Of a stretch of DNA of 64,000 nucleotides, positions 1 through 64,000 are shown one piece after another (positions within the stretch are counted from its first letter, which is position 1; the number at the start of each line of letters is the position of its first letter). The stretch is from the IMG/VR virus record IMGVR_UViG_3300023174_006137, positions 95,492 through 159,491 of that record, one strand, 5' to 3'. The notes beneath the pieces were generated by a model, which worked only from the letters and a program-made list of their open reading frames with translations, was not told where the DNA came from and made no database searches. The translations under genes and the position numbers were made by a program. This DNA is from a virus.

Positions 1-324
1 TTTGCTACACCTTCAAATATATCTATTACTGGAACAGCAACAACATATGGTTCTGCTTATAATGTAACTTTTACATGGACAACTTCAACTGGTTCTTCAA
101 GATATTATGTGAATTTTACAAGAAATAATACCACAATTTACAATACATTAGATGCGGGTGGCGATCAATTTAATCCATATCAAAATTCTCCGACTAAAGT
201 TTATATAAATACTAATTCAGCAACATTAGTAAATTGCCCACCTGGGTATACTTATTCGGCAAGTATTTATGCTGCTAATGGTGTAGGTGTTAGTTCAACT
301 ACTAGTTCTTCTGTTAGATTATAA
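1..324 (+). CDS. 3' end of a T/S/N-rich virion protein, fibronectin-III-like domain (partial)
   Basis: Frame +1 is open from base 1 (FATPSNISITG..VTFTW..Y.V..PGYTYSASIYAANGVG), an FN3-like pattern. Confidence 0.55.
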   Translation, partial: FATPSNISITGTATTYGSAYNVTFTWTTSTGSSRYYVNFTRNNTTIYNTLDAGGDQFNPYQNSPTKVYINTNSATLVNCPPGYTYSASIYAANGVGVSSTTSSSVRL

Positions 325-331
325 AAAATTT

Positions 332-357
332 AAAAGCCGCTAAATTTAGCGGCTTTT
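332..357. terminator. Bidirectional intrinsic terminator
   Basis: AAAAGCCGCTAAA/TTTAGCGGCTTTT palindrome between convergent genes. Confidence 0.75.
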
Positions 358-909
358 AAATTTTTTATAAGATATAACTTGTTCCTTTTTTATATACCAT
401 AATGTAGCTTGTATTGTATTTTCAAAAGAATTTTTATTTAAAATAATATTATTCCAATCAAAAACTATATTATCATCTTCTATTTCAAATCCTTCTCCAA
501 TCATATTAGCAATATCATCTTCATTAAATTCGTCTAAAGCAAAAATCGTTTTATTATTTTTCAAATCTTCTATACTATGATTTAAAACTAAATGCCATTT
601 GTCAAAACAAGATAAAAGCACTTTATCATCATCTATTTCAAACTTAATTAAATAACCAATTTCTCCTTTAGTGATTTGTCCTCTTAATGTTGGCTTAGAT
701 TTATTATTATATCTATACCAAGCCCATATCGGATGTTTACAAGGAATATCTGATTTAGGAAGTAATTCATGCATTTTAGATTCTATCCATGTATAACTAT
801 CTATAAAATTATTATTTGAAAAACAAATTATATCTTCATGTGCTTTAAGAATACCAGTATCTTGCAACTCTTGCCATTTAAATTCAGATTGAATAGTATA
901 TAAAATCAT
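346..909 (-). CDS. DUF3841-like protein
   Basis: LYTIQ..W..L...G, PIWAWY, VLLS.FD.WH.VLN and IQATLW motifs. Confidence 0.65.
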   Translation of the reverse strand: MILYTIQSEFKWQELQDTGILKAHEDIICFSNNNFIDSYTWIESKMHELLPKSDIPCKHPIWAWYRYNNKSKPTLRGQITKGEIGYLIKFEIDDDKVLLSCFDKWHLVLNHSIEDLKNNKTIFALDEFNEDDIANMIGEGFEIEDDNIVFDWNNIILNKNSFENTIQATLWYIKKEQVISYKKFKSR

Positions 910-946
910 TTTGCAAATTTATGAAAAATATTTATTAAAACGAAAA

Positions 947-1783
947 TTAAAAATTTAAATATAAAGATTCTGAAACAATACTATTATTTGAATTTCCAAC
1001 AACTCGTCTAAAACTTGAATTACCACTTATTAGATATTCATGTCTTTTAAAACTTGGTGGTATATGATCAACTTCACTATCATTTACTTTACCATCATAA
1101 CTCAATAACCATTTACAATTTAGATTATTTAACCAATTAATGAATTTGTTATTATCAAAATTATTAAAATACATTCCTTTTGTTTGTTGATATGGCGGAT
1201 CGCAATATATAATATCATCATGTTCAAAATAACTATTTAAATTACCAATACTAATAAACTCATAACTTACGTTATAAAACGTAATTTTTTTACCTGACAT
1301 TAACTCTGAATAATATAGAACAACTTTTTCTACTTCATCTGGATGCATACCAGGTCTTGAAAAATGACAAGAATTATTGAACTCTCCTAATTTATTATAA
1401 CGAGGCATACCATTTGTGGTTGTTCTCATTATCCAATAAAAATCTTCTGGTTTTTTATTCAAATTGAAATCAGTTCTTACTTTTTGAAAATAATCTTTTC
1501 TTTGTTGTATATCACCTTTATTAAAATTATTATAATGTTGTTTGTATGTCCATATAAGAAAATATGGATTATTTTGAATCATTTGCCATACATCAATTAA
1601 TTCTTTATTAACATCAGATAAAACAAAAGTGTCAACTTCTATATCTGATTCTAATAATTCTAAAAAAATTGAACCACCACCTAAAAAAGGTTCAAAATAA
1701 TAATTTATTTTTTTGGGCAAAAAAGAAATTATTTGTTTTGCCTGGCTATTTTTTGAGCCGCTCCATTTCAACAAATTACTCAT
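947..1783 (-). CDS. dam: Dam-family (D12) DNA adenine methyltransferase
   Basis: LKWSGSK, EPFLGGGS SAM-binding motif, catalytic DPPY. Confidence 0.9.
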   Translation of the reverse strand: MSNLLKWSGSKNSQAKQIISFLPKKINYYFEPFLGGGSIFLELLESDIEVDTFVLSDVNKELIDVWQMIQNNPYFLIWTYKQHYNNFNKGDIQQRKDYFQKVRTDFNLNKKPEDFYWIMRTTTNGMPRYNKLGEFNNSCHFSRPGMHPDEVEKVVLYYSELMSGKKITFYNVSYEFISIGNLNSYFEHDDIIYCDPPYQQTKGMYFNNFDNNKFINWLNNLNCKWLLSYDGKVNDSEVDHIPPSFKRHEYLISGNSSFRRVVGNSNNSIVSESLYLNF

Positions 1784-2054
1784 CTTCTAATATTTCATCA
1801 ATTCTATTTTTCCTAATAGTTGCGGCATGCACTAAAATACGATTGTATATTAATGTATTGATGATATGTTCCACCATATCATCATTTTTTCTTAATTTTG
1901 AATCTCCAAAAAGAACATCTAAATATTCTTTAATTAATTTCCTACTTACAGCAAAATGATATGTTCCATTATATCCTTCGTCTGAATCACTTTTTGTAGA
2001 TGACAGTTCGTTAACTCTATCAAAGTCAATTATAAAATCGCTTATTTTCATCAT
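1776..2054 (-). CDS. Hypothetical protein with C-terminal RxxRIxxIL tag
   Basis: Overlapping operon ORF; ends RKNRIDEILEDE. Confidence 0.6.
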   Translation of the reverse strand: MMKISDFIIDFDRVNELSSTKSDSDEGYNGTYHFAVSRKLIKEYLDVLFGDSKLRKNDDMVEHIINTLIYNRILVHAATIRKNRIDEILEDE

Positions 2055-2287
2055 TCTAAAATTTGGTTTATTCTCGATTCTCTAAAATCTGCTATTGATT
2101 GAAAATATTTTCCAAATTCTAAATCACTTACAGGTTCTATACTAAAGTAGAAATTATCTACTTGCACTAAAGTATGTTTTTTATAAATTTCTATATCCCT
2201 AACAATATAATATCTATCTTTTAAGAATATCAATTTATCTTCATTATAAAAATTATTAATACAAATTATTTTATCTCCTATTTTCAT
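2051..2287 (-). CDS. Hypothetical SH3-like phage protein with C-terminal RxxRIxxIL tag
   Basis: MKIGDKIIC start; ends RESRINQILE. Confidence 0.6.
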   Translation of the reverse strand: MKIGDKIICINNFYNEDKLIFLKDRYYIVRDIEIYKKHTLVQVDNFYFSIEPVSDLEFGKYFQSIADFRESRINQILE

Positions 2288-2304
2288 AAAATAATATATT
2301 AAAT

Positions 2305-3411
2305 CTAAATTATTTCCTTCATGAATTTTACAAATAAATCATGATTTACTGATACACATATTCTACTATAGGACGACCAATTATCTTTATTATAATATAC
2401 AAACTTATCTAAGCCAACTGCTCCAATACGATGTTGAAATAAGTAATCTTCTGATTTATTTATTATAGCAAATATACCCATAGGATTATTACCATTATAG
2501 ATTTCATCTACTAATAAATTATTATCTCTTAACCATTGAATATTTAATTCAATATGTTTTTTAGTTTCTTTTTGAAACTCTATTATTGATTGTTTTCCCT
2601 CATCAGTAGATAAAATAGTATTTACCAAAATTTGAGATGGAGAAGATATACCATTAAATTCATATAATAAACGAATATTTAATTCTTCGTTAAATTCTCT
2701 ATTTAATGAGCATATGAAACCAAGTCTTGCTCCTGGTAAGCCAATCCATTTTGAAAATGATTCGGCTATTATAACATTTGGATGTAATAATTTTTCAAAG
2801 AAAGTATCATCATAAAATAATTTACGATATGGAGAATCAAATACCACAATTGCACCAGTATCAGCAATTTCCATTATTTTAGAGTATAAATAATTATCAT
2901 CTAATTTTACTCCTGTTGGATTATTTGGATCGCAAATAAATATACATGAAGTTTCGTTTAGGTGTGAAATATCAAAATAATCTAATGAATCATAAAAAGA
3001 AAATGGTTTATTTCTAATAGTTGCCATTTTAGAATATGAGCCCCAATAAAATTTAGGAAAATAAATATTTTCAATATTTAATGTTTGAATAATAATATCA
3101 AGTGCTGGCATACCACCAGGTGTTATAGATATATTTGATTCCATTTCTGGAATATGTTGATATTTTGGAAAATATTCTTTAATAATTGATTTTCGTAAAG
3201 AATCTATACCTAAATTAGGAGCATATAATTGAAATTCTTTAGAATTAAAATCAATTAATTTTTGGATTTTTTCTAAATTTATTTGAACTACTGAATTTAC
3301 ACCACGGTTAAGTTCTAAATATTCGTTACCAGTTTCTTTTGCCGCTTTTTTAACTTTTTGACCGATGCCAACGATTGAAGAAAATGTTGCTTTGCTTAAA
3401 TTTATTCTCAT
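2305..3411 (-). CDS. PLP-dependent class I/II aminotransferase
   Basis: PNNPTG, D..Y, SFSK (PLP lysine), G.RLG motifs. Confidence 0.85.
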   Translation of the reverse strand: MRINLSKATFSSIVGIGQKVKKAAKETGNEYLELNRGVNSVVQINLEKIQKLIDFNSKEFQLYAPNLGIDSLRKSIIKEYFPKYQHIPEMESNISITPGGMPALDIIIQTLNIENIYFPKFYWGSYSKMATIRNKPFSFYDSLDYFDISHLNETSCIFICDPNNPTGVKLDDNYLYSKIMEIADTGAIVVFDSPYRKLFYDDTFFEKLLHPNVIIAESFSKWIGLPGARLGFICSLNREFNEELNIRLLYEFNGISSPSQILVNTILSTDEGKQSIIEFQKETKKHIELNIQWLRDNNLLVDEIYNGNNPMGIFAIINKSEDYLFQHRIGAVGLDKFVYYNKDNWSSYSRICVSVNHDLFVKFMKEII

Positions 3412-3509
3412 AAGTGTTTTAGTATCAAAATTAAAAATGTTTTAACAAATTAATATATACATAATAATTAAACACATAATTTTAATATATAATAAAAAAG
3501 AAAAATTAG

Positions 3510-5309
3510 ATGAAACAATTTAAATTTTTGCTTAAATATAACCAAGTTTTCGAAGCAACACAAAAAGAAAAAGATGAAAAAAAAGCTTATATAAATGCAA
3601 TCTATGATGAACTTTTGGAAAGCCCAGCTATGAATGATATTGTAGCATTAAAAACTGATTTTTCGGAAATGACAGGTGGAGTTCCATTCAATGAAAAAAA
3701 TTCAAGAATACATCCGACCAGATCTTATTATGTACTTGTAGATGAAGGAAAATTTAAAATAAATTTCAAAAGAAATTTCACATCAAATACAGCAACAATA
3801 ATTGTTAAATTTGAAGATGGACGTCCTGTAGAATATATATTCGAAACTCATGAAAGGACAGCCTCTTTTGCCGGCAGTGATGAAGAACAAAGAGAAGCTG
3901 CTGAAAGTTTTTTCAGAAAAATGAACATCGAAGAGTCAAAAAATAAATATCCTTCATTAAGAATTCCAACTGATTCGACTACAGGTCAACAAATAGAAAA
4001 ATTAAACGATTTAATTAAACTTGCTGAAAAATGGAATCAAATATATAATGCAAATATTGATACTAAAGTAGGCGATCCAATTGAATTGAAAAAAAGGTTA
4101 TATGATTTTATGGAAAAATATAACGAAGACATGGAAAAAGTGAGAGCTGAAAAATTTGCAGAGGGTGAGAAAAAAATGGTATCATATGGAAAAGATTTTC
4201 CAGTCAAAATGATATTTGATGATTTAGAAAAATGTTTAAGATGGGTTTGGGCTTATTTTGTTGCGAGAAAAACACCTAGAACATTAGATCCAGCCAAAAC
4301 TTTTGATTATTTAATGAAAAATGAATATCTATGGAAACAAAAATTACCTTTAGGTTATCGTTATGGCTCTAAGATTGATATAGAAGATTTCTTAAATGGT
4401 GAATTAAATAAAAAAGAAATTATTGAAGAATTAAAATTTCGTGGTGGTGGTATAAAAAGTCTTGTTGCTTCGGAATTAAAAGATATAAAAAGAACAACAC
4501 AATTTTTAAAACAAGTATTTAAAGTATTGGGTTTGGAATTTATAAGTGAAACTGAAGGTTCTTTTTCTAGCAAAGTTGTTTCTAGAGGAGCTGCGCCATT
4601 GTCTGAGATACCAAAAAGAGAACTAACAAGCGGCACAACTAAAGAAGAAATAGGATCTAATTGGATAATAGGGTTTGAAATATCTAAAGTTTTATCTTCA
4701 AAAAATACAATTTTAGGATTAGCAGCTAAAAATATGACAAAAAACCAAATTAATTTTACAAATCGTGATTTAGTTTTTCAATTATCACAAAGACCAGAAT
4801 TTACTAAAGTTGGTAAAGAAAAAATACATACAGAAATAAGTGGTGATAAAGTAATTATATTTTTTGAAGCAAGAACAGAACAAGAAGCATTATTACAATT
4901 ATTGACAGGTTATTCATTTAAAACACAAAGTGGTGAAAAAATTACATACGGACCATGGTTATTAAAAGCATTTACGGAAACAAATAATGTAACTATAAAT
5001 GGAGAAGAAGTTGAGGCGGATACATTTTTAGATATAATAAGAAATTTCATAACGCTTTTAGGTAAAAATTTAACTAATTTTATTCCAAATAGTAAAAATA
5101 ATCCATATTTTTTACTTACAAATATACCAACTGATATATCAGAAACAGATCCAAGAATTTTAAAACTTATATCACAAGTTATAAATAATAATTTAACTTT
5201 AAAGAAAAAATTACAACAAAAAAATAACGAACTTTATAACTTATTAACACAAAACGGATTAACACCAGTAGATATATCCACAAAAGTAAAAGGGAAAAGA
5301 GCAATATAA
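3510..5309 (+). CDS. Hypothetical late protein, possibly capsid-internal
   Basis: 599 aa ORF; TAATATATA upstream; N-terminus resembles a capsid-targeting sequence. Confidence 0.6.
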   Translation: MKQFKFLLKYNQVFEATQKEKDEKKAYINAIYDELLESPAMNDIVALKTDFSEMTGGVPFNEKNSRIHPTRSYYVLVDEGKFKINFKRNFTSNTATIIVKFEDGRPVEYIFETHERTASFAGSDEEQREAAESFFRKMNIEESKNKYPSLRIPTDSTTGQQIEKLNDLIKLAEKWNQIYNANIDTKVGDPIELKKRLYDFMEKYNEDMEKVRAEKFAEGEKKMVSYGKDFPVKMIFDDLEKCLRWVWAYFVARKTPRTLDPAKTFDYLMKNEYLWKQKLPLGYRYGSKIDIEDFLNGELNKKEIIEELKFRGGGIKSLVASELKDIKRTTQFLKQVFKVLGLEFISETEGSFSSKVVSRGAAPLSEIPKRELTSGTTKEEIGSNWIIGFEISKVLSSKNTILGLAAKNMTKNQINFTNRDLVFQLSQRPEFTKVGKEKIHTEISGDKVIIFFEARTEQEALLQLLTGYSFKTQSGEKITYGPWLLKAFTETNNVTINGEEVEADTFLDIIRNFITLLGKNLTNFIPNSKNNPYFLLTNIPTDISETDPRILKLISQVINNNLTLKKKLQQKNNELYNLLTQNGLTPVDISTKVKGKRAI

Positions 5310-5313
5310 AAAT

Positions 5314-5342
5314 AAAAAAAGTGAGTTAAACTCACTTTTTTT
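5314..5342. terminator. Bidirectional intrinsic terminator
   Basis: A7-GTGAGT/ACTCAC-T7 hairpin between convergent genes. Confidence 0.75.
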
Positions 5343-5345
5343 ATT

Positions 5346-7991
5346 TTAATAATCCCATTCATCTAATTTCTGATTTAAATAAACTTTAAACTTCTCTGGC
5401 AAAATACTTTTACCATTTTTAGTTGTTTGTTCTAAAAACCCATCAACAAAATCATCTTCGTTTTCATCTAATCTTCTTTTTGATATATCAATAATCATTT
5501 TAAAATAATTAAAATTATTTGTTTTAACACTCCAAAGTAATCCTTTTAAAAATATATCATATGCACTAACATTAAATTCAGTTTTAGCAGATTTAGAAGG
5601 TATTTTTTCCAAAATTTCTTTACTAATCTTAACAAAATCATCTGAAACTATATTATTAGGAAATAAAAATTTAGAAATTTTATCAAAATAGAGATTGTTA
5701 ATTTTACAACCATTTTTTATCAAATATAAAATTTGCTCTATGTTTTCAGTAAATCCAATTAATTTACCTTCTGGATCGTAATAATCATAATTATTTTTAA
5801 TCTTATTTAAAACATATTCTAATTCTAAATTTTTATTATGTTTTAAATAAAATTGAAGTCGCATTACAGGATTGTTCCCCAAATCTGTCAATACTCCATT
5901 TATATTTTCTTTCCTTATTTTTAATAATTCATCTACAATTAAATTTCTTTCATTATTTTTATGTTTAAAATATTCTTGAACCGCTACATTAAGTATATTT
6001 GATGGTTCATTAAAATTAGCATTTTTTTGTGCTAATAATTTAACCTTTTTTAAACTTCCTTCACCTGTAACAGGGTCTATAACCGAATTTAGTAAAATTC
6101 TACCACCAGCAAGATTTGGATCAGCATATTCTAAACATTCTTCAAATTCTTCAAATGTCATGCCACCTTCAAGTAATTTTTTCTCAGCTTGCTTTTTCTT
6201 AATTCTTAAAGCACGTTCTTCACTAGTTAATCCTTGAAATACTTGTTCATAATCAATACCCCAATCATCTAATAGATTTACAACTTCAGTACTTATACCA
6301 GTATCATCTTTTCTATGAGCAGAAGTTATATCACCATTTTCATCAATAATTAAGCCAAAAGGAAAATAATTATCAGTGACATCTAATCCAAAATTATATA
6401 CATAATATAATTTATATGATTTATCTTTAATATATGATTTCCATCTATTATCATCAATAGGCCAAGCGATACAATGTTGTGTCGGTGTTAATTTACCTGA
6501 ATCCCATTCAGTTTTTAATTTTCCTGTTTCCGGATCTTTTACTTGTATCATTGCTCTCTTTTTATTATTATGTAAATACCAATTAGCAGACGGACTTTTA
6601 ACTTGGAAAATAATCACAGGTTTAGATGAAGATTTATCATTTACAAAAATAACTTCTGCTCCATTTTCTTTTCCAAATTTTTCATTAACTTCATCAATCA
6701 TTTCGTATAATTTTTCAACACCAACATTTCCTAAACCTTGTATTCTACTCTGAACTCTTTGTATAAATCCATCTAAACTTTTATCTTCTTGTGGATCATC
6801 TCTAGTTCCTTTACGCATTTTAAAAATTTTTTCAACTTCGGGAAAAAGTTTAACCATAACTGGTTTTCCACTTTTATCTAAAATTTCTTTACCATTTATA
6901 TCTTTTAAAGTTTCTTTTTTTGCTTCAAATTTAATACCATTATCCATTAAAATTTGAACTAATTTTTTTAATTCATTTTTAACTTTTATCTTCAAAGGAT
7001 CATCATTTTTTAGTTCACGATATTCTGATAATAAATCTGGAGCAATTTGATTTCCTTCTTTATCTTTTATACCAATAGGAAGTCTTTCTAACAATGCATC
7101 AGTATAATAATCAATTCGCATATCTCTAATGTCATTTGACAACATATCCACACCAGGAACACGCAAATCTTTTGATTTTTTCAATTCCTCATCTTGCATT
7201 TTTTTATACTTATCAAAATTATCTAATACTTTATTTTGCAATTTATCCTCTAACTCTTCAAAATGATTTAAAACAGAACCAAATAAACCATAATTATTAT
7301 CTGTATTCCATATTATTTCATCATCAGTTGGTAAATAAGTAAAAGGTCCTAATAAATCTCTAACTTCATCATAATTATTACCATCATGTGCTGAATCCAA
7401 ATCAATTTTAAACTTATTAAAATCTCTATAAAATAATCTAATAAAATAATCAATTAAATAAGTATATTCCGAATTTTCTAATAATTCTTTTAATCTCAAA
7501 TAAAAAGGATCTTCTAAAGCTTTTTTTTCAACTTCTTCTAATTCTTCCTGTGTTAATTTTCCTTCTGAATTAATTATATCATTTATATTATTTACATTTA
7601 AATAAATAGAATCTTTAAATATTTTTTCTAATTTATCTTTTTTCTCATTTTGCAATTCGCTAATTTCAGAATTATACTTCTCTATTGTTTTATCAGAAAA
7701 ATTACTATCAACTTTTAATTTAGTTAAATAATCTTTTTTTTGCTTTTCAATTATTTGAATAGACATATCTATCTGACTTTTGATATCAGATATTTCTTTA
7801 GTAATATCTTTCCATTGCTGTTCAGTAATGTTTTGTTTTTTTAATTCTCTATTAGCAACTGACATTTTTTTCTTAGCAACTTCTTTATTTTTATAAATTC
7901 CAATAAGAAATTGTTTAGCCGCTGTTTCGGATTGTTCGGCAGATAATGCTTCTTTAATATATTCTAAAAAACTGAAATAATTTGTAATCAT
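5346..7991 (-). CDS. Large hypothetical late protein (N-terminal coiled coil, possible ankyrin-like C-terminus)
   Basis: 881 aa ORF; TAATATATA upstream. Confidence 0.6.
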   Translation of the reverse strand: MITNYFSFLEYIKEALSAEQSETAAKQFLIGIYKNKEVAKKKMSVANRELKKQNITEQQWKDITKEISDIKSQIDMSIQIIEKQKKDYLTKLKVDSNFSDKTIEKYNSEISELQNEKKDKLEKIFKDSIYLNVNNINDIINSEGKLTQEELEEVEKKALEDPFYLRLKELLENSEYTYLIDYFIRLFYRDFNKFKIDLDSAHDGNNYDEVRDLLGPFTYLPTDDEIIWNTDNNYGLFGSVLNHFEELEDKLQNKVLDNFDKYKKMQDEELKKSKDLRVPGVDMLSNDIRDMRIDYYTDALLERLPIGIKDKEGNQIAPDLLSEYRELKNDDPLKIKVKNELKKLVQILMDNGIKFEAKKETLKDINGKEILDKSGKPVMVKLFPEVEKIFKMRKGTRDDPQEDKSLDGFIQRVQSRIQGLGNVGVEKLYEMIDEVNEKFGKENGAEVIFVNDKSSSKPVIIFQVKSPSANWYLHNNKKRAMIQVKDPETGKLKTEWDSGKLTPTQHCIAWPIDDNRWKSYIKDKSYKLYYVYNFGLDVTDNYFPFGLIIDENGDITSAHRKDDTGISTEVVNLLDDWGIDYEQVFQGLTSEERALRIKKKQAEKKLLEGGMTFEEFEECLEYADPNLAGGRILLNSVIDPVTGEGSLKKVKLLAQKNANFNEPSNILNVAVQEYFKHKNNERNLIVDELLKIRKENINGVLTDLGNNPVMRLQFYLKHNKNLELEYVLNKIKNNYDYYDPEGKLIGFTENIEQILYLIKNGCKINNLYFDKISKFLFPNNIVSDDFVKISKEILEKIPSKSAKTEFNVSAYDIFLKGLLWSVKTNNFNYFKMIIDISKRRLDENEDDFVDGFLEQTTKNGKSILPEKFKVYLNQKLDEWDY

Positions 7992-8017
7992 AAACTATAT
8001 ATTAATTATCTAATTCA

Positions 8018-8281
8018 TTAATCATCTCGCAATATATCATTTATCCGATTATTGCGCTCTTTTATTTTTTCATAATCATCAGCCGGTAATACATCATTTT
8101 CTGTTATTATTTCATAATGTAATTTATTATGTTCATCATAATAATAAACAATAAATTCATCCGAATACTTTGGGTGAATTTTTTCTACAACCGCTAATCT
8201 AAAATTCTTTTTTAAAAGAACTCTCATACCAACTCTTAACTTACTCGAATCTAATCCTGGTATGTTTCTTTTTTTAGCCAT
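8018..8281 (-). CDS. Hypothetical KOW/SH3-like protein with C-terminal RxxRIxxIL tag
   Basis: LRVGMRVLL; ends RNNRINDILRDD; start moved to MAKKRN. Confidence 0.6.
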   Translation of the reverse strand: MAKKRNIPGLDSSKLRVGMRVLLKKNFRLAVVEKIHPKYSDEFIVYYYDEHNKLHYEIITENDVLPADDYEKIKERNNRINDILRDD

Positions 8282-8313
8282 ATAATATATATTACAAATA
8301 TAATATATAATTA

Positions 8314-9072
8314 ATGAAGTACATAACAATATCTATAAAAGAATTTTACAAGCTAAATGAATCTCTTATAAATATACAGAATGATATTGATAAAATTTAT
8401 GATAATTATTTCCGAGATGGTATTGAATATATTCAAAATTCAGACAAAATAGATTTATCTAAATTTAAAGTTGGCGAAATTAGTTCAGCGGATTTAACCG
8501 ACGAATTATGTAAAAAAGCACATAAAATAAATCCAATAACAATTTACATAAACAACGATAAAAATTTATATAATAATCATTACAATCCACTTAAAAAATT
8601 AATAAATTTAAGACCAAATAGAAATGCTATAGATTATAGTTTAGGTTTTAATACTATTTCTGAAGCTACTGAATCATTAGATTATGAACAGAAAGAAACT
8701 TTTATAAGGGAATTTAAAGAATCAACAATAAAAGGATCTATACATCACGAATTAGTTCATTGGATTGATGATAGTTTAAATAATAAGCATATAGAAAAAA
8801 TAATAAAAAAACAGTTAGATAACAAAAAATATATTAAAGATGCAAATTATAGAAACTTTGAAATACAATCACAAATTCACAATATAATTCAATTAAAAAA
8901 ACAAAATCAAGATATTTGGAATTATTTAAGTTTTGCAGAAATGATAAAATTATCACCTTCTTTAAGTACCGTTTTTAAAAATATGACTAATATTGATGGT
9001 AGAAATAAATGGCTTCGACAACTGAAAAGTAGATTATATAGAGAAGGATTACTAGGTAAAAATATGATATAA
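8314..9072 (+). CDS. Putative zincin (HExxH) metallopeptidase-like late protein
   Basis: HHELVH plus downstream FEIQS glutamate. Confidence 0.5.
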   Translation: MKYITISIKEFYKLNESLINIQNDIDKIYDNYFRDGIEYIQNSDKIDLSKFKVGEISSADLTDELCKKAHKINPITIYINNDKNLYNNHYNPLKKLINLRPNRNAIDYSLGFNTISEATESLDYEQKETFIREFKESTIKGSIHHELVHWIDDSLNNKHIEKIIKKQLDNKKYIKDANYRNFEIQSQIHNIIQLKKQNQDIWNYLSFAEMIKLSPSLSTVFKNMTNIDGRNKWLRQLKSRLYREGLLGKNMI

Positions 9073-9103
9073 TTTTTTAACCAATAATATTAATATATAA
9101 TTA

Positions 9104-9544
9104 ATGAAATATCTTAAACCATTTAACGAAAATTTTGCAAAACAACCTAATAGAGAAAAAGTAATAATAGGTGGCTATCCAGTATGGGTAGATTTAGAAA
9201 GAAGCATTATATTCGATAGTGAATATGCAACATATGGTAATCCAATTGATATTTTTTATTTTGATAGTGAATATCCTAAAGTTTCAACTGGTTCCAAACT
9301 TACACAAGAAGAAAAAAATGATTTAATAAATTATATTAAATCTAAAACAAAACTAGGATATAATTACCAAGTTGTAAATAGTTTAGATCCACTTGATATA
9401 CCTTTAGATTCTTCTAGAAGAGAATCTTTCACAGGATTTCCAACAAAAGAAGAGGCATATATGAAAGGGTTAAGTGCTAAAATAGAAAATAGACTATCAG
9501 ACATATATGTTATAAAAACGGAACCTAAAAGATATTATATTTAA
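9104..9544 (+). CDS. Hypothetical late protein with capsid-targeting-like N-terminus
   Basis: MKYLKPFNE; TAATATATA upstream. Confidence 0.6.
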   Translation: MKYLKPFNENFAKQPNREKVIIGGYPVWVDLERSIIFDSEYATYGNPIDIFYFDSEYPKVSTGSKLTQEEKNDLINYIKSKTKLGYNYQVVNSLDPLDIPLDSSRRESFTGFPTKEEAYMKGLSAKIENRLSDIYVIKTEPKRYYI

Positions 9545-9879
9545 AAATCAAAATTAGCTAATAATCTTTTTATAATATATTCCTTTACATTATCTGCTAA
9601 ATATATTGCTTGATCCATACCTTTAATTTCTTTCATATAATAACCAGTTCCTTTACAAGTTTCACATTCATAATCAGGATATTCGGAATCATTAGTATCA
9701 CAATACCAACACATTGATTTCTCTGTTTTTGTCTCAACATAACTACCACCACTTGAATTTGAATAATCGAAATATATATAATCAATATATTCTTTATTTT
9801 CTATCATTCTTATTTTAGTTATAATAACTAAACAGCCTGTATATAATTTATACACATTTCCAATTCTAAATTTGCTCAT
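9541..9879 (-). CDS. Hypothetical protein with DnaJ-type Zn finger
   Basis: CWYC...CETCKGTG. Confidence 0.55.
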   Translation of the reverse strand: MSKFRIGNVYKLYTGCLVIITKIRMIENKEYIDYIYFDYSNSSGGSYVETKTEKSMCWYCDTNDSEYPDYECETCKGTGYYMKEIKGMDQAIYLADNVKEYIIKRLLANFDF

Positions 9880-9887
9880 AATTTTTT

Positions 9888-11471
9888 TTAATTTTTATAA
9901 CTATCTTTTAAAGAAACTGTTTTTATAAAACTTCCATCTAAATCTTTGGTATAATAACCATTTCTTACAAATTGTGCAGCTTTACCAACTTCACAATTAT
10001 CAATATTTAATTCACTATAAATTATAGTTTCATGTATTACATCATTCTTTATTTCACAATTATTATCTAAAAATAAATCTTCATACTCCTTAACCATAAT
10101 TTCTTTATTATATAACGCAGAAACCCAGTGAATTGTTCCTTTTACTTTTCTATCTGACTTGCCAGATTTTGTATCTACATCAATAGTACATCTTATTTCA
10201 ATTATATTACCAATGCTATCTTTGATGATTTCATTTGCTTTTATAATATAAGCACCTTTTAATCTAACTTCGCCACCTAATTTTAAACGATAATATTTCT
10301 TATCGGCTTCTTCTCTAAAATCTTCATTTTCAATATAGATTTCTTTTGTAAAAATAACTTCTCTTTTACCATCATTTGGATTTTCAGGATTATTTTCAAT
10401 TTCACAAATTTCAGAACCTTCATAATTCGTTAAAACAACCTTAATAGGATTGAAAATGCACATATATCGATATGCTATTTTATTTAAATGATTCCTTAAA
10501 CATTCTTCTAATAATTTATAATCAATTACAGATTCTCTTTTAGTATAACCAATGATTTCACAGAAATTTTTAATAGATTCTGGAGTATAGCCTCTTCTTT
10601 TTAACCCAGATAATGTTAATAATCTTGGATCGTTTAATGTATACCCTTCTTCAATCAAAGACTTAAACTTCCTTTTACTCATTAAATGATTAACAACATT
10701 CAATCTAGCAAATTCGGTTTCTTCTGGTAAATTATTTTCTAAATCTAAATTATTTAATATCCAATTATAAAGAGGACGATGTAATTCAAATTCCAAAGTG
10801 CATAAAGAATCTGTTATTCCTTCTATGTAATCTGAAATAGGATGAGCAAAATCATACATAGGATAAATACACCATTTATTACCAGTATTATGATGTTCTT
10901 CTTTAATTATTCTATATATGATAGGATCTCTCATGCACATTATCGGACTTGACATATCAATTTTCAATCTCAAAGTGCAATGACTTTCTCCATAGATACC
11001 ATTTTTCATATTTTCAAATCTATATAAATTATCCTCAATACTTCTATTTCTATAGATAGAATCTATACCTGGTTTCACTAAATCTCCTTTATTATTGGCT
11101 ATTTCTTCGGAAGTTGAATCATCAACATAAGCTAACCCTTTATTTATTAATTTAACAGTACAATTATAAATATAATCAAAATAATTGGATGTATATTCTA
11201 TTTTGGAAGGGTTAAAGCCTAACCATTTAATATCTGCTAAAATTGCATCAATATATTCGGATTTTTCTGCACAAGGATTTGTGTCATCAAATCTTAAATT
11301 ACATGAGCCATTATATTTTTCCGCTAAACCAAAATTTAAACACATCGATTTTGCATGACCGAGATGTAAAATAAAATTGGGTTCCGGTGGAAAACGCAAT
11401 ACTGGATTGATTCCATTATTTACTTTTTCTAATATTTTTTCTTCTATAAAATTCATAATTTTTAATACCAT
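9888..11471 (-). CDS. glnS: Glutaminyl-tRNA synthetase
   Basis: RFPPEPN, HLGH, LRFDDTNP, YPMYDFAHP, SLCTLEF, MSKRK, KVKGTIHWVS; lies directly downstream of three tRNA-Gln. Confidence 0.95.
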   Translation of the reverse strand: MVLKIMNFIEEKILEKVNNGINPVLRFPPEPNFILHLGHAKSMCLNFGLAEKYNGSCNLRFDDTNPCAEKSEYIDAILADIKWLGFNPSKIEYTSNYFDYIYNCTVKLINKGLAYVDDSTSEEIANNKGDLVKPGIDSIYRNRSIEDNLYRFENMKNGIYGESHCTLRLKIDMSSPIMCMRDPIIYRIIKEEHHNTGNKWCIYPMYDFAHPISDYIEGITDSLCTLEFELHRPLYNWILNNLDLENNLPEETEFARLNVVNHLMSKRKFKSLIEEGYTLNDPRLLTLSGLKRRGYTPESIKNFCEIIGYTKRESVIDYKLLEECLRNHLNKIAYRYMCIFNPIKVVLTNYEGSEICEIENNPENPNDGKREVIFTKEIYIENEDFREEADKKYYRLKLGGEVRLKGAYIIKANEIIKDSIGNIIEIRCTIDVDTKSGKSDRKVKGTIHWVSALYNKEIMVKEYEDLFLDNNCEIKNDVIHETIIYSELNIDNCEVGKAAQFVRNGYYTKDLDGSFIKTVSLKDSYKN

Positions 11472-11475
11472 TTTG

Positions 11476-11546
11476 TAATCCCATACTGGAACGATCAGTA
11501 TTCTTCAGGGTCAAAACCTGACGCATCACCTTAATGCTTTGGGATT
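11476..11546 (-). tRNA. tRNA-Gln(UUG)
   Basis: Cloverleaf; TCAGG-TT TTG AC-CCTGA; variant T-loop ATCGTTC. Confidence 0.75.
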
Positions 11547-11553
11547 ATATTTG

Positions 11554-11625
11554 TAGTCGGACTAGGAGTCAAACCCAGTCTACGAAGGCCAAATCTTCGT
11601 GTGCGCATCGGTACACTATCCAACT
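11554..11625 (-). tRNA. tRNA-Gln(UUG)
   Basis: CGAAG-AT TTG GC-CTTCG; T-arm CTGGG TTTGACT CCTAG. Confidence 0.75.
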
Positions 11626-11631
11626 ATGTAG

Positions 11632-11714
11632 TTGCCAAGACAGGACTCGAACCTGTATTTACTTCTCGTCCTCCGCTTTCAAAGAGCGGGATGCTACCAT
11701 TACACCACTTGGCA
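11632..11714 (-). tRNA. tRNA-Gln(UUG), long variable region
   Basis: CCGCT-CT TTG AA-AGCGG; canonical GGTTCGAGTCC. Confidence 0.85.
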
Positions 11715-11716
11715 AT

Positions 11717-11752
11717 AAAAAAACCGTTCAATCAAATCAGATTGAACGGTTT
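11717..11752 (-). terminator. Attenuator terminator upstream of tRNA-Gln x3/glnS
   Basis: AAACCGTTCAATC-TGATTT-GATTGAACGG-T7. Confidence 0.85.
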
Positions 11753-11773
11753 AGACAATAAAATCTCACACCA

Positions 11774-11821
11774 TCAATCTGGTTTAAATAATTGTTGTTG
11801 TTGAGAAGTTAAAGTTTTCAT
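11774..11821 (-). promoter_or_regulatory. Leader peptide MKTLTSQQQQLFKPD (Gln-sensing attenuator)
   Basis: Four tandem CAA codons; 3' CAGATTGA is complementary to terminator arm TCAATCTG. Confidence 0.85.
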
Positions 11822-12700
11822 TTTTTTATAATAATTTATAAATTTTTCTATTTCAGTTTTTATATATTCTTTTCCTGCTTCGTTATTTATTGATTGCCAT
11901 TTTATTCTATAAATATTAAAATGTTTTAATAAATTTTTATCTCTTTCATTATCATGTTCAACTCTATATTCATGTTGTTTACCATCTATTTCTAAATCAA
12001 TATTTCCTTCTTTAATATAGAAATCTAAAAAATAATTTCCATTTCCTTCTATATTATATTCTTTTTTTATTATAGTTTTATTAGGCTCATATTTTATGCC
12101 ATTGTTTTCTAATACCATTTTGAAAAACTTTTCTGGATAACTTTCAATATTTCTTGATTGCCAACCTTTATGTGTTCCATTTTTTATTCTTTCTTTAACT
12201 GAATCTCTTAATTTATTTTTATATTCCTCGCTTGTAAATTGACACTTTTTACTACAATATTTTCGATTAATATTTTTTCCAGTATATGTTTTTTTACAAT
12301 TGGGACATTCTTTTATGTATTCCTCTTCATTATATTTTTTATTCCACGGAATATTATTTTTTAATGTATTAGATATTTTTTTACATCTTTCCTCATATTT
12401 TTCTTTATCAAAATTAGTATTATTTTTACCATGTTGATAATAAGAATTTGAACATGACGATGAACATGTTTTCTTACCATTTTCTGTTGTTTCAAATTCG
12501 TTAAAACAAATAGGACAAATAAGTTTAATTTTTTGGTATTTTCTATTTTTGTTTTTATTTTCAAAAATAGATTTATTAAATCCATTTTGTTCTAAAACTT
12601 CTGCTGCCTTTTTATTGCTTCGTCCATTAGAATAACCATATAATTTTATGGCTAAGTCATTAATGGAAAAACTTTCATTTATAATTTTAATGATATCCAT
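11774..12700 (-). CDS. Putative homing endonuclease (Zn fingers plus DUF559/Vsr-like PD-(D/E)xK domain), in frame with the Gln leader peptide
   Basis: CPIC..CS..C repeats, SYPE, Y.LDF, EIDGKQH, D..RD..L; true start MDIIKII after a TATATA motif. Confidence 0.7.
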   Translation of the reverse strand: MDIIKIINESFSINDLAIKLYGYSNGRSNKKAAEVLEQNGFNKSIFENKNKNRKYQKIKLICPICFNEFETTENGKKTCSSSCSNSYYQHGKNNTNFDKEKYEERCKKISNTLKNNIPWNKKYNEEEYIKECPNCKKTYTGKNINRKYCSKKCQFTSEEYKNKLRDSVKERIKNGTHKGWQSRNIESYPEKFFKMVLENNGIKYEPNKTIIKKEYNIEGNGNYFLDFYIKEGNIDLEIDGKQHEYRVEHDNERDKNLLKHFNIYRIKWQSINNEAGKEYIKTEIEKFINYYKKMKTLTSQQQQLFKPD

Positions 12701-12741
12701 AAGATATATATTAAAATTGTCGGAGAAAGTTTTTCCGAACC

Positions 12742-12820
12742 TGGTCGAGAAGGTGAGATTCGAACTCACGAGTTGTCTTGGTCCCAAACCAAGCCGGGTA
12801 CCTGACTCCCGAACTTCTCG
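12742..12820 (-). tRNA. tRNA-Pro(UGG), CCA encoded
   Basis: C1-G72; CTTGG-TT TGG GA-CCAAG. Confidence 0.85.
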
Positions 12821-12826
12821 TTTTTG

Positions 12827-12900
12827 CGGTCTGTACCGGGTACGATCCGGCAACCTTCCCCGTGACAGGGGGATATTGTATCCATTTCTACTAACAGACC
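12827..12900 (-). tRNA. tRNA-Asp(GUC)
   Basis: TCCCC-CT GTC AC-GGGGA; G73; T-loop ATCGTAC. Confidence 0.85.
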
Positions 12901-12908
12901 ATTTTTTG

Positions 12909-12986
12909 CAGTGACGACGGGACTCGAACCCGCAAACCTCCCGATAGACAGTCGGGCATTCTGACCTAAAATTGAACTACGCCACT
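12909..12986 (-). tRNA. tRNA-Asp(GUC)
   Basis: CCCGA-CT GTC TA-TCGGG; G73. Confidence 0.9.
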
Positions 12987-12992
12987 ATTTCG

Positions 12993-13077
12993 TCTGGGTG
13001 ACAGGGCTCGAACCTGCATAAGATGTTAATCATTCTCCTGTCCAAGAGGAGTCGGCTTCCATTGCCTTCACACCCAG
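12993..13077 (-). tRNA. tRNA-Pro(UGG), long variable region
   Basis: C1-G72, A73; CTCCT-CT TGG AC-AGGAG. Confidence 0.8.
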
Positions 13078-13082
13078 AAATT

Positions 13083-13116
13083 AAAAAAACCTATTAGCTT
13101 TTGACTAACAGGTTTT
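13083..13116 (-). terminator. Attenuator terminator of the Pro/Asp/Gln tRNA operon
   Basis: AAAACCTGTTAG-TCAAAAG-CTAATAGG-T7. Confidence 0.85.
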
Positions 13117-13140
13117 AAATAATACAATTTAAAAAATCGT

Positions 13141-13230
13141 TTATATAAACACATAGTTAGTCCACTCCTTATCAGGATCCTGATCCGGTTGTTGTTGTGG
13201 AACTACTTGTATGTTTATATTGTTTTTCAT
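13141..13230 (-). promoter_or_regulatory. Leader peptide MKNNINIQVVPQQQPDQDPDKEWTNYVFI (Pro/Gln/Asp attenuator)
   Basis: 10 consecutive P/Q/D codons; GACTAAC is complementary to terminator GTTAGTC. Confidence 0.88.
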
Positions 13231-13291
13231 TTTATTATAGTATATATTGTTTTTAAAAAATGCTTTTTTGCTATTGTTTAATTTTGTAGTG

Positions 13292-13322
13292 CAAAGATAC
13301 ATAAAAGTTTGAAATCAGCAAA
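13292..13322 (-). promoter_or_regulatory. Bacteroidota sigma70-type promoter of tRNA operon 1
   Basis: -33 TTTG ... -7 TATCTTTG. Confidence 0.75.
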
Positions 13323-13376
13323 AATTTTTTTTTTAATTTTTACATATTAATTTGCATAATATAATATATAGTAAAT

Positions 13377-15260
13377 ATGGATAAAGTAATTCTTGATACT
13401 ACGAATAATGAAACAATTATTAAACCAGTTTATATCTATAAAGTTTTCAAAATAAAAGATATTGAAATACTTGGTAGAGGTGATACTGATAATTTAGATA
13501 TTTATTATCGTTTTTCACAAGATTATGGTAGAACAATTTCGGATTTTATTCTTTTCACAAAAGAAAATATTATTTCAGAAAGAATTAATCCAATTCGTTT
13601 TTTCCAAATTGAGTATTATTTAAGATATACCGGAACTTCTACCGCTACTATCTTTGATATAAATTTAGTTGGCGATTTCCAAAATGTATCATTAGACGGA
13701 CAAAAAAGTAATGTATATGGCATAAGAGAAAACTGCAATTGCCTTATTGCTGGTTTAATTTGTGACCCTTCAACTTTACCAGAAGGTATGCCACCAGGTG
13801 GAATATCAAGTATGTTAATGTCTAACTATAATACTGAATCGACTAATTTGCCTGCTTTAAATAGCGAACAAATTGCTAATTTATATAATCCATATCAACA
13901 AGCACAAGCACTTACTTTATTTAATAAAATGAGTAATGATGTTTCTAATTTATTTGGGCATGATGTTATTTATGTATTAACGGATCCAGATCAAAATGGA
14001 ACTGATTATACATTCCATGAATATACTATACAAAATTATATTTGTGATGCTAAATTAAAAGTAAATGTTGATAATAACCAATTTCCAGATAATACCGGTG
14101 CTTTAAATAATTTTGATTTATCTTTATTTGATAGTTTTGAAATTAATATAACAAAAGATGCTTTTAAAGCGGCTTTTGGTATTGAAAAAAGACCAGGTTT
14201 AAATGATGTTATATGGTTTTGTAATATAAATAAATTATATACTATTGAACATGCACAGGCAATAAGAAATTTTAATAATTATTCAATCTACTATAAAGTG
14301 ATACTTAAAAAATTCAATCAAAAAGCAAACATTATTGGAGCAACACAAGAAATACAAGATGTGCTGGATAATTTAACAAAAAATACCACATTAGAAGAAT
14401 TAATGGGGCTAGAGAATATGCAAGATAAAAAGGCAACCGCAAATAACGAACAATTAAGACCGGCAAATAAAGCACAAGAAACTTTAAGAGTTGATATTTA
14501 TTCAAATATAGAACAAGAAATTATACAAAATGCTTCAGTGACAGTTGCTAAAACTTGTTATGAAATGTCAACGGTTCAATTTAACGAACCAGGTGTTGTA
14601 TATAGAAACTTTAAATTTTTCTATCAAAAATCAGACAATATAGGTTTTAGTTGTTGGTTTAATATAAATAATTTAACTATGAACGATACTTACCATTTCT
14701 TTAATTATATGGATGTTTCAAATAATGGTTTTAAGTTTTATATGTTAGGAAATAGTATCTTTGTTAATCTTAACGGTGTAGCAAACGAATTTAGTTTAAT
14801 AGATGAAAATTGTAATAATGCTAATTTAGCAAGTAATGTTTTATCAGAAAATGTATGGTATGCTTTGGTAGTTAATATAAATCAAAGATTAAATGGTTTA
14901 GAGGTTTATTTATATAAGAGAAATGTTGATTACGAAGAAGATGCTGAATCATTATCGTCATCTAAATTAAAATTAGTAAACAAAGTAATTAAGGGTGTTG
15001 AACCAAGTATTTTAGATATATCACCAGATACTAATGCCAATATATTAGGTTCTGATATGAAAATCACTAATTTAAGATTGTTTAATGATGTTATACCAGA
15101 AGCACAACATAATAAAATGTTAAACTTATTCTTAATAGGTGCTGATTATAAATATGCCATATTTACAGATAATGCAAACCAAGATGCAAATATGCCATCT
15201 AATATAGATAGCAGAATAAATTATAATAAAATTAGAAGAGGAACTGGATTAGATAACTAA
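13377..15260 (+). CDS. Virion protein, T4 gp14 neck-protein-like central domain plus LamG-like C-terminus
   Basis: FD..L.D..EI.I...F...RP..NDVIWF...KLY.I pattern resembles gp14; late promoter motif upstream. Confidence 0.5.
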   Translation: MDKVILDTTNNETIIKPVYIYKVFKIKDIEILGRGDTDNLDIYYRFSQDYGRTISDFILFTKENIISERINPIRFFQIEYYLRYTGTSTATIFDINLVGDFQNVSLDGQKSNVYGIRENCNCLIAGLICDPSTLPEGMPPGGISSMLMSNYNTESTNLPALNSEQIANLYNPYQQAQALTLFNKMSNDVSNLFGHDVIYVLTDPDQNGTDYTFHEYTIQNYICDAKLKVNVDNNQFPDNTGALNNFDLSLFDSFEINITKDAFKAAFGIEKRPGLNDVIWFCNINKLYTIEHAQAIRNFNNYSIYYKVILKKFNQKANIIGATQEIQDVLDNLTKNTTLEELMGLENMQDKKATANNEQLRPANKAQETLRVDIYSNIEQEIIQNASVTVAKTCYEMSTVQFNEPGVVYRNFKFFYQKSDNIGFSCWFNINNLTMNDTYHFFNYMDVSNNGFKFYMLGNSIFVNLNGVANEFSLIDENCNNANLASNVLSENVWYALVVNINQRLNGLEVYLYKRNVDYEEDAESLSSSKLKLVNKVIKGVEPSILDISPDTNANILGSDMKITNLRLFNDVIPEAQHNKMLNLFLIGADYKYAIFTDNANQDANMPSNIDSRINYNKIRRGTGLDN

Positions 15261-15559
15261 ATTTTATCAGTAATTTTAGAAATACTTTTATCAATATCTG
15301 CAAAAGATGGAATAGAATTTCCTATATAAATAAATGCAATATTCTTATTCTTAACTATTGATTTCCTAACAGATTCTTTCATTAATCTTTTGATGTAATT
15401 TCTATCAACCGCTCTTTTGAACTTTTTAGAAGAAACCGCAAAAAGAAATGAACTATTAGATTCAGATTCTAAAATTTTAACCATTATTACATCACTTGAA
15501 ATGGTTTTACCATTTTTAAACAATTCGTCAATTATTATCTTATTTTTTAAAGTTTTCAT
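15257..15559 (-). CDS. rnpA: Ribonuclease P protein component
   Basis: L..K..I..LF..GK; AVSSKKFKRAVDRNYIKRLMKE (RNR motif region). Confidence 0.85.
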   Translation of the reverse strand: MKTLKNKIIIDELFKNGKTISSDVIMVKILESESNSSFLFAVSSKKFKRAVDRNYIKRLMKESVRKSIVKNKNIAFIYIGNSIPSFADIDKSISKITDKI

Positions 15560-15563
15560 AAAA

Positions 15564-15935
15564 TTAATTTAATAAATCATTAATTCGGTTATATCGTCTC
15601 CATGCTATTCGTGCTGATTCATATTTTTCAGTTCCTTTTACTGATTGTCCAGTATAAGTTCCAATATATGCTATGTTTCCAGTCATTATTTTTTTATCTA
15701 AACATTCATCACATATAGCTATGATGAATTCATCCGTATCAAATTTACTACCATATCCGGCACTAATTAGGTCTACTACACCATCTTTCCACATTTGTGA
15801 GCCAGCATCTAATATAATTTCTTCTTCTGGTTCACCATGAAATCCTATCTTTTCTTTATTGAAAACAACATCTTCTTCATTTTTACCTTCTATAAGATAT
15901 AATGAAATCTTTTTATCGCAACAAATACACATCAT
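15564..15935 (-). CDS. Hypothetical Zn-binding protein with C-terminal RxxRIxxL tag
   Basis: CICC..ICDECL; ends RYNRINDLLN. Confidence 0.55.
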   Translation of the reverse strand: MMCICCDKKISLYLIEGKNEEDVVFNKEKIGFHGEPEEEIILDAGSQMWKDGVVDLISAGYGSKFDTDEFIIAICDECLDKKIMTGNIAYIGTYTGQSVKGTEKYESARIAWRRYNRINDLLN

Positions 15936-15999
15936 AAATGCAAATATACAAAGAAAAAACTAATTAAACAAAAAATATTTAAAGTAATATATAAATTAA

Positions 16000-16608
16000 A
16001 TGAAAAAAAGGCAACATATAGTAAAGACATTTGAAGGGTTTACAAAAGATAATTTAGATTATTTAGTGACATATAAAAAAACATATGTTAGACAACAATT
16101 TAGAGACAGGGGAATTGATTTGAATAAAATACAAAAAATAGTTAAAGAATATGATATAAGCAACTTTCGTCTTGACGATAAAGGTTATGGCATTTTTATC
16201 TATCCAGACACAAACTTTATTGAATTATTAAAACAATTAGACCCAAGAGTCGATGATAATATGAGATTTTATTTAACCTTAACAGGTGATATGAACCAAA
16301 TAGATTTTAGCGATGGATTACCACCTTATTTAAGAGGTCTTGGCGTAGCGTACAAATTATATAAAATGACTATAGAAAAAAATAAGTATATAACTTCTGA
16401 TAGATTCTCATCATTGCATGCTTGGAACTTATGGTATAATTTATTACAAGATAACGATTTATATTGTTTTACTTCTAATATAAGGAGTGGTTTAATAAGC
16501 AAAAAAGTAAATGAAGAGGAATTAAAAGAAATAATTAATAAATTAAGTGTAGGAGTTGAAAATATAGAATACGATGACGACTTAAAAGAAAAATTAGGTA
16601 TCTGTTAA
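16000..16608 (+). CDS. Hypothetical late protein, possible GNAT-like segment
   Basis: LRGLGVAYKLY..S..A..LW resembles an acetyl-CoA-binding motif. Confidence 0.45.
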   Translation: MKKRQHIVKTFEGFTKDNLDYLVTYKKTYVRQQFRDRGIDLNKIQKIVKEYDISNFRLDDKGYGIFIYPDTNFIELLKQLDPRVDDNMRFYLTLTGDMNQIDFSDGLPPYLRGLGVAYKLYKMTIEKNKYITSDRFSSLHAWNLWYNLLQDNDLYCFTSNIRSGLISKKVNEEELKEIINKLSVGVENIEYDDDLKEKLGIC

Positions 16609-16731
16609 AATTATATCATAATTATATAATGACATTTTTGTAAATTATTTTTTATGTAGGTTTAACTACTAACTATTATATGTATTTTTTATCAAAAATT
16701 TGGTTAGGCAACTATTTTAATATATAGGTTT

Positions 16732-17673
16732 ATGTGTTTCAATAGTAAAAAACATTTTATTAAAAACTTTAAGCAGTTTGAGAATAATTTACTAGATATA
16801 AAAGAAGAATTAGTTAATTTTCCTTTAAAAAAATTAATTTATATAATAAAGCAAAAAATTGAAGGAACTATTAAAGAAGGTGAAAATAAATATAATTTTG
16901 ATTTCTCACAAGAAAAATTTTTACCTATAAAGTTTAACCTTATTATTAATTATATAATCGAAGAAGATATTGATTATGGTGGCTATATCGATTACAACGA
17001 AATAAAAAGAGTTAAGTTTAATAATTTAAATTTACATATTGATATACAAGATAAAGAAATAGACTATACTTCTGTTTATTCAACAATAGGGCATGGATTA
17101 AAACATGTGTTTGATATATACCACAACGACCCTTACCAAGAAGTAAATAAAATGAAAATTATTTGGAAACTTCATGGTGATAATCAAAATAAGTATTTAA
17201 GAGAAATACTTTATTTGACATATTTAGCATTAGGTTATGAGTTAGAGGCAAGAAATAATGAACTATATAATAAGTTAAGATGGCTAAAAAGTTTTGATAG
17301 TTCTATGATTATGGACGAGTTTAAAAAAACATATGTATATAAATCTTTAATGGAATTAAAAAATTTTAATATTGATGAAATATTAAATAATGTAGATAAT
17401 AATGAATTAACTGAATTTCTAACAGAATACGCTAATAAAATCTATGATAGAGATATAGATACCCCTAAAAACTTTTTAGAAAGAATAAAAGGTTTCTTTA
17501 ATGCCGTTGGCGATGCTTATTTAAGCAAAGCAAAAGACATTTTAGATGAATTAATAATAGACAATAGACCTTATATGGAAACTAAAAAACACACATTTTT
17601 TTATGAATATCTTTATTTACTTAATTTAGAAAAAGAAATGGAAGAAATTATTGAAAAAATTAATTTAAATTAA
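16732..17673 (+). CDS. Zincin-like late protein (HGLKH variant), paralog of 23085..24023
   Basis: HGLKHVFD...YL....ELEAR aligns with HELFHLYE...YL....EINAR. Confidence 0.5.
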   Translation: MCFNSKKHFIKNFKQFENNLLDIKEELVNFPLKKLIYIIKQKIEGTIKEGENKYNFDFSQEKFLPIKFNLIINYIIEEDIDYGGYIDYNEIKRVKFNNLNLHIDIQDKEIDYTSVYSTIGHGLKHVFDIYHNDPYQEVNKMKIIWKLHGDNQNKYLREILYLTYLALGYELEARNNELYNKLRWLKSFDSSMIMDEFKKTYVYKSLMELKNFNIDEILNNVDNNELTEFLTEYANKIYDRDIDTPKNFLERIKGFFNAVGDAYLSKAKDILDELIIDNRPYMETKKHTFFYEYLYLLNLEKEMEEIIEKINLN

Positions 17674-17692
17674 ATTAATAAAAGGATAAAAT

Positions 17693-17722
17693 AAAAAACA
17701 AAGCAAAAATGCTTTGTTTTTT
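17693..17722. terminator. Bidirectional intrinsic terminator
   Basis: AAAAAACAAAGCA/TGCTTTGTTTTTT. Confidence 0.7.
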
Positions 17723-17725
17723 ATT

Positions 17726-17971
17726 TTAAATTGTTGGATATACAATCAAATCACCAGACTTAATCGCTTTGTTAACATACCTCAACAAGGTTATTGCCTT
17801 ATATTCTGCTTCAAATTTTGTTGTACCAACATCATCCGTGTCTGATAAATCTACAGGAAATAAATATGTTTTACTATTGGTAATAACTTTATACCATAAA
17901 CATTGACAACATGCATAAGCAAATTTTGCTTTAGTGTCTTTAACGACATCTAATACTTTAATCTTTTCCAT
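17726..17971 (-). CDS. Hypothetical phage protein
   Basis: 81 aa ORF, FPVD..D.G...F.A..KAI.L.RY..KA pattern. Confidence 0.55.
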   Translation of the reverse strand: MEKIKVLDVVKDTKAKFAYACCQCLWYKVITNSKTYLFPVDLSDTDDVGTTKFEAEYKAITLLRYVNKAIKSGDLIVYPTI

Positions 17972-18026
17972 TTTAAATAATTTATTTTTGTGATCATACT
18001 AAAGATATTTCACTCTAATATGTCTG

Positions 18027-18099
18027 TAGTTCCAACGAGATTCGAACTCGTATCATAATTTTAGGAGAATTATACCTTATCCTGTTAGGCTATGGAACC
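18027..18099 (-). tRNA. tRNA-Arg(CCU)
   Basis: TAATT-CT CCT AA-AATTA. Confidence 0.85.
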
Positions 18100-18105
18100 A
18101 TTTTG

Positions 18106-18191
18106 TACCGCTAGCAGGACTCGAACCTGCACTATCTTTACAGAAAACGGATTATGAGTCCGTCACAATTACCACATCTGCTCATAGCGGC
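18106..18191 (-). tRNA. tRNA-Met/Ile2(CAU), long variable region
   Basis: ACGGA-CT CAT AA-TCCGT; cognate leader has internal ATG codons, favouring Met. Confidence 0.75.
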
Positions 18192-18197
18192 ATATTT

Positions 18198-18476
18198 TTA
18201 TACTCTTTTACTTCTCCATTTAATAAACTTTTTCACATCAGGATGTTCTAAAAGTTTTTCCTTTGTATTATATGTTAAGCCCATTTCTTTTTCAGTTATG
18301 AACCGATGTATTTGCCCATGACAATAAAATTTACATATCCAAATACCATGATTTTTCAAATAATCTTTATCATAATTCTTTTTGAAGAACTTATTTGAAT
18401 GCAAAGTCCTTGGAATTAAATGATGAAAATTTAAATAATCATTTGTTGAGCCACACAATTCACATTTATCTATCAT
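18198..18476 (-). CDS. Small HNH-type nuclease-like protein
   Basis: CELCG..L.FHHLIP...C..CH.QIH. Confidence 0.7.
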   Translation of the reverse strand: MIDKCELCGSTNDYLNFHHLIPRTLHSNKFFKKNYDKDYLKNHGIWICKFYCHGQIHRFITEKEMGLTYNTKEKLLEHPDVKKFIKWRSKRV

Positions 18477-18660
18477 AATATATCATAATAATACCAAGTA
18501 TTATCATATTTTTCATTAACAATTTTTGTTATTTCATCTTTTTCCAATTCTTCATTAATAAAAAATGATTCATTTTTCAAATATTCTAAATCAAAATAAA
18601 CTACTATTTCAATCATAATTTTTTTTTTATTTTAATCAATATCTATACCTTTTTGAATTA

Positions 18661-18694
18661 CTAACTCCTGCGTATACCAATTCCGCCATATGAT
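18661..18694 (-). pseudogene. tRNA 5'-half remnant (Leu-like D-arm)
   Basis: TGGCGGAATTGGTATACGC with no 3' half. Confidence 0.45.
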
Positions 18695-18699
18695 AATCG

Positions 18700-18772
18700 T
18701 AGCTCTGATGGGAGTCGAACCCACACATTTCCGAGTTTGAATCGGTTGCCTCGCCAGTTGGGCTACAGAGCC
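18700..18772 (-). tRNA. tRNA-Leu(CAA), short variable loop
   Basis: CCGA-TT CAA AC-TCGG; A73; no extra arm. Confidence 0.75.
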
Positions 18773-18778
18773 ATTTTG

Positions 18779-18860
18779 TGCAGAAGAAGGGAGTCGAACC
18801 CTCACACCTTTCGGCACAGCAACCTCAATGCTGCGTGTTTACCAATTACACCACTTCTGC
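18779..18860 (-). tRNA. tRNA-Leu(GAG)
   Basis: CAGCA-TT GAG GT-TGCTG; class II arm GCC GAAA GGT. Confidence 0.9.
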
Positions 18861-18866
18861 AATTTG

Positions 18867-18942
18867 TAGCACTCCTGGGATTTGAACCCAGAACTCTCAG
18901 GTTCTAAAGCTGAGTCCTCTGCTCTTGTTGGGATAGAGTGCC
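18867..18942 (-). tRNA. tRNA-Leu(UAG), short variable loop
   Basis: TCAGC-TT TAG AA-CCTGA with C31xC39 mismatch; A73. Confidence 0.65.
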
Positions 18943-18947
18943 ATAAT

Positions 18948-18977
18948 AAAAAAATCCCGTCAAATTGACGGGATTTT
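18948..18977 (-). terminator. Attenuator terminator of the Leu/Met/Arg tRNA operon
   Basis: AAAATCCCGTCAA-T-TTGACGGGA-T7. Confidence 0.88.
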
Positions 18978-18999
18978 AAATAATCTTAAAAATAAGAAT

Positions 19000-19068
19000 T
19001 TACATAAGAATCCCGTCCAATGTTTCCATTAGATTAAGCAAATTCATATTTAGATTCCTATTTCTCAT
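19000..19068 (-). promoter_or_regulatory. Leader peptide MRNRNLNMNLLNLMETLDGILM (Leu/Met/Arg attenuator)
   Basis: Codons AGG, CTA, ATG, TTG, CTT, CTA, ATG; GACGGGATT is complementary to terminator AATCCCGTC. Confidence 0.88.
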
Positions 19069-19100
19069 ATTATTATATATTAATTTTTTATTTCTTTTTA

Positions 19101-19131
19101 CAAAAGTAAGAAAAAATTTTTATTTTACAAA
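19101..19131 (-). promoter_or_regulatory. Bacteroidota sigma70-type promoter of tRNA operon 2
   Basis: TTTG ... TACTTTTG. Confidence 0.7.
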
Positions 19132-19160
19132 TTTTTTTTAAAATTTTTTTCTTGTGGTAA

Positions 19161-19421
19161 TTAACTAAATGTTATTTGATCATAATCATACCAATCATTT
19201 TTAGTATAGTCCCAATGTCTAAAATCATAAAAACTGATATGAAAATATACTAATTTTAATAACTCTATGCGAAATTCAACACCAGCATGATCACATTTAG
19301 AACGTGACTGCAATGAAATTACAAACCAATTGGCTAGGTCATTTAAGGTTAATTGTATTTCTATACCTTTATGTAAAGTTATTTGTTTAAAAAATAAAAA
19401 GGTTTTACTAAATTTTTTCAT
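19161..19421 (-). CDS. Hypothetical phage protein
   Basis: 86 aa; DHAG..F.....L....I.FYD.RHWD pattern. Confidence 0.6.
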   Translation of the reverse strand: MKKFSKTFLFFKQITLHKGIEIQLTLNDLANWFVISLQSRSKCDHAGVEFRIELLKLVYFHISFYDFRHWDYTKNDWYDYDQITFS

Positions 19422-19456
19422 GTAGAATTATTTTTTCTTATATATAAATTTTTTTG

Positions 19457-19545
19457 AGTGCAAAACAGGATTCGAACCTGTGATGTTGGAATTTACCAAG
19501 ACACTTTTGCAGAGTGCCGCTTTCGACCACTTAGACTACTTGCAC
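19457..19545 (-). tRNA. tRNA-Cys(GCA), long variable arm
   Basis: GCACT-CT GCA AA-AGTGT; U73. Confidence 0.8.
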
Positions 19546-19552
19546 AAATTAG

Positions 19553-19625
19553 AGGTGCTGATAAGAATTGAACTTATGTATTAGATTTTGCAGATCTACG
19601 CCTCAAACCGCTCGGCCACAGCACC
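19553..19625 (-). tRNA. tRNA-Cys(GCA)
   Basis: TAGAT-CT GCA AA-ATCTA; U73. Confidence 0.88.
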
Positions 19626-19636
19626 ATTAAATTAAG

Positions 19637-19709
19637 AGCTAAAGAACGGATTCGAACCGATATCATCTTTCATACCAAGAAAGTACCTAAACCATTCAGT
19701 CACTTCAGC
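19637..19709 (-). tRNA. tRNA-Thr(GGU)
   Basis: CTTTC-TT GGT AT-GAAAG. Confidence 0.85.
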
Positions 19710-19715
19710 ATTAAG

Positions 19716-19789
19716 AGCTAAGGAAGGGATTCAAACCCTCATATTCTTCATTACAAGTGAAGCGCCTAATTCAGTTCAGCCACCTTAGC
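19716..19789 (-). tRNA. tRNA-Thr(UGU)
   Basis: CTTCA-CT TGT AA-TGAAG. Confidence 0.85.
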
Positions 19790-19796
19790 ATTTTTG

Positions 19797-19869
19797 TTGT
19801 CCTGGTGGGTAACGATCCCACTGCCTCGATCTTATCAGGATCGCCATCTAACCATTGATATACAGGACA
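19797..19869 (-). tRNA. tRNA-Ile(GAU)
   Basis: CGATC-CT GAT AA-GATCG; T-loop ATCGTTA. Confidence 0.82.
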
Positions 19870-19879
19870 ATTTTACTTG

Positions 19880-19952
19880 TTGGATTGATCGGTTACGATC
19901 CGACTCTCTACACGATATCAGCGTGTTGCTTTCCCGATTAAGCTACAATCCA
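19880..19952 (-). tRNA. tRNA-Ile(GAU)
   Basis: ACACG-CT GAT AT-CGTGT; T-loop ATCGTAA. Confidence 0.82.
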
Positions 19953-19957
19953 AATTG

Positions 19958-20031
19958 CGGGAGTAGTAGGACTCGAACCTACCACCATTCGATTAACAGT
20001 CGAATGCTCTAACCAACTGAGCTATACTCCC
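19958..20031 (-). tRNA. tRNA-Asn(GUU)
   Basis: TTCGA-CT GTT AA-TCGAA; G73. Confidence 0.92.
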
Positions 20032-20037
20032 AATTTG

Positions 20038-20110
20038 TATTCTTGATCGGTTACGATCCGATTACCTCCACCATGTCACAGTGGCGCTCTCCCAATTGAG
20101 CTACAAGAAC
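20038..20110 (-). tRNA. tRNA-Val(GAC)
   Basis: CCACT-GT GAC AT-GGTGG; T-loop ATCGTAA. Confidence 0.82.
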
Positions 20111-20115
20111 ATTTG

Positions 20116-20187
20116 CTGATGAGGAGAATTACGATATCTCGACTCTCGCCTTAACAGGGCGACACTCTGCCTCTGAGTTACTCACCA
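20116..20187 (-). tRNA. tRNA-Asn(GUU)
   Basis: TCGCC-CT GTT AA-GGCGA; G73; T-loop ATCGTAA. Confidence 0.8.
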
Positions 20188-20194
20188 ATTTTTG

Positions 20195-20281
20195 TGATCC
20201 TAACAGGATTCGAACCTGTGTTAACATTTACTGCCTCAGGCTTGTAAAACCTGCGCTCTAAACCAACTGAGCTATAGGATC
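20195..20281 (-). tRNA. tRNA-Val(UAC), long variable region
   Basis: CAGGT-TT TAC AA-GCCTG. Confidence 0.82.
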
Positions 20282-20287
20282 AGTTTG

Positions 20288-20361
20288 TAGTTCCAGCGGG
20301 ATTCAAACCCAGCATGAAGGCTTTAGAAGAGCCTCGTCCTATTCAGTTAAACGATGGAACC
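20288..20361 (-). tRNA. tRNA-Arg(UCU)
   Basis: AGGCT-CT TCT AA-AGCCT. Confidence 0.85.
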
Positions 20362-20366
20362 ATTTG

Positions 20367-20439
20367 TCGGAGCGCCGGGAGTCGAACCCGATTTAAGTGT
20401 GTATAAGACACCTGTGCTATACCGTTCTACTACACTCCG
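20367..20439 (-). tRNA. tRNA-Ile(UAU)
   Basis: GGTGT-CT TAT AC-ACACT; C1-G72 acceptor. Confidence 0.78.
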
Positions 20440-20445
20440 TTATTG

Positions 20446-20532
20446 TGGCTCAGGTCGGGGTCGAACCGACACGGGCGTTGCGGCCCACGGGATTTTAAGT
20501 CCCGCATGTATTACCAGTTTCATCACTGAGCC
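20446..20532 (-). tRNA. tRNA-Leu(UAA)
   Basis: CGGGA-CT TAA AA-TCCCG; class II arm. Confidence 0.9.
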
Positions 20533-20545
20533 ATTTTATTTACTT

Positions 20546-20580
20546 AAAAAAAAAATCTCAAACTTTTGAGTTTGAGATTA
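20546..20580 (-). terminator. Attenuator terminator of the 13-tRNA operon
   Basis: AATCTCAAACT-CAAA-AGTTTGAGA followed by a long T run. Confidence 0.88.
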
Positions 20581-20602
20581 AATCCAAATATAAAATATTT
20601 TA

Positions 20603-20704
20603 TTACACCTGTCGATTTAATCCCATACCAACTCTAATCACACATAACGTATTGTTATTTATGATTAAATTATTATTAATGGTATTTCTACAAATGTTTT
20701 TCAT
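20603..20704 (-). promoter_or_regulatory. Leader peptide MKNICRNTINNNLIINNNTLCVIRVGMGLNRQV (N/I/C/R/T/L/V attenuator)
   Basis: 23 consecutive codons drawn only from the operon's amino acids; GAGTT..TGGGATTA is complementary to terminator TAATCTCA-AACTC. Confidence 0.88.
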
Positions 20705-20791
20705 ATAGCTTATATATTTAAATTTAATTTTGTTTTTTTGTCTTATGGACTTTTTATTGTTTTATTTGCTTGTTTGTTTTTAATTATAATG

Positions 20792-20822
20792 CAAAGATAC
20801 GCAAAAGTTTTAAAATAGCAAA
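20792..20822 (-). promoter_or_regulatory. Bacteroidota sigma70-type promoter of tRNA operon 3
   Basis: TTTG ... TATCTTTG. Confidence 0.75.
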
Positions 20823-20860
20823 TTTTTTTTCAATTTTTTTATATTTTTCTTTTAATAATA

Positions 20861-21193
20861 TCAATCATTTATTATATCATTTATTTTTTGCTCACGATGT
20901 ATAGCTAATGGTATAAAATTATCAGAAATAATACCACCAAACCAACATTCTGGCATATCAATTATATCTCCAATTTTATATTCTCGTATCTCTTTTATAC
21001 ATATAAAAGGTATAATTGAATATAATGATGATATTGGAACATTAAATTTAGTTTGCGTATTTAATTTAAATACCAAAGCTCGTTTTTTTCCATCAAAAGA
21101 AATTAAGGAACACTCACCATTATTCCATGACTGCGATGCAGAATCACTATACAAATAGTAAGTGTTTCCTATAATTAATTTTTTTGCTTCCAT
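20861..21193 (-). CDS. Hypothetical protein with C-terminal RxxKIxxI tag
   Basis: Ends REQKINDIIND. Confidence 0.55.
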   Translation of the reverse strand: MEAKKLIIGNTYYLYSDSASQSWNNGECSLISFDGKKRALVFKLNTQTKFNVPISSLYSIIPFICIKEIREYKIGDIIDMPECWFGGIISDNFIPLAIHREQKINDIIND

Positions 21194-21465
21194 GAAGATT
21201 TTTTAGTTATATGATTAGCAACTTCTTCAGGTGTGTTAAACATATTATCCTCATTTCTAATAACACTATAAAATTGAGGCATACCACCAACTTCTGTTTC
21301 AGTTGCTTTCCTATCAACTAAACAATTATAAGTTGTTATAACACCAGTTGCTATAACTTTAATATCAATAGAAGAAATAATTGCTTCAACTATTTTTGCT
21401 TTTTCGTCCGAACCAACAACTATAAAAATAGATTGTCCATGTTCATATGTAGTTTTAATTGTCAT
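21175..21465 (-). CDS. Hypothetical phage protein
   Basis: 96 aa ORF in operon. Confidence 0.55.
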   Translation of the reverse strand: MTIKTTYEHGQSIFIVVGSDEKAKIVEAIISSIDIKVIATGVITTYNCLVDRKATETEVGGMPQFYSVIRNEDNMFNTPEEVANHITKKSSWKQKN

Positions 21466-21469
21466 ATTA

Positions 21470-22210
21470 TTAATTTAATTCTCTAAATTCATTTATATTT
21501 AATAAATAATGATTACAATAACCATTCATAGTTATTTCCGATGCATGGTAATGTCCATAAACATGATATTTAATCCAATTTCCATTTGATTGTAAAATGT
21601 TAAACATTTCAGTCATATCATCTCTTTCTTTTTTTAAATCAGCATACAATTCTTTATCGGAATAGGCAAAATCATCAACAAATTCACCAAATCCTTTCCG
21701 ATTATCTGGATAACACCATTCAGGTGCGGTATGTGATACAACTACATCAACACCAGTTATATCTTTTAACTTTTCTCTATCTAAAACAAATACTTCATTT
21801 TCCCACCATGATTTTTGACTTGAACCATTATGTGAATTTAATATATCTCTATTAATCCTATATCGTCTATCAATAGATACGGCACCACCAACAAATAAAT
21901 GCTTTTTACCATCTATTTCCATAGTAGTATAATCAGGAACTAATTTTAGATTAGAATAAATATGATTTCCTAAAAAATAATATGGCGAATCATGGTTCCC
22001 TCTGCAAGCTATTAGAATCAAGTTTTTTGTGGCACAAAATTTATTTAAATCTTCTAAAGTTTGTAAATCATATTTATTATTAAATCCAATTCCAAAATCT
22101 CCAACTTGGATAATATAAGTAACTTCTTCGTTGTCACCTAATTTATATCTATCAATCAGAGATTTAATTGTTTTCCATGCGCCGTGTATGTCTCCTAAGT
22201 AAATAGTCAT
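21470..22210 (-). CDS. Calcineurin-like metallophosphoesterase
   Basis: GDIHG, QVGDFG, RGNHD, SHTAP, GHYH; start moved to MTIYLGD. Confidence 0.88.
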   Translation of the reverse strand: MTIYLGDIHGAWKTIKSLIDRYKLGDNEEVTYIIQVGDFGIGFNNKYDLQTLEDLNKFCATKNLILIACRGNHDSPYYFLGNHIYSNLKLVPDYTTMEIDGKKHLFVGGAVSIDRRYRINRDILNSHNGSSQKSWWENEVFVLDREKLKDITGVDVVVSHTAPEWCYPDNRKGFGEFVDDFAYSDKELYADLKKERDDMTEMFNILQSNGNWIKYHVYGHYHASEITMNGYCNHYLLNINEFRELN

Positions 22211-22284
22211 TATAATTATTTTTACAAAAATACGAAAAATAATTGAAGGGACAAAACTATTTTTTATATATATTAGAGTAATAT

Positions 22285-23088
22285 ATGACAAACATAGATA
22301 TAATAGATAAAATAAAAAAGGAATACCCAAAAAATGGACTACAAAAAACTGCCAATATAATTGGTATTAGTTTATATACTTTAAAGAAAATAATTAAAAA
22401 AAATAATATTATTTTAGGAGAGAAGGAAAGAAGAGTGGAATTTTCCAATTTTGAAAAAATAAATAAAAAAGAAGTTGCTTATTTTTTAGGTTTCTTTTGG
22501 TCTGATGGCGCAATAAGCAGAGATGAAATTTGTATAGAGATAAAATATGATGATAGTAATTCTATTTTAGATATATTAAATAAATTCGGTAATTGGAGAG
22601 TTAACAATAGAGTTAGAAAACTCAAAGGCAAAGAATATAAACAATCTTGCATAAGAATTAATGATAAGAAAATTAAAAATTTTCTATTAGAAAATGATTA
22701 TGGCAATAAATCAACAACAACTCCAACAAAAATATTATCTCTTATGCCAAATGATTTACAGCCTTATTTTTTCAGGGGGCTTATAGATGGAGATGGTTGT
22801 TTTTGTTCTAAAAACAGAAGTTATTTTTCTATTACAGGAACAATTAATCAAGATTGGCATGAAATAGAAAATTTATTTAATTATTTAAATATTAATTATA
22901 AATTAACATTAAAAGAACGGAAAACAGGTAATTCAAGTTATGTAGTTATATCTAATAAAAAAGATATAACTACATTGGGAAATTATATTTATGGAGAAAA
23001 TTATGACAATATTGGACTTTATAGAAAATATAAAATATATATGGAGATAAAAAACAAACCAATATCAAAATATTCAAAATATAAATGA
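22285..23088 (+). CDS. Free-standing LAGLIDADG homing endonuclease
   Basis: YFLGFFWSDG and FFRGLIDGDG motifs. Confidence 0.85.
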   Translation: MTNIDIIDKIKKEYPKNGLQKTANIIGISLYTLKKIIKKNNIILGEKERRVEFSNFEKINKKEVAYFLGFFWSDGAISRDEICIEIKYDDSNSILDILNKFGNWRVNNRVRKLKGKEYKQSCIRINDKKIKNFLLENDYGNKSTTTPTKILSLMPNDLQPYFFRGLIDGDGCFCSKNRSYFSITGTINQDWHEIENLFNYLNINYKLTLKERKTGNSSYVVISNKKDITTLGNYIYGENYDNIGLYRKYKIYMEIKNKPISKYSKYK

Positions 23089-24023
23089 TTTTAGAAAAAA
23101 GAAGCATTCCTAATATAGTAAAGGAAATAATAGATGAAAATCTAATAGAAATTGAAAATATTATTAAAAAAAATATAAATAAAAGTTTAATATTAAATAT
23201 CGACAAAAACACAATTGTGAACAATAAAAATGTTTATTTGAAATGTAATTTAACTATTAATTTTGAATTTAATGATATTAATAAATATACTGGAGATATA
23301 AATTATCAATCAATAATAGATAATGATTTTAAAAATTGCATAATAAATATATTTTTACCATTAGACTCTAAAATAAACTTATCTATATCGGCATTATCAC
23401 ATGAGTTATTTCATCTTTATGAATTGTTTCAAATTAAAAAAATATTTAAAAAAACAAAATGGCAACACACTACTGACCTAATTGATTTAGAAAAAATGGA
23501 TTTATATAAATACAATTCAATAAAATATTTTAAAAATTTAATATATTTGTCTTTGCCACATGAAATTAACGCAAGAATAGCATCTATGCATTTTTATCTT
23601 TTAGGATTTAAATCCAATGATAAAGAATTTTTGCTCAATAAATTAAAAACTACTAAGGAATATAATTATTTTAATATGCTAAATAATTTTGATGATAATT
23701 ATTATTTAGACTTTTTAATAAAAGAAATAGGATTAGACAGCGCAATAAATATATTTAATTTTTTAAATATAATATTAAAAATTAAATATACGATATCAAA
23801 TATAAATGATTTGAAAAAATATTTTGAAAAAATCAAAAAATATTTTATGGATTTGATGAAATATTATAATAAAAAAATAACAAGAATACTATATGATATA
23901 TCCAATGATGCCTTTGAATACATACATCAGGATAGATATATTTTATCATTTGAAGAAATGATAAAGGAACAAAAAAACACTAAAAAAGATAAAGATATAG
24001 ATTATAAATTATATTTTAATTGA
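23085..24023 (+). CDS. Putative zincin (HExxH) protein
   Basis: HELFH ... HEINAR. Confidence 0.5.
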   Translation: MILEKRSIPNIVKEIIDENLIEIENIIKKNINKSLILNIDKNTIVNNKNVYLKCNLTINFEFNDINKYTGDINYQSIIDNDFKNCIINIFLPLDSKINLSISALSHELFHLYELFQIKKIFKKTKWQHTTDLIDLEKMDLYKYNSIKYFKNLIYLSLPHEINARIASMHFYLLGFKSNDKEFLLNKLKTTKEYNYFNMLNNFDDNYYLDFLIKEIGLDSAINIFNFLNIILKIKYTISNINDLKKYFEKIKKYFMDLMKYYNKKITRILYDISNDAFEYIHQDRYILSFEEMIKEQKNTKKDKDIDYKLYFN

Positions 24024-24050
24024 AAAGTCCAACTAATTAGTTGGACTTTC
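24024..24050. terminator. Bidirectional terminator
   Basis: AAAGTCCAACTAA/TTAGTTGGACTTT palindrome. Confidence 0.65.
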
Positions 24051-24953
24051 TAATAATGGTAAAATGGTTTCACACCATTTTTTAAATTCATCAAAATCAT
24101 TCTTTTTATATAAATCTATCATTCCTAATAGAGGATTACCATAGTGAGATATAGTATTTGGTTCTGCACCAAAAAGTATTACATCTTCTCTATTTTTTAT
24201 AGTCATTAATGGTGGTAAATCAAGCCTATCAAGTGTCCATCTTTCAATAACCAAATTAGGATTTTGTCTAGCTTGATGTTTTGCTGGAAGTTTTGCCAAT
24301 TCTTCAGTAGTAAATGGTTTTAAAACTCTTTTTCTCTGAATATATGTGCCTCTTTTGAAGAAAGCAGGATAATCATTCCAATTTACACCTTTTTGAAAAA
24401 GCATTTCTTGTTTATCTGAACCCGATTTTCCGTGTAATTCGTTATGAGAATAATAATGTTGTGCTGCCATGCTAATAGAATTTTTAGTAGCATCTATTTC
24501 ACGCCACAAAAAGGTATTAGCAGCTTCTTGAATTGTTGGAACATTAAATACTCTACAATCTAATCTTGGCATCAAATGTGTTTTTTCAGGTAGATATTTA
24601 GGCAATTCTCTATTAAAAAATACTGAAGCCATACCAGCTAAATCAGATATCATTTTAAATAATCTACCATCAAAATATATTTTTGATTCATATGAATCTG
24701 AATACCAAACTAAAGTTATTTCATCACTTTGAGTATAACCACAATTTGCATTAGTTTCTTTAACTAAATACTTAGTTGTTTCAACCATTAAATTTGATAA
24801 CCTCTCATCATAGGGCCTTTTTAGTCCTTTTGTAAATTTAGAAAATCCTTTACCATCTAATCTGGCTATTACAGGAATTCTTGGAAGCATACGAATGCCA
24901 CAAGTAGCATCTTCATACATTTTTATTCTATCCCCTAAAGTATCTTTTATCAT
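24033..24953 (-). CDS. thg1: Thg1-like tRNA(His) guanylyltransferase / 3'-5' polymerase
   Basis: ARLDGKGFSKFT, YTQSDEITL, DCRVF, WRE.DATKNSI, KQEML, WND.P..FKRG. Confidence 0.92.
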   Translation of the reverse strand: MIKDTLGDRIKMYEDATCGIRMLPRIPVIARLDGKGFSKFTKGLKRPYDERLSNLMVETTKYLVKETNANCGYTQSDEITLVWYSDSYESKIYFDGRLFKMISDLAGMASVFFNRELPKYLPEKTHLMPRLDCRVFNVPTIQEAANTFLWREIDATKNSISMAAQHYYSHNELHGKSGSDKQEMLFQKGVNWNDYPAFFKRGTYIQRKRVLKPFTTEELAKLPAKHQARQNPNLVIERWTLDRLDLPPLMTIKNREDVILFGAEPNTISHYGNPLLGMIDLYKKNDFDEFKKWCETILPLLESPTN

Positions 24954-25069
24954 GTTATGAATTTTTACAAAAATACGAAAAAAGAATTGAAAAAGCAAAA
25001 ATTTTTCTGACTTTTTCCAATATAGGTATTGGTAAAATTAATATATATTTTATTAAAAACAATACAAAT

Positions 25070-25780
25070 ATGGGTAAAAAATGGACTAATCAAACAAAAA
25101 TATTACACGGAAAGAAAAAAGAATTAGGTATAAAAAAATTAACTATTGCAAATTGCAAAAAATATCCAAATAATCCTTACCAACTTATTTTTGATGGCGT
25201 ACATGTTGCTTTTTTTCCTGATTGGAACAAAGCTTTTTCAGCGATAGACGAAGTTGTAAAAAATGGTATTGATTTTGTGCGTGAGATAAATAAAAGGGTA
25301 ATTAAAAATCTTGAAATAAATGATGGTCAAATGAGGTGTTATAGATGTAATATGTTTAAACACATAGATTCATTTAAATATGGTCATAAATATTGTTATG
25401 ATTGTGTTTTGCAAGAAAAAAAAGAATATTATTATTTGAATAAATATAAAATCTCAAAAAATAGGTATTCTAGTTTTGAAAGCTATTTAAACAGCTTAAT
25501 AGGTAAACGAGATAGAAAAGAATTTTTCTCACTCGAAGATTTGATGGATATTCTTAAAAGACAAGACTATAAATGTGCTATAACTAGACAAGAATTTGAG
25601 TTGAAAAAAAATAGTCCAAAATTACCTTCGATTGATAGAATCAATCCTAAATCGAATGGCGGTGACTATAGTTTAGATAATATTCAACTCGTTTGGCATG
25701 GTGTTAATTCATTTAAAAGTAATTGGTCAATGGACTTTCTGATTGAATGCTCTAAACATATAGTTAATAATAATGTTTAA
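25070..25780 (+). CDS. HNH-type (endonuclease VII-like) homing endonuclease
   Basis: Q..KCAIT, SIDRI....GGDY..DNIQLV...VN..K. Confidence 0.75.
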   Translation: MGKKWTNQTKILHGKKKELGIKKLTIANCKKYPNNPYQLIFDGVHVAFFPDWNKAFSAIDEVVKNGIDFVREINKRVIKNLEINDGQMRCYRCNMFKHIDSFKYGHKYCYDCVLQEKKEYYYLNKYKISKNRYSSFESYLNSLIGKRDRKEFFSLEDLMDILKRQDYKCAITRQEFELKKNSPKLPSIDRINPKSNGGDYSLDNIQLVWHGVNSFKSNWSMDFLIECSKHIVNNNV

Positions 25781-25962
25781 GACTCATATTTACCACCTTT
25801 TCTTTTTCTTTTACAAAACTGACGCTGACTAAATCCGGATGGATTAGAACAATTAATAGATTTTTTATATTTAACACTCCAACGAGATTTCATACCATTT
25901 CTTGGTTTATTATAAGATTCTGATATAAATTCTTCAAAAGTAAAAATTGTTTCCATAAACAT
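25777..25962 (-). CDS. Small basic T4-like phage protein
   Basis: WS.KYKKSINC.NP.GFSQ...C pattern; capsid-targeting-like N-terminus. Confidence 0.6.
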   Translation of the reverse strand: MFMETIFTFEEFISESYNKPRNGMKSRWSVKYKKSINCSNPSGFSQRQFCKRKRKGGKYES

Positions 25963-25993
25963 ATATATTTTTTATAAAAAATATATATGTTAT

Positions 25994-26815
25994 ATGAAAA
26001 AGTTATTTACATTAATTTTTATTTTATTTTCCTTAACAGCAATAGCACAAACAGATTCTATATTATTATCTTTATCTGGTGGTGGCGAATTTAATTCTGG
26101 AAATGTTAATTCTTCTAAATTAAATTTTATATTAGAGTTATCAGGTTATAAAAATAACCATACTTGGTCTATCACACCTTCCTACAAATATATAGAAAAT
26201 CAAATATCACCATCAAATAAATCTACATCAACACAAAACGAATTTTATTCAGTTCAAAATTATACATTCCAGAATCAAAAACCATTTAAATTAATGTTGT
26301 TTTCAGAATTAGAACATTCCGAAGTAAAGAAAATTGATTTAAGAGCTAATATTGGTTTTGGTGTTGGACATAAATTATATAATAAAAATGGGGTTGATAT
26401 ATCAATTTCAGAAGTTATTTTACCTAACTATTATCAAAATATGGTATTCACAACACCAACTTCTAAAATTGGTATAAAAAATCGCAATAATACCAGCATA
26501 TATGCTTCAACAAGATTAAAATGTGTTTATAAAACAGGTATATTTACTTTTACCAGTATTAATATGATACAACCATCTTTATATACAAAGGATTATGACG
26601 GAACATTAATTAAAACTAATGATAATATTAATTTTAGGAGCAATAATACATTAGATTTTTTAATCAAACATGGTTTTTCATTTGGCGTTGCATATAATTA
26701 TGATTACCAATCTTATTTAAATTATATAAATCGTATTAATAACCTATCTTTATCTAATTCAGATGCACAATTTATATTTTATCTTAAAAAAGGTTTTATA
26801 AAAAAGAAAAATTAA
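25994..26815 (+). CDS. Signal-peptide-bearing outer-membrane beta-barrel (DUF481-like)
   Basis: MKKLF..TAIAQ signal peptide; GNVN, E....KKIDLR...G.G.G, alternating beta strands. Confidence 0.6.
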   Translation: MKKLFTLIFILFSLTAIAQTDSILLSLSGGGEFNSGNVNSSKLNFILELSGYKNNHTWSITPSYKYIENQISPSNKSTSTQNEFYSVQNYTFQNQKPFKLMLFSELEHSEVKKIDLRANIGFGVGHKLYNKNGVDISISEVILPNYYQNMVFTTPTSKIGIKNRNNTSIYASTRLKCVYKTGIFTFTSINMIQPSLYTKDYDGTLIKTNDNINFRSNNTLDFLIKHGFSFGVAYNYDYQSYLNYINRINNLSLSNSDAQFIFYLKKGFIKKKN

Positions 26816-27285
26816 TTAACACCATTATATACCCTTCTTAATAAAGCTAAAATATAAAAATTAGGTTTTATTATTGGATTTTCATTTAAAAAATCAAAAT
26901 ATTTTTCTTCTCCATAAACATCATTTATGAATGTTCCAACAGCGCCAGAACGGGACACACCGGCCAAACAATGCACATAAAACTCTTTTACATGACTATT
27001 TCTTTCAACAAATTCAATAATAGTTTCCGCCTGTTCCCTCGTAAAAAGTTGCATTTCTTGTTGTCCTCGCTTTACTCTTCGTTCATTTTCTTCTTCAGTT
27101 GCGTCATCAAATACCAATCTAAGCACATTAGAATAATTTTGTGGAAAATACGAATGTGGTAAATCTGAATTCATAATGGAAATAAATGCTTTATCTGTAT
27201 CCTCCTGAATTGTTTTATCGGTAGGAATACGCATTCTTTGCATTTTATCATCAAATCTATCTTTAGATAATACTCGAACTATCAT
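26812..27285 (-). CDS. Protein-tyrosine/dual-specificity phosphatase
   Basis: VHCLAGVSRS (CX5R) motif, FDD. Confidence 0.85.
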   Translation of the reverse strand: MIVRVLSKDRFDDKMQRMRIPTDKTIQEDTDKAFISIMNSDLPHSYFPQNYSNVLRLVFDDATEEENERRVKRGQQEMQLFTREQAETIIEFVERNSHVKEFYVHCLAGVSRSGAVGTFINDVYGEEKYFDFLNENPIIKPNFYILALLRRVYNGVN

Positions 27286-27584
27286 TAGTTATATTTTTTA
27301 GCAATTTTTTCAATTATTTCTTCTTCTTCTTTTGTTATTCGTAAATAACTTTTCGCCAAATCAGATAAATTTTTATGAAAATCCATTTCAATCGAACTTT
27401 TCTTTTCTGTTACATAATCCAAAATAAAAGCTTTTTTATCAGGATGATTATTTTTTTTCAAAAGTTCTTTTATATCTTTTTCAGATAATTCATTTATTAA
27501 TTCAAGAAATAATTGTTCCTTTTCCCTTGAACTCATAGACCACATGATGTCATCAATATCGACATCGACGCTTATATAACCCAT
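27285..27584 (-). CDS. Hypothetical protein
   Basis: 99 aa ORF. Confidence 0.55.
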   Translation of the reverse strand: MGYISVDVDIDDIMWSMSSREKEQLFLELINELSEKDIKELLKKNNHPDKKAFILDYVTEKKSSIEMDFHKNLSDLAKSYLRITKEEEEIIEKIAKKYN

Positions 27585-27593
27585 ATTTTGTTT

Positions 27594-27710
27594 TTATTTT
27601 TTTCTTCTACATCTCAAAGCTGCTGCCGCAACTGATTTAATTTTTTTAGAAGTTGATGTTTTTAATAATTTTGATGCTTTTGAAGCAATTTTTTTAGATG
27701 TTCTTGCCAT
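27594..27710 (-). CDS. 38-aa very basic small protein (below ORF-track cut-off)
   Basis: MARTSKKIASKASKLLKTSTSKKIKSVAAAALRCRRKK fills the intergenic gap exactly. Confidence 0.65.
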   Translation of the reverse strand: MARTSKKIASKASKLLKTSTSKKIKSVAAAALRCRRKK

Positions 27711-27712
27711 AA

Positions 27713-28477
27713 TTAATCAATCCAATTTTCAATTTTTTCTTCAATAATTTTAAATAATAACTTTTTTGCCTTTTTATGTTTCATATCAGAAATAGTATGA
27801 GCTAAATGAAATTTATCATTTGAACCAGTTTTTAACTTAGCTTTTTCATAAGAAAGTTTATTTTTAGAAAAATAATCATCAAAATTTTCAAAAATAGTTT
27901 TTGTTTTAAGATTATATGCTTTATCTGATTCTAAATCAAAAATATCTAATTCAATTCCCGATTCTAAATCAATTTCTTCATAATCAGTATCATTTAAAAT
28001 AGATTCAATTTTTTTATCACGATTTATTGCTTTAGCTAAATCTTTATATTTTTCCAAATCTTCAACACAAGGTTGCCAAACATATTCATTTTTATAATAC
28101 AATGTCCATTCTTCAGAATATACATCACCATTTATATCATTCGTCCAAATTTTATCTATTAAACGACAACATAAACGCATCCATTTTATTTGTTCCGGCA
28201 AATCAACAGGATAATATTTACCAACTTTGCATTTTCTTTCAAATTCATTAGCAGTTTTTTCTAATTTAAAACGCCAAATTTTTATTATATCATCATAACC
28301 AAAATCAGTATCTTTCCAAACAATTTTGGCCCATTTAAATATATTTGAAATGCCTTTTTTAAAATTATAATAAGGAATTTCAAATCTATATGTTTTAGTA
28401 TAAGACCACCAACTCTCTAATCTTTCAATTAGAGTATCTTTTTGTCTTTTCTTTTTATAAATATCTGTTAAATTCAT
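27713..28477 (-). CDS. Hypothetical phage protein
   Basis: GI.NI.KW...VWKD.DF pattern; internal RDKKIESILND. Confidence 0.6.
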   Translation of the reverse strand: MNLTDIYKKKRQKDTLIERLESWWSYTKTYRFEIPYYNFKKGISNIFKWAKIVWKDTDFGYDDIIKIWRFKLEKTANEFERKCKVGKYYPVDLPEQIKWMRLCCRLIDKIWTNDINGDVYSEEWTLYYKNEYVWQPCVEDLEKYKDLAKAINRDKKIESILNDTDYEEIDLESGIELDIFDLESDKAYNLKTKTIFENFDDYFSKNKLSYEKAKLKTGSNDKFHLAHTISDMKHKKAKKLLFKIIEEKIENWID

Positions 28478-29544
28478 ATTATTTTGGCAAAATTACGCTT
28501 TCCAACTTTTATTATATCACCAGTTTTTATTTCAAATTCTTCAGTAACTTTTTCGCCATTTACTTTCACAGCATTAGATTTCAATAATCTTCTAGCATCT
28601 GATTTAGAACCCTTAATTATTTTACTTACTATTTCAACAAGATTTCCAACTGATAATTCAATCATATCTTCAGGAATTTGCTTACTTTGTATTACTGATT
28701 CAAAATGAATTTTAGCCATTTCTGCTAATTCTTCATTCCATATTTCAGTTGTTATTTGAAAAGCCAATTCTTTCTTTTGCTCCATTGGATGCTTAATTTC
28801 AATTTTATCAAAGAAAATTGGCAACCATTCATTCATAGTTTCATCAGAAATAGACATACATTTTCCAAAAACATCTTCTGGAGAATCATTTAAATTAATA
28901 GTATTGTTAAATGATTTTGACATTTTTCTACCATCTAATCCATTAATTACAGGTGTCATTATACAAACTTGTGGTTCAATACCATTAATAGTTTGCAACT
29001 CACGTCCTTTAATCATATTAAGTAATTGATCTTGACCACCGATTTCAAAATTAGATTTCAATACTACACTATCTATACCTTGTAATAAGGGATATACTAA
29101 TTCTTGCATTGATATTCCTGAACCATTTTGTATTCGATTTTGAAAAGAATCACGATTTAATAAATCTTGAACCGTAAATTTTGATAAAATAGACATTATA
29201 TCAACTAAAGTCATTTTATCAAACCATTCATTATTAAAATGAATAGTTATATCATCGCCTAGTATTCTTTTTATTTGTGGTAAAATGCAACTTGTATTTT
29301 CTAATACAACTTCTTTTTCCAACATAGGCCTAGTAGAATCTCTACCTGTAGCATCACCAATTGTAGAAGTAAATGTACCTAATACAATATGTATATCACA
29401 ACCATCATTCTTCAACAATTTAACAATTCTTAAAGGCAATAAATGACCTAAATGCAGCGAAGTCCCAGAAGGATCAATACCAAATTTAACTATACCTTTC
29501 TTTTGAAAAAGATTTGTATTTTCGGGAAATGTAGAAAATTTCAT
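28474..29544 (-). CDS. tyrS: Tyrosyl-tRNA synthetase
   Basis: GIDPSG.SLHLGH, YPLLQG.D, GGQDQ..N, KMSKS, C-terminal S4 domain. Confidence 0.93.
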   Translation of the reverse strand: MKFSTFPENTNLFQKKGIVKFGIDPSGTSLHLGHLLPLRIVKLLKNDGCDIHIVLGTFTSTIGDATGRDSTRPMLEKEVVLENTSCILPQIKRILGDDITIHFNNEWFDKMTLVDIMSILSKFTVQDLLNRDSFQNRIQNGSGISMQELVYPLLQGIDSVVLKSNFEIGGQDQLLNMIKGRELQTINGIEPQVCIMTPVINGLDGRKMSKSFNNTINLNDSPEDVFGKCMSISDETMNEWLPIFFDKIEIKHPMEQKKELAFQITTEIWNEELAEMAKIHFESVIQSKQIPEDMIELSVGNLVEIVSKIIKGSKSDARRLLKSNAVKVNGEKVTEEFEIKTGDIIKVGKRNFAKII

Positions 29545-29590
29545 AATAAGCAAAGATAAGAAAAAAAATTTAAGAAAACAAATAAAATTT

Positions 29591-30154
29591 TTAACTTATT
29601 TTACTTTTAAGAAAATCATCAAATTTACTAACCAATGATATTGATTTAGCTAAAATATCCTTTTTTTCTTCGTCGAATTTATATTTACCAAAATAACTAT
29701 TTTGAAAATGTAATCTTAATAAATTAACATCATCTAAAATTGAATTATTTGGATATTTTTTATCATATGAATTTTTAATAAAATGATACATCATATTACT
29801 TGGCTCAGTAAAAATACCTTCAATATCACAATTTTTTAATCTATCATATGCTTTTCCATATTCAGTTTTTTTACCAAAAATAGAATTAACTATTGTTTTA
29901 AAACTTTCATTATATGATTTAATTGTAAAATATTTTTTAAAAGTATTTACACCACAAGTTTGACTATATTCGTCATCATGATATATTTTATAATAATTTT
30001 TACCTTTTGTATCAGTTTTTAATTGATATTTATATTCTTCACCACTATTAAATCCTTCTAAGCCTGAAACGCCAAGTGGTTCATCTTTACAAACACAAAT
30101 ACCTTCTTCTTTTATTTCATTAGCTTCGTTAAAAGCAATCCAATTTTTAATCAT
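29591..30154 (-). CDS. Hypothetical late protein
   Basis: MIKNWIAFNE N-terminus. Confidence 0.55.
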   Translation of the reverse strand: MIKNWIAFNEANEIKEEGICVCKDEPLGVSGLEGFNSGEEYKYQLKTDTKGKNYYKIYHDDEYSQTCGVNTFKKYFTIKSYNESFKTIVNSIFGKKTEYGKAYDRLKNCDIEGIFTEPSNMMYHFIKNSYDKKYPNNSILDDVNLLRLHFQNSYFGKYKFDEEKKDILAKSISLVSKFDDFLKSKIS

Positions 30155-30858
30155 AAATTATTTTTAATTATTTTTATGTATGATGGATGTATATTATCAT
30201 AAGTAAAATAACCGCCATAAAAATTAGGATCAGTGTGTAACATTAAATTATCCTCTCGACAATCTATTTCTAATAAAGCGTATAAATCATTATCTATTCT
30301 TTTTAAAAGAGTCAATAAATTATTATAATTATTTTCATCAACAAAAACATAAATTCTTTCAGGATGATCTGATTTTTTATTTTTTGATTTAGGATACAAT
30401 CCTTTCTTAAGGATATTAGGCAAAAACTTACTTTTTGTAAGATGATATACATAGTCAGGACAAATTACATTATTAGTATATATACCATCTTCGTATTTTG
30501 ATTCAAATTTAATAAAAATAGTATCTGATAATTTAATTTTATCTAAATTTTTTTTATCTTCTATTTCATGCCATTTAAAATTTTCCTCATTATTGTCTCT
30601 AAATTTTAATTTAAAATTAGAAGGATAATAACCATAGAGATTTGAATAATTCATTATTAACGATTTTAATAAATCAATATCTAAATTAGAATTTTTAATA
30701 ATTATTATTATTTCAAATTTAGATTTAGCACCGACTTGATTTTTTATTCTCCATTTTGATAAGTCAAAAGAAATTAATTCTGCTGATTTTTTAGAATCAT
30801 GCGAAACAATGAGTCCTTCTTTAATTTCAATTATAAATTTTTCATAACTTTTAATCAT
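30151..30858 (-). CDS. Putative ADP-ribosyltransferase-fold (KptA/Tpt1-like) protein
   Basis: VYHLT.....NILKKGL.P, RIYVF, LLEID, Y.T.DNI.P.YI. Confidence 0.55.
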   Translation of the reverse strand: MIKSYEKFIIEIKEGLIVSHDSKKSAELISFDLSKWRIKNQVGAKSKFEIIIIIKNSNLDIDLLKSLIMNYSNLYGYYPSNFKLKFRDNNEENFKWHEIEDKKNLDKIKLSDTIFIKFESKYEDGIYTNNVICPDYVYHLTKSKFLPNILKKGLYPKSKNKKSDHPERIYVFVDENNYNNLLTLLKRIDNDLYALLEIDCREDNLMLHTDPNFYGGYFTYDNIHPSYIKIIKNNL

Positions 30859-30859
30859 A

Positions 30860-31022
30860 TATCTTATAATAATCTTTACCTTTGTATCAGTTTTGAATTG
30901 ATATTTATACTAATTGCCACAATTAAATCTCTCTAAACCAGAATAACATACGATTCATCTTTACAAATATCTTCTTCTTTTATTTGATTAGCTTCATTAA
31001 AAGCAATCCAATTTTTAATCAT
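30860..31022 (-). pseudogene. Degenerate partial duplicate of the 5' end of 29591..30154
   Basis: MIKNWIAFNEANQIKEE..CKDE, then frameshift and stop, then YKYQFKTDTK. Confidence 0.75.
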
Positions 31023-31036
31023 ACTTTATATATTTA

Positions 31037-31222
31037 TTATAAATAATAAGTATCTGTTGGAAGTGACTTTATTTTTTGTTCTTCCAATTGCTTATCCATT
31101 ATATTAATAGCAGCTATATGATTTGGTTTATCTAATATAATTACTTTATCTTCTTCTCTAAGTTTATCCATAATTATATGAGTTTTGCTTATTTTATTTG
31201 GTTTATATTCTTTTTCTTCCAT
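31037..31222 (-). CDS. Hypothetical protein
   Basis: 61 aa ORF. Confidence 0.45.
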   Translation of the reverse strand: MEEKEYKPNKISKTHIIMDKLREEDKVIILDKPNHIAAINIMDKQLEEQKIKSLPTDTYYL

Positions 31223-31225
31223 ATA

Positions 31226-31378
31226 TTATATATTCTCTTTGATTTCTTCTTCTTTCCATCCTTCTTCTTCATAATATGAGTATTGTTCACGCAATTTCAT
31301 ACCTTCAGTTGGTTCCAAAATGACTAATGCTTCAGGATTTAATTTCTGAAGCATTTCAATAAGTTCTTTTACTTTCAT
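31226..31378 (-). CDS. Small hypothetical phage protein
   Basis: MKVKELIEMLQKLNPEALVIL..., 50 aa. Confidence 0.55.
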   Translation of the reverse strand: MKVKELIEMLQKLNPEALVILEPTEGMKLREQYSYYEEEGWKEEEIKENI

Positions 31379-31379
31379 A

Positions 31380-31485
31380 GAGTCAAAGCAGGAATCGAAC
31401 CTGCGATTGCTTTACCATACAGAGTGCCATTAGCCGTTAATCTCAACCTTTGGAGGTGCTTATGTTGCCACTACACTATTTGACT
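31380..31485 (-). ncRNA. Aberrant tRNA-like RNA (expanded centre, no clear anticodon stem)
   Basis: 7-bp acceptor AGTCAAA/TTTGACT, D-arm GTGT/ACAT, T-arm GCAGG TTCGATT CCTGC. Confidence 0.55.
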
Positions 31486-31505
31486 ATTTTTTATATTTTT
31501 GATTT

Positions 31506-32032
31506 TTATGAAAGTTTATATCTTTTTTCTTTCATTTTATTAATACGGTTTTTAAAATCAAGTAAAAAAGATTCAGGTATTCTAATTCCCCTTTCTTCAA
31601 ATTCTTTTAAAATTTCTTCTTCTGTAAAACACCAATCAGCAATACCTTCTGCCCACATATTTAAATATAATCCCCAAGATTTTTTACCAATTATAACTGA
31701 TTTCAATATATTTGGATGTCTGCAAATTATTTTTCTTGTTTTAAAGTATCCATCATCAAATAATCTAAATCCTTCTCTGCTACATGTAGAATTTATATCA
31801 AATTCTACTTCTATGTTTTCGCCACAGAATGTTAATAGTCCAGAACGATATACTTTTAAAAAGAAATTAAATTTTTCATTAAAACTATCAGAAAATTTTC
31901 GTAATTTACGACTATGACGAGTGCCATATTTAGATTGAGTAATTTGTTTTTTTTGTTTAAAGTCGTAAGAGGATTGAGTTCCCGTTACGACTAAATTGCG
32001 ACCAGCGTGGTGCCTCCGAAATTTTGATTCAT
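31506..32032 (-). CDS. Hypothetical protein (~175 aa) requiring a -1 frameshift at codons 4-5
   Basis: ATG AAT CAA AAT TTC contains A_AAT_TTC; the -1 frame is open to 31506 with no ATG/GTG/TTG start before the TTG at 31706. Confidence 0.55.
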
Positions 32033-32053
32033 AGTTTTATTTTTTATTTTTAG

Positions 32054-32126
32054 TGGAGAATGACGGTTACGATCCGACTACTTAGGTTTGCAAAACCCAT
32101 GTTTTACCAATTACAACTAATTCCCC
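32054..32126 (-). tRNA. tRNA-Ala(UGC)
   Basis: G3:U70; TGGGT-TT TGC AA-ACCTA; T-loop ATCGTAA. Confidence 0.85.
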
Positions 32127-32197
32127 TCTTAATGAAATGTCAACTGTTCCGGTTGGTGTTTTAAATCTTTCAATCCGTGGTTGACACTTCATTTTTG

Positions 32198-32271
32198 AGT
32201 CGATAACCGGGTTCGAACCGGCTCTATTCCAGCATGGCAAGCTGGTGCACCACCAATTATGCGTTATCGAC
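32198..32271 (-). tRNA. tRNA-Gly(GCC)
   Basis: CCAGC-TT GCC AT-GCTGG; U73. Confidence 0.85.
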
Positions 32272-32913
32272 TTTTTTAATAATTCTACCTTTTATCCATC
32301 CCATACTCAAATATTGATTTAAATCCATTTTTTTAATTTTTTTATTTCCAAATTCAAAATGATATATCCAACAAGTTCCATACTGTGAGTTTTTTTCTCC
32401 TTTTTGATTTTCTGAATTTTTTTCTCCTATTTTGATTTTTGTCTCTTCTTTATGCTTTTTGCCAGTCCAATTAGGAGGATTCTTCAATACACCTAATTCT
32501 CTGAGTTTTTTATTCTGTATAATCATTCTTTCTTTATTTCTTTTTATAAATTCAGGATTATTCCAGTTAATTTTATTCATAGAGATAGCCGCCTTTTTAT
32601 TTTTTTCTTTTCTTAAAATAATATTATTATTTATAGATTCAAAACAATCGCCACCTATAATTATGTTATAAACATCAGTTCTTTTTATAAACTCCTCATT
32701 AACTATTTCTCTTTCTTTCAAATATGCTTCATTTTCATCAGTAAATATGAATAATATTTCTTTTCTAAAATTTTCTATTCCATATTTTTGTATTGCTCTT
32801 TTTATATATTTTCCACTACCCATATATTCGTCATCTAAATTATTTGTAGAGTGTTTTCCTATATAAAATTTTCCATTTAATATATTTTCTATTTTGTAAA
32901 TTGTATGTAACAT
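32257..32913 (-). CDS. GIY-YIG (Seg-like) homing endonuclease with NUMOD3
   Basis: IYKIEN..NGKFYIGKH, Y.GSG, KYG.ENF..E, G.KH..ETK.KI; stop codon lies inside tRNA-Gly. Confidence 0.88.
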   Translation of the reverse strand: MLHTIYKIENILNGKFYIGKHSTNNLDDEYMGSGKYIKRAIQKYGIENFRKEILFIFTDENEAYLKEREIVNEEFIKRTDVYNIIIGGDCFESINNNIILRKEKNKKAAISMNKINWNNPEFIKRNKERMIIQNKKLRELGVLKNPPNWTGKKHKEETKIKIGEKNSENQKGEKNSQYGTCWIYHFEFGNKKIKKMDLNQYLSMGWIKGRIIKKVDNA

Positions 32914-32965
32914 AATTTTAAACTATTTTATTTATATATAAAATAGTTCGAGTCCTGTTACTCAG

Positions 32966-33036
32966 AGCAGAATGTGGGAATCAAACCCCGTCTCCACGTT
33001 GGAAGCGTGGCACTTTATCATTAAGCTACATTCTGC
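32966..33036 (-). tRNA. tRNA-Gly(UCC)
   Basis: CCACG-CT TCC AA-CGTGG; U73; shortened T-stem. Confidence 0.78.
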
Positions 33037-33042
33037 ATTTCG

Positions 33043-33114
33043 AACTACCGAGCGGTTACGATCCGCCTACTCCGGGGTGAAAACCCAGTATTTTCCCGAT
33101 TAAACTACGGTAGC
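33043..33114 (-). tRNA. tRNA-Glu(UUC)
   Basis: CTGGG-TT TTC AC-CCCGG; T-loop ATCGTAA. Confidence 0.78.
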
Positions 33115-33122
33115 ATTTTTTG

Positions 33123-33193
33123 TAGCACCGAGGGGTTACGATCCCCCGACTGATCCTTGAAAGGGACCCGATTTACCATTAATCTACGGTGCC
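33123..33193 (-). tRNA. tRNA-Glu(UUC)
   Basis: GGTCC-CT TTC AA-GGATC; T-loop ATCGTAA. Confidence 0.82.
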
Positions 33194-33345
33194 ATATCTT
33201 GTATTTTATGTAAGATATAAGTTATTTGCGTTTCATTTATTTGAATTGTACCTCTTAATTTAATCCAAAAAATAGCATTAACAATCACTACAATAAAAGT
33301 TTTTCAATTTCAATCTCAATTTTTCATACATTTTTTTATTTTTAG

Positions 33346-33427
33346 TGGGTTAGGTAGGACTCGAACCTACGAACTCAAACGAGGGCGGATTTACAGTCCG
33401 CTGCAATTGCCACTATGCGACTAACCC
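33346..33427 (-). tRNA. tRNA-Tyr(GUA)
   Basis: GCGGA-CT GTA AA-TCCGC; class II arm. Confidence 0.92.
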
Positions 33428-33435
33428 AATTTTTG

Positions 33436-33528
33436 TGCCTCAGGTAGGACTCGAACCTACTTACTGCGTGCCAATACGACTATTTGTTAAAGCAGACTTG
33501 TTTTACAGACAAGTGCCGTTACTAAGGC
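33436..33528 (-). tRNA. D-armless tRNA-Tyr(GUA)-like RNA with oversized variable arm
   Basis: Acceptor GCCTTAG/CTGAGGC, 8-nt linker, CTTGT-CT GTA AA-ACAAG, ~36-nt extra arm, canonical T-arm. Confidence 0.65.
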
Positions 33529-33536
33529 TTATACAC

Positions 33537-33570
33537 AAAAAAAGCGTCCAACTTTTGGTTGGACGCTTTT
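33537..33570 (-). terminator. Attenuator terminator of the Tyr/Glu/Gly/Ala operon
   Basis: AAAAGCGTCCAAC-CAAAA-GTTGGACGC-T7. Confidence 0.9.
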
Positions 33571-33593
33571 ATATAGTATTTTTGTTATTTAAC

Positions 33594-33689
33594 TTAACTA
33601 CATAACTTACCAACCTCTGAGTGTTTACCCTCATAGCCATACGCTCCTTCATAAGCGGCTGTTGTTAATATGTTATTTAAGTTAGTCAT
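33594..33689 (-). promoter_or_regulatory. Leader peptide MTNLNNILTTAAYEGAYGYEGKHSEVGKLCS (A/Y/E/G attenuator)
   Basis: 11 consecutive A/Y/E/G codons; GGTTGG is complementary to terminator CCAACC. Confidence 0.88.
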
Positions 33690-33726
33690 AAAACTTGTTT
33701 TTTAATTGTTTATTTCTTTTGTAGTG

Positions 33727-33756
33727 CAAAGATACATAAAAGTTTTGAACTACAAA
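33727..33756 (-). promoter_or_regulatory. Bacteroidota sigma70-type promoter of tRNA operon 4
   Basis: TTTG ... TATCTTTG. Confidence 0.75.
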
Positions 33757-33794
33757 AATTTTTTTAGAAAATTTTTTATTTTCTTATTTATATA

Positions 33795-34238
33795 TTATTT
33801 TTCTAATGTCTCTTTTTGCTCTTTTTTCAATTCACGAATTCTTTCTTGAATTAATTGTTTTGTTTTAGGATTTTCAACCTTCTTATAAATAAGATTCAAT
33901 TCCTCAATTAATTCCTTTAAATGATCGTCATCATCATCAACTTCTTCTAAAATTTCTTCCATTGTTTCACTTATTTCATCAATATCTTCTTGTATTGTTT
34001 CAATATTCTCATTGTTTAAATTAATTGACATCTGAATAAAAATTGAAAGATATATAGCCTCTAAACTTACTATATTAGTAACTATATTCAACATTCTATC
34101 AAATGCAATTAAACCTGTATATGGTAATATAAACGAACCGGCAAATAATATTGTATGCAATATTACCGAAGTAGGCGAACCTATCCATTGTGTAATCGAA
34201 GAAGCTGATTTTCTCATTATTTCTTTTCCTTGTTTCAT
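33795..34238 (-). CDS. DUF1003-like membrane protein
   Basis: WIGS..S...H, VSLEAIYLSIFIQMS.N; two TM segments. Confidence 0.7.
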   Translation of the reverse strand: MKQGKEIMRKSASSITQWIGSPTSVILHTILFAGSFILPYTGLIAFDRMLNIVTNIVSLEAIYLSIFIQMSINLNNENIETIQEDIDEISETMEEILEEVDDDDDHLKELIEELNLIYKKVENPKTKQLIQERIRELKKEQKETLEK

Positions 34239-34288
34239 TTCGTTTATGTGGTTCCATGATATTTATTAATTAAGTTATATATAAAAAA

Positions 34289-34879
34289 TTAAATTAAATC
34301 TTTTACAATTTCTCTTAAAGTTTTATCCTTTAACCTTGCATCAATACCAAAATCATTAGCCGCTTTTACATCAGATATAGGATTATCACCTATCATTAAA
34401 AAATCTTGTTTTTGTAATCCAGAATAATCAATTACTTTTTGAAAAAATGATGCATTTGGTTTTTTATCATTACATTCACAGGAAAAAAATGACTTTTCAA
34501 TCCAATTATCTAAACTATATTTATAGTAAGGATACTTATAAGCGGTTGATAAATTAGACAAAACAAATAAACGATATTTACTTTTTAATTCTTGTAAAAC
34601 CCGATAACTTCCACTTATTATAGTGGTTGATTCTAATTCCGAATCTAAATGTTTTAAAAAAATATTTGTATCAAAAGCGCCATCCAATAAACCACCATCT
34701 AACATATTTTTAATTGTGGTAAGTGCAGTTTCATCGTTAGTCATTATATAATTAACGATATCTTTAGAAGTTATTTCTGAATTAGGAATTAAATGTTCTA
34801 ATAAATAAAGATATGGTTTCTTTTTAATTTCTATCTTTAATAATGTATCGTAAAGATCAAATATAATCGCTTTCTTCAT
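34289..34879 (-). CDS. HAD-superfamily hydrolase
   Basis: FDLYDTL, LSN, KP, IGDN..SD...A...G. Confidence 0.85.
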   Translation of the reverse strand: MKKAIIFDLYDTLLKIEIKKKPYLYLLEHLIPNSEITSKDIVNYIMTNDETALTTIKNMLDGGLLDGAFDTNIFLKHLDSELESTTIISGSYRVLQELKSKYRLFVLSNLSTAYKYPYYKYSLDNWIEKSFFSCECNDKKPNASFFQKVIDYSGLQKQDFLMIGDNPISDVKAANDFGIDARLKDKTLREIVKDLI

Positions 34880-35156
34880 CAACTTCATTTTCTAATTCAG
34901 ATATTAAAGAATTAAATTCAGTTTCGCCTACTTTTTCTAACAATTCTATTTCTAATTCTTTTAAACTTTCTTCAAATAATTTAATTTTATTCCTATGTTG
35001 TTTAATTTGAATTTTATACCAAGCAGTATTACGACTTAACATTTCATCTAAAAACATATCACCTTCTGCTTTCGAAAGCCACTCAGTAAAGCATTCAAAG
35101 GAACAATAGTCTTTCTCGGTTTTGATTTCTTTTTTACAATTTTTACAATTTTTCAT
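34857..35156 (-). CDS. Hypothetical Zn-finger/coiled-coil protein
   Basis: CKNC..YCSFEC. Confidence 0.5.
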   Translation of the reverse strand: MKNCKNCKKEIKTEKDYCSFECFTEWLSKAEGDMFLDEMLSRNTAWYKIQIKQHRNKIKLFEESLKELEIELLEKVGETEFNSLISELENEVDEESDYI

Positions 35157-35740
35157 ATTATGTATTTTTTAACTTCGATTGTTTTAAAACATGTCAACAA
35201 ACCATATCCAGTATTGACTTCATATGATATAGTTGCTTGTCCAATTTTATTTCCAAAAATTTTTCCAGAATTTCTATCTATTAATATAGCATCTGAATTA
35301 GATTCCCATGCACCACATTTATATTTATGTGATAAATAAACTGATTCATTTAACATTATAGAATCTTCACCTATAATTCCATATAATTCTTTTTCATCTT
35401 CATCTGTGGTAGTTTCAATCTCATCTTCTGAAAAGAAATCTTCTAATAATTTTGCACGAATTTTAGCATGTACTTGTTCAGTAATATATCCAACTTTATC
35501 GACTTCCCAAGGTTTTACCTGATAATCTATATTTAGAAAACTAACATACGCAATCCCATCTTTTGGGATTGCGTATGGTAAAATTAAAAAACCAAATAAT
35601 TCAATATATTCATATATATCTTCATATGGTATTTTATAGGTAGAACCAGTACGAATTGAATAAACATCTTCAATTTCTTCTGGCATTGTATATGTTATTA
35701 AATCATTATTACTATTTAAAGTTGTTTTATAAACTCTCAT
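35153..35740 (-). CDS. Hypothetical protein with C-terminal Ig-like (Big_2) domain
   Basis: WESNS.AI.ID..SG.I.G...G.ATI. Confidence 0.5.
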   Translation of the reverse strand: MRVYKTTLNSNNDLITYTMPEEIEDVYSIRTGSTYKIPYEDIYEYIELFGFLILPYAIPKDGIAYVSFLNIDYQVKPWEVDKVGYITEQVHAKIRAKLLEDFFSEDEIETTTDEDEKELYGIIGEDSIMLNESVYLSHKYKCGAWESNSDAILIDRNSGKIFGNKIGQATISYEVNTGYGLLTCFKTIEVKKYII

Positions 35741-35801
35741 AAAGCAAAAATAGTAAAATAATTTTTAAAAAACAAATTATTTTTTAAATTATTAAAATTA
35801 A

Positions 35802-36272
35802 TTACATACCAGAACTCAAAGCAGAACCAATATCACCTATAGTATTTACTATATCTGGCGTAATATCAGAATTAGTTTCTTTTGGCGAAGATGGCATACT
35901 ATAATCACTAAATCTTTTAACATCTTGAGTTGCAGTATTAGATAAAACTTTTGTTTTGCCTAGATATTTAGAGTATTTATCAATTAAAGCCAATAATTCT
36001 TTTTTTGGTTCTTCATCATTTTCTTTTAAAGAATAAAAAACAATTTCACCTAATTTATCTAATAATTCAGCCTTTTCTAAATTATAATCAGGCATTTCTT
36101 TATTCATTATCTCATCTTCCGATGCTTTTTTCAAATTTTGATGCTGTCTTATAAGTTCTTGTTGATTTCTTTTAGCTTCTTCCTCACGAAGTCTTCTTTC
36201 TTCTTCCTTTCTTTTTTCCTCTGCTTGTAGTTCATCTAATATTGTTCCTTCGTTAAACTTTCTTAGTTTCAT
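35802..36272 (-). CDS. Hypothetical late coiled-coil protein
   Basis: MKLRKFNE N-terminus. Confidence 0.55.
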   Translation of the reverse strand: MKLRKFNEGTILDELQAEEKRKEEERRLREEEAKRNQQELIRQHQNLKKASEDEIMNKEMPDYNLEKAELLDKLGEIVFYSLKENDEEPKKELLALIDKYSKYLGKTKVLSNTATQDVKRFSDYSMPSSPKETNSDITPDIVNTIGDIGSALSSGM

Positions 36273-36319
36273 TGTAATAAAATTATTTTTAATATATATA
36301 TTAAATTGTAATAATTAAA

Positions 36320-36709
36320 ATGCAAAAACCAGAAGTTAGAGTAATAGAATATCAACAAGATTCTAAACCACAAGAAATAAACGTATCATCATCGGAAGCT
36401 TATGCATTAATGGCTAAATATGGTTTATCTAAACCAAATATACCCGAACCTCAACCTATTCATAATGATCCAAATAGAGATTTAACTTTTTATGAATTAG
36501 TTGCACTTGAAGAAGCTAAAATTAAAGCTGAAAGACAACAAAAAGAAATGGAAAGATTAAGAGAATTGAATAAACCAACTCCACATTCTTTCGATAGAAA
36601 TAAAGTTCAATACTATGATAATAATTACCGAAGCATTGAAGATTCTGGATTTGGTTTAGAAGTCAAAATTGTATCAGATATGCCAATAAATAATCAATAT
36701 TATAAATAA
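36320..36709 (+). CDS. Hypothetical protein
   Basis: 129 aa ORF after TAATATATA. Confidence 0.55.
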   Translation: MQKPEVRVIEYQQDSKPQEINVSSSEAYALMAKYGLSKPNIPEPQPIHNDPNRDLTFYELVALEEAKIKAERQQKEMERLRELNKPTPHSFDRNKVQYYDNNYRSIEDSGFGLEVKIVSDMPINNQYYK

Positions 36710-36710
36710 T

Positions 36711-37439
36711 ATGTCTACATATAAATTTAATAAAACTATTAAACATTTAGAAAGCAAAGAAAAAATACTTTTTCTTTTAACCTCAAATAGATGGGAAGGT
36801 CATGACGAATTGCCAAAATCTTCAGCATTAGCTTATATGATGCAAGAAAAATTAGGTAAAGATAAAGTCAATATAATAGATGTTTCTAAACTTAACATAT
36901 ATGAATGTGAAGGAAATGTAAGCTCTAAAAATGGCAATAATTGTGGTGTTAAAGAATCTCAATTAAAAGGAAATAAAGATAAAACCGGAGAATTAAGATG
37001 TTGGGCATCTTTTAATAATAAAGATGATGAATTATATAAAATAGTTAATGAGTTATTAACTGCTGATTCTGTAATATTTTTTGGTTCTATAAGATGGGGT
37101 AAAATGAATGCTGTATATGCTAAATTAGTTGAAAGATTAACTTGGCTTGAAAATCGTTGGGCTACATTAGGAGAAAAAAATATAATTGAAGATATAGAAG
37201 TTGGTGTTATATCAGTAGGACATAATTGGAATGGAGAAGAAGCAATTAAATTAGAAAAAAAAGTTTTAACTTTTTTTGGTTTCCAAATAGTAGAAGAATT
37301 ATTTTGGTCTTATCAATGGACAAATGATGCAAAAGATGAAAGTAAATCAGGATATAAACAAGATCCAAAAGATTTTGATAAAGAATTTGGTAAATTAATT
37401 CAAGAATCAGTTTTAAGATTTGCTGATTTTATTAAATAA
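36711..37439 (+). CDS. Flavodoxin-like / NADPH-dependent FMN reductase family protein
   Basis: TS.R, IIDV.KLNI..C.G, DD.L..I...L..AD..IF.....WG. Confidence 0.7.
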   Translation: MSTYKFNKTIKHLESKEKILFLLTSNRWEGHDELPKSSALAYMMQEKLGKDKVNIIDVSKLNIYECEGNVSSKNGNNCGVKESQLKGNKDKTGELRCWASFNNKDDELYKIVNELLTADSVIFFGSIRWGKMNAVYAKLVERLTWLENRWATLGEKNIIEDIEVGVISVGHNWNGEEAIKLEKKVLTFFGFQIVEELFWSYQWTNDAKDESKSGYKQDPKDFDKEFGKLIQESVLRFADFIK

Positions 37440-37466
37440 AAACACCGTTATATAACGGTGTTTTTT
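37438..37466. terminator. Bidirectional intrinsic terminator
   Basis: AAAAACACCGTTA/TAACGGTGTTTTT. Confidence 0.75.
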
Positions 37467-37467
37467 A

Positions 37468-38679
37468 TTAAAAAACTAATGGCAACTGTCCCCAATCAGT
37501 AGTATATTTCTGCGATAAGAAATCTGCTCTTGTTTTCCATTCATGGTTTTGGACTCCAGGAATATCTATATTATCAAATTCTTCTTTAAAGACTGTTTTT
37601 GGAACACAATTTTTAGGTTTTAAATCAGAAAAATTTATTCCTGACTTATACCATAACCGAACTGGTAACTGCTCTAAAAATGGAGCCACCTGATTCCATA
37701 TCGATTGTATATCATCTGTATATTCAAATAATTTTATTGATAAATTCCAATAAACATAATCATCTTCAAAGCGATTAGTGCAAGCAAAAGGAATAACTTT
37801 ACCAACAACTAATTCTTCTTTAACTAATTTCTTATGACAAGTTTCTAAAAAAGTCCATACAGAATCTAATAATTGCTCTCGTCTCCAAATAGAATTACCA
37901 AAACTTCTAGAACAACTTATAGTTTTAGGTTTTTTAAATGATATAGATAAAGGATGACACATTATTTCTTGTAATTCTAACCAAGTTTTATACCCATTAA
38001 CATTCATTAATAATTTTACTTGCGTTGGAAGTAATTTTATAAAATCTCTTACATTATACACATTTAGACCTTTCAACTTTTTATTCCATTGACGCCCTAT
38101 CCCCCAAACATCTTCAATTTCTAGATTATACAAAATATTTTTATCAATATGCCAATAAGAGCAAACACCTTCATATTGAGATATAGATTTAGAAATTTTA
38201 TTACATAATTTAGCCAGTGTTTTATTTGGAGCAACACCTATGGAAACAGGAATACCTATTGATTCCTCAATAGTTAATTTTATTTTTTTAATTTCTTCTA
38301 CTATTTTATCGTCTGATATGTGACTTAAATCTAAAAAAGATTCATCGATAGAATAAACTTCTACTCTTGGAACTAACCTTTTAAGTAAAGTAGCAATTCT
38401 ATCAGAAATATCGCCATATAAATTATAATTAGAAGAGAATTTTGTAATAGTTTGCTTTTGTGCTTCTTCTAATTGAAAAACAGGTTGACCCATCTTTATA
38501 CCCATATCTTTTACTTCCTTACTTCTAGCAATGATACAACCATCATTGTTAGATAAGACAACGGTTGGTCGTTCTGTAAGATATGGTTTGAAAAGTCGCT
38601 CACAGGAAACATAAAAGTTGTTTGCATCCAAAATTGCTATTTTCGCTTTTGACTTAATACCCAGGTAATCGTTCCCCAT
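37468..38679 (-). CDS. umuC: Y-family DNA polymerase V subunit
   Basis: DANNFYVSCE, VVLSNNDGC.IARS, YSIDE, LS..YTT.W..LP C-terminus. Confidence 0.92.
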   Translation of the reverse strand: MGNDYLGIKSKAKIAILDANNFYVSCERLFKPYLTERPTVVLSNNDGCIIARSKEVKDMGIKMGQPVFQLEEAQKQTITKFSSNYNLYGDISDRIATLLKRLVPRVEVYSIDESFLDLSHISDDKIVEEIKKIKLTIEESIGIPVSIGVAPNKTLAKLCNKISKSISQYEGVCSYWHIDKNILYNLEIEDVWGIGRQWNKKLKGLNVYNVRDFIKLLPTQVKLLMNVNGYKTWLELQEIMCHPLSISFKKPKTISCSRSFGNSIWRREQLLDSVWTFLETCHKKLVKEELVVGKVIPFACTNRFEDDYVYWNLSIKLFEYTDDIQSIWNQVAPFLEQLPVRLWYKSGINFSDLKPKNCVPKTVFKEEFDNIDIPGVQNHEWKTRADFLSQKYTTDWGQLPLVF

Positions 38680-38939
38680 ATATTATCTCCTTTTTTATAT
38701 TTGGATAAGATAATTTTATCTGTTTTAATTAAAACTAAATCATCTATTTTTGGTTTCATCGATTTATCTACAACTAATATGTCACCTGTATTTATACCTA
38801 ATTTTTCATCACCACCATATTTAAAATAAAAAGTTGTAATTATATCAACTGGTATTAAATCATTTAAATCTAACCTCTTATCAACATAAGTTTCCGCTGG
38901 AGATCCAAATCCTGTTGTTTTTGCATTTATTATTAACAT
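38637..38939 (-). CDS. umuD: UmuD-like protein (degenerate S24 domain)
   Basis: GF.SPA..Y....LDLN, TFYF, GI..GDILVVD, WG.ITW; no catalytic Ser motif. Confidence 0.75.
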   Translation of the reverse strand: MLIINAKTTGFGSPAETYVDKRLDLNDLIPVDIITTFYFKYGGDEKLGINTGDILVVDKSMKPKIDDLVLIKTDKIILSKYKKGDNIWGTITWVLSQKRK

Positions 38940-38958
38940 ATCGTTATATATTAGAAAA

Positions 38959-39210
38959 TTATTTACCTACCAAACAATTTTTTATTAACTCCTCATTAAA
39001 ATCTTCTCTTCTTTGAAAGTGTTTATTTACCACTTTATACATTTTATCACAAAATCTGCCATTAGCATGTTTAATAACAATACCTTCTCTTATACCAGTT
39101 CTATAACTAGATTCTTTTTCAGATAATTCAATAATTTCTTGTATATTATTAAAAATTGTTTTATATGGCTTAAGAAATAAATCTATTTTGTTTTGAATAA
39201 TTTTCTTCTT
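38959..39210 (-). pseudogene. C-terminal fragment of an ATP-dependent RNA ligase
   Basis: ...SSYRTGIREGIVIK (motif IV)...YKVVN..F (motif V); no start codon upstream of motif IV and no KxDG motif I. Confidence 0.55.
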
Positions 39211-39231
39211 TTATTACTGATATCTCCAACT

Positions 39232-39447
39232 TTAATCATTTAATATATCATTTATATTATTATCTCTATTTTTGACTGCATTTAATACTGCATAATAATC
39301 TTCCATAGATTTAAATCCTAATTTTTCTAATAAAACTCTTTCATGTTCATAGAAACCATTACGAGAAACGTGTTCAACATTTAATGTTTTACAAAAATAT
39401 TTATAATCATCATAATCATCATATAATTTACTAAGAATACTACCCAT
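39232..39447 (-). CDS. Hypothetical protein with C-terminal RxxxIxxIL tag
   Basis: Ends RDNNINDILND. Confidence 0.55.
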   Translation of the reverse strand: MGSILSKLYDDYDDYKYFCKTLNVEHVSRNGFYEHERVLLEKLGFKSMEDYYAVLNAVKNRDNNINDILND

Positions 39448-39694
39448 TTAATATATCATTTATTTTATTATCACGATGTTTAGCAATAGTTATGAAATAA
39501 TTTTCCATTATTTCATTTCCAATTGTAAAAACTAAATTATCTTCTTCATCATAAACTAATGTAGTTTTCTTCCCCGATAGTGTTATTTCTTCTTCTAAAA
39601 AATATAATTGATCTTTTTTGAAATAACTAATTTTATTTAAAATTAAATCTTTAATACTAATAACAGGAAGTCTATTTTTCTCCATATTTATCAA
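39440..39694 (-). CDS. Hypothetical protein with C-terminal RxxKIxxIL tag
   Basis: Ends RDNKINDILNG. Confidence 0.55.
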   Translation of the reverse strand: MINMEKNRLPVISIKDLILNKISYFKKDQLYFLEEEITLSGKKTTLVYDEEDNLVFTIGNEIMENYFITIAKHRDNKINDILNG

Positions 39695-39896
39695 TTTGAT
39701 CTTTAATATAATTTTTTAAATTATTTCTTTCTGACCTTTTTGCAGCTCTTTGCTCAGACTTTAAATCTTTTTTAATTTTTTTAACAAGTCCAGGTTCTTG
39801 AATATCTCGTAATTTTCTTTTTTTCTTACGGATTTCTTCAACCTTTTCGTCATATTCGGATCTTTCTATATCAAATTCTTTCTTTTTCTTACTCAT
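39672..39896 (-). CDS. Small basic hypothetical protein
   Basis: 74 aa, K/R/E-rich. Confidence 0.5.
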   Translation of the reverse strand: MSKKKKEFDIERSEYDEKVEEIRKKKRKLRDIQEPGLVKKIKKDLKSEQRAAKRSERNNLKNYIKDQIDKYGEK

Positions 39897-40237
39897 ATAT
39901 CCTTGAAATCATTTTTAATTGGTCTAACCGCTATTGTCCTATCACACGAAGGACAATATACTTCTAAATTACCATCTTTTGGAATATATTCTCGCTGACA
40001 TTTACGAATGCAAAACTTAAGACCTTCTTTCTTAGTTCTAATGGAATTATTATTTAATTCAGTTTTTAACTCTGTAAGAACATTTTTTAATTCTTCTTTT
40101 GTTTTACCTTTAAGAGTATTTAACCATTCTAATTCATCAGAATCAGATGATTCCATTACTCTATCTAAACCTATATCTAAAACTTTACGAGTTAATTTTA
40201 TTTTATTAATTATAATATAAGAATCTACTTTATTCAT
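39893..40237 (-). CDS. Hypothetical protein with C-terminal Zn ribbon
   Basis: CIRKC...CPSCDR. Confidence 0.5.
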   Translation of the reverse strand: MNKVDSYIIINKIKLTRKVLDIGLDRVMESSDSDELEWLNTLKGKTKEELKNVLTELKTELNNNSIRTKKEGLKFCIRKCQREYIPKDGNLEVYCPSCDRTIAVRPIKNDFKDI

Positions 40238-40285
40238 AACTGCAAATGTAATAAATTAAATTGACTTTAACACATTTTTATTTCT

Positions 40286-40630
40286 TTAAAGTCTTTCAGA
40301 TTTTTTATAGGCTAATTCATAACTGGAATTAATCTTTTTATAAAGATTTTCTGCTGTAAATTCCTTTAAATAATCTCCTTTATTCTCAATTATATATTTT
40401 TCTGTATACCCACAATTAAATTGCTCGGCTTTAAAATGACAACCATCATAACAATCACATAGTGTTATGCCATTTTCCTTACAATATCCACCATTTGGCA
40501 TTAACTTTCTATTTGTAATATGATGTGCATCTAGCTTTGCATCCGTTCTGCCACACATAACACATTTAAAATTATCTCTTTCAAATACATCTTTACGAAA
40601 TTTTTCTCTAATTTGTTGTTTTATCTTCAT
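40286..40630 (-). CDS. HNH endonuclease
   Basis: VFERDNFKCVMCG, LDAHHI, NGITLC...CH. Confidence 0.82.
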   Translation of the reverse strand: MKIKQQIREKFRKDVFERDNFKCVMCGRTDAKLDAHHITNRKLMPNGGYCKENGITLCDCYDGCHFKAEQFNCGYTEKYIIENKGDYLKEFTAENLYKKINSSYELAYKKSERL

Positions 40631-40632
40631 AG

Positions 40633-40719
40633 AGGAAAACAGGATAGTCGAAATCCGCCCAACTTAATGGGTTCTCGTTTTCCAAACGAGCGGGGACACC
40701 TTTCCCACCTATACTTTCC
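40633..40719 (-). tRNA. tRNA-Ser(GGA) with non-canonical 8/4 fold
   Basis: Acceptor GGAAAGTA/TGTTTTCC (8 bp), T-stem GGAT/ATCC (4 bp), CTCGT-TT GGA AA-ACGAG, long V-arm. Confidence 0.7.
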
Positions 40720-40724
40720 ATTAG

Positions 40725-40811
40725 TGACTCCAGAAGGATTCGAACCCTCATAAAACATATACTGTCTCCCCGTTCGTAGCGGGGCGTTTTAATCCATTAA
40801 ACTATGGAGCC
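40725..40811 (-). tRNA. tRNA-Arg(ACG), long variable region
   Basis: CCCCG-CT ACG AA-CGGGG. Confidence 0.82.
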
Positions 40812-40818
40812 ATTTTAG

Positions 40819-41053
40819 TATTCAGAACGGGATTCGAACCCGCAAAGATTTCATAAATTATAACTTGGAAACCTGCTTCCTGAGTGTTTCCCAGTGCAAT
40901 CTGTTAACCTTGTGTTATAAACCCTCCACCCATTGGTCTTACAGCGGTTATTCACAACCATTCTTTGAATGCCTTTGGTAGTTAGTTAAAATCCCTCATT
41001 TTATGAGTATCCTTAGTGTTTTGGGACTGTTTTTCCTATTAAACTATCTGAAT
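40819..41053 (-). ncRNA. 235-nt tRNA-framed structured RNA
   Basis: Perfect acceptor ATTCAGA/TCTGAAT-A, D-arm GTTT/AAAC, T-arm GCGGG TTCGAAT CCCGT enclosing ~180 nt of multi-stem sequence. Confidence 0.65.
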
Positions 41054-41058
41054 ATTAG

Positions 41059-41143
41059 CGGTAGATACAGGATTCGAACCTGTGGAGCCCGAAGGCTCGG
41101 CAGTTTAGCAAACTGCTGGTATAGACCACTCACCCAATCTACC
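41059..41143 (-). tRNA. tRNA-Ser(GCU)
   Basis: GCAGT-TT GCT AA-ACTGC; V-arm GAGCC TTCG GGCTC; G73. Confidence 0.92.
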
Positions 41144-41148
41144 AAAAT

Positions 41149-41180
41149 AAAAAAGCCTCAGAAATAAATCCGAGGCTTTT
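41149..41180 (-). terminator. Attenuator terminator of the Ser/Arg operon
   Basis: AAAAGCCTCGGA-TTTATT-TCTGAGGC-T6. Confidence 0.88.
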
Positions 41181-41198
41181 AGTATAGACAATACACTA

Positions 41199-41255
41199 TC
41201 ATCTTCGGATTTCGAAGTTAAAACTACTGCGACTAGAAGAAAATATTGTGTTCAT
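41199..41255 (-). promoter_or_regulatory. Leader peptide MNTIFSSSRSSFNFEIRR (Ser/Arg attenuator)
   Basis: TCT TCT AGT CGC AGT AGT; AAATCCGA is complementary to terminator TCGGATTT. Confidence 0.88.
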
Positions 41256-41299
41256 ATACTATATATTAGTTTTTTATTTTTTGTTTTTATTTATTTTTA

Positions 41300-41329
41300 C
41301 AAAAGTAATATTTTTTTTGATTTTGCAAA
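41300..41329 (-). promoter_or_regulatory. Bacteroidota sigma70-type promoter of tRNA operon 5
   Basis: TTTG ... TACTTTTG. Confidence 0.7.
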
Positions 41330-41330
41330 A

Positions 41331-41861
41331 TTATCCAAACCTACTTAAAATAAAATCATCATCGTCATCATCGTCATCATCATTATCACTTTCGTCGATA
41401 ATATAATTTTCAATTTCCTTTTTTAATATATTACATTTTTCATAATTCTCGTTATATAATGCTTTAGCATATTCAGAATACAAAATTAAAAGATCGTCAT
41501 CATATTTACACAATTTGGAAATCTCATCATATAATTCATAATCCTTCATTTGTTCTGTATTATCATGTTCCAATTCATAATTATAAGTCATATTTTCTAT
41601 TTCTTCGTCAGTTTTATTTTCAAAATCTTTATCACGAAACCCTAATGCATATGCAAATTCTTTTATAGTTGGTATATTCTCAATATTTTCTTTTTTTAAT
41701 CTTTCCAAATATCCATCATACATTTGTTTCAAAGTAAATAAATCACCAGTTTTAAGATTTGATTGTTCTAGTTCATATCTTTTAAGAGATAAGTCAACTA
41801 TTTTTTGATTAAAAATAGACTCTTTTAATAAAAATAATTTATAATTGTTAATATATTTCAT
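41331..41861 (-). CDS. Acidic late protein with UVR-like motif and poly-Asp tail
   Basis: MKYINNYKLFLLKE; ALYNENYEKC..LK.EI; poly-D run. Confidence 0.55.
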   Translation of the reverse strand: MKYINNYKLFLLKESIFNQKIVDLSLKRYELEQSNLKTGDLFTLKQMYDGYLERLKKENIENIPTIKEFAYALGFRDKDFENKTDEEIENMTYNYELEHDNTEQMKDYELYDEISKLCKYDDDLLILYSEYAKALYNENYEKCNILKKEIENYIIDESDNDDDDDDDDDFILSRFG

Positions 41862-41952
41862 ATAAGTATATATTTATTTAAAAATATCATAAATATGCAA
41901 GCGTTCTATCCAATCCTTTAAATTATAATATAGATTATTTGTGAGTTCGTTG

Positions 41953-42025
41953 TCCGCCTGCCGGGAATCGAACCCGGCCCCATAGTTTAAAAGACTATTG
42001 CCTACAACCAGTTTGCTACAAGCGG
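41953..42025 (-). tRNA. tRNA-Lys(UUU)
   Basis: ATAGT-CT TTT AA-ACTAT. Confidence 0.85.
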
Positions 42026-42034
42026 TTAAACTTG

Positions 42035-42109
42035 TGTCCCCAGTAGGATTCGAACCTACAACCCGTTGGTTAAAAGCCAACTACTCTAAGCCAATTGAGC
42101 TATGAGGAC
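42035..42109 (-). tRNA. tRNA-Lys(UUU)
   Basis: GTTGG-CT TTT AA-CCAAC. Confidence 0.92.
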
Positions 42110-42196
42110 TAATTTTGTTAAGCACTCACTACTAATTGGTGCTTAACTAACCTGTTTCTGTTTTCGTTTTATTTGTTTCATACAATAATTTTTTTG

Positions 42197-42284
42197 CGGC
42201 AGATTAGAGAGTTCAACTCTAACAACGGATGATTACGTTCTAGCAATTTTCAAGATTGTGTACCTCAGTCAACTGGGATCTGCC
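42197..42284 (-). tRNA. tRNA-Ser(UGA), atypical D/T arms
   Basis: CAAT-CT TGA AA-ATTG; long V-arm; G73. Confidence 0.62.
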
Positions 42285-42291
42285 ATTTCTG

Positions 42292-42375
42292 CGGAAGTTG
42301 ACGGACTCGAACCCTCACAGCTTTTACACCTTCACCGTTTTCAAAACGGCTAACTACTCCTAATTAGGAACTTCC
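42292..42375 (-). tRNA. tRNA-Ser(UGA), atypical D-arm
   Basis: GCCGT-TT TGA AA-ACGGT; long V-arm; G73. Confidence 0.72.
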
Positions 42376-42380
42376 AATTG

Positions 42381-42457
42381 CACGGGTTGTAGGATTTTCA
42401 CCATTTAAACATTAACTTCCTTGCCGGAAGGTGTCTTAAATTTTAGACGAAACCCGT
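42381..42457 (-). pseudogene. Degenerate tRNA-like element overlapping the HNH stop codon
   Basis: Acceptor ACGGGTT/AACCCGT and D-stem GTCT/AGAC present, but 5-nt anticodon loop and broken T-arm. Confidence 0.5.
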
Positions 42458-43315
42458 ATTTTTATATTGTTTTAACCATTTTCTTATTACAGCCTCACTT
42501 ACTCCAAATAATTTACCTGTTCCTGTATTTCCGTTTTCTTTAACAAGTTTCATTAATTCTTCATAAGAAGGTCTATTTTTCACTTTTCTTTGTTTTATAG
42601 AACTACATATTTTGCATAATTTGCTATCTTTTGATATAATTTTACCACAAAAACATTTTTTATGTGTTTTTTCATTTTTATATTCATCTAATTCTTTATC
42701 ATACAATCTTTTAGTTTTATTGCTCCCACAATTAGTTTCCAAGGTAGAATTGCAATTAGGACAAACTATTCTTAAATTTTCAAGACGATTATCATAAGCA
42801 TCACCATTTATATGATCAAGTATATGAACTATTTTAGAATCATTAAACCAATTTTCATCTTGTCCGCATATTTCACAAATTTTATTTTTTATACCTTCTT
42901 TATATAATTTATTTTTTATTACTTTTCTCGAAACAAAAGAATCTTTATTCAGTATATCATCCAAATTTAAAGAATTTTTTGGCTTATTGCCTAACTTAAA
43001 ACCAGATTCAAAATGCTCAATATCTATATTATATAATTTTATATATTTTTTAATTGTTTGAAAATTACCAGAACATCGTGGTGATAAACCTAATTTTATT
43101 ATACATTCTGTATAACTTTTACACTCTTCAACTAATTTTTCAAATTCTTCTTTATTTTCATAAATATATGTTCTTTTTAATTTCAATTTTTTTGCCATTT
43201 CTTGACATGCTCTTTTTGTTCTACCAATCATATTGGCACAATAATCAGCACCCATTTTTGGAAAAAAATCACATAATAACTCTTTTTCTTTTTCTAACCA
43301 TTCATTCGAACTCAT
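42443..43315 (-). CDS. HNH homing endonuclease
   Basis: CEICG..W, LDHINGD..DNRLENLRIVCPNC, C-terminal HTH (GVSE..IRKW). Confidence 0.88.
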   Translation of the reverse strand: MSSNEWLEKEKELLCDFFPKMGADYCANMIGRTKRACQEMAKKLKLKRTYIYENKEEFEKLVEECKSYTECIIKLGLSPRCSGNFQTIKKYIKLYNIDIEHFESGFKLGNKPKNSLNLDDILNKDSFVSRKVIKNKLYKEGIKNKICEICGQDENWFNDSKIVHILDHINGDAYDNRLENLRIVCPNCNSTLETNCGSNKTKRLYDKELDEYKNEKTHKKCFCGKIISKDSKLCKICSSIKQRKVKNRPSYEELMKLVKENGNTGTGKLFGVSEAVIRKWLKQYKNTGFV

Positions 43316-43363
43316 ATTTTTACATTTGTTTAACTTATATATAAAAATATGAGTTCGCCCCTT

Positions 43364-43438
43364 TGGTGGTATCTACAGGTAACGATCCTGACTCTAATGT
43401 GCTTCAAACATTCGCTAATCCATCTCAGCTAAGATACC
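43364..43438 (-). tRNA. tRNA-Phe(GAA), CCA encoded
   Basis: AATGT-TT GAA GC-ACATT; T-loop ATCGTTA. Confidence 0.82.
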
Positions 43439-43444
43439 ATATTG

Positions 43445-43515
43445 CACGAGTTACAGAAATCGAATCCGTTCGACAAGGGTTTTGGAGACCCTCCGGCTAC
43501 CTTAGCCTAACTCGT
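43445..43515 (-). tRNA. tRNA-Trp(CCA)
   Basis: AGGGT-CT CCA AA-ACCCT; G73; compact D-arm. Confidence 0.8.
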
Positions 43516-43521
43516 ATTTAG

Positions 43522-43612
43522 GGCGATATGTGGGATTCAAACCCACGGTGTTTGATACAATCTCATTCAGGGTCACAGCCTGATTCCTTCGTTCACTCGG
43601 ACCAATACCGCC
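43522..43612 (-). tRNA. tRNA-His(GUG), long variable region, G-1 encoded
   Basis: TCAGG-CT GTG AC-CCTGA; G-1:C73. Confidence 0.78.
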
Positions 43613-43676
43613 ATTTTTACACTCTTCACCAGATTAACGGACTGGCTGCCATATAGGAAGTGAGTGTAAAACTCCG

Positions 43677-43750
43677 GGAGTAAGACGGGGATCGAACCCG
43701 CTGCCTCAGGTGCCACAAACCTGCGCTCTACCAAATGAGCTACCTACTCC
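43677..43750 (-). tRNA. tRNA-His(GUG), G-1 encoded
   Basis: CAGGT-TT GTG GC-ACCTG; G-1:C73. Confidence 0.88.
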
Positions 43751-43756
43751 ATATAC

Positions 43757-43788
43757 AAAAAAAGCCGAACTATATAGTTCGGCTTTTT
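43757..43788 (-). terminator. Attenuator terminator of the His/Trp/Phe/Ser/Lys operon
   Basis: AAAAAGCCGAACT-ATAT-AGTTCGGC-T7. Confidence 0.9.
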
Positions 43789-43810
43789 ATTTCTTAAAAC
43801 AATAACTCTT

Positions 43811-43903
43811 TTATGAAGTCTTGTTATTGAAACATAACTCTACCGAACTCTGATTTCTAAACCAGAATTTAAACGAATGTTTATGTGAGCTAAAATGTTT
43901 CAT
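43811..43903 (-). promoter_or_regulatory. Leader peptide MKHFSSHKHSFKFWFRNQSSVELCFNNKTS (K/H/F/S/W attenuator)
   Basis: 14 consecutive K/H/F/S/W codons; AGTTCGGT is complementary to terminator GCCGAACT. Confidence 0.9.
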
Positions 43904-43952
43904 AAAATACTTTTTTAAAATTATTATTGTTTTTGTTTTTATTTTTATTTAG

Positions 43953-44024
43953 TAGCGGGGAGTGGACTTGAACCACTGATCTCTGGGTTATGAGCCCAGC
44001 AAGATGCCGCTTCTCTACCCCGCA
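43953..44024 (-). tRNA. Initiator tRNA-fMet(CAU)
   Basis: CTGGG-CT CAT AA-CCCAG (three G-C pairs); 1:72 mismatch. Confidence 0.88.
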
Positions 44025-44057
44025 GTATGTCTTTTTTATTTGTTTTTTATTATAAAG

Positions 44058-44088
44058 CAAAAGTAAGAAAAAGTTTTTGATTTACAAA
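44058..44088 (-). promoter_or_regulatory. Bacteroidota sigma70-type promoter of tRNA operon 6 (second copy at 44142-44172)
   Basis: TTTG ... TACTTTTG. Confidence 0.7.
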
Positions 44089-44233
44089 ATTTATTTTAAT
44101 TTTCTTTTCTTTTTTATCTTTACTTTCTTTGTTATTTTATACAAAAATACAAAGAAGTTTTGAAATAACAAAATTATTTTTATATTTTTATTTAATGTAT
44201 ATATTATATTTAAAATATGGTTTTTTGCACTTT

Positions 44234-44437
44234 TTAATCTAAAATCTGATTAATTTTTTCTTCTCTTATTATTGCCTTACATTTAAGGCAATATTGTGCT
44301 TCTATAGTTATCTCACCTCTAATGGCTTTTATTTCTATTTCCGAAAATTCATTACCAGTTTTAATAATAGTATTACATTGAGAACATAAAAGTGCACCCC
44401 TTCCACCATTAAATTTAAATTTTGCTTTATTCTTCAT
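44234..44437 (-). CDS. Small Zn-binding phage protein with C-terminal RxxKIxxIL tag
   Basis: KFNGG.GALLCS.C..IIK.G, YC..C; ends REEKINQILD. Confidence 0.6.
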   Translation of the reverse strand: MKNKAKFKFNGGRGALLCSQCNTIIKTGNEFSEIEIKAIRGEITIEAQYCLKCKAIIREEKINQILD

Positions 44438-44666
44438 TAAAAATTTGCTTAATTTTTCTTTCTCGCTCCAAAGAAATCCACCAATCACGATAATTGAGAT
44501 ATTCTTGCAGTAAAAATTCTATTTCAATTTCACAATACTTAACTAATATATAATCACTAGTTAATTCAATATGTTCTAATGTTATACCTTCTATTTCTTT
44601 TTTAGTATAACCCTGAAGTTCAATAATTTCTTGTAGGAAATTAATATGTATATCCTCTTTTGTCAT
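44427..44666 (-). CDS. Hypothetical protein with C-terminal RxxKIxxI tag
   Basis: Ends RERKIKQIFNEE. Confidence 0.55.
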   Translation of the reverse strand: MTKEDIHINFLQEIIELQGYTKKEIEGITLEHIELTSDYILVKYCEIEIEFLLQEYLNYRDWWISLERERKIKQIFNEE

Positions 44667-44713
44667 AGATTTTGTAAAAGATCGGCAACATCATGATATA
44701 TAATAATACTATA

Positions 44714-44884
44714 TTATTTTAATAACTTTAATCTTAATTTTGCCTTATCATATTTTTCTTTTGTTTTCTCATATTCTTCCTTAGATACATTTGCTTTATA
44801 ATTAGCAGAATCTAATCTCTTTTTAAGGAAAACAATATAATCTTCGGTTTCTTTAATTATATCTTTAGTTTTTTTATTTTTCAT
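44714..44884 (-). CDS. 56-aa coiled-coil protein (below ORF-track cut-off)
   Basis: MKNKKTKDIIKETEDYIVFLKKRLDSANYKANVSKEEYEKTKEKYDKAKLRLKLLK. Confidence 0.55.
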   Translation of the reverse strand: MKNKKTKDIIKETEDYIVFLKKRLDSANYKANVSKEEYEKTKEKYDKAKLRLKLLK

Positions 44885-44898
44885 TCTGAATTTTTTTT

Positions 44899-46197
44899 TT
44901 AAATCTCTGATAATTTATTCCAATTATAAATTGTATAAGGATTTTGATAAACATTACCGGAATTAAATAATTTATATTTAACTTTATGTTTGGATAACAA
45001 ATAAGGAAAGGATATTTGATCTTGTATAGAATAAATTGTATTATGAAAAAACCAATCTTTCATTATATTATAATCTTTGTTTTTAACAAGATTCTTAGAG
45101 TAAATAAAAAATCCCATATTAAAAAGATTATTATCAGTAAAATTACTGTCATTAAAATATAATTCAACTTGTTGTCTGATTGGCTCATTTTCATATCTAG
45201 AAATGATATAAGTATTATTTTTTATATTCATCTCATGTTCCATAAAATTTAACTCATCAAATATGCTACCTCTCTCTACATGTTTAAATAAACAAATATC
45301 ACAATCTTCTAACTCATCGACTATTTTATAAAAATCATTTGTTATTATTTCAAGTGGATAGTCAATCCAAACATAATAATCAGCTTCAACATTCATCCAT
45401 TCTAACATTTTAGGAATTTTACCTTTTAATCGTGGATGCAGAGACTTATCTCTTAGTGGAAAGTTACTATTAACATAGCATGCAGTTGTTATTTCATATT
45501 TATTGCTTTTTAGTTGTTCCGGTAGTTTAATTTCGGTATTTATTGCGTTTTTTCCAAAAAAACATGAAGAAATATGAATTCTCTTTTTTTTCTCACATAA
45601 GAAAAACATACACTCCGTCTGTAATTCAGCGTGATAGCCAGCAATAACATTGAATGTATCAGATAAGTAACTATATAGTTCATTAAAGTTCCATTCTCTA
45701 ACATGTGCTAAATTTATAGGTGGTCCATTCTCACAATCTTCATATCCACTAAAATGTTTTAAAACATCTCTATCGGGTGTTGATATAACTAAATATTTAA
45801 AATCCAATTTTGAGATATATTCTAAAAGATTATCAGGATCTATTATATGTTCAATAACATCGCTACAAATTACTAGATCACTTGATATTTTTTCTTCAGG
45901 AAAAAATTTACTAGTTTCTCCACTCAGTAACCATTTTCGATTAGGATACTTCGCATTTAGAAAACTAAAACAAGGCTCTGTTTCAATTCCAACTGTTTCG
46001 TTATCAGAGAAATATTTCATCAATTTGAATGCTGAACCACAACCTATATCAAGAACAGAATTAAAACTATTTTTTTCAACTAAAGTTTTGCAAAAGCTAT
46101 AAACCTCATTTTGTGATCCATCCGTGTAATATATATCATTATGATGTAATGGGTTATTATTAAATAAATAATCTTGTTTTATCTTATATCTTTTCAT
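44899..46197 (-). CDS. Class I SAM methyltransferase fused to a DUF616-like glycosyltransferase
   Basis: VLDIGCGS, DVIEH, ISTP, HVREW; second half YVWID, F.H..R..I..E, DQISFPY. Confidence 0.75.
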   Translation of the reverse strand: MKRYKIKQDYLFNNNPLHHNDIYYTDGSQNEVYSFCKTLVEKNSFNSVLDIGCGSAFKLMKYFSDNETVGIETEPCFSFLNAKYPNRKWLLSGETSKFFPEEKISSDLVICSDVIEHIIDPDNLLEYISKLDFKYLVISTPDRDVLKHFSGYEDCENGPPINLAHVREWNFNELYSYLSDTFNVIAGYHAELQTECMFFLCEKKKRIHISSCFFGKNAINTEIKLPEQLKSNKYEITTACYVNSNFPLRDKSLHPRLKGKIPKMLEWMNVEADYYVWIDYPLEIITNDFYKIVDELEDCDICLFKHVERGSIFDELNFMEHEMNIKNNTYIISRYENEPIRQQVELYFNDSNFTDNNLFNMGFFIYSKNLVKNKDYNIMKDWFFHNTIYSIQDQISFPYLLSKHKVKYKLFNSGNVYQNPYTIYNWNKLSEI

Positions 46198-46229
46198 TTT
46201 AATTTTAATTTATATTGCCTTATTTAGTC

Positions 46230-46877
46230 TTAATCTTCAAAATCATTAGACCAAGGAAGTTCATATTTTAAAGAATTTTTTACATCATTATCTATTATAG
46301 ATTTGAACTCTGGATTTTCTGAACTAGAACTCATTACCGTTCTAATAAATGGTCCTTTCATTCTGAAAACTCTTCCTTCATAATATTTTATTAACCAATC
46401 ATCTCCAAACCAAATTTTTAAATCATCTGGTATTGGATTGTAATTTTGTTTAGTGAGAAATAACATTGTTCCAAATCCTCTATTTCTTACCAAAATTTTT
46501 TCAATATTATATATATCAGATTGTTTAAAACAAGTTTTAGATGCACCAATTATTCCTATTTCATTATTATCCAATAAAAATAAAGCATAATAAAAAGCCA
46601 ATTCATCAACTATAACATCATCATTTAATAAACAAATTTTATTAAATTTTGCATGCTTAACACCAAAATTCCAAGCAGGATTTACAAAAATATTTTCACT
46701 AAATTGATATTCAATAATTTTATTACTTTTATAAGTACAAACATTTTTAGAAGGTTTATTATTTATTATAATAATTTCACCAATAGCATCACACTTATCC
46801 AATTTAGAAATAGATTCAAATATTAAATCTGAAGACCATATTGTAGGAATGACAACGCTAATTTTATAATTATCCAT
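46230..46877 (-). CDS. GT2-family glycosyltransferase
   Basis: ISVVIPT, EIIIINN, AWN.G, LLNDD (DxD-like). Confidence 0.8.
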   Translation of the reverse strand: MDNYKISVVIPTIWSSDLIFESISKLDKCDAIGEIIIINNKPSKNVCTYKSNKIIEYQFSENIFVNPAWNFGVKHAKFNKICLLNDDVIVDELAFYYALFLLDNNEIGIIGASKTCFKQSDIYNIEKILVRNRGFGTMLFLTKQNYNPIPDDLKIWFGDDWLIKYYEGRVFRMKGPFIRTVMSSSSENPEFKSIIDNDVKNSLKYELPWSNDFED

Positions 46878-46910
46878 TTAGTAAATATTTTAATTTTATT
46901 TTCTTAAAAT

Positions 46911-48191
46911 TTAAATTAACTTATTTCTCAATCCCGGCATATAAATCTCCAACAAAGAAATCAATTCCTCTTTAATTTCAGGTTTAATATTTTTTGTTCT
47001 TTCTTTATTAACCAAAGTCATAAACTCAGAAACAACTTTATTAAACTTAAACGATTCAGTATAATTGAAAACGGTTGTTTTAAACCTTTCAATATCAATT
47101 TCATCATCTCCTTCACGACTCATCCATTCTTTAAATCTATTAACAAAACGAGTTATGCCTTTCATATTCTTATCACTCCAAGAACCACCATCAAAATAAT
47201 GACCAATAAACATCAAATAAAATCTCAATTCATCTTGATCATATTCATCAGGGTTAATTGTATTTCCTTTTGATTTAGACATTTTTTCACCACCATTCAA
47301 TATCATACCCTGATGAATTACCTTCTTAAAAGGTTCTTCTTCTGATACAACATCAATATCATACAAAAACATATTAATAAATCTAGCATAAATCAAATGC
47401 ATACAAGAATGTTCATTACCACCTACATACAAATCAACCTGTTTGTATTTATCTTTAGCACACAATTCATTTTCGTTATATGGATCACAATAACGAACAA
47501 AATAAAAACTAGAATCAAAAAAAGTATCAATTGTATCTGTTTCACCTTCAATCGGAATAGGACAACCCCATTTTCGTTGGCGACTAATACACCAATCATG
47601 CTGATTTTCCAACCAATTTCTTTGTGCGTTTATGGTGCTTTCTGGTAAACCACTAATAGGCAAATTATTAATCAATCTATCTTTATAGTCAGTGATTTTA
47701 ACATACCATTGTTCCATTTCTCTTTGCTCTACATCAGTAGAACATCTATCACATTTACCATTTTTAACTTGCTCTCTGGCCAATACAGTTTCACAGCTAT
47801 TACACCAATTTACGATTCCATTTGCTTTGTATATCAAACCACGCTTATACATTTCCAAAAATAACCATTGAGTCCATTTTTGATAAGATGGGTCAGAAGT
47901 AATTAAATATTCAATAAATCCTGTATTCATATTTTTCATTTGAACACGGAATTTATCTATATTTTCGTATGTAATTTCTTTTGGATCTCTACCTACTTTT
48001 TTAGCATAGTTTTCAGCAGGCAACCCAAAGGAATCGAACCCAAAAGGTTGGAATACACTTATACCATTATATCGTTTATAACGACAAAATGAATCCATTA
48101 TTGCATAGTTATACACATGACCGATATGCAACCCATCACCAGATGGGTAAGGAAACATAACAGTTATATACATTTCTTCGTTGTTATACAT
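46911..48191 (-). CDS. leuS: Minimal leucyl-tRNA synthetase (no CP1 editing domain)
   Basis: MFPYPSG..LHIGH, FDSFGLPAEN.A, DWCISRQR.WG.PIP, TF.DSS.YF.RY, YVGG.EH...HL.YARF, KMSKS; only 426 aa. Confidence 0.9.
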   Translation of the reverse strand: MYNNEEMYITVMFPYPSGDGLHIGHVYNYAIMDSFCRYKRYNGISVFQPFGFDSFGLPAENYAKKVGRDPKEITYENIDKFRVQMKNMNTGFIEYLITSDPSYQKWTQWLFLEMYKRGLIYKANGIVNWCNSCETVLAREQVKNGKCDRCSTDVEQREMEQWYVKITDYKDRLINNLPISGLPESTINAQRNWLENQHDWCISRQRKWGCPIPIEGETDTIDTFFDSSFYFVRYCDPYNENELCAKDKYKQVDLYVGGNEHSCMHLIYARFINMFLYDIDVVSEEEPFKKVIHQGMILNGGEKMSKSKGNTINPDEYDQDELRFYLMFIGHYFDGGSWSDKNMKGITRFVNRFKEWMSREGDDEIDIERFKTTVFNYTESFKFNKVVSEFMTLVNKERTKNIKPEIKEELISLLEIYMPGLRNKLI

Positions 48192-48441
48192 AATAAGTAT
48201 ATTTATTAAATGAGTAAATATTACCAGATTTTTCTACTTCACCATCTGAAAAATAATTTTTAAACAAATATTCTTCGGCAAGTTTATAGGTTTCAAAAGA
48301 AGGAGTATATTCTTTTACATCTTCTTTATTTATTATTGTTTTCCAAAAAAACAGATATTTTCGTTGTATATAAAAAGTCTCTACTGCTAATTCATTATTA
48401 TATCTTATAGATTGTTCAGATATTATTCTATATTTTCCCAT
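48184..48441 (-). CDS. Hypothetical phage protein
   Basis: KYRI..FYIQRK.LFFW pattern. Confidence 0.55.
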   Translation of the reverse strand: MGKYRIISEQSIRYNNELAVETFYIQRKYLFFWKTIINKEDVKEYTPSFETYKLAEEYLFKNYFSDGEVEKSGNIYSFNKYTYYV

Positions 48442-48442
48442 T

Positions 48443-48631
48443 TTAATTATTCTTCTTTTTTAATTTAGCATTATCGTACAAACCATGTAATGTATTACAA
48501 TTACCACAAGTTATATAAACTACTTCTATATTTTCATTTGTGTCATCATCAATATCTTTTGATATGTGATATTCAAACATATTATTACAACCACAGTTGC
48601 CACATATAATGTGTAATTTTGCGTGTGCCAT
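48443..48631 (-). CDS. Small Zn-ribbon protein
   Basis: ICGNCG...CGNCNTLH. Confidence 0.6.
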   Translation of the reverse strand: MAHAKLHIICGNCGCNNMFEYHISKDIDDDTNENIEVVYITCGNCNTLHGLYDNAKLKKKNN

Positions 48632-48705
48632 AATTAAATAAAAAATTTTTTGTTTTTGCAAAAATACAAAAAATAATTGTAAAAACAAAAAAAATTAGCA
48701 ATTTG

Positions 48706-49149
48706 CTAATTTTTTTTGTTTAATTCTCTTTCGGTTTGTCGTTTAATATCTTTTTCTTTTAAAGATTCTTTTTTATCATAGGTTTTTTTACCCTTGGCAA
48801 CAGCAATTTTCAATTTAAACTTACCATTAACCAAATATAAACTAATAGGAACAATAGTTATACCATTTACTTTTAAATCTTTTTTAATATCCCTGATTTG
48901 TTTCTTTGTTAAAAGTAATTTTCTATCACGACTTTCTTCGTGATTCATCCACGAAGATTCTTTATGTTTCGCAATATAAATACCTTTAACGAAAATTTCA
49001 TTATTATTATCAACATATACATAAGTATCGTTGATAGAAGCATTACCATCTCTCAATGATTTAACTTCGGATCCTAATAATTTTATACCAGCAACATATT
49101 CTTCTAATATGTTATATTCATAATATGCTTTTTTGTTATTGAAACTCAT
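48706..49149 (-). CDS. smpB: SsrA-binding protein
   Basis: NKKAYYEY, AGI.L.GSEVKSLR, RDRKLLL.K, G.TIVP, AKGKK.YDK...K. Confidence 0.95.
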   Translation of the reverse strand: MSFNNKKAYYEYNILEEYVAGIKLLGSEVKSLRDGNASINDTYVYVDNNNEIFVKGIYIAKHKESSWMNHEESRDRKLLLTKKQIRDIKKDLKVNGITIVPISLYLVNGKFKLKIAVAKGKKTYDKKESLKEKDIKRQTERELNKKN

Positions 49150-49192
49150 AATGCAAAGATAGAGAAAAAAAATCAATTTTCAAATTTTTTGA

Positions 49193-49513
49193 TTAAGAAT
49201 TTCTTTCGATTAAATCAACAAGTTTAGGTTTTTGCAACATACCAATTGCTTTATCAACAATTTCACCGTTTTTATATACCAAAATTGTAGGAATAGAACT
49301 TACACCAAGTTCAACAGCTTTATCTCTATTTTGATCAACATCCATTTTGGCCATTTTAACAGGTGAATTTTGTACCATTAAATCTTTAGATACATCTTCG
49401 TAAATAGGAGTAAGAGCTTTGCAGGGTCCACACCACATCGCTTCCAGTTTTACCAATACCAAACCATCTTTGGTAATTTCATCAAAATTTGTATTGTTTA
49501 ATTCGTGAATCAT
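49193..49513 (-). CDS. trxA: Thioredoxin
   Basis: WCGPC, SIPT. Confidence 0.92.
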   Translation of the reverse strand: MIHELNNTNFDEITKDGLVLVKLEAMWCGPCKALTPIYEDVSKDLMVQNSPVKMAKMDVDQNRDKAVELGVSSIPTILVYKNGEIVDKAIGMLQKPKLVDLIERNS

Positions 49514-49602
49514 AATGTTTATTTGTTTTTTAATTATATATATTTTTTCAAAAAAGTTTATTTTTTGCTACAAGGAACACACCATAATTTAATATATAAA
49601 AT

Positions 49603-50325
49603 ATGGAATACACAAAATTATACACACCGATTGTTTATATTTATGCTTTAATTAATAAAAATGAGCCAGATTTAATTAGATACGTTGGAAAATCTAATAA
49701 ACCAAAAAGAAGATTAAAAGAGCATATGAAAGAAAATTATGGTTATAAAGGAAATTGGATCAAATCATTTGATGCAAAAAATTTATTAGGAATAAAAATA
49801 CTTGCTATTTGTCCAGAAGAAGATTTTCCTTTTTATGAAGCAAAATTTATAAAAGAATATAAATCTGATAAACTAACTAATTCTGATGAAACAGGACATG
49901 GAAACCAAAACAGAAAAAGAGAAATAATAGAATCCGCAGCTAAAAAAATAAGCAAACCAGTTTATCAATTTGATTTGAATGGAAATTTTCTAAATGAATA
50001 CAAATCAGCAAGAGAAGCTGGTAGAAAGTTAAATATATATCATTCTCATATTGTCCGTGCTTGTAATGGTGAATATAAACATTCACAAGGTTTTATTTTT
50101 AGTTATGATAAATTGAAAAAAATTGAAAAAGTCGAAATACCAAATGCAGTAAAAAAACAGGTTGTTGAAATTGACTCAAATGGAAACATAATTAAAATTT
50201 GGAAATCTTTAATGGATTGTAGTAGAGAAACAAAAATTGATAATGGTAATTTAAGTCGTGTATGTACTGGTAAATTAAAAAGTATAAAAGGTAGATTTTT
50301 TAAATTTTTCAAAAGTAATATATAA
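49603..50325 (+). CDS. GIY-YIG homing endonuclease with NUMOD1 repeats
   Basis: YIYAL..IRYVGKS..P.RR..EH; two KPVYQF.L.G....Y.S..EA repeats. Confidence 0.82.
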   Translation: MEYTKLYTPIVYIYALINKNEPDLIRYVGKSNKPKRRLKEHMKENYGYKGNWIKSFDAKNLLGIKILAICPEEDFPFYEAKFIKEYKSDKLTNSDETGHGNQNRKREIIESAAKKISKPVYQFDLNGNFLNEYKSAREAGRKLNIYHSHIVRACNGEYKHSQGFIFSYDKLKKIEKVEIPNAVKKQVVEIDSNGNIIKIWKSLMDCSRETKIDNGNLSRVCTGKLKSIKGRFFKFFKSNI

Positions 50326-50350
50326 TCTTAAGAAAAATTAAAAAACAATT

Positions 50351-50890
50351 ATGTCATTACAAACAATAAAAAAATTTGAAAATTTGGAAAACAGTAAAAT
50401 TGTAACGCCTGTAAAATTAAATACAGGAGAAGTTGAATTGTTAACCGAAAGAATTAAAGATGAATATACTGCGCACTATTATTATACAGCAGCTGCTAAT
50501 TGGTGTCAAAATAAAAATTACAAAAAAGCAGCTAGTTTTTTTAACGAGGAAGCTAAATCTGAACTAGAACATGCTAAAAAATTACAAGATTTTATAACTG
50601 GCTGGAATGTTATGCCACAAGTTCCGCAAACAGAAACAAAACATAATTTCACATCTTTAGTTGATATAATCAATGGTGCATATAAAATGGAATATGGTTT
50701 ATTACAAGAATATAATAAAATCTCAACTACTTTTTTATCATCTAATTTAACCATCTTTGATTTTTTATGTTATTTTAGACAAGTTCAAACTGATTCCACT
50801 ATTGAATATAGTGATTTATTAAATGCTTTAACTTTAATTAATCCAAATAATAATTTTGAATTATTATATTTTGAACAAACATATTTATAA
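50351..50890 (+). CDS. Ferritin
   Basis: E..A.Y.Y, FF..EA..E.EHA.K, E..EY ferroxidase pattern. Confidence 0.82.
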   Translation: MSLQTIKKFENLENSKIVTPVKLNTGEVELLTERIKDEYTAHYYYTAAANWCQNKNYKKAASFFNEEAKSELEHAKKLQDFITGWNVMPQVPQTETKHNFTSLVDIINGAYKMEYGLLQEYNKISTTFLSSNLTIFDFLCYFRQVQTDSTIEYSDLLNALTLINPNNNFELLYFEQTYL

Positions 50891-50891
50891 T

Positions 50892-50919
50892 AAAAAAGCA
50901 CTCTTAAGAGTGCTTTTTT
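50892..50919. terminator. Bidirectional intrinsic terminator
   Basis: A6-GCACTC TTAA GAGTGC-T6. Confidence 0.8.
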
Positions 50920-50920
50920 A

Positions 50921-51535
50921 TTATTTAAAGTATTCATATGTGTCCATATTTTCTTCTAATCTTTTAAATTCTTTTTCTGTATTTTTAACTAAAATTGCTC
51001 TACCATTTTTAATTTGACTTTTAACTGTGCTTAAATTTCTACCTAATGTTTCTGCAATATCTTTATATTGCATTTTTTTAATTTCTCTCATTTCAATAAC
51101 CGTTCTTGTTGGCTCTTTTAATTTTTGAATTTCTTGTAACATTATTTCCGCTTTCTTATTATTTAAACGATGTAAAAATTCATCATTATCTTCTTCCTCT
51201 TGTATAAAATCTTTCATTGTTGTTCCTTCCTCATCAAGTTCATTATCAATTGACATAGTGCGTCTAACTTGTTTTAATTCCTGAAGTGCTAAGTGTCTTG
51301 CTATTGTAAATAACCAAGTTGAAAATTGTGCTTTTCCTTTTTCGTATTGTTCGATTTTTTCAAATGCTTTAATAAAAGCTTCTGTTGCTACATCTTCTGC
51401 AAGATATTCGTCTTGCGTAATTCCGTTAATGTTGTAAACTAATCTTGGATAAAATTTTTCGTAAAAAAATGCGAATGATTCGCCAGTGCGTTCTTTAAAT
51501 AGTAATTCCTGTTGTGAAGTTGATTGTAATGCCAT
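50921..51535 (-). CDS. ECF-type RNA polymerase sigma factor
   Basis: AEDV..EAFIKAF, FSTWLFTIAR, Y.DIAE.LG..L.TVKS.I..GR. Confidence 0.9.
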   Translation of the reverse strand: MALQSTSQQELLFKERTGESFAFFYEKFYPRLVYNINGITQDEYLAEDVATEAFIKAFEKIEQYEKGKAQFSTWLFTIARHLALQELKQVRRTMSIDNELDEEGTTMKDFIQEEEDNDEFLHRLNNKKAEIMLQEIQKLKEPTRTVIEMREIKKMQYKDIAETLGRNLSTVKSQIKNGRAILVKNTEKEFKRLEENMDTYEYFK

Positions 51536-51756
51536 AATTTGCCGTTAATTTTTATTAATTTGCTTTTAATTTTGCTTAAATTGCTCAATTATATATTATA
51601 TAATTAAAGTGTATAAAAGTTTAATTTATTTTAACAAATTTTTAAAAATTTTTATATTTATTTTTTATATAACAAATATAAGAAAAATTTTTTATAAAAA
51701 AAATTTTTTATAAAAAAAATCCCAAAAAGGAAGGACAAAAATTTAATATATATTAT

Positions 51757-51903
51757 ATGAAAAAATGTAATTATAGAAATTGCTTTAATGAAATTTCGGG
51801 CAGGCCTAACAAAAAGTTTTGTTGTATTAGATGTAAAAGAAATGAATTAAAATACAAACAGAGATTAAAAAAGAAAATTAATAAAAATGGGAGTGATATA
51901 TAA
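51757..51903 (+). CDS. Small Zn-finger protein upstream of the GIY-YIG gene
   Basis: MKKCNYRNC..GRPNKKFCC..CK. Confidence 0.5.
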   Translation: MKKCNYRNCFNEISGRPNKKFCCIRCKRNELKYKQRLKKKINKNGSDI

Positions 51904-52594
51904 AACAACAAATTTAATAAATGGCAAAATTTATATTGGAAAAAGAATTTTTAATAAAGATAAATTTATGAGAACTAATTATTATGGAAGTGGTAAATTG
52001 CTCAAACAATCCATAAGTAAATATGGATTGGAAAATTTCGCAAGAGAAATCATTGAGGAAATAGATAATAATTTATTAGGTGAAAGAGAAATTTTTTGGA
52101 TAAAATATCACAATTCAAATAATTTGGAAATTGGTTACAACTTATCTATTGGTGGAAATAGCACCTATGGTAAGAAAGGAAATAAAAAATCAGAAATTAC
52201 TAAACAAAAATTAAGTGTAGCAGTAAAAAATCATTTAAAAAATAATGGACATCCATTTAAAGGAAAAAAGCATAGTAAGGAAAGTATAGAAAAAATGAGT
52301 ATTATAAAGATAGGCAAAAAACTCACTAACGAACAAAAGAAAAATATAGGAAACGGACACAGGGGATTAAAATATAATAAAAAGCCTAAACCACTAAAGG
52401 AAAAAATTGACCAAAGAAAACAAGTAATCCAGAAATCATTAGATGGTCAATTTATAAGAATATGGGAGTCAATAGCAGAAGCAGCAAATTATTATAAATT
52501 TGATAGGTCTTGTATTTCAAGAGCATGTAATAAATCATATAGTAAATATGGTAAAAGCTATGGCTTTATTTGGGAATTTTTAGAAAAGGTATAA
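51887..52594 (+). CDS. GIY-YIG (Seg-like) homing endonuclease, NUMOD3/NUMOD1
   Basis: IYKTTNLINGKIYIG, Y.GSG, GYNL..GG, GKKHS.ES. Confidence 0.88.
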   Translation: MGVIYKTTNLINGKIYIGKRIFNKDKFMRTNYYGSGKLLKQSISKYGLENFAREIIEEIDNNLLGEREIFWIKYHNSNNLEIGYNLSIGGNSTYGKKGNKKSEITKQKLSVAVKNHLKNNGHPFKGKKHSKESIEKMSIIKIGKKLTNEQKKNIGNGHRGLKYNKKPKPLKEKIDQRKQVIQKSLDGQFIRIWESIAEAANYYKFDRSCISRACNKSYSKYGKSYGFIWEFLEKV

Positions 52595-54451
52595 TTATAC
52601 CTTTTCTAAAAATTTTTCCAATTCTTCTATATCAAATAATATTACACCTAATTGTTCTGCCTTAACTAATTTAGACGAACCAGAGTTTTTATCCTTACAG
52701 ACAAGATATGTTAAGTTTTTGGAAACGCCAGAAGCTACTTTGCCGCCATTTTCTTCTATAATAGTTTCCAAATCTTGTCGTCTTACTCCCGTAAAACAAA
52801 AAGATTTACCTTTCAAAGAATCTGAGGATTTAACGATTTCTTTATTATTTATGGTTAAAGGTAAATCTTTTATGAAAATTTTAAATTTATCAAAGGCTTC
52901 CAAATATGAATTAGCAGATATATTTGAAAATCCTTGAATTTTTAAAATATCTTCTATATTTGGCTTATCCTCATAACCAAATTGTTCTAAGAGCGCAAGC
53001 TTTTTGGATCCCAAACCTTTATACAAATTACTTGCGTGTTGAAGTTTAGAAAGTTGAACTCCTTTAATTTTAGATTGTATTGCATTATAAACAATTTCTG
53101 CTTTACGCTTACCGAAACCTTCAAGTTTTTCCATATCAGAAGGTTTTAAATCAAGAATTGCTTTAACAGATTGATAACCTGCTTCCCATAATTGTGCAAA
53201 AACACCTTCACCAGCATTTTCAACTTCTAATATCTCAAAGAAAGATACTAATTGTTTGAACCTTTGCTCGTCAGTTTCTTCTAAAGTTATTAATTCAACC
53301 TCATTTTCATTCCAACCAATGTTTTGTATATCTGGCATCTGAAACTCAACTGATTCAATAACTTCTTTAACTAATGGAATAACCATACCACTGCGAACAA
53401 CTCTAATTTTAGCACCTATACCAAGACCCATATCTTTAACAAAGCGAGCATTATTACCTGTTACATTTGATACAGTCACGCCATCTAAACGAACTGGATC
53501 AATATGTAAAATAGGTTTTAAATAACCTTGTTTAGATATATTCCAAGTTATACCAAGAATAGTTGTAATTGCTGATTGTTCAAATTCTGGTGATTTAAAT
53601 GCTCTTGCCCAACATGGGTTTCCTGATCTTTCACGACCCAATTGTTCTTGTAATTTTAAACTATCAACTTCAAGAATTATACCATCTAATTCATATTCAA
53701 TAGACCATTCTTTAAATGTTTTAACAAGAAAATCTTCTGTTAAATCACCAATCGTTGTCTCAATCCACGGAACTTGTATTTCTTGGCATTGATTTAAAGC
53801 ATTTAAAATTTCATGTTTTAAAACAAACTTATCTTTATATTCTGGTTTTAATACAGCGCCATATTTAATATAACTTGTATCTTTAAGTGGCTCGGTTGCT
53901 TGTTTATTATTTATCAAACCAGCAACAAGATTTCTTGGATTGGCAAAATTAACAGCATATTTTTTCTGAAAACTATCTTTTGACATCATAACTTCACCAT
54001 AAGTAAATTGAAAAAATGGTGAAAATACCATGTCGTTTTTCAAATGATTGCTAATTAATTTATAATGTTCATCAGAAGATTGTCCAACCTTACCATCTCC
54101 TCTTGTTGTTGCTCTCGCTTTTGTTTCATCAACACATAAAGATAAACCATCAAATTTAGGCGTTAAAATAACATTAGTCGTTAAAGGAATACCTTTTAAT
54201 CTTGCCCAATCATGTAATTCTTCAATTGATTTTACTTTATTCATTGAAGCCATAATAATTGGAAGTTTTCTTTCTCTTTCTTTATCAGAAATTTCAATAC
54301 CAATAGTATCAAGAAATGGATTATTAGGGTCCAATTCCTCTAATTGTTCTATCAACAAATCATATTCTGTATCAGAAATAAGAGATTCGCCTGAACGATA
54401 AGCTGCATTATAAGTTTTAAGTTGCTCAACAAGTGTTTCAACGATTGTCAT
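52595..54451 (-). CDS. ligA: NAD-dependent DNA ligase
   Basis: Y..G..LISD.EYD, KFDG adenylation motif, TRGDG..G, NPRN..AG, DGI, C-terminal BRCT. Confidence 0.93.
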   Translation of the reverse strand: MTIVETLVEQLKTYNAAYRSGESLISDTEYDLLIEQLEELDPNNPFLDTIGIEISDKERERKLPIIMASMNKVKSIEELHDWARLKGIPLTTNVILTPKFDGLSLCVDETKARATTRGDGKVGQSSDEHYKLISNHLKNDMVFSPFFQFTYGEVMMSKDSFQKKYAVNFANPRNLVAGLINNKQATEPLKDTSYIKYGAVLKPEYKDKFVLKHEILNALNQCQEIQVPWIETTIGDLTEDFLVKTFKEWSIEYELDGIILEVDSLKLQEQLGRERSGNPCWARAFKSPEFEQSAITTILGITWNISKQGYLKPILHIDPVRLDGVTVSNVTGNNARFVKDMGLGIGAKIRVVRSGMVIPLVKEVIESVEFQMPDIQNIGWNENEVELITLEETDEQRFKQLVSFFEILEVENAGEGVFAQLWEAGYQSVKAILDLKPSDMEKLEGFGKRKAEIVYNAIQSKIKGVQLSKLQHASNLYKGLGSKKLALLEQFGYEDKPNIEDILKIQGFSNISANSYLEAFDKFKIFIKDLPLTINNKEIVKSSDSLKGKSFCFTGVRRQDLETIIEENGGKVASGVSKNLTYLVCKDKNSGSSKLVKAEQLGVILFDIEELEKFLEKV

Positions 54452-54550
54452 TATAAAAATTTTTACAAAATTAAGAAAAAAAATTAACTTAACAAAATTA
54501 TTTTTAGAAAACTTAAAGATTTAATATATAATAAAACAAAATCTTTTAAG

Positions 54551-57500
54551 ATGCCAAATACTTATAATTCATACCATACAGTTGCCGAGCAAATCATAAA
54601 TTATAATGATAATGTTGTTCAAATTTTACAACAAATTAATTCTTTAATGACAACCGCTCAATCTACATTGAGTTTGTCTATAACCGATTCTGCTGGTAAT
54701 CTGACTTCTGTTAATGTTCCGTCTTTTAATTCATTACAATCACAAATTAAAACTTTATCAAACAACATTAATACTATATATGGGTTGAATAACAATGGTG
54801 CTACAATTCAAACTGGTCCAAATAGTTTTCAAAGAATTATTACAGTTGATTTAAATTTAGAACCAGATGATATAACACAAATGACACTTCCAAAAACTTT
54901 TGTATCTCAAAGAAATTATATCTTTGATACATTAATGGACCCTGAATTATTTTTAAAAATTGATTTAACAGGTAAAATTGATACAGATACAAGAGAAATT
55001 TTATACAGAAGATATGTTGTTAATTTTGAAACCGATTCAACTGGAGCTTATACTAATCTTGGCAATTCGGCATTAAATTCATTTAATTCAGTTTTTACTG
55101 GACAATCAAACATTGTATTAAAAGATTTTTTAACTTGGCAAGCAACAACACCTGGTGTTTTACAACCAGGAGATGCAGAGTTTTCACAAGATACGGTAGC
55201 TTTAAATCCAAATCAATTACAATATGATGGACTTTTCACTGTTCTATATTCTGAAATAGATGCAAATAATATTTTATGGTATTATGTAAATAGTATCAAT
55301 TATACCGAAATTTTAACAGGCAATATATATCAATTGGCTATTGGCGATTCTTTAATTATAAATACTAAAAATTCATCTACAATTTATCAGATTATAAATA
55401 TTTCAAATTCATCTTCAAATCCAAAATTACAATTACAAGCTGTTACAGGTAATCAACCTATTCCAGTTGGTATAACTAATGGTTTGAAATATTATTCTAC
55501 TATTTTAATTAACCAAACAGTAAATATACCTATAGGATTTAATGAATATTGTGTCATTTTTACTAAAGCTTTAAATACTACTAATAATATTACCAGCAAA
55601 AACTGGAGTTATGGACTTGGTTTATGGACAAATAATTTAAATTTAGATTCATTTGATAGTTATAATGGAGTATCTATGACTCAATATTATAATAGAGTAG
55701 TAAGTGATTATGGAGCTGCTTTAAAGGAATTAGTTCATAAAACTGTTCCAGTTGAACAAGGTATAACACCCAATGCTCCAACTTTAAATACTAATAATTT
55801 CCAAGTTGTTCAAACTAATTTACATTTAACCAATACGAAAAGTATTAATAGTTTGAAACAACAAGCTGCGCAAGTAGCACAATTAGATGCTGAATTAAAT
55901 TCAATATCAAATGCAATTGTAGCAAAAAATAAACAAATTCAAATATCAAGATATTTAAGTGATGCCGATAAACAAAAAGCAAAAAATGATTTAACCACAC
56001 TACAAACACAATATACATCTGTAAGTAATCAAAAAATAAGTATTAACAATCAAATTTTAGCAAGTTCTAATACTAATGATATCATACCACAATATGCGGT
56101 AAGAGGCTTTTGGACTATTCCAGTGCCAGCGGTTCCAACCTATTCTTATATTGGACAAGCAAATGTCGGAAAACCTCAACAAATAGTTAAATTTGATGTT
56201 CAATACAAAAGATTGAGTAAAGATGGAACCGAAACTCCTATTGTGTCTTATAGTTTATATGATATTTCTATTAGTTCCACAAAAAAGAATACTAATACGG
56301 CGGCATTTGCAAATTGGGAAAACTATACCACCATTGCTTTAGAGAGAGTTTATGATACAGCTACTAAAACTTTTAATTGGGTTTTACCAGATCAAAATGA
56401 TGTTAATCAGATAAACATAAACCAGTTAAATATACCTATACATCCAAATGAAACTATACAAATTAGAATGAGATCAATTTCTGAGGTAGGTTTCCCAGAT
56501 TCGCCTTTATATTCTGATTGGTCTAATAGTATTAATATAACATTCCCAGATAGTTTAATTAATTCAACAAATAATACCACAAATATTATTGAAGAGGCTA
56601 GAATGCAATCAGCAAAAGATGCAGTTTTAGATACATTAAATACACAAGGATTGAATGGACTTTTATCACAACAAACAACCGTTAATAACACAACCTACTT
56701 TTTAAGTAGCGAAAGTATATTATCTGGTTTTAAAGATACAAATGGACAAGCTATTGATTTATATGATTATTTACGAACTTTAACAGATACAATAGCTGCT
56801 TTACAAGCTTCTATTGATAAATCGCAAGGTAAATTACTTGTTAAAATATTTAAAAATAATACCAGTTATGTGGTTAATCGTAATGCAATTATTAATTTTA
56901 CAGTTAATTGTGAAGATTATTGCACTAAATATGTAGATTCTGGTGTGCCATCAGGTAGAGTATACGCTAATAATATCTATACGGTTAAAGATTATTTTAT
57001 CGAAATATCAAATTCACAAGCAAATAGTTCATTAAGTTTAACCTCAAATATAACATATACTTCTGGTTCAACAACTGCTATATTTAATAATTCCGCACCA
57101 CAAGTTTTTTGGGTAGATGATAAGGATGAACTAATAACATCAGATACTTCTGGAACATCCAAAACACAATTGGATAATCAATTTTTATGGAGTGTAAATT
57201 ATGATTCTATAAATCAAACTACCGTTACACCATTATCAAGTAATATAGGTAATGCATTTACATCTAATAATTCTATCACAAATGTTTTATCAAACAGTGA
57301 ATATAATTTAGGTTATTCAGAAAATTCTATATTATCATTTATTGGTAATAATAAATCATTAATGGATACAACTAAATGGGTTGATACAACACCATCGGTT
57401 TCGTCACAGAATAAATTATTATCCACTATTCATCCTTCTGTGATACAATTAACAGATTTGGTAGAAGCAAATACACAGCAAATACACTATTTAACTACTT

Positions 57501-57712
57501 TAAATCCAATAAATATACCAATAAATATTTATTTCAAATTAAATGCGTTAGATAATACACAAGTTGGTGCAAATTATCAATATGTAAACTTAAATGGTGT
57601 TACTCAAAATGTAAGACATGTTAAGGAATTAAAATTTTATTTAGCATTGCAAGGAGAAAGTTCACCATTCCAGTTTACTGTTAAATTCACATTAAATAGA
57701 ATTACATCATAA
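54551..57712 (+). CDS. Large virion structural protein (tail/baseplate region), 1053 aa
   Basis: N/T/S-rich, internal coiled coil, FN3-like SDWSN; late promoter motif upstream. Confidence 0.55.
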   Translation: MPNTYNSYHTVAEQIINYNDNVVQILQQINSLMTTAQSTLSLSITDSAGNLTSVNVPSFNSLQSQIKTLSNNINTIYGLNNNGATIQTGPNSFQRIITVDLNLEPDDITQMTLPKTFVSQRNYIFDTLMDPELFLKIDLTGKIDTDTREILYRRYVVNFETDSTGAYTNLGNSALNSFNSVFTGQSNIVLKDFLTWQATTPGVLQPGDAEFSQDTVALNPNQLQYDGLFTVLYSEIDANNILWYYVNSINYTEILTGNIYQLAIGDSLIINTKNSSTIYQIINISNSSSNPKLQLQAVTGNQPIPVGITNGLKYYSTILINQTVNIPIGFNEYCVIFTKALNTTNNITSKNWSYGLGLWTNNLNLDSFDSYNGVSMTQYYNRVVSDYGAALKELVHKTVPVEQGITPNAPTLNTNNFQVVQTNLHLTNTKSINSLKQQAAQVAQLDAELNSISNAIVAKNKQIQISRYLSDADKQKAKNDLTTLQTQYTSVSNQKISINNQILASSNTNDIIPQYAVRGFWTIPVPAVPTYSYIGQANVGKPQQIVKFDVQYKRLSKDGTETPIVSYSLYDISISSTKKNTNTAAFANWENYTTIALERVYDTATKTFNWVLPDQNDVNQININQLNIPIHPNETIQIRMRSISEVGFPDSPLYSDWSNSINITFPDSLINSTNNTTNIIEEARMQSAKDAVLDTLNTQGLNGLLSQQTTVNNTTYFLSSESILSGFKDTNGQAIDLYDYLRTLTDTIAALQASIDKSQGKLLVKIFKNNTSYVVNRNAIINFTVNCEDYCTKYVDSGVPSGRVYANNIYTVKDYFIEISNSQANSSLSLTSNITYTSGSTTAIFNNSAPQVFWVDDKDELITSDTSGTSKTQLDNQFLWSVNYDSINQTTVTPLSSNIGNAFTSNNSITNVLSNSEYNLGYSENSILSFIGNNKSLMDTTKWVDTTPSVSSQNKLLSTIHPSVIQLTDLVEANTQQIHYLTTLNPINIPINIYFKLNALDNTQVGANYQYVNLNGVTQNVRHVKELKFYLALQGESSPFQFTVKFTLNRITS

Positions 57713-57733
57713 TTTCAAAATTAAATAACTAAA

Positions 57734-60700
57734 ATGCGCTCATTTTCATTAATAAAAACTAATGTTGGTTTAACCTCAAATGTAAAAATAACTATTGATT
57801 CTAATGATAATTTATATTTAGATAGTATAAATAGCAATAGCATTCTTACAAATGATAGATATAAAAAATTTCCTTTTAATAAAGATTCCTATTATGATTC
57901 TTTATTGGAAAAATTTTATAATGGATTAAGCCAAGAAAATGTTTTTTTTATTAAAAATGATAATGATAATACAATTATGTATAATTCATTCGATAAACAA
58001 TTGGATGATATTTATATTTCAGGTGCCGAGAATATACAAGAAAATAAATTTTATAATGAAGATTTTGAATATTTTGCGCCTTTATATGTTTCAAAAACAG
58101 GACTTCCAAAATATTTTATTATTTTTAGAATAGACGGACAAGGTATAACCAATTTAAATAAAGATAATTTTAAAGAAGAATTTTTAACTAAAATGAAAGT
58201 AGTTGAAGTTAAAGATTTAACATTAAACTCACAATTAGGACAATGGTTAAACTTAAATATAACAACTAATACTATCTTTCCTAATAGTGGATTTGAAATG
58301 GATTTTAGAAATTTACAATTTTCATATTGGAATGGAATTGATTATATAAAAGGTATTTGGAAAAAACAACCTTACTATTTTGATGATGTTTTAGAATATG
58401 AAAATACCTTTCATGATCTTGAAAAATTTATTTATGATGGATTTAAAAATAATAATATTATTTATTCAAATATATTAAATCTAAATTTTTTATTTAATGA
58501 TACACCAGCTACTCCTACTTCTTTAAGAAATTGGAGCATAAATAGATATGCAGGATTTTATTTAGACGATATGATTTATTATAATTCCGTAACCACATAT
58601 CTTTCTTCTGTTGTTGTTCCCGATTGCCAAATACTTACAGGAAATATATTAACTTCTACTTTTAATAAACCATTTAATGATGCTACATTAAAACAATCAA
58701 AAATATTTATTGAAATTGAAGGACAAATATACCAAGTTATAAATAAATCAGTTACTATTGCTGGCTTTGAAACTAATCAATGGGTAATTTTAAGTGATAA
58801 AGATTTAACAGGAAAACAAGCACTTATTAATAAAAATATTATATCCATAGATTCAAATAATAAAATAACTTATTTAGATGGAAGTTCATTTATAATAGAT
58901 GATTGGAATACAGCAGATGTTTGGATTATAAAAATTGGTAATAAATACCACACTTTACAATATACTAATGGTGATTATTATATTTATACAGATTATGCAT
59001 TTACAATTAATTCAAGCACATTAAATTATTATATAAATTCTCCAGATGAATCATATAATACAACACTGGATATGTTAAGTGGAAATTCTTGGACTGCTAG
59101 TAATGTAATAATAAATAATCAAGATACAACACCAATACTTTTCCCAATTTATAAATTACAATTTAGTGATGTAAAAAGTTTTGATGAAGCTTTAATAGAA
59201 ACCAAATTTGCTCATCATCAATATGAATTAGAAAATGAAGTTACACAAACAGACGAACCAAAAATGCATATGACGGATTTGATGGTAGATTCAATACCAA
59301 AACCAAAAGTAGATTTTTTAGTTGAAAGTTTAGTAACAAATATACCAACAACGTCTCATTATACAGCTAATAATGAATTATTTAGAATTATACCAAATTA
59401 TCAAGATAATTCTTATGATTTGAATGGTCTTTGGTCAAAAAATGCAACACATGTTAAATGGGGTTTCAAAAATTCATTATCAACAAATGAATGGTCTTAT
59501 TATCTAAATAATGCTTTTATCGCCGAAACACATAATAAAACGGCTAATAATTTTGCAATGGATGTAAATAAAAAAGATAGAACTTTAGATTGGTTTTATA
59601 CAATCAATTCTTCAACCGCTAGTTGGTTATATCATAGCCTACACGTCGAGGATATACAAAATAATACAATAAACCAAAATTATTCTTTTGATATTTATAG
59701 TTATTTAAGCCAAAGTTATGATTATTTCCAATTATTTTTTGATAGAAAAGTTTATAGGAATAATTCAAGTATAGTTGAAAACATAAGCAAATTTTCTTCA
59801 TTTAATACAGGCGATAACACCATACCAAATATAACTCTTTTTAATGGATTAAAAATTAATGTATATGATGTATCAAGTATAAAATTATCTAACGGTTTAA
59901 TTAGTAATATTAATACAACTAATAACAATACTTATGATGACTATAAATTTTCTATATTAGTATCAAAAAATGATTGGACAATCGAAACAGATACAGTTAA
60001 TTTAAATCAAATATCAATTACATCATCTAATAATACATTACAATGGTCAATTATAGAAAATTGGAAATTGCAGAAAGAATATGATTTAGGTTCAATTGTA
60101 AATTATGAAGAAATATTTTATATTTCAGTAACTAATTCTTTTATTACAGATCCAAATTATAACCCCTCAAATAGTAGCAACTGGACTTATTCAAATGTAA
60201 ATACTTTATTCTTTTCGCCTACTGCAACTTATTCTACATTTTCTGGCTTAACATTAAGCAATATTGTTTATAATTATGGTGAATATTATTATAATAATGG
60301 TTCAAGTGTAACAGGCTCATTTTATATACCAAATACTACTTATGCAACTGGTAGTGTTGTTATATATCAAAATTCAGTATGGGAATCAACAATTTATCCA
60401 AATAATACTTCACCAAAATCACTAAAATATTGGCAAGATAGTTCTAATAATTATACATCATACTGGAGAAAAATTGATTTTACTTATAGTTATGGTTCGC
60501 AAACTACTAAATGGAGTATTGTTCCTTTATGGAACGCATCTTTAATCTATACAACAGGACAACTTGTAGTTTATAATGGTGTTTTATATTATGCAAATAG
60601 TGTGACTACAATTGGTGTAACACCTGAATCGAGCACAAGTTGGAATAAATTATATTCAATGATTCCGAATAGTTCTACTATTTATAATTCAAGTAAAGAA

Positions 60701-61666
60701 AAAAATAATCTTATTTATTATAATAATCGTTATTATTTGTGCACTTCTAATTCAAGTAATTCAAGTTTAGATAATGGCATTTATGTTTTTGTAAATAAAG
60801 TTTTTAAAAATATATTAGTTAATATCTATATTAATGATAATACTTTAACTAATTTATCTAATACAGATAGAGATTATTTGTATAGCGATTTATATACTAA
60901 TTTAACGGCTAATAATTTTATAGATGCTATTAATGATGTTCAAAATACTTATGGTTTTATAAATAATATAAAGTATATTGTGTATGACACAACAGGAACC
61001 ACAATATATGATTTTGCAAAAGTTAATTCCTACAAAAATATACCAGTTATATTAAAAATTGATAAACCAGATTTAATTAATAGTCGTTTAGATTCGTTAA
61101 TTAGAACCGCAGTTACATTAAAACCAAATCAAATTAAAGCAACTTTAACATTAGATAATGGTGTAATTCCTTCTTTAAGTAAGAAAGATTACTTTAATAA
61201 TATAAGTTTAGCAGCTACATTAGAAAGAAATCCAAATGATCCAGAAATAATTGCCAATGTTTCAGGTTTAACAAATAAGATTTATAATTCTATTTATAGA
61301 CATAGTGGCGTATATGATCCAATATTTACAACTATTGATTTGTTTCAAAAAGGTGTAACATTTTCAAGCAACACTATTTTTGACACAAGTTTAACTAATT
61401 TTGGTATTTTAAAAGAATCTATTTTATCTAAAGTAAATAGAAATGGTAGTCAATTAAAATTAAGAAATTCTCCAAGTTTAAAATCAATTTACCCTATGTT
61501 AGATGAATTTGGTTATACAACAAAAGATATGTTTATATTTAAATCTAATTGGGACATTGAATATTACACAGAATGTCAACAAGTTGTTACAACAATTAAA
61601 GCCAATATGGTAGACACACCAGTTTATTTAACACAAACAACTATACCACCAAAATATTTATCATAA
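57734..61666 (+). CDS. Large virion protein with CBM5/12-like repeats, 1310 aa
   Basis: Repeated W...Y..G..V.Y.G..Y units. Confidence 0.55.
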   Translation: MRSFSLIKTNVGLTSNVKITIDSNDNLYLDSINSNSILTNDRYKKFPFNKDSYYDSLLEKFYNGLSQENVFFIKNDNDNTIMYNSFDKQLDDIYISGAENIQENKFYNEDFEYFAPLYVSKTGLPKYFIIFRIDGQGITNLNKDNFKEEFLTKMKVVEVKDLTLNSQLGQWLNLNITTNTIFPNSGFEMDFRNLQFSYWNGIDYIKGIWKKQPYYFDDVLEYENTFHDLEKFIYDGFKNNNIIYSNILNLNFLFNDTPATPTSLRNWSINRYAGFYLDDMIYYNSVTTYLSSVVVPDCQILTGNILTSTFNKPFNDATLKQSKIFIEIEGQIYQVINKSVTIAGFETNQWVILSDKDLTGKQALINKNIISIDSNNKITYLDGSSFIIDDWNTADVWIIKIGNKYHTLQYTNGDYYIYTDYAFTINSSTLNYYINSPDESYNTTLDMLSGNSWTASNVIINNQDTTPILFPIYKLQFSDVKSFDEALIETKFAHHQYELENEVTQTDEPKMHMTDLMVDSIPKPKVDFLVESLVTNIPTTSHYTANNELFRIIPNYQDNSYDLNGLWSKNATHVKWGFKNSLSTNEWSYYLNNAFIAETHNKTANNFAMDVNKKDRTLDWFYTINSSTASWLYHSLHVEDIQNNTINQNYSFDIYSYLSQSYDYFQLFFDRKVYRNNSSIVENISKFSSFNTGDNTIPNITLFNGLKINVYDVSSIKLSNGLISNINTTNNNTYDDYKFSILVSKNDWTIETDTVNLNQISITSSNNTLQWSIIENWKLQKEYDLGSIVNYEEIFYISVTNSFITDPNYNPSNSSNWTYSNVNTLFFSPTATYSTFSGLTLSNIVYNYGEYYYNNGSSVTGSFYIPNTTYATGSVVIYQNSVWESTIYPNNTSPKSLKYWQDSSNNYTSYWRKIDFTYSYGSQTTKWSIVPLWNASLIYTTGQLVVYNGVLYYANSVTTIGVTPESSTSWNKLYSMIPNSSTIYNSSKEKNNLIYYNNRYYLCTSNSSNSSLDNGIYVFVNKVFKNILVNIYINDNTLTNLSNTDRDYLYSDLYTNLTANNFIDAINDVQNTYGFINNIKYIVYDTTGTTIYDFAKVNSYKNIPVILKIDKPDLINSRLDSLIRTAVTLKPNQIKATLTLDNGVIPSLSKKDYFNNISLAATLERNPNDPEIIANVSGLTNKIYNSIYRHSGVYDPIFTTIDLFQKGVTFSSNTIFDTSLTNFGILKESILSKVNRNGSQLKLRNSPSLKSIYPMLDEFGYTTKDMFIFKSNWDIEYYTECQQVVTTIKANMVDTPVYLTQTTIPPKYLS

Positions 61667-61667
61667 C

Positions 61668-62363
61668 ATGAGATTAACACATATATCACCTGAATTTATT
61701 TATAAAAAAGTTTATGGCACATATGCTATGAAAGAAAAAAAATCTTTTTTTTCATCAAAATTAATAAAATTTGATTCTAATATTTCAATACTTAATGAAA
61801 ATTTAGTTTATTATGAATCTGCAAACCATGAACAAACCAATTTAAATGCTGAAGTTTTATTAGGGCCCGTAATTTATGATACAACCAATGATAAATATAT
61901 TAATTCTTCTTTAGAATTAAATAAGTCACAAACTGATACACAATTAAATACCAATACTTCTTGGATGTTAACTATTAATTATGGAACAATTTTACAAAAT
62001 TATTTATTTGCTACTTTAAAAAAATGGAGAACATTTGAAGGCGTAGCTAATAATACAACATTAAATAATGATATAGATTATGCTATAAATGAATATATTA
62101 AAGATAATTTATTAGCATTATATGATTTAAGTAAAATTGAATTATTTATATCATATAATAATATACTTACTAATAATCCACCCTTATTAGTTAGAAATAA
62201 CACATTTGATGTAAATGTGGCTAATAATTCTAATCAATTAACAAAATTTAATTCAAATATAAATAAAGATACATTGGCTGATGTAATCACTTTTTCGCAA
62301 GAAAAAACAAGCAAAGAATATAATTTTAATTATTATTATAATTTATATTTTACAAAGATTTAA
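61668..62363 (+). CDS. Hypothetical structural-cluster protein
   Basis: 231 aa, translationally coupled. Confidence 0.55.
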   Translation: MRLTHISPEFIYKKVYGTYAMKEKKSFFSSKLIKFDSNISILNENLVYYESANHEQTNLNAEVLLGPVIYDTTNDKYINSSLELNKSQTDTQLNTNTSWMLTINYGTILQNYLFATLKKWRTFEGVANNTTLNNDIDYAINEYIKDNLLALYDLSKIELFISYNNILTNNPPLLVRNNTFDVNVANNSNQLTKFNSNINKDTLADVITFSQEKTSKEYNFNYYYNLYFTKI

Positions 62364-62393
62364 ACTTTTAATGTTATAAAACTATACTATCGT

Positions 62394-62771
62394 ATGTCAG
62401 AAGATAAGATTTATAGGAACCTTGTGAGATTATTAAAAATCTTTCAAAATCGTCCAAATCATTTAGCCAAATATTTAATTGATAATATGGCTTTTAACGA
62501 TTTATTTATTAAATTATTAATAGAATCAGAAAAATTATCTGATTTAGAAGATAATCCAATGCCTCATTTTAAAGATATAGATGAAATGAATGACTATTAT
62601 AATGTATTTGATAAATCTTATAAATCTAAAAAGAAAAATCCTGAAAAAATGTTTGAGGATTTAACCAAAAAACTTGAAGAATGTCTTAAATTAGAAAAAT
62701 ACGAAGATGCTATCCGTATTCGTGATTATATGATTAAGATGGGATTTAAGAATCAAAACGATTTAGAATAA
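62394..62771 (+). CDS. Protein with C-terminal UVR (UvrB/C) motif
   Basis: L...L..EKYEDAIRIRD. Confidence 0.6.
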   Translation: MSEDKIYRNLVRLLKIFQNRPNHLAKYLIDNMAFNDLFIKLLIESEKLSDLEDNPMPHFKDIDEMNDYYNVFDKSYKSKKKNPEKMFEDLTKKLEECLKLEKYEDAIRIRDYMIKMGFKNQNDLE

Positions 62772-62868
62772 AAAATATATAAACTTTTTTTTCTCATTTC
62801 AAAACTTTTGACTAATTTTAACTTATCATTAACAAATGCAATTTTGCAATCATTTAAACTAAATTAAA

Positions 62869-63984
62869 ATGGCTAACAAAACCATTATTTACACAAACAA
62901 AAGAAAAAAGTATTACGCAGGCGAAAACGCCAACATTGATTTCGATTTTGACACACAAATCAAATCAGACAGAGAATTAGAAATCCAAAAAACTTTATTA
63001 GATTCATTACATGGCACCACAACTCTTAATGTGCCGATTGGAGGAGAAGTTTACACTCTAACTTATGTAGGACAAAACAAAGAATCACTTATGTTTGACG
63101 GTGGATTCAAAGACTATGTTCGTGTTGAAAATAAGACAGCCGAACTTAAGTATTTCAAAACACTCAACATTGGTGACGAAGTAGATTTATTAGTTTCAAA
63201 AGTTAATAATTCTAATTATTTCATTGAAGGGACAATTGCGGGACTTTATGAATCAAAAGCACACGATACTATTAAATCTTTAAAAGAAGAAGAAAGTATT
63301 ATCGCTTTTATTAAAGAAATGACACCAGCAGGTTATAATGTAGAATTACAATATGACACAATTGTTTTGCCTGGATTTATGCCAAACACATTAGCAGGTA
63401 TAAATAAACTTTTTGATCCAGAAAGTATTGTTGGAAAATCTCTACCAGTTATGATTGAATCTTATTCAAGAGAAGAAGGAACATATATTGTTTCAAGAAG
63501 AAAGTATTTACAAACTTTAATACCAGATGCTATTAAAGAATTAAAATTAGGACATGTTTATACAGGTAATGTTACGGGAACAACTGAATTTGGTGTGTTC
63601 GTAGAATTTAACGAATGTCTTACTGGTATGATTCACAAAACAAATATTGACCCTGATTGGCAAGATAGAATTAAACAAATTCAACCTGGTTACGAAATTC
63701 AATTTTATGTAAAAGAAATCATTAAAGATTCTAAAATTATTTTAACACAAATTTTAAAAGAAACTTTATGGGACACTATTAAAATTGGACAAGTATTAAG
63801 TGCAAAAGTTAAAGAAAACAAAGCGTTTGGAACCTTAGTATGGTTGGACGAAGAAACTATCGGACTTATTCATACTTCGGAATTAGAAAAAGCAGGTAAA
63901 AACTTTAATGACGGACAACAAGCTAAAGTTAAAGTTATTGCGGTTGAAAGAACAAATCGTAAAATCTATTTAGCAGTCGCCTAA
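62869..63984 (+). CDS. rpsA: Ribosomal protein S1-like protein (about 4 S1 domains)
   Basis: GF.P, IVSRRKYL, G.V.G...FGVFV...L.G.IH repeats. Confidence 0.85.
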   Translation: MANKTIIYTNKRKKYYAGENANIDFDFDTQIKSDRELEIQKTLLDSLHGTTTLNVPIGGEVYTLTYVGQNKESLMFDGGFKDYVRVENKTAELKYFKTLNIGDEVDLLVSKVNNSNYFIEGTIAGLYESKAHDTIKSLKEEESIIAFIKEMTPAGYNVELQYDTIVLPGFMPNTLAGINKLFDPESIVGKSLPVMIESYSREEGTYIVSRRKYLQTLIPDAIKELKLGHVYTGNVTGTTEFGVFVEFNECLTGMIHKTNIDPDWQDRIKQIQPGYEIQFYVKEIIKDSKIILTQILKETLWDTIKIGQVLSAKVKENKAFGTLVWLDEETIGLIHTSELEKAGKNFNDGQQAKVKVIAVERTNRKIYLAVA

Positions 63985-64000
63985 AAACTTAATTCTTTTT

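Follow-up and report, generated by a model that had tools for sequence, protein, structure and literature searches.

The window, by which we mean the whole 64,000-nt stretch of DNA analysed here, is a fragment of a freshwater giant phage, and the locus described below (module 6) runs along its minus strand from 44172 to 41952. Two predicted tandem promoters are followed by a tRNA gene with a CAU anticodon, an A-rich spacer, a short leader open reading frame (ORF), a terminator hairpin and a series of tRNA genes interrupted by a homing-endonuclease-like ORF (Table 1). DNA of this phage is present in freshwater lake metagenomes (public runs), and a blastn search of the whole module against GenBank phages returned tRNA-sized matches only and no syntenic relative.

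Table 1. Features of module 6, with coordinates in the window
Feature	Coordinates	Strand	Basis or detail
Upstream predicted promoter motif, Bacteroidota type	44142..44172	-	regex scan; TTTG, 19-nt spacer, TAnnTTTG
Proximal predicted promoter motif, same type	44058..44088	-	regex scan; 33 nt 5' of tRNA(CAU)
Initiator-type tRNA(CAU)	43952..44024	-	ARAGORN; Rfam tRNA 58.8 bits; cloverleaf
A-rich spacer, tRNA(CAU) to leader start codon	43904..43951	-	48 nt
Leader ORF	43811..43903	-	30 codons + TAA; codon content, conservation
Regulatory run, leader codons 2-15	43900-43859	-	Lys/His/Phe/Ser/Trp only
Hairpin 1:2	43846..43869	-	predicted fold; 9-10 pairs, about -6.8 kcal/mol
Region 2, antiterminator upstream strand	43842..43849	-	pairing prediction; codons 19-21
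Intrinsic terminator, regions 3 + 4	43757..43788	-	fold; 13-pair stem, 4-nt loop, seven-T tract
First gated tRNA block, His/His/Trp/Phe	43364..43749	-
tRNA-His(GUG)	43749-43676	-	ARAGORN/Rfam
Hairpin spacer between the two His tRNAs		-	64 nt
tRNA-His(GUG)	43611-43521	-	91 nt; long variable arm
tRNA-Trp(CCA)	43515-43444	-
tRNA-Phe(GAA)	43438-43364	-
HNH homing-endonuclease-like ORF within the tRNA operon	42443..43315	-	290 aa; Pfam HNH + HTH_28
Second gated tRNA block	41952..42457	-
tRNA-like element	42457-42383	-
tRNA-Ser(UGA)	42375-42291	-	ARAGORN at relaxed threshold only
Degenerate Ser(UGA)-like element	42284-42196	-	folds with acceptor stem + T arm, z -2.3
tRNA-Lys(UUU)	42109-42034	-
tRNA-Lys(UUU)	42025-41952	-

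Predicted promoters and tRNA genes behind the proposed gate

Both promoter motifs correspond in sequence to the Bacteroidota housekeeping type (TTTG at -33, TAnnTTTG at -7, ~19-nt spacing). The regex scan gave 16 such motifs on the minus strand of the window and one on the plus strand, as compared with 2.7 expected in shuffles for both strands together, and one motif lies upstream of each of the six leaders. On the minus strand from 44058 to 41329 the same scan found no promoter motif, nor was there one between the HNH ORF and the tRNA genes downstream of it; the Ser and Lys tRNAs, located 1.4-1.9 kb downstream, thus appear to rely on the module 6 promoters, which agrees with the presence of Ser and Lys codons in the leader. 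The distance from promoter to terminator is ~330 nt. The spacer between tRNA(CAU) and the leader was scanned for a promoter motif, a hairpin terminator and a Shine-Dalgarno sequence, and contains none of them.

The initial annotation had listed two His, one Trp, one Phe, two Ser(UGA) and two Lys tRNA genes behind the gate. The His, Trp, Phe and Lys genes are as described, but the Ser(UGA) pair consists of one clear gene and one degenerate copy, the latter being called by neither ARAGORN nor Rfam; a strain variant (contig X7) lacks 42195-42289 and with it this degenerate element. In the related sequence L001 an HNH ORF occupies the equivalent position. Rfam scans of the window and of the region gave tRNAs only above threshold, with no T-box or other cis-regulatory family; weaker hits of sRNA and leader families on the terminator were set aside as noise, the leader families being far below threshold.

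The sole metatranscriptome match (X15) is one 216-nt contig covering 43560-43775 with one mismatch at a depth of 2.3; it begins in the terminator loop and spans the two His tRNAs. Its source may be either a precursor made by read-through or DNA contamination, and it has no bearing on transcript levels, transcript ends or the initiator tRNA. High read depth over 43925-43999 was rejected as a phage signal, being made up of 37-nt pieces with five mismatches that derive from initiator tRNAs of other organisms.

Leader ORF and codon content

The leader is a short ORF whose codons are cognate to the tRNAs encoded behind it. Its codons 2-15 specify Lys, His, Phe, Ser and Trp exclusively, as first noticed in the initial annotation: three Lys (AAA), three His (CAT), four Phe (TTT three times and TTC), three Ser (AGC, TCA and TCG) and one Trp, with all five amino acids represented within codons 8-14. 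When all frames that start with ATG and stay open for 15 codons or more were compared over the whole 159,491-bp genome, this run, with 14/14, was the unique maximum of 2261 frames, the runner-up scoring 11/14. Anticodons from the module's own operon suffice for 13 of the 14 codons; the remaining one, AGC, needs Ser(GCU), whose gene opens the next operon (at 41143). The correspondence extends to the other leaders: when seven leaders of the window were assigned to seven operons on the basis of whole peptides, the true assignment was the best of 5040 permutations, and for ten leaders from five other phages none of 200,000 random permutations was equal or better. Across five related contigs the first 15 leader codons are identical bar one synonymous change, while the ORF tail varies, and a distant 508-kb phage has a homologous leader ahead of a His/Lys/Trp/Phe array. 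Lys and Phe codons abound in AT-rich DNA, and the ORF might be a chance frame followed by a hairpin that terminates an upstream transcription unit. Such an origin is extremely improbable in view of the unique score, to which three His codons and one Trp codon contribute, the permutation tests, the conservation of the run at the codon level between diverging flanks, and the homologous leader found before a matching array in the distant phage.

Predicted RNA structures

The leader ORF is separated from the first regulated gene by an intrinsic terminator, which ends 7 nt before tRNA-His. Region 3 (43783-43776) belongs both to its 5' arm and to a predicted antiterminator, in which 43849-43842 pairs with 43783-43776 (8 pairs, -10.7 kcal/mol), and which shares bases with hairpin 1:2 as well as with the terminator. 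Hairpin 1:2 has its 5' arm within codons 12-15, and its 3' arm overlaps the antiterminator strand. Since hairpin 1:2 and the terminator each exclude the antiterminator, the layout is that of a classic attenuator, the upstream antiterminator strand being predicted to be exposed or hidden according to the position of the ribosome. The same antiterminator pairing is predicted in L001, L032 and L041. The best upstream duplex of module 6 has a z of -3.2 (0/200 shuffles equal or better), and the antiterminator z-scores are -3.2 in the window, -3.2 in L001, -2.8 in L032 and -3.2 in the distant homologue L041. The distance from stop codon to terminator stem is 21-29 nt in 15/17 attenuators examined.

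Conservation of these pairings is seen at several levels. Hairpin 1:2 is maintained in L001 through U-A to U.G changes, and the foot of the terminator stem covaries (G:C, U:A, A:U) among the six members of the clade formed by the window and the five related contigs. A 6-nt core common to regions 2, 3 and 4 is invariant in the six sequences, as are the synonymous sites of codons 19-21, despite the variable ORF tail. At one antiterminator position the window has A:U, L001 and L032 have G.U, and L041 has G:C; because the core is invariant within the clade, direct covariation of helix 2:3 amounts to this one position against one distant homologue. The alignment with L041 was gapped, as was that of the six sequences at the foot of the terminator stem, and the helices were compared there by eye and with per-sequence folds.

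In folds of the nascent transcript the antiterminator pairing appears after masking of region 1. At equilibrium the terminator (-16.6 kcal/mol) is favoured over the antiterminator under all masks, and read-through would thus depend on kinetics. This preference, together with a simple duplex test that was not significant in about half of the other leaders and with the A-rich, unstructured nature of the spacer and ORF tail, leaves room for a different form of control, in which translation of the leader and the identity of its codons still count but act via Rho-dependent polarity or via transcript stability through ribosome protection. We regard this as improbable: each leader has a canonical, T-tract-bearing intrinsic terminator behind it at the near-constant distance given above, in module 6 and its homologues region 2 is far more complementary to the terminator arm than shuffles are, and stalling would uncouple ribosome and polymerase and so favour Rho, which is the wrong sign for a supply loop. 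Module 6 is probably a multivalent ribosome-mediated transcription attenuator that gates a phage tRNA operon rather than an amino-acid operon, and the attenuator proposed for this locus in the initial annotation is well supported computationally by codons, terminator, exclusive antiterminator, the five related contigs and the homologous leader of the 508-kb phage.

The tRNA gene upstream of the leader

The tRNA(CAU) ahead of the leader has the marks expected of an initiator, which points to the tRNA-fMet originally suggested: positions 1 and 72 are unpaired, here as a U1 x U72 mismatch where C x A is usual, the next base is A73, and the A11:U24 pair and three G:C pairs closing the anticodon stem are present. 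Its orthologues in 11 other phage records are 71-88% identical; those from G001, G002, G003, G004 and G005 have the same U1 x U72 mismatch, and some orthologues have two of the three G:C pairs only. A second CAU tRNA of the window (18191-18105) is elongator-like, with a paired 1:72 and without A11:U24 or the three G:C pairs, and follows a leader in which three internal codons specify Met. The initiator-type tRNA is, as claimed at the outset, the only one of the ~46 tRNA genes of the window that lies between a promoter and a leader, and by this position its gene would escape the gate. An upstream aminoacyl-tRNA synthetase gene (46911-48191) seemed MetRS-like by Pfam but is placed closest to LeuRS by NCBIfam, and thus gives no connection to the initiator tRNA; a 7-nt anticodon-loop pattern, searched in two records, was too unspecific.

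All six clade members have promoter, CAU tRNA(s), leader, terminator and His tRNA in this succession, with one or two upstream CAU tRNA copies and an A-rich distance of roughly 30-50 nt between tRNA and leader. In L032 and L062 the sole pre-leader CAU tRNA has a paired 1:72, and its identity as an initiator is thus less certain there. L032, L059, L060 and L034 have a repeated 20-nt motif close to their initiator tRNA; it was considered as a part of the module and rejected, as it is absent from the genome of the window. The short and similar spacing might mean that the tRNA acts in cis on the attenuator, either as a folded 5' block against mispairing or by offering an RNase P/Z site that sets the 5' end of the leader RNA. 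This is very unlikely, however, since the other five leaders of the window function, judged in the same way, with no tRNA ahead of them and since the number of upstream copies varies.

Beyond the clade the placement is less regular. G001 and G005, which are distant relatives, have an initiator tRNA just upstream of a leader (Tyr/Glu in G001; Thr/Leu/Val/Asn in G005), but with a second promoter in between; in G004 and G008 an initiator-type tRNA is downstream of leader and terminator, and in seven other records it adjoins no leader. The same placement in related phages, which the initial annotation proposed to check, is thus found throughout the six-member clade and, with an intervening promoter, in G001 and G005, but G004 and G008 gate their initiator. 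By lineage this makes roughly three with an ungated initiator and two with a gated one. These observations bear on whether the position was selected. Even with a real attenuator, the initiator may have come to lie ahead of it by accident in the history of the gene order, without selection for ungated expression, for example through the loss of a promoter or the insertion of a tRNA gene: the layout of the window is one promoter loss away from that of G001 and G005, the six concordant sequences form one clade and hence reflect one evolutionary event, and the gated and leader-free initiators of the other records are in keeping with it. Against an accident stand the three separate operon contexts (window, G001 and G005) in which an initiator directly precedes a leader, the gating of the elongator Met tRNA by a leader with Met codons, and the fact that the single ungated gene among ~46 is the initiator, for which the chance is roughly 1 in 46 if genes are placed randomly (a post hoc estimate). 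We consider the accident a serious possibility, somewhat short of an even chance.

Discussion

The gene order, motifs, pairings and conservation described above are directly visible in the DNA; from them we infer a stalling logic and a direction of regulation. Transcription would start at one or both host-type promoters, and the initiator-type tRNA would be made first. The A-rich spacer would next serve as the loading site for ribosomes, which would translate the 30-codon leader. When decoding of its Lys, His, Phe, Ser and Trp codons is fast, the ribosome would trail the polymerase through codons 19-21, or hairpin 1:2 would re-form behind it; region 2 would in either case be blocked, the 13-pair terminator would form, and transcription would end ~7 nt short of tRNA-His. 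Slow decoding of any codon of the run, possibly because host shut-off or a tRNA-cleaving defence has left the matching charged tRNAs in short supply, would stall the ribosome around codons 8-14, where it covers region 1 and leaves region 2 free. Region 2 could then pair with the emerging 5' arm of the terminator, allowing read-through into His, His, Trp, Phe, HNH, Ser, Lys and Lys, and the new tRNAs would accelerate translation of the leader and close the loop.

The initiator would have a special place in such a scheme, as its product is required for the start of translation on every leader. With its gene ahead of the gate, we propose that its output tracks promoter firing only. An untranslated leader would by default end in termination, and an initiator kept outside the loop would thus avoid a dead lock. 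The benefit of this position is itself a proposal, and it is plausible that the placement exists because a shortage of initiator escapes sensing by stalling. This explanation, put forward in the initial annotation, agrees with the positional escape of the gene in the window, but it is no general rule, as the gated initiators of G004 and G008 illustrate. More tentatively, the phage might possess a complete self-regulating tRNA supply, in which groups of elongators are made on demand and the initiator is deliberately always on, as otherwise all six operons would lock off; this too we hold at below even odds. In that case the arrangement of genes around the gate would encode a hierarchy of control, with an ungated initiator above gated elongators.

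If the attenuator reading is correct, the virus gauges decoding in its host codon by codon and replenishes exactly those tRNAs that are scarce. This would offer a concrete and testable solution to a long-standing problem, namely the manner and timing in which large phages employ their extensive tRNA sets, and a connection to defences by which hosts cleave or deplete tRNAs. The position of the initiator raises a testable question of design, namely whether a tRNA that stalling cannot report is kept outside the loop. Being compact, sensing five amino acids and having natural variants, module 6 is a good object for such tests.

Comparison with known systems

A rationale for the supply of tRNAs by phages is available: phage tRNA sets counter host tRNA depletion or cleavage, and features of their sequences evade nucleases (PMC10264068). 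That work does not deal with sensing or with the regulation of phage tRNA genes. Our literature search found no publication on a leader-gated phage tRNA operon, and found leader-peptide attenuation described for protein-coding genes only.

The general mechanism of leader-peptide attenuation is established (PMC1183508). Module 6 resembles the multivalent leaders of enterobacteria (ilvGMEDA and thr; also his, trp, phe and leu) in its short ORF with regulatory codons, in a terminator ahead of the genes and an antiterminator set by the position of the ribosome, and in the sensing of several amino acids by one leader. It differs from them in sensing five amino acids within a 14-codon run, in its stop codon, which lies ~25 nt before the terminator whereas that of the enterobacterial leaders lies between regions 1 and 2, in the lack of a Shine-Dalgarno sequence, in its Bacteroidota-type promoter and in being borne by a phage. 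The main difference lies in the genes regulated, which are tRNAs and a homing endonuclease instead of amino-acid biosynthesis or related proteins; module 6 is thus a variant of the leader attenuator outside the described leader families. As tRNAs are what it regulates, the molecules sensed are also the products, which would make for a direct supply loop.

Two systems of Escherichia coli come close in part. The pheST operon, with its pheM leader, is a case of leader-peptide attenuation acting on the translation machinery, in the form of an aminoacyl-tRNA synthetase; there, however, a protein gene is controlled, one amino acid is sensed and no phage is involved, whereas module 6 controls tRNA genes. 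In thrU-tyrU-glyT-thrT-tufB, tRNAs and a translated ORF share one promoter and one primary transcript, from which the tRNAs are released by processing. The ORF of that operon is a full protein gene downstream of the tRNAs and there is no attenuator, while in module 6 the ORF would be a regulatory leader that decides whether further tRNAs are transcribed. T-box riboswitches, finally, also sense the charging of tRNA and switch between terminator and antiterminator ahead of translation-related genes. They bind the tRNA directly through a specifier codon and need neither ribosome nor ORF; the Rfam scans of the window and of the region gave no T-box match.

Layout and predicted transcription of the module

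The window forms the final 64 kb of a 159,491-bp virus record whose G+C content is 26%. ARAGORN located 39 tRNA genes in the window, every one on the minus strand, and Rfam together with relaxed ARAGORN settings added about seven more (total ~46); the genome's first 95 kb contains none. Judging from CheckV-type estimates for relatives, this record and those nearest to it would each represent only part of a far longer genome, and the phage may therefore have further tRNA genes outside the sequence available. The DNA of the record is present in freshwater lake metagenomes. The span given for module 6 in the initial annotation (41953-44088) is bounded by the last Lys tRNA and the proximal promoter.

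Features of module 6, its surroundings and related loci
Feature	Coordinates	Strand
Promoter motif, upstream	44172-44142	minus
Promoter motif, proximal	44088-44058	minus
tRNA(CAU), initiator type	44024-43952	minus
A-rich spacer, 48 nt, between tRNA(CAU) and leader		minus
Leader ORF, 30 codons	43903-43811	minus
Terminator, 13 pairs and seven-T tract	43788-43757	minus
After the terminator, in order: tRNA-His, 64-nt hairpin, 91-nt tRNA-His, tRNA-Trp, tRNA-Phe		minus
64-nt spacer between the His tRNAs	43612-43675	
HNH endonuclease ORF, after tRNA-Phe	42443-43315	
After the HNH ORF: tRNA-like element, tRNA-Ser(UGA), degenerate second Ser(UGA)-like copy, two tRNA-Lys	module end 41952	minus
tRNA-like element	42383-42457	
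Counterpart of tRNA-like element, L001	15659-15735	
Acidic ORF, 176 aa	41331-41861	
Other HNH genes at tRNA operons	18198-18476; 40286-40630	
LeuRS-like gene	46911-48191	
Second CAU tRNA	18191-18105	minus
Long-variable-arm tRNAs	43521-43611; 18105-18191; 19456-19545; 20194-20281; 40724-40811; 11631-11714; 12992-13077	
ACAGG motif repeats, L032	2420-2474	
ACAGG motif repeats, L059	85-139	
ACAGG motif repeats, L060	5198-5252	
ACAGG motif, single copy, L034 (phage G001)	1584-1603	

The minus strand of the window has 16 copies of the motif TTTG, 18-20 nt, TAnnTTTG, a promoter type of Bacteroidota, and the plus strand has one, with 2.7 expected from block shuffles for both strands together. Each window leader has one copy upstream. 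Given this promoter type, the host of the phage is probably a member of the Bacteroidota. Both motifs of module 6 precede tRNA(CAU), and the spacer between this gene and the leader holds neither a promoter motif nor a hairpin. Downstream on the minus strand, the next motif appears only at 41329, where it serves the following module. This places the Ser and Lys tRNAs located past the HNH gene in the module 6 transcription unit, in keeping with the Ser and Lys codons of the leader. An acidic ORF with a C-terminal run of nine Asp is located between module 6 and the module 5 promoter and, since no terminator was found after the last Lys tRNA, may be expressed only via read-through of the module 6 gate (the leader and terminator ahead of the tRNA genes).

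Several His, Met, Cys, Val, Arg, Gln and Pro tRNAs, isotypes in which a short variable region is the norm, have a variable arm that forms a stem and reach 84-91 nt; each usually has a neighbour of its own isotype that is of normal length. HNH endonuclease genes lie within or beside three tRNA operons, and that of module 6 occupies the same place in the related contig L001. The tRNA-like element overlapping its stop codon, called as a tRNA by neither ARAGORN nor Rfam, combines an acceptor-like stem with a second stem of 5 pairs capped by a 5-nt loop; comparison of the window with L001 shows a compensatory change in the 5-pair stem. The spacer between the His tRNAs forms a 10-pair hairpin (z -1.9); the gap is longer in L001 and holds a tRNA-like 3' half. 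A contig from another public lake metagenome (X7) joins 42194 to 42290, 42195-42289 being missing, which points to a related strain without the degenerate second Ser(UGA)-like copy.

A leader matched to its operon

Codons 2-15 of the leader, initially annotated as all K/H/F/S/W, comprise 3 Lys, 3 His, 4 Phe, 3 Ser and 1 Trp, and this run is the unique maximum in the genome: when all ATG-started frames with at least 15 open codons were scored in six frames (n=2261), the module 6 leader alone reached 14/14, the runner-up scoring 11/14. The anticodons of the operon itself read 13 of the 14 codons, and the AGC codon requires Ser(GCU), the first tRNA of the next operon downstream. Two Ser-UGA genes had been counted; one is a tRNA-Ser(UGA), while the second proved to be the degenerate copy. 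Each of the seven window leaders fits its own operon best, and the true assignment has the top total score of all 5040 permutations, calculated on whole peptides with no chosen sub-windows. For 10 leaders from five other phages, none of 200,000 random permutations matched or beat the true assignment.

About 3 kb upstream of module 6 lies a truncated LeuRS-like gene, whose 426-aa product corresponds to the core of a class I aminoacyl-tRNA synthetase; it most resembles bacterial LeuRS but is half as long. This core is kept in 31 IMG/VR contigs at 59-80% identity, many of them 450-520 kb long, and relatives of the module were found via this gene and then by searching for a section of the leader with a degenerate pattern. 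The resulting clade (n=6: the window, L001 (a contig identical to L061), L032, L059, L060 and L062) has a common arrangement in all six members: a promoter, a CAU tRNA in one or two copies, this leader, the terminator and the array from tRNA-His onward. The first 15 leader codons are invariant except for one synonymous change, and divergence is seen in the ORF tail and the spacers. The 508-kb phage G005 (locus L041) has a leader that has diverged yet can still be recognised as homologous; Ser, His, Lys, Phe and Trp codons are abundant in it, a promoter precedes it, and the array His, Lys, Trp, Phe, His, Phe, Lys x3 follows.

Predicted competing helices in the leader RNA

Three predicted helices compete in the leader RNA: an upstream hairpin between regions 1 and 2 (43869-43846; 9-10 pairs, -6.8 kcal/mol), whose 5' arm coincides with codons 12-15; an antiterminator, 2:3, pairing 43849-43842 (codons 19-21) with 43783-43776 (8 pairs, -10.7 kcal/mol) and having bases in common with both other helices; and the terminator, 3:4 (-16.6 kcal/mol). 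Complementarity of the terminator 5' arm to upstream RNA reaches z -3.2 in the window (0/200 shuffles as strong or stronger), -3.2 in L001, -2.8 in L032 and -3.2 in the distant L041. The 6-nt core required in both 2:3 and 3:4 is invariant in the clade, as is its partner within codons 19-21, synonymous sites included; the terminator stem varies at its base, where the positions adjoining the core show paired substitutions (G:C, U:A or A:U). One antiterminator pair is G:C in L041, A:U in the window and G.U in L001 and L032.

With the first 42-48 nt masked to represent a stalled ribosome and the transcript ended before the terminator 3' arm, the RNA of both the window and L001 is predicted to fold into 2:3. 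Equilibrium folds of the full RNA gave the terminator in every case, so the choice between helices would have to be kinetic, as in the trp attenuator. A stall covering region 1 and leaving region 2 free would, from standard footprint sizes, fall roughly at codons 8-14, which include all five amino acids of the run. An undelayed ribosome would occupy region 2 and the ORF tail until the terminator had formed. This is suggested by the position of the leader stop codon, which in 15 of 17 attenuators (window plus L001, L032, L034-L036, L040, L041, L045, L046 and L053) precedes the first stem base of the terminator by 21-29 nt, a spacing that looks like a fixed design rule of these phage attenuators.

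Position of the initiator tRNA gene

The tRNA(CAU) of module 6 has a U1 x U72 mismatch, A11:U24, A73 and three G:C pairs adjoining the anticodon loop, whereas the second CAU tRNA of the window has a paired 1:72, C11:G24 and a long variable arm, lacks the G:C triplet, and is preceded by a leader containing three internal Met codons. The assignment of the former as initiator and the latter as elongator is thus reasonable. The initiator is indeed the sole gene between promoter and leader among the ~46 window tRNAs and, by its position in the sequence, lies outside the gate.

Orthologues of the initiator tRNA occur in 11 other records (71-88% identity), and the placement recurs in only some relatives. 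In the window's clade, which counts as one lineage, a pre-leader CAU tRNA and the leader are on a common promoter in 6/6 members; L001 and L060 have two copies ahead of the leader, and in L032 and L062 the sole copy is weakly paired at 1:72 (A:U or U:A), making its initiator identity less sure. In phages G001 (L034) and G005 (L036), the initiator is directly upstream of a Tyr/Glu and a Thr/Leu/Val/Asn leader, respectively, with a second promoter between, the usual form for each phage; the consequence is nevertheless as in the window, both tRNAs being ungated. Judged on gene order, G004 and G008 are counter-examples: in G004 (L035) about 160 nt with no promoter motif separate the initiator from a Thr/Lys/Gly-rich leader and terminator upstream of it, and G008 (L053) has an initiator-type tRNA (A1 x A72, G:C triplet) mid-array behind a leader and terminator. 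The initiator has no adjacent leader in G002, G003, G009, G011, G013, G014 and G017.

In four of these, more distant phages (G011, G013, G014 and G017; L055-L058), the initiator-type tRNA is alone and preceded by up to six tandem near-identical promoter-like 32-mers, 80-300 nt apart. Separately, three clade members have two copies of a ~20-nt motif (ACAGG, two variable bases, AAATATCTG) between promoter and initiator tRNA, and G001 has one copy after that tRNA; the window's genome lacks the motif.

Discussion

Based on this computational evidence, we consider it quite likely that module 6 is a multivalent leader-peptide attenuator gating tRNA genes. Stalling could not report a shortage of initiator tRNA, and an untranslated leader would terminate; placing the initiator ahead of the gate might therefore be favoured. 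The argument is sound, but the comparative data are mixed, with about three lineages in which the initiator is ungated and leader-adjacent against two in which it is gated, and selection for this position is possible rather than probable. Our full-text searches, which covered part of the journals, found no publication, for phages or any other system, in which tRNA genes are controlled by a leader peptide or by attenuation. The mechanism itself is of a known kind; what is new is the target, tRNA genes, and the proposed closed supply loop.
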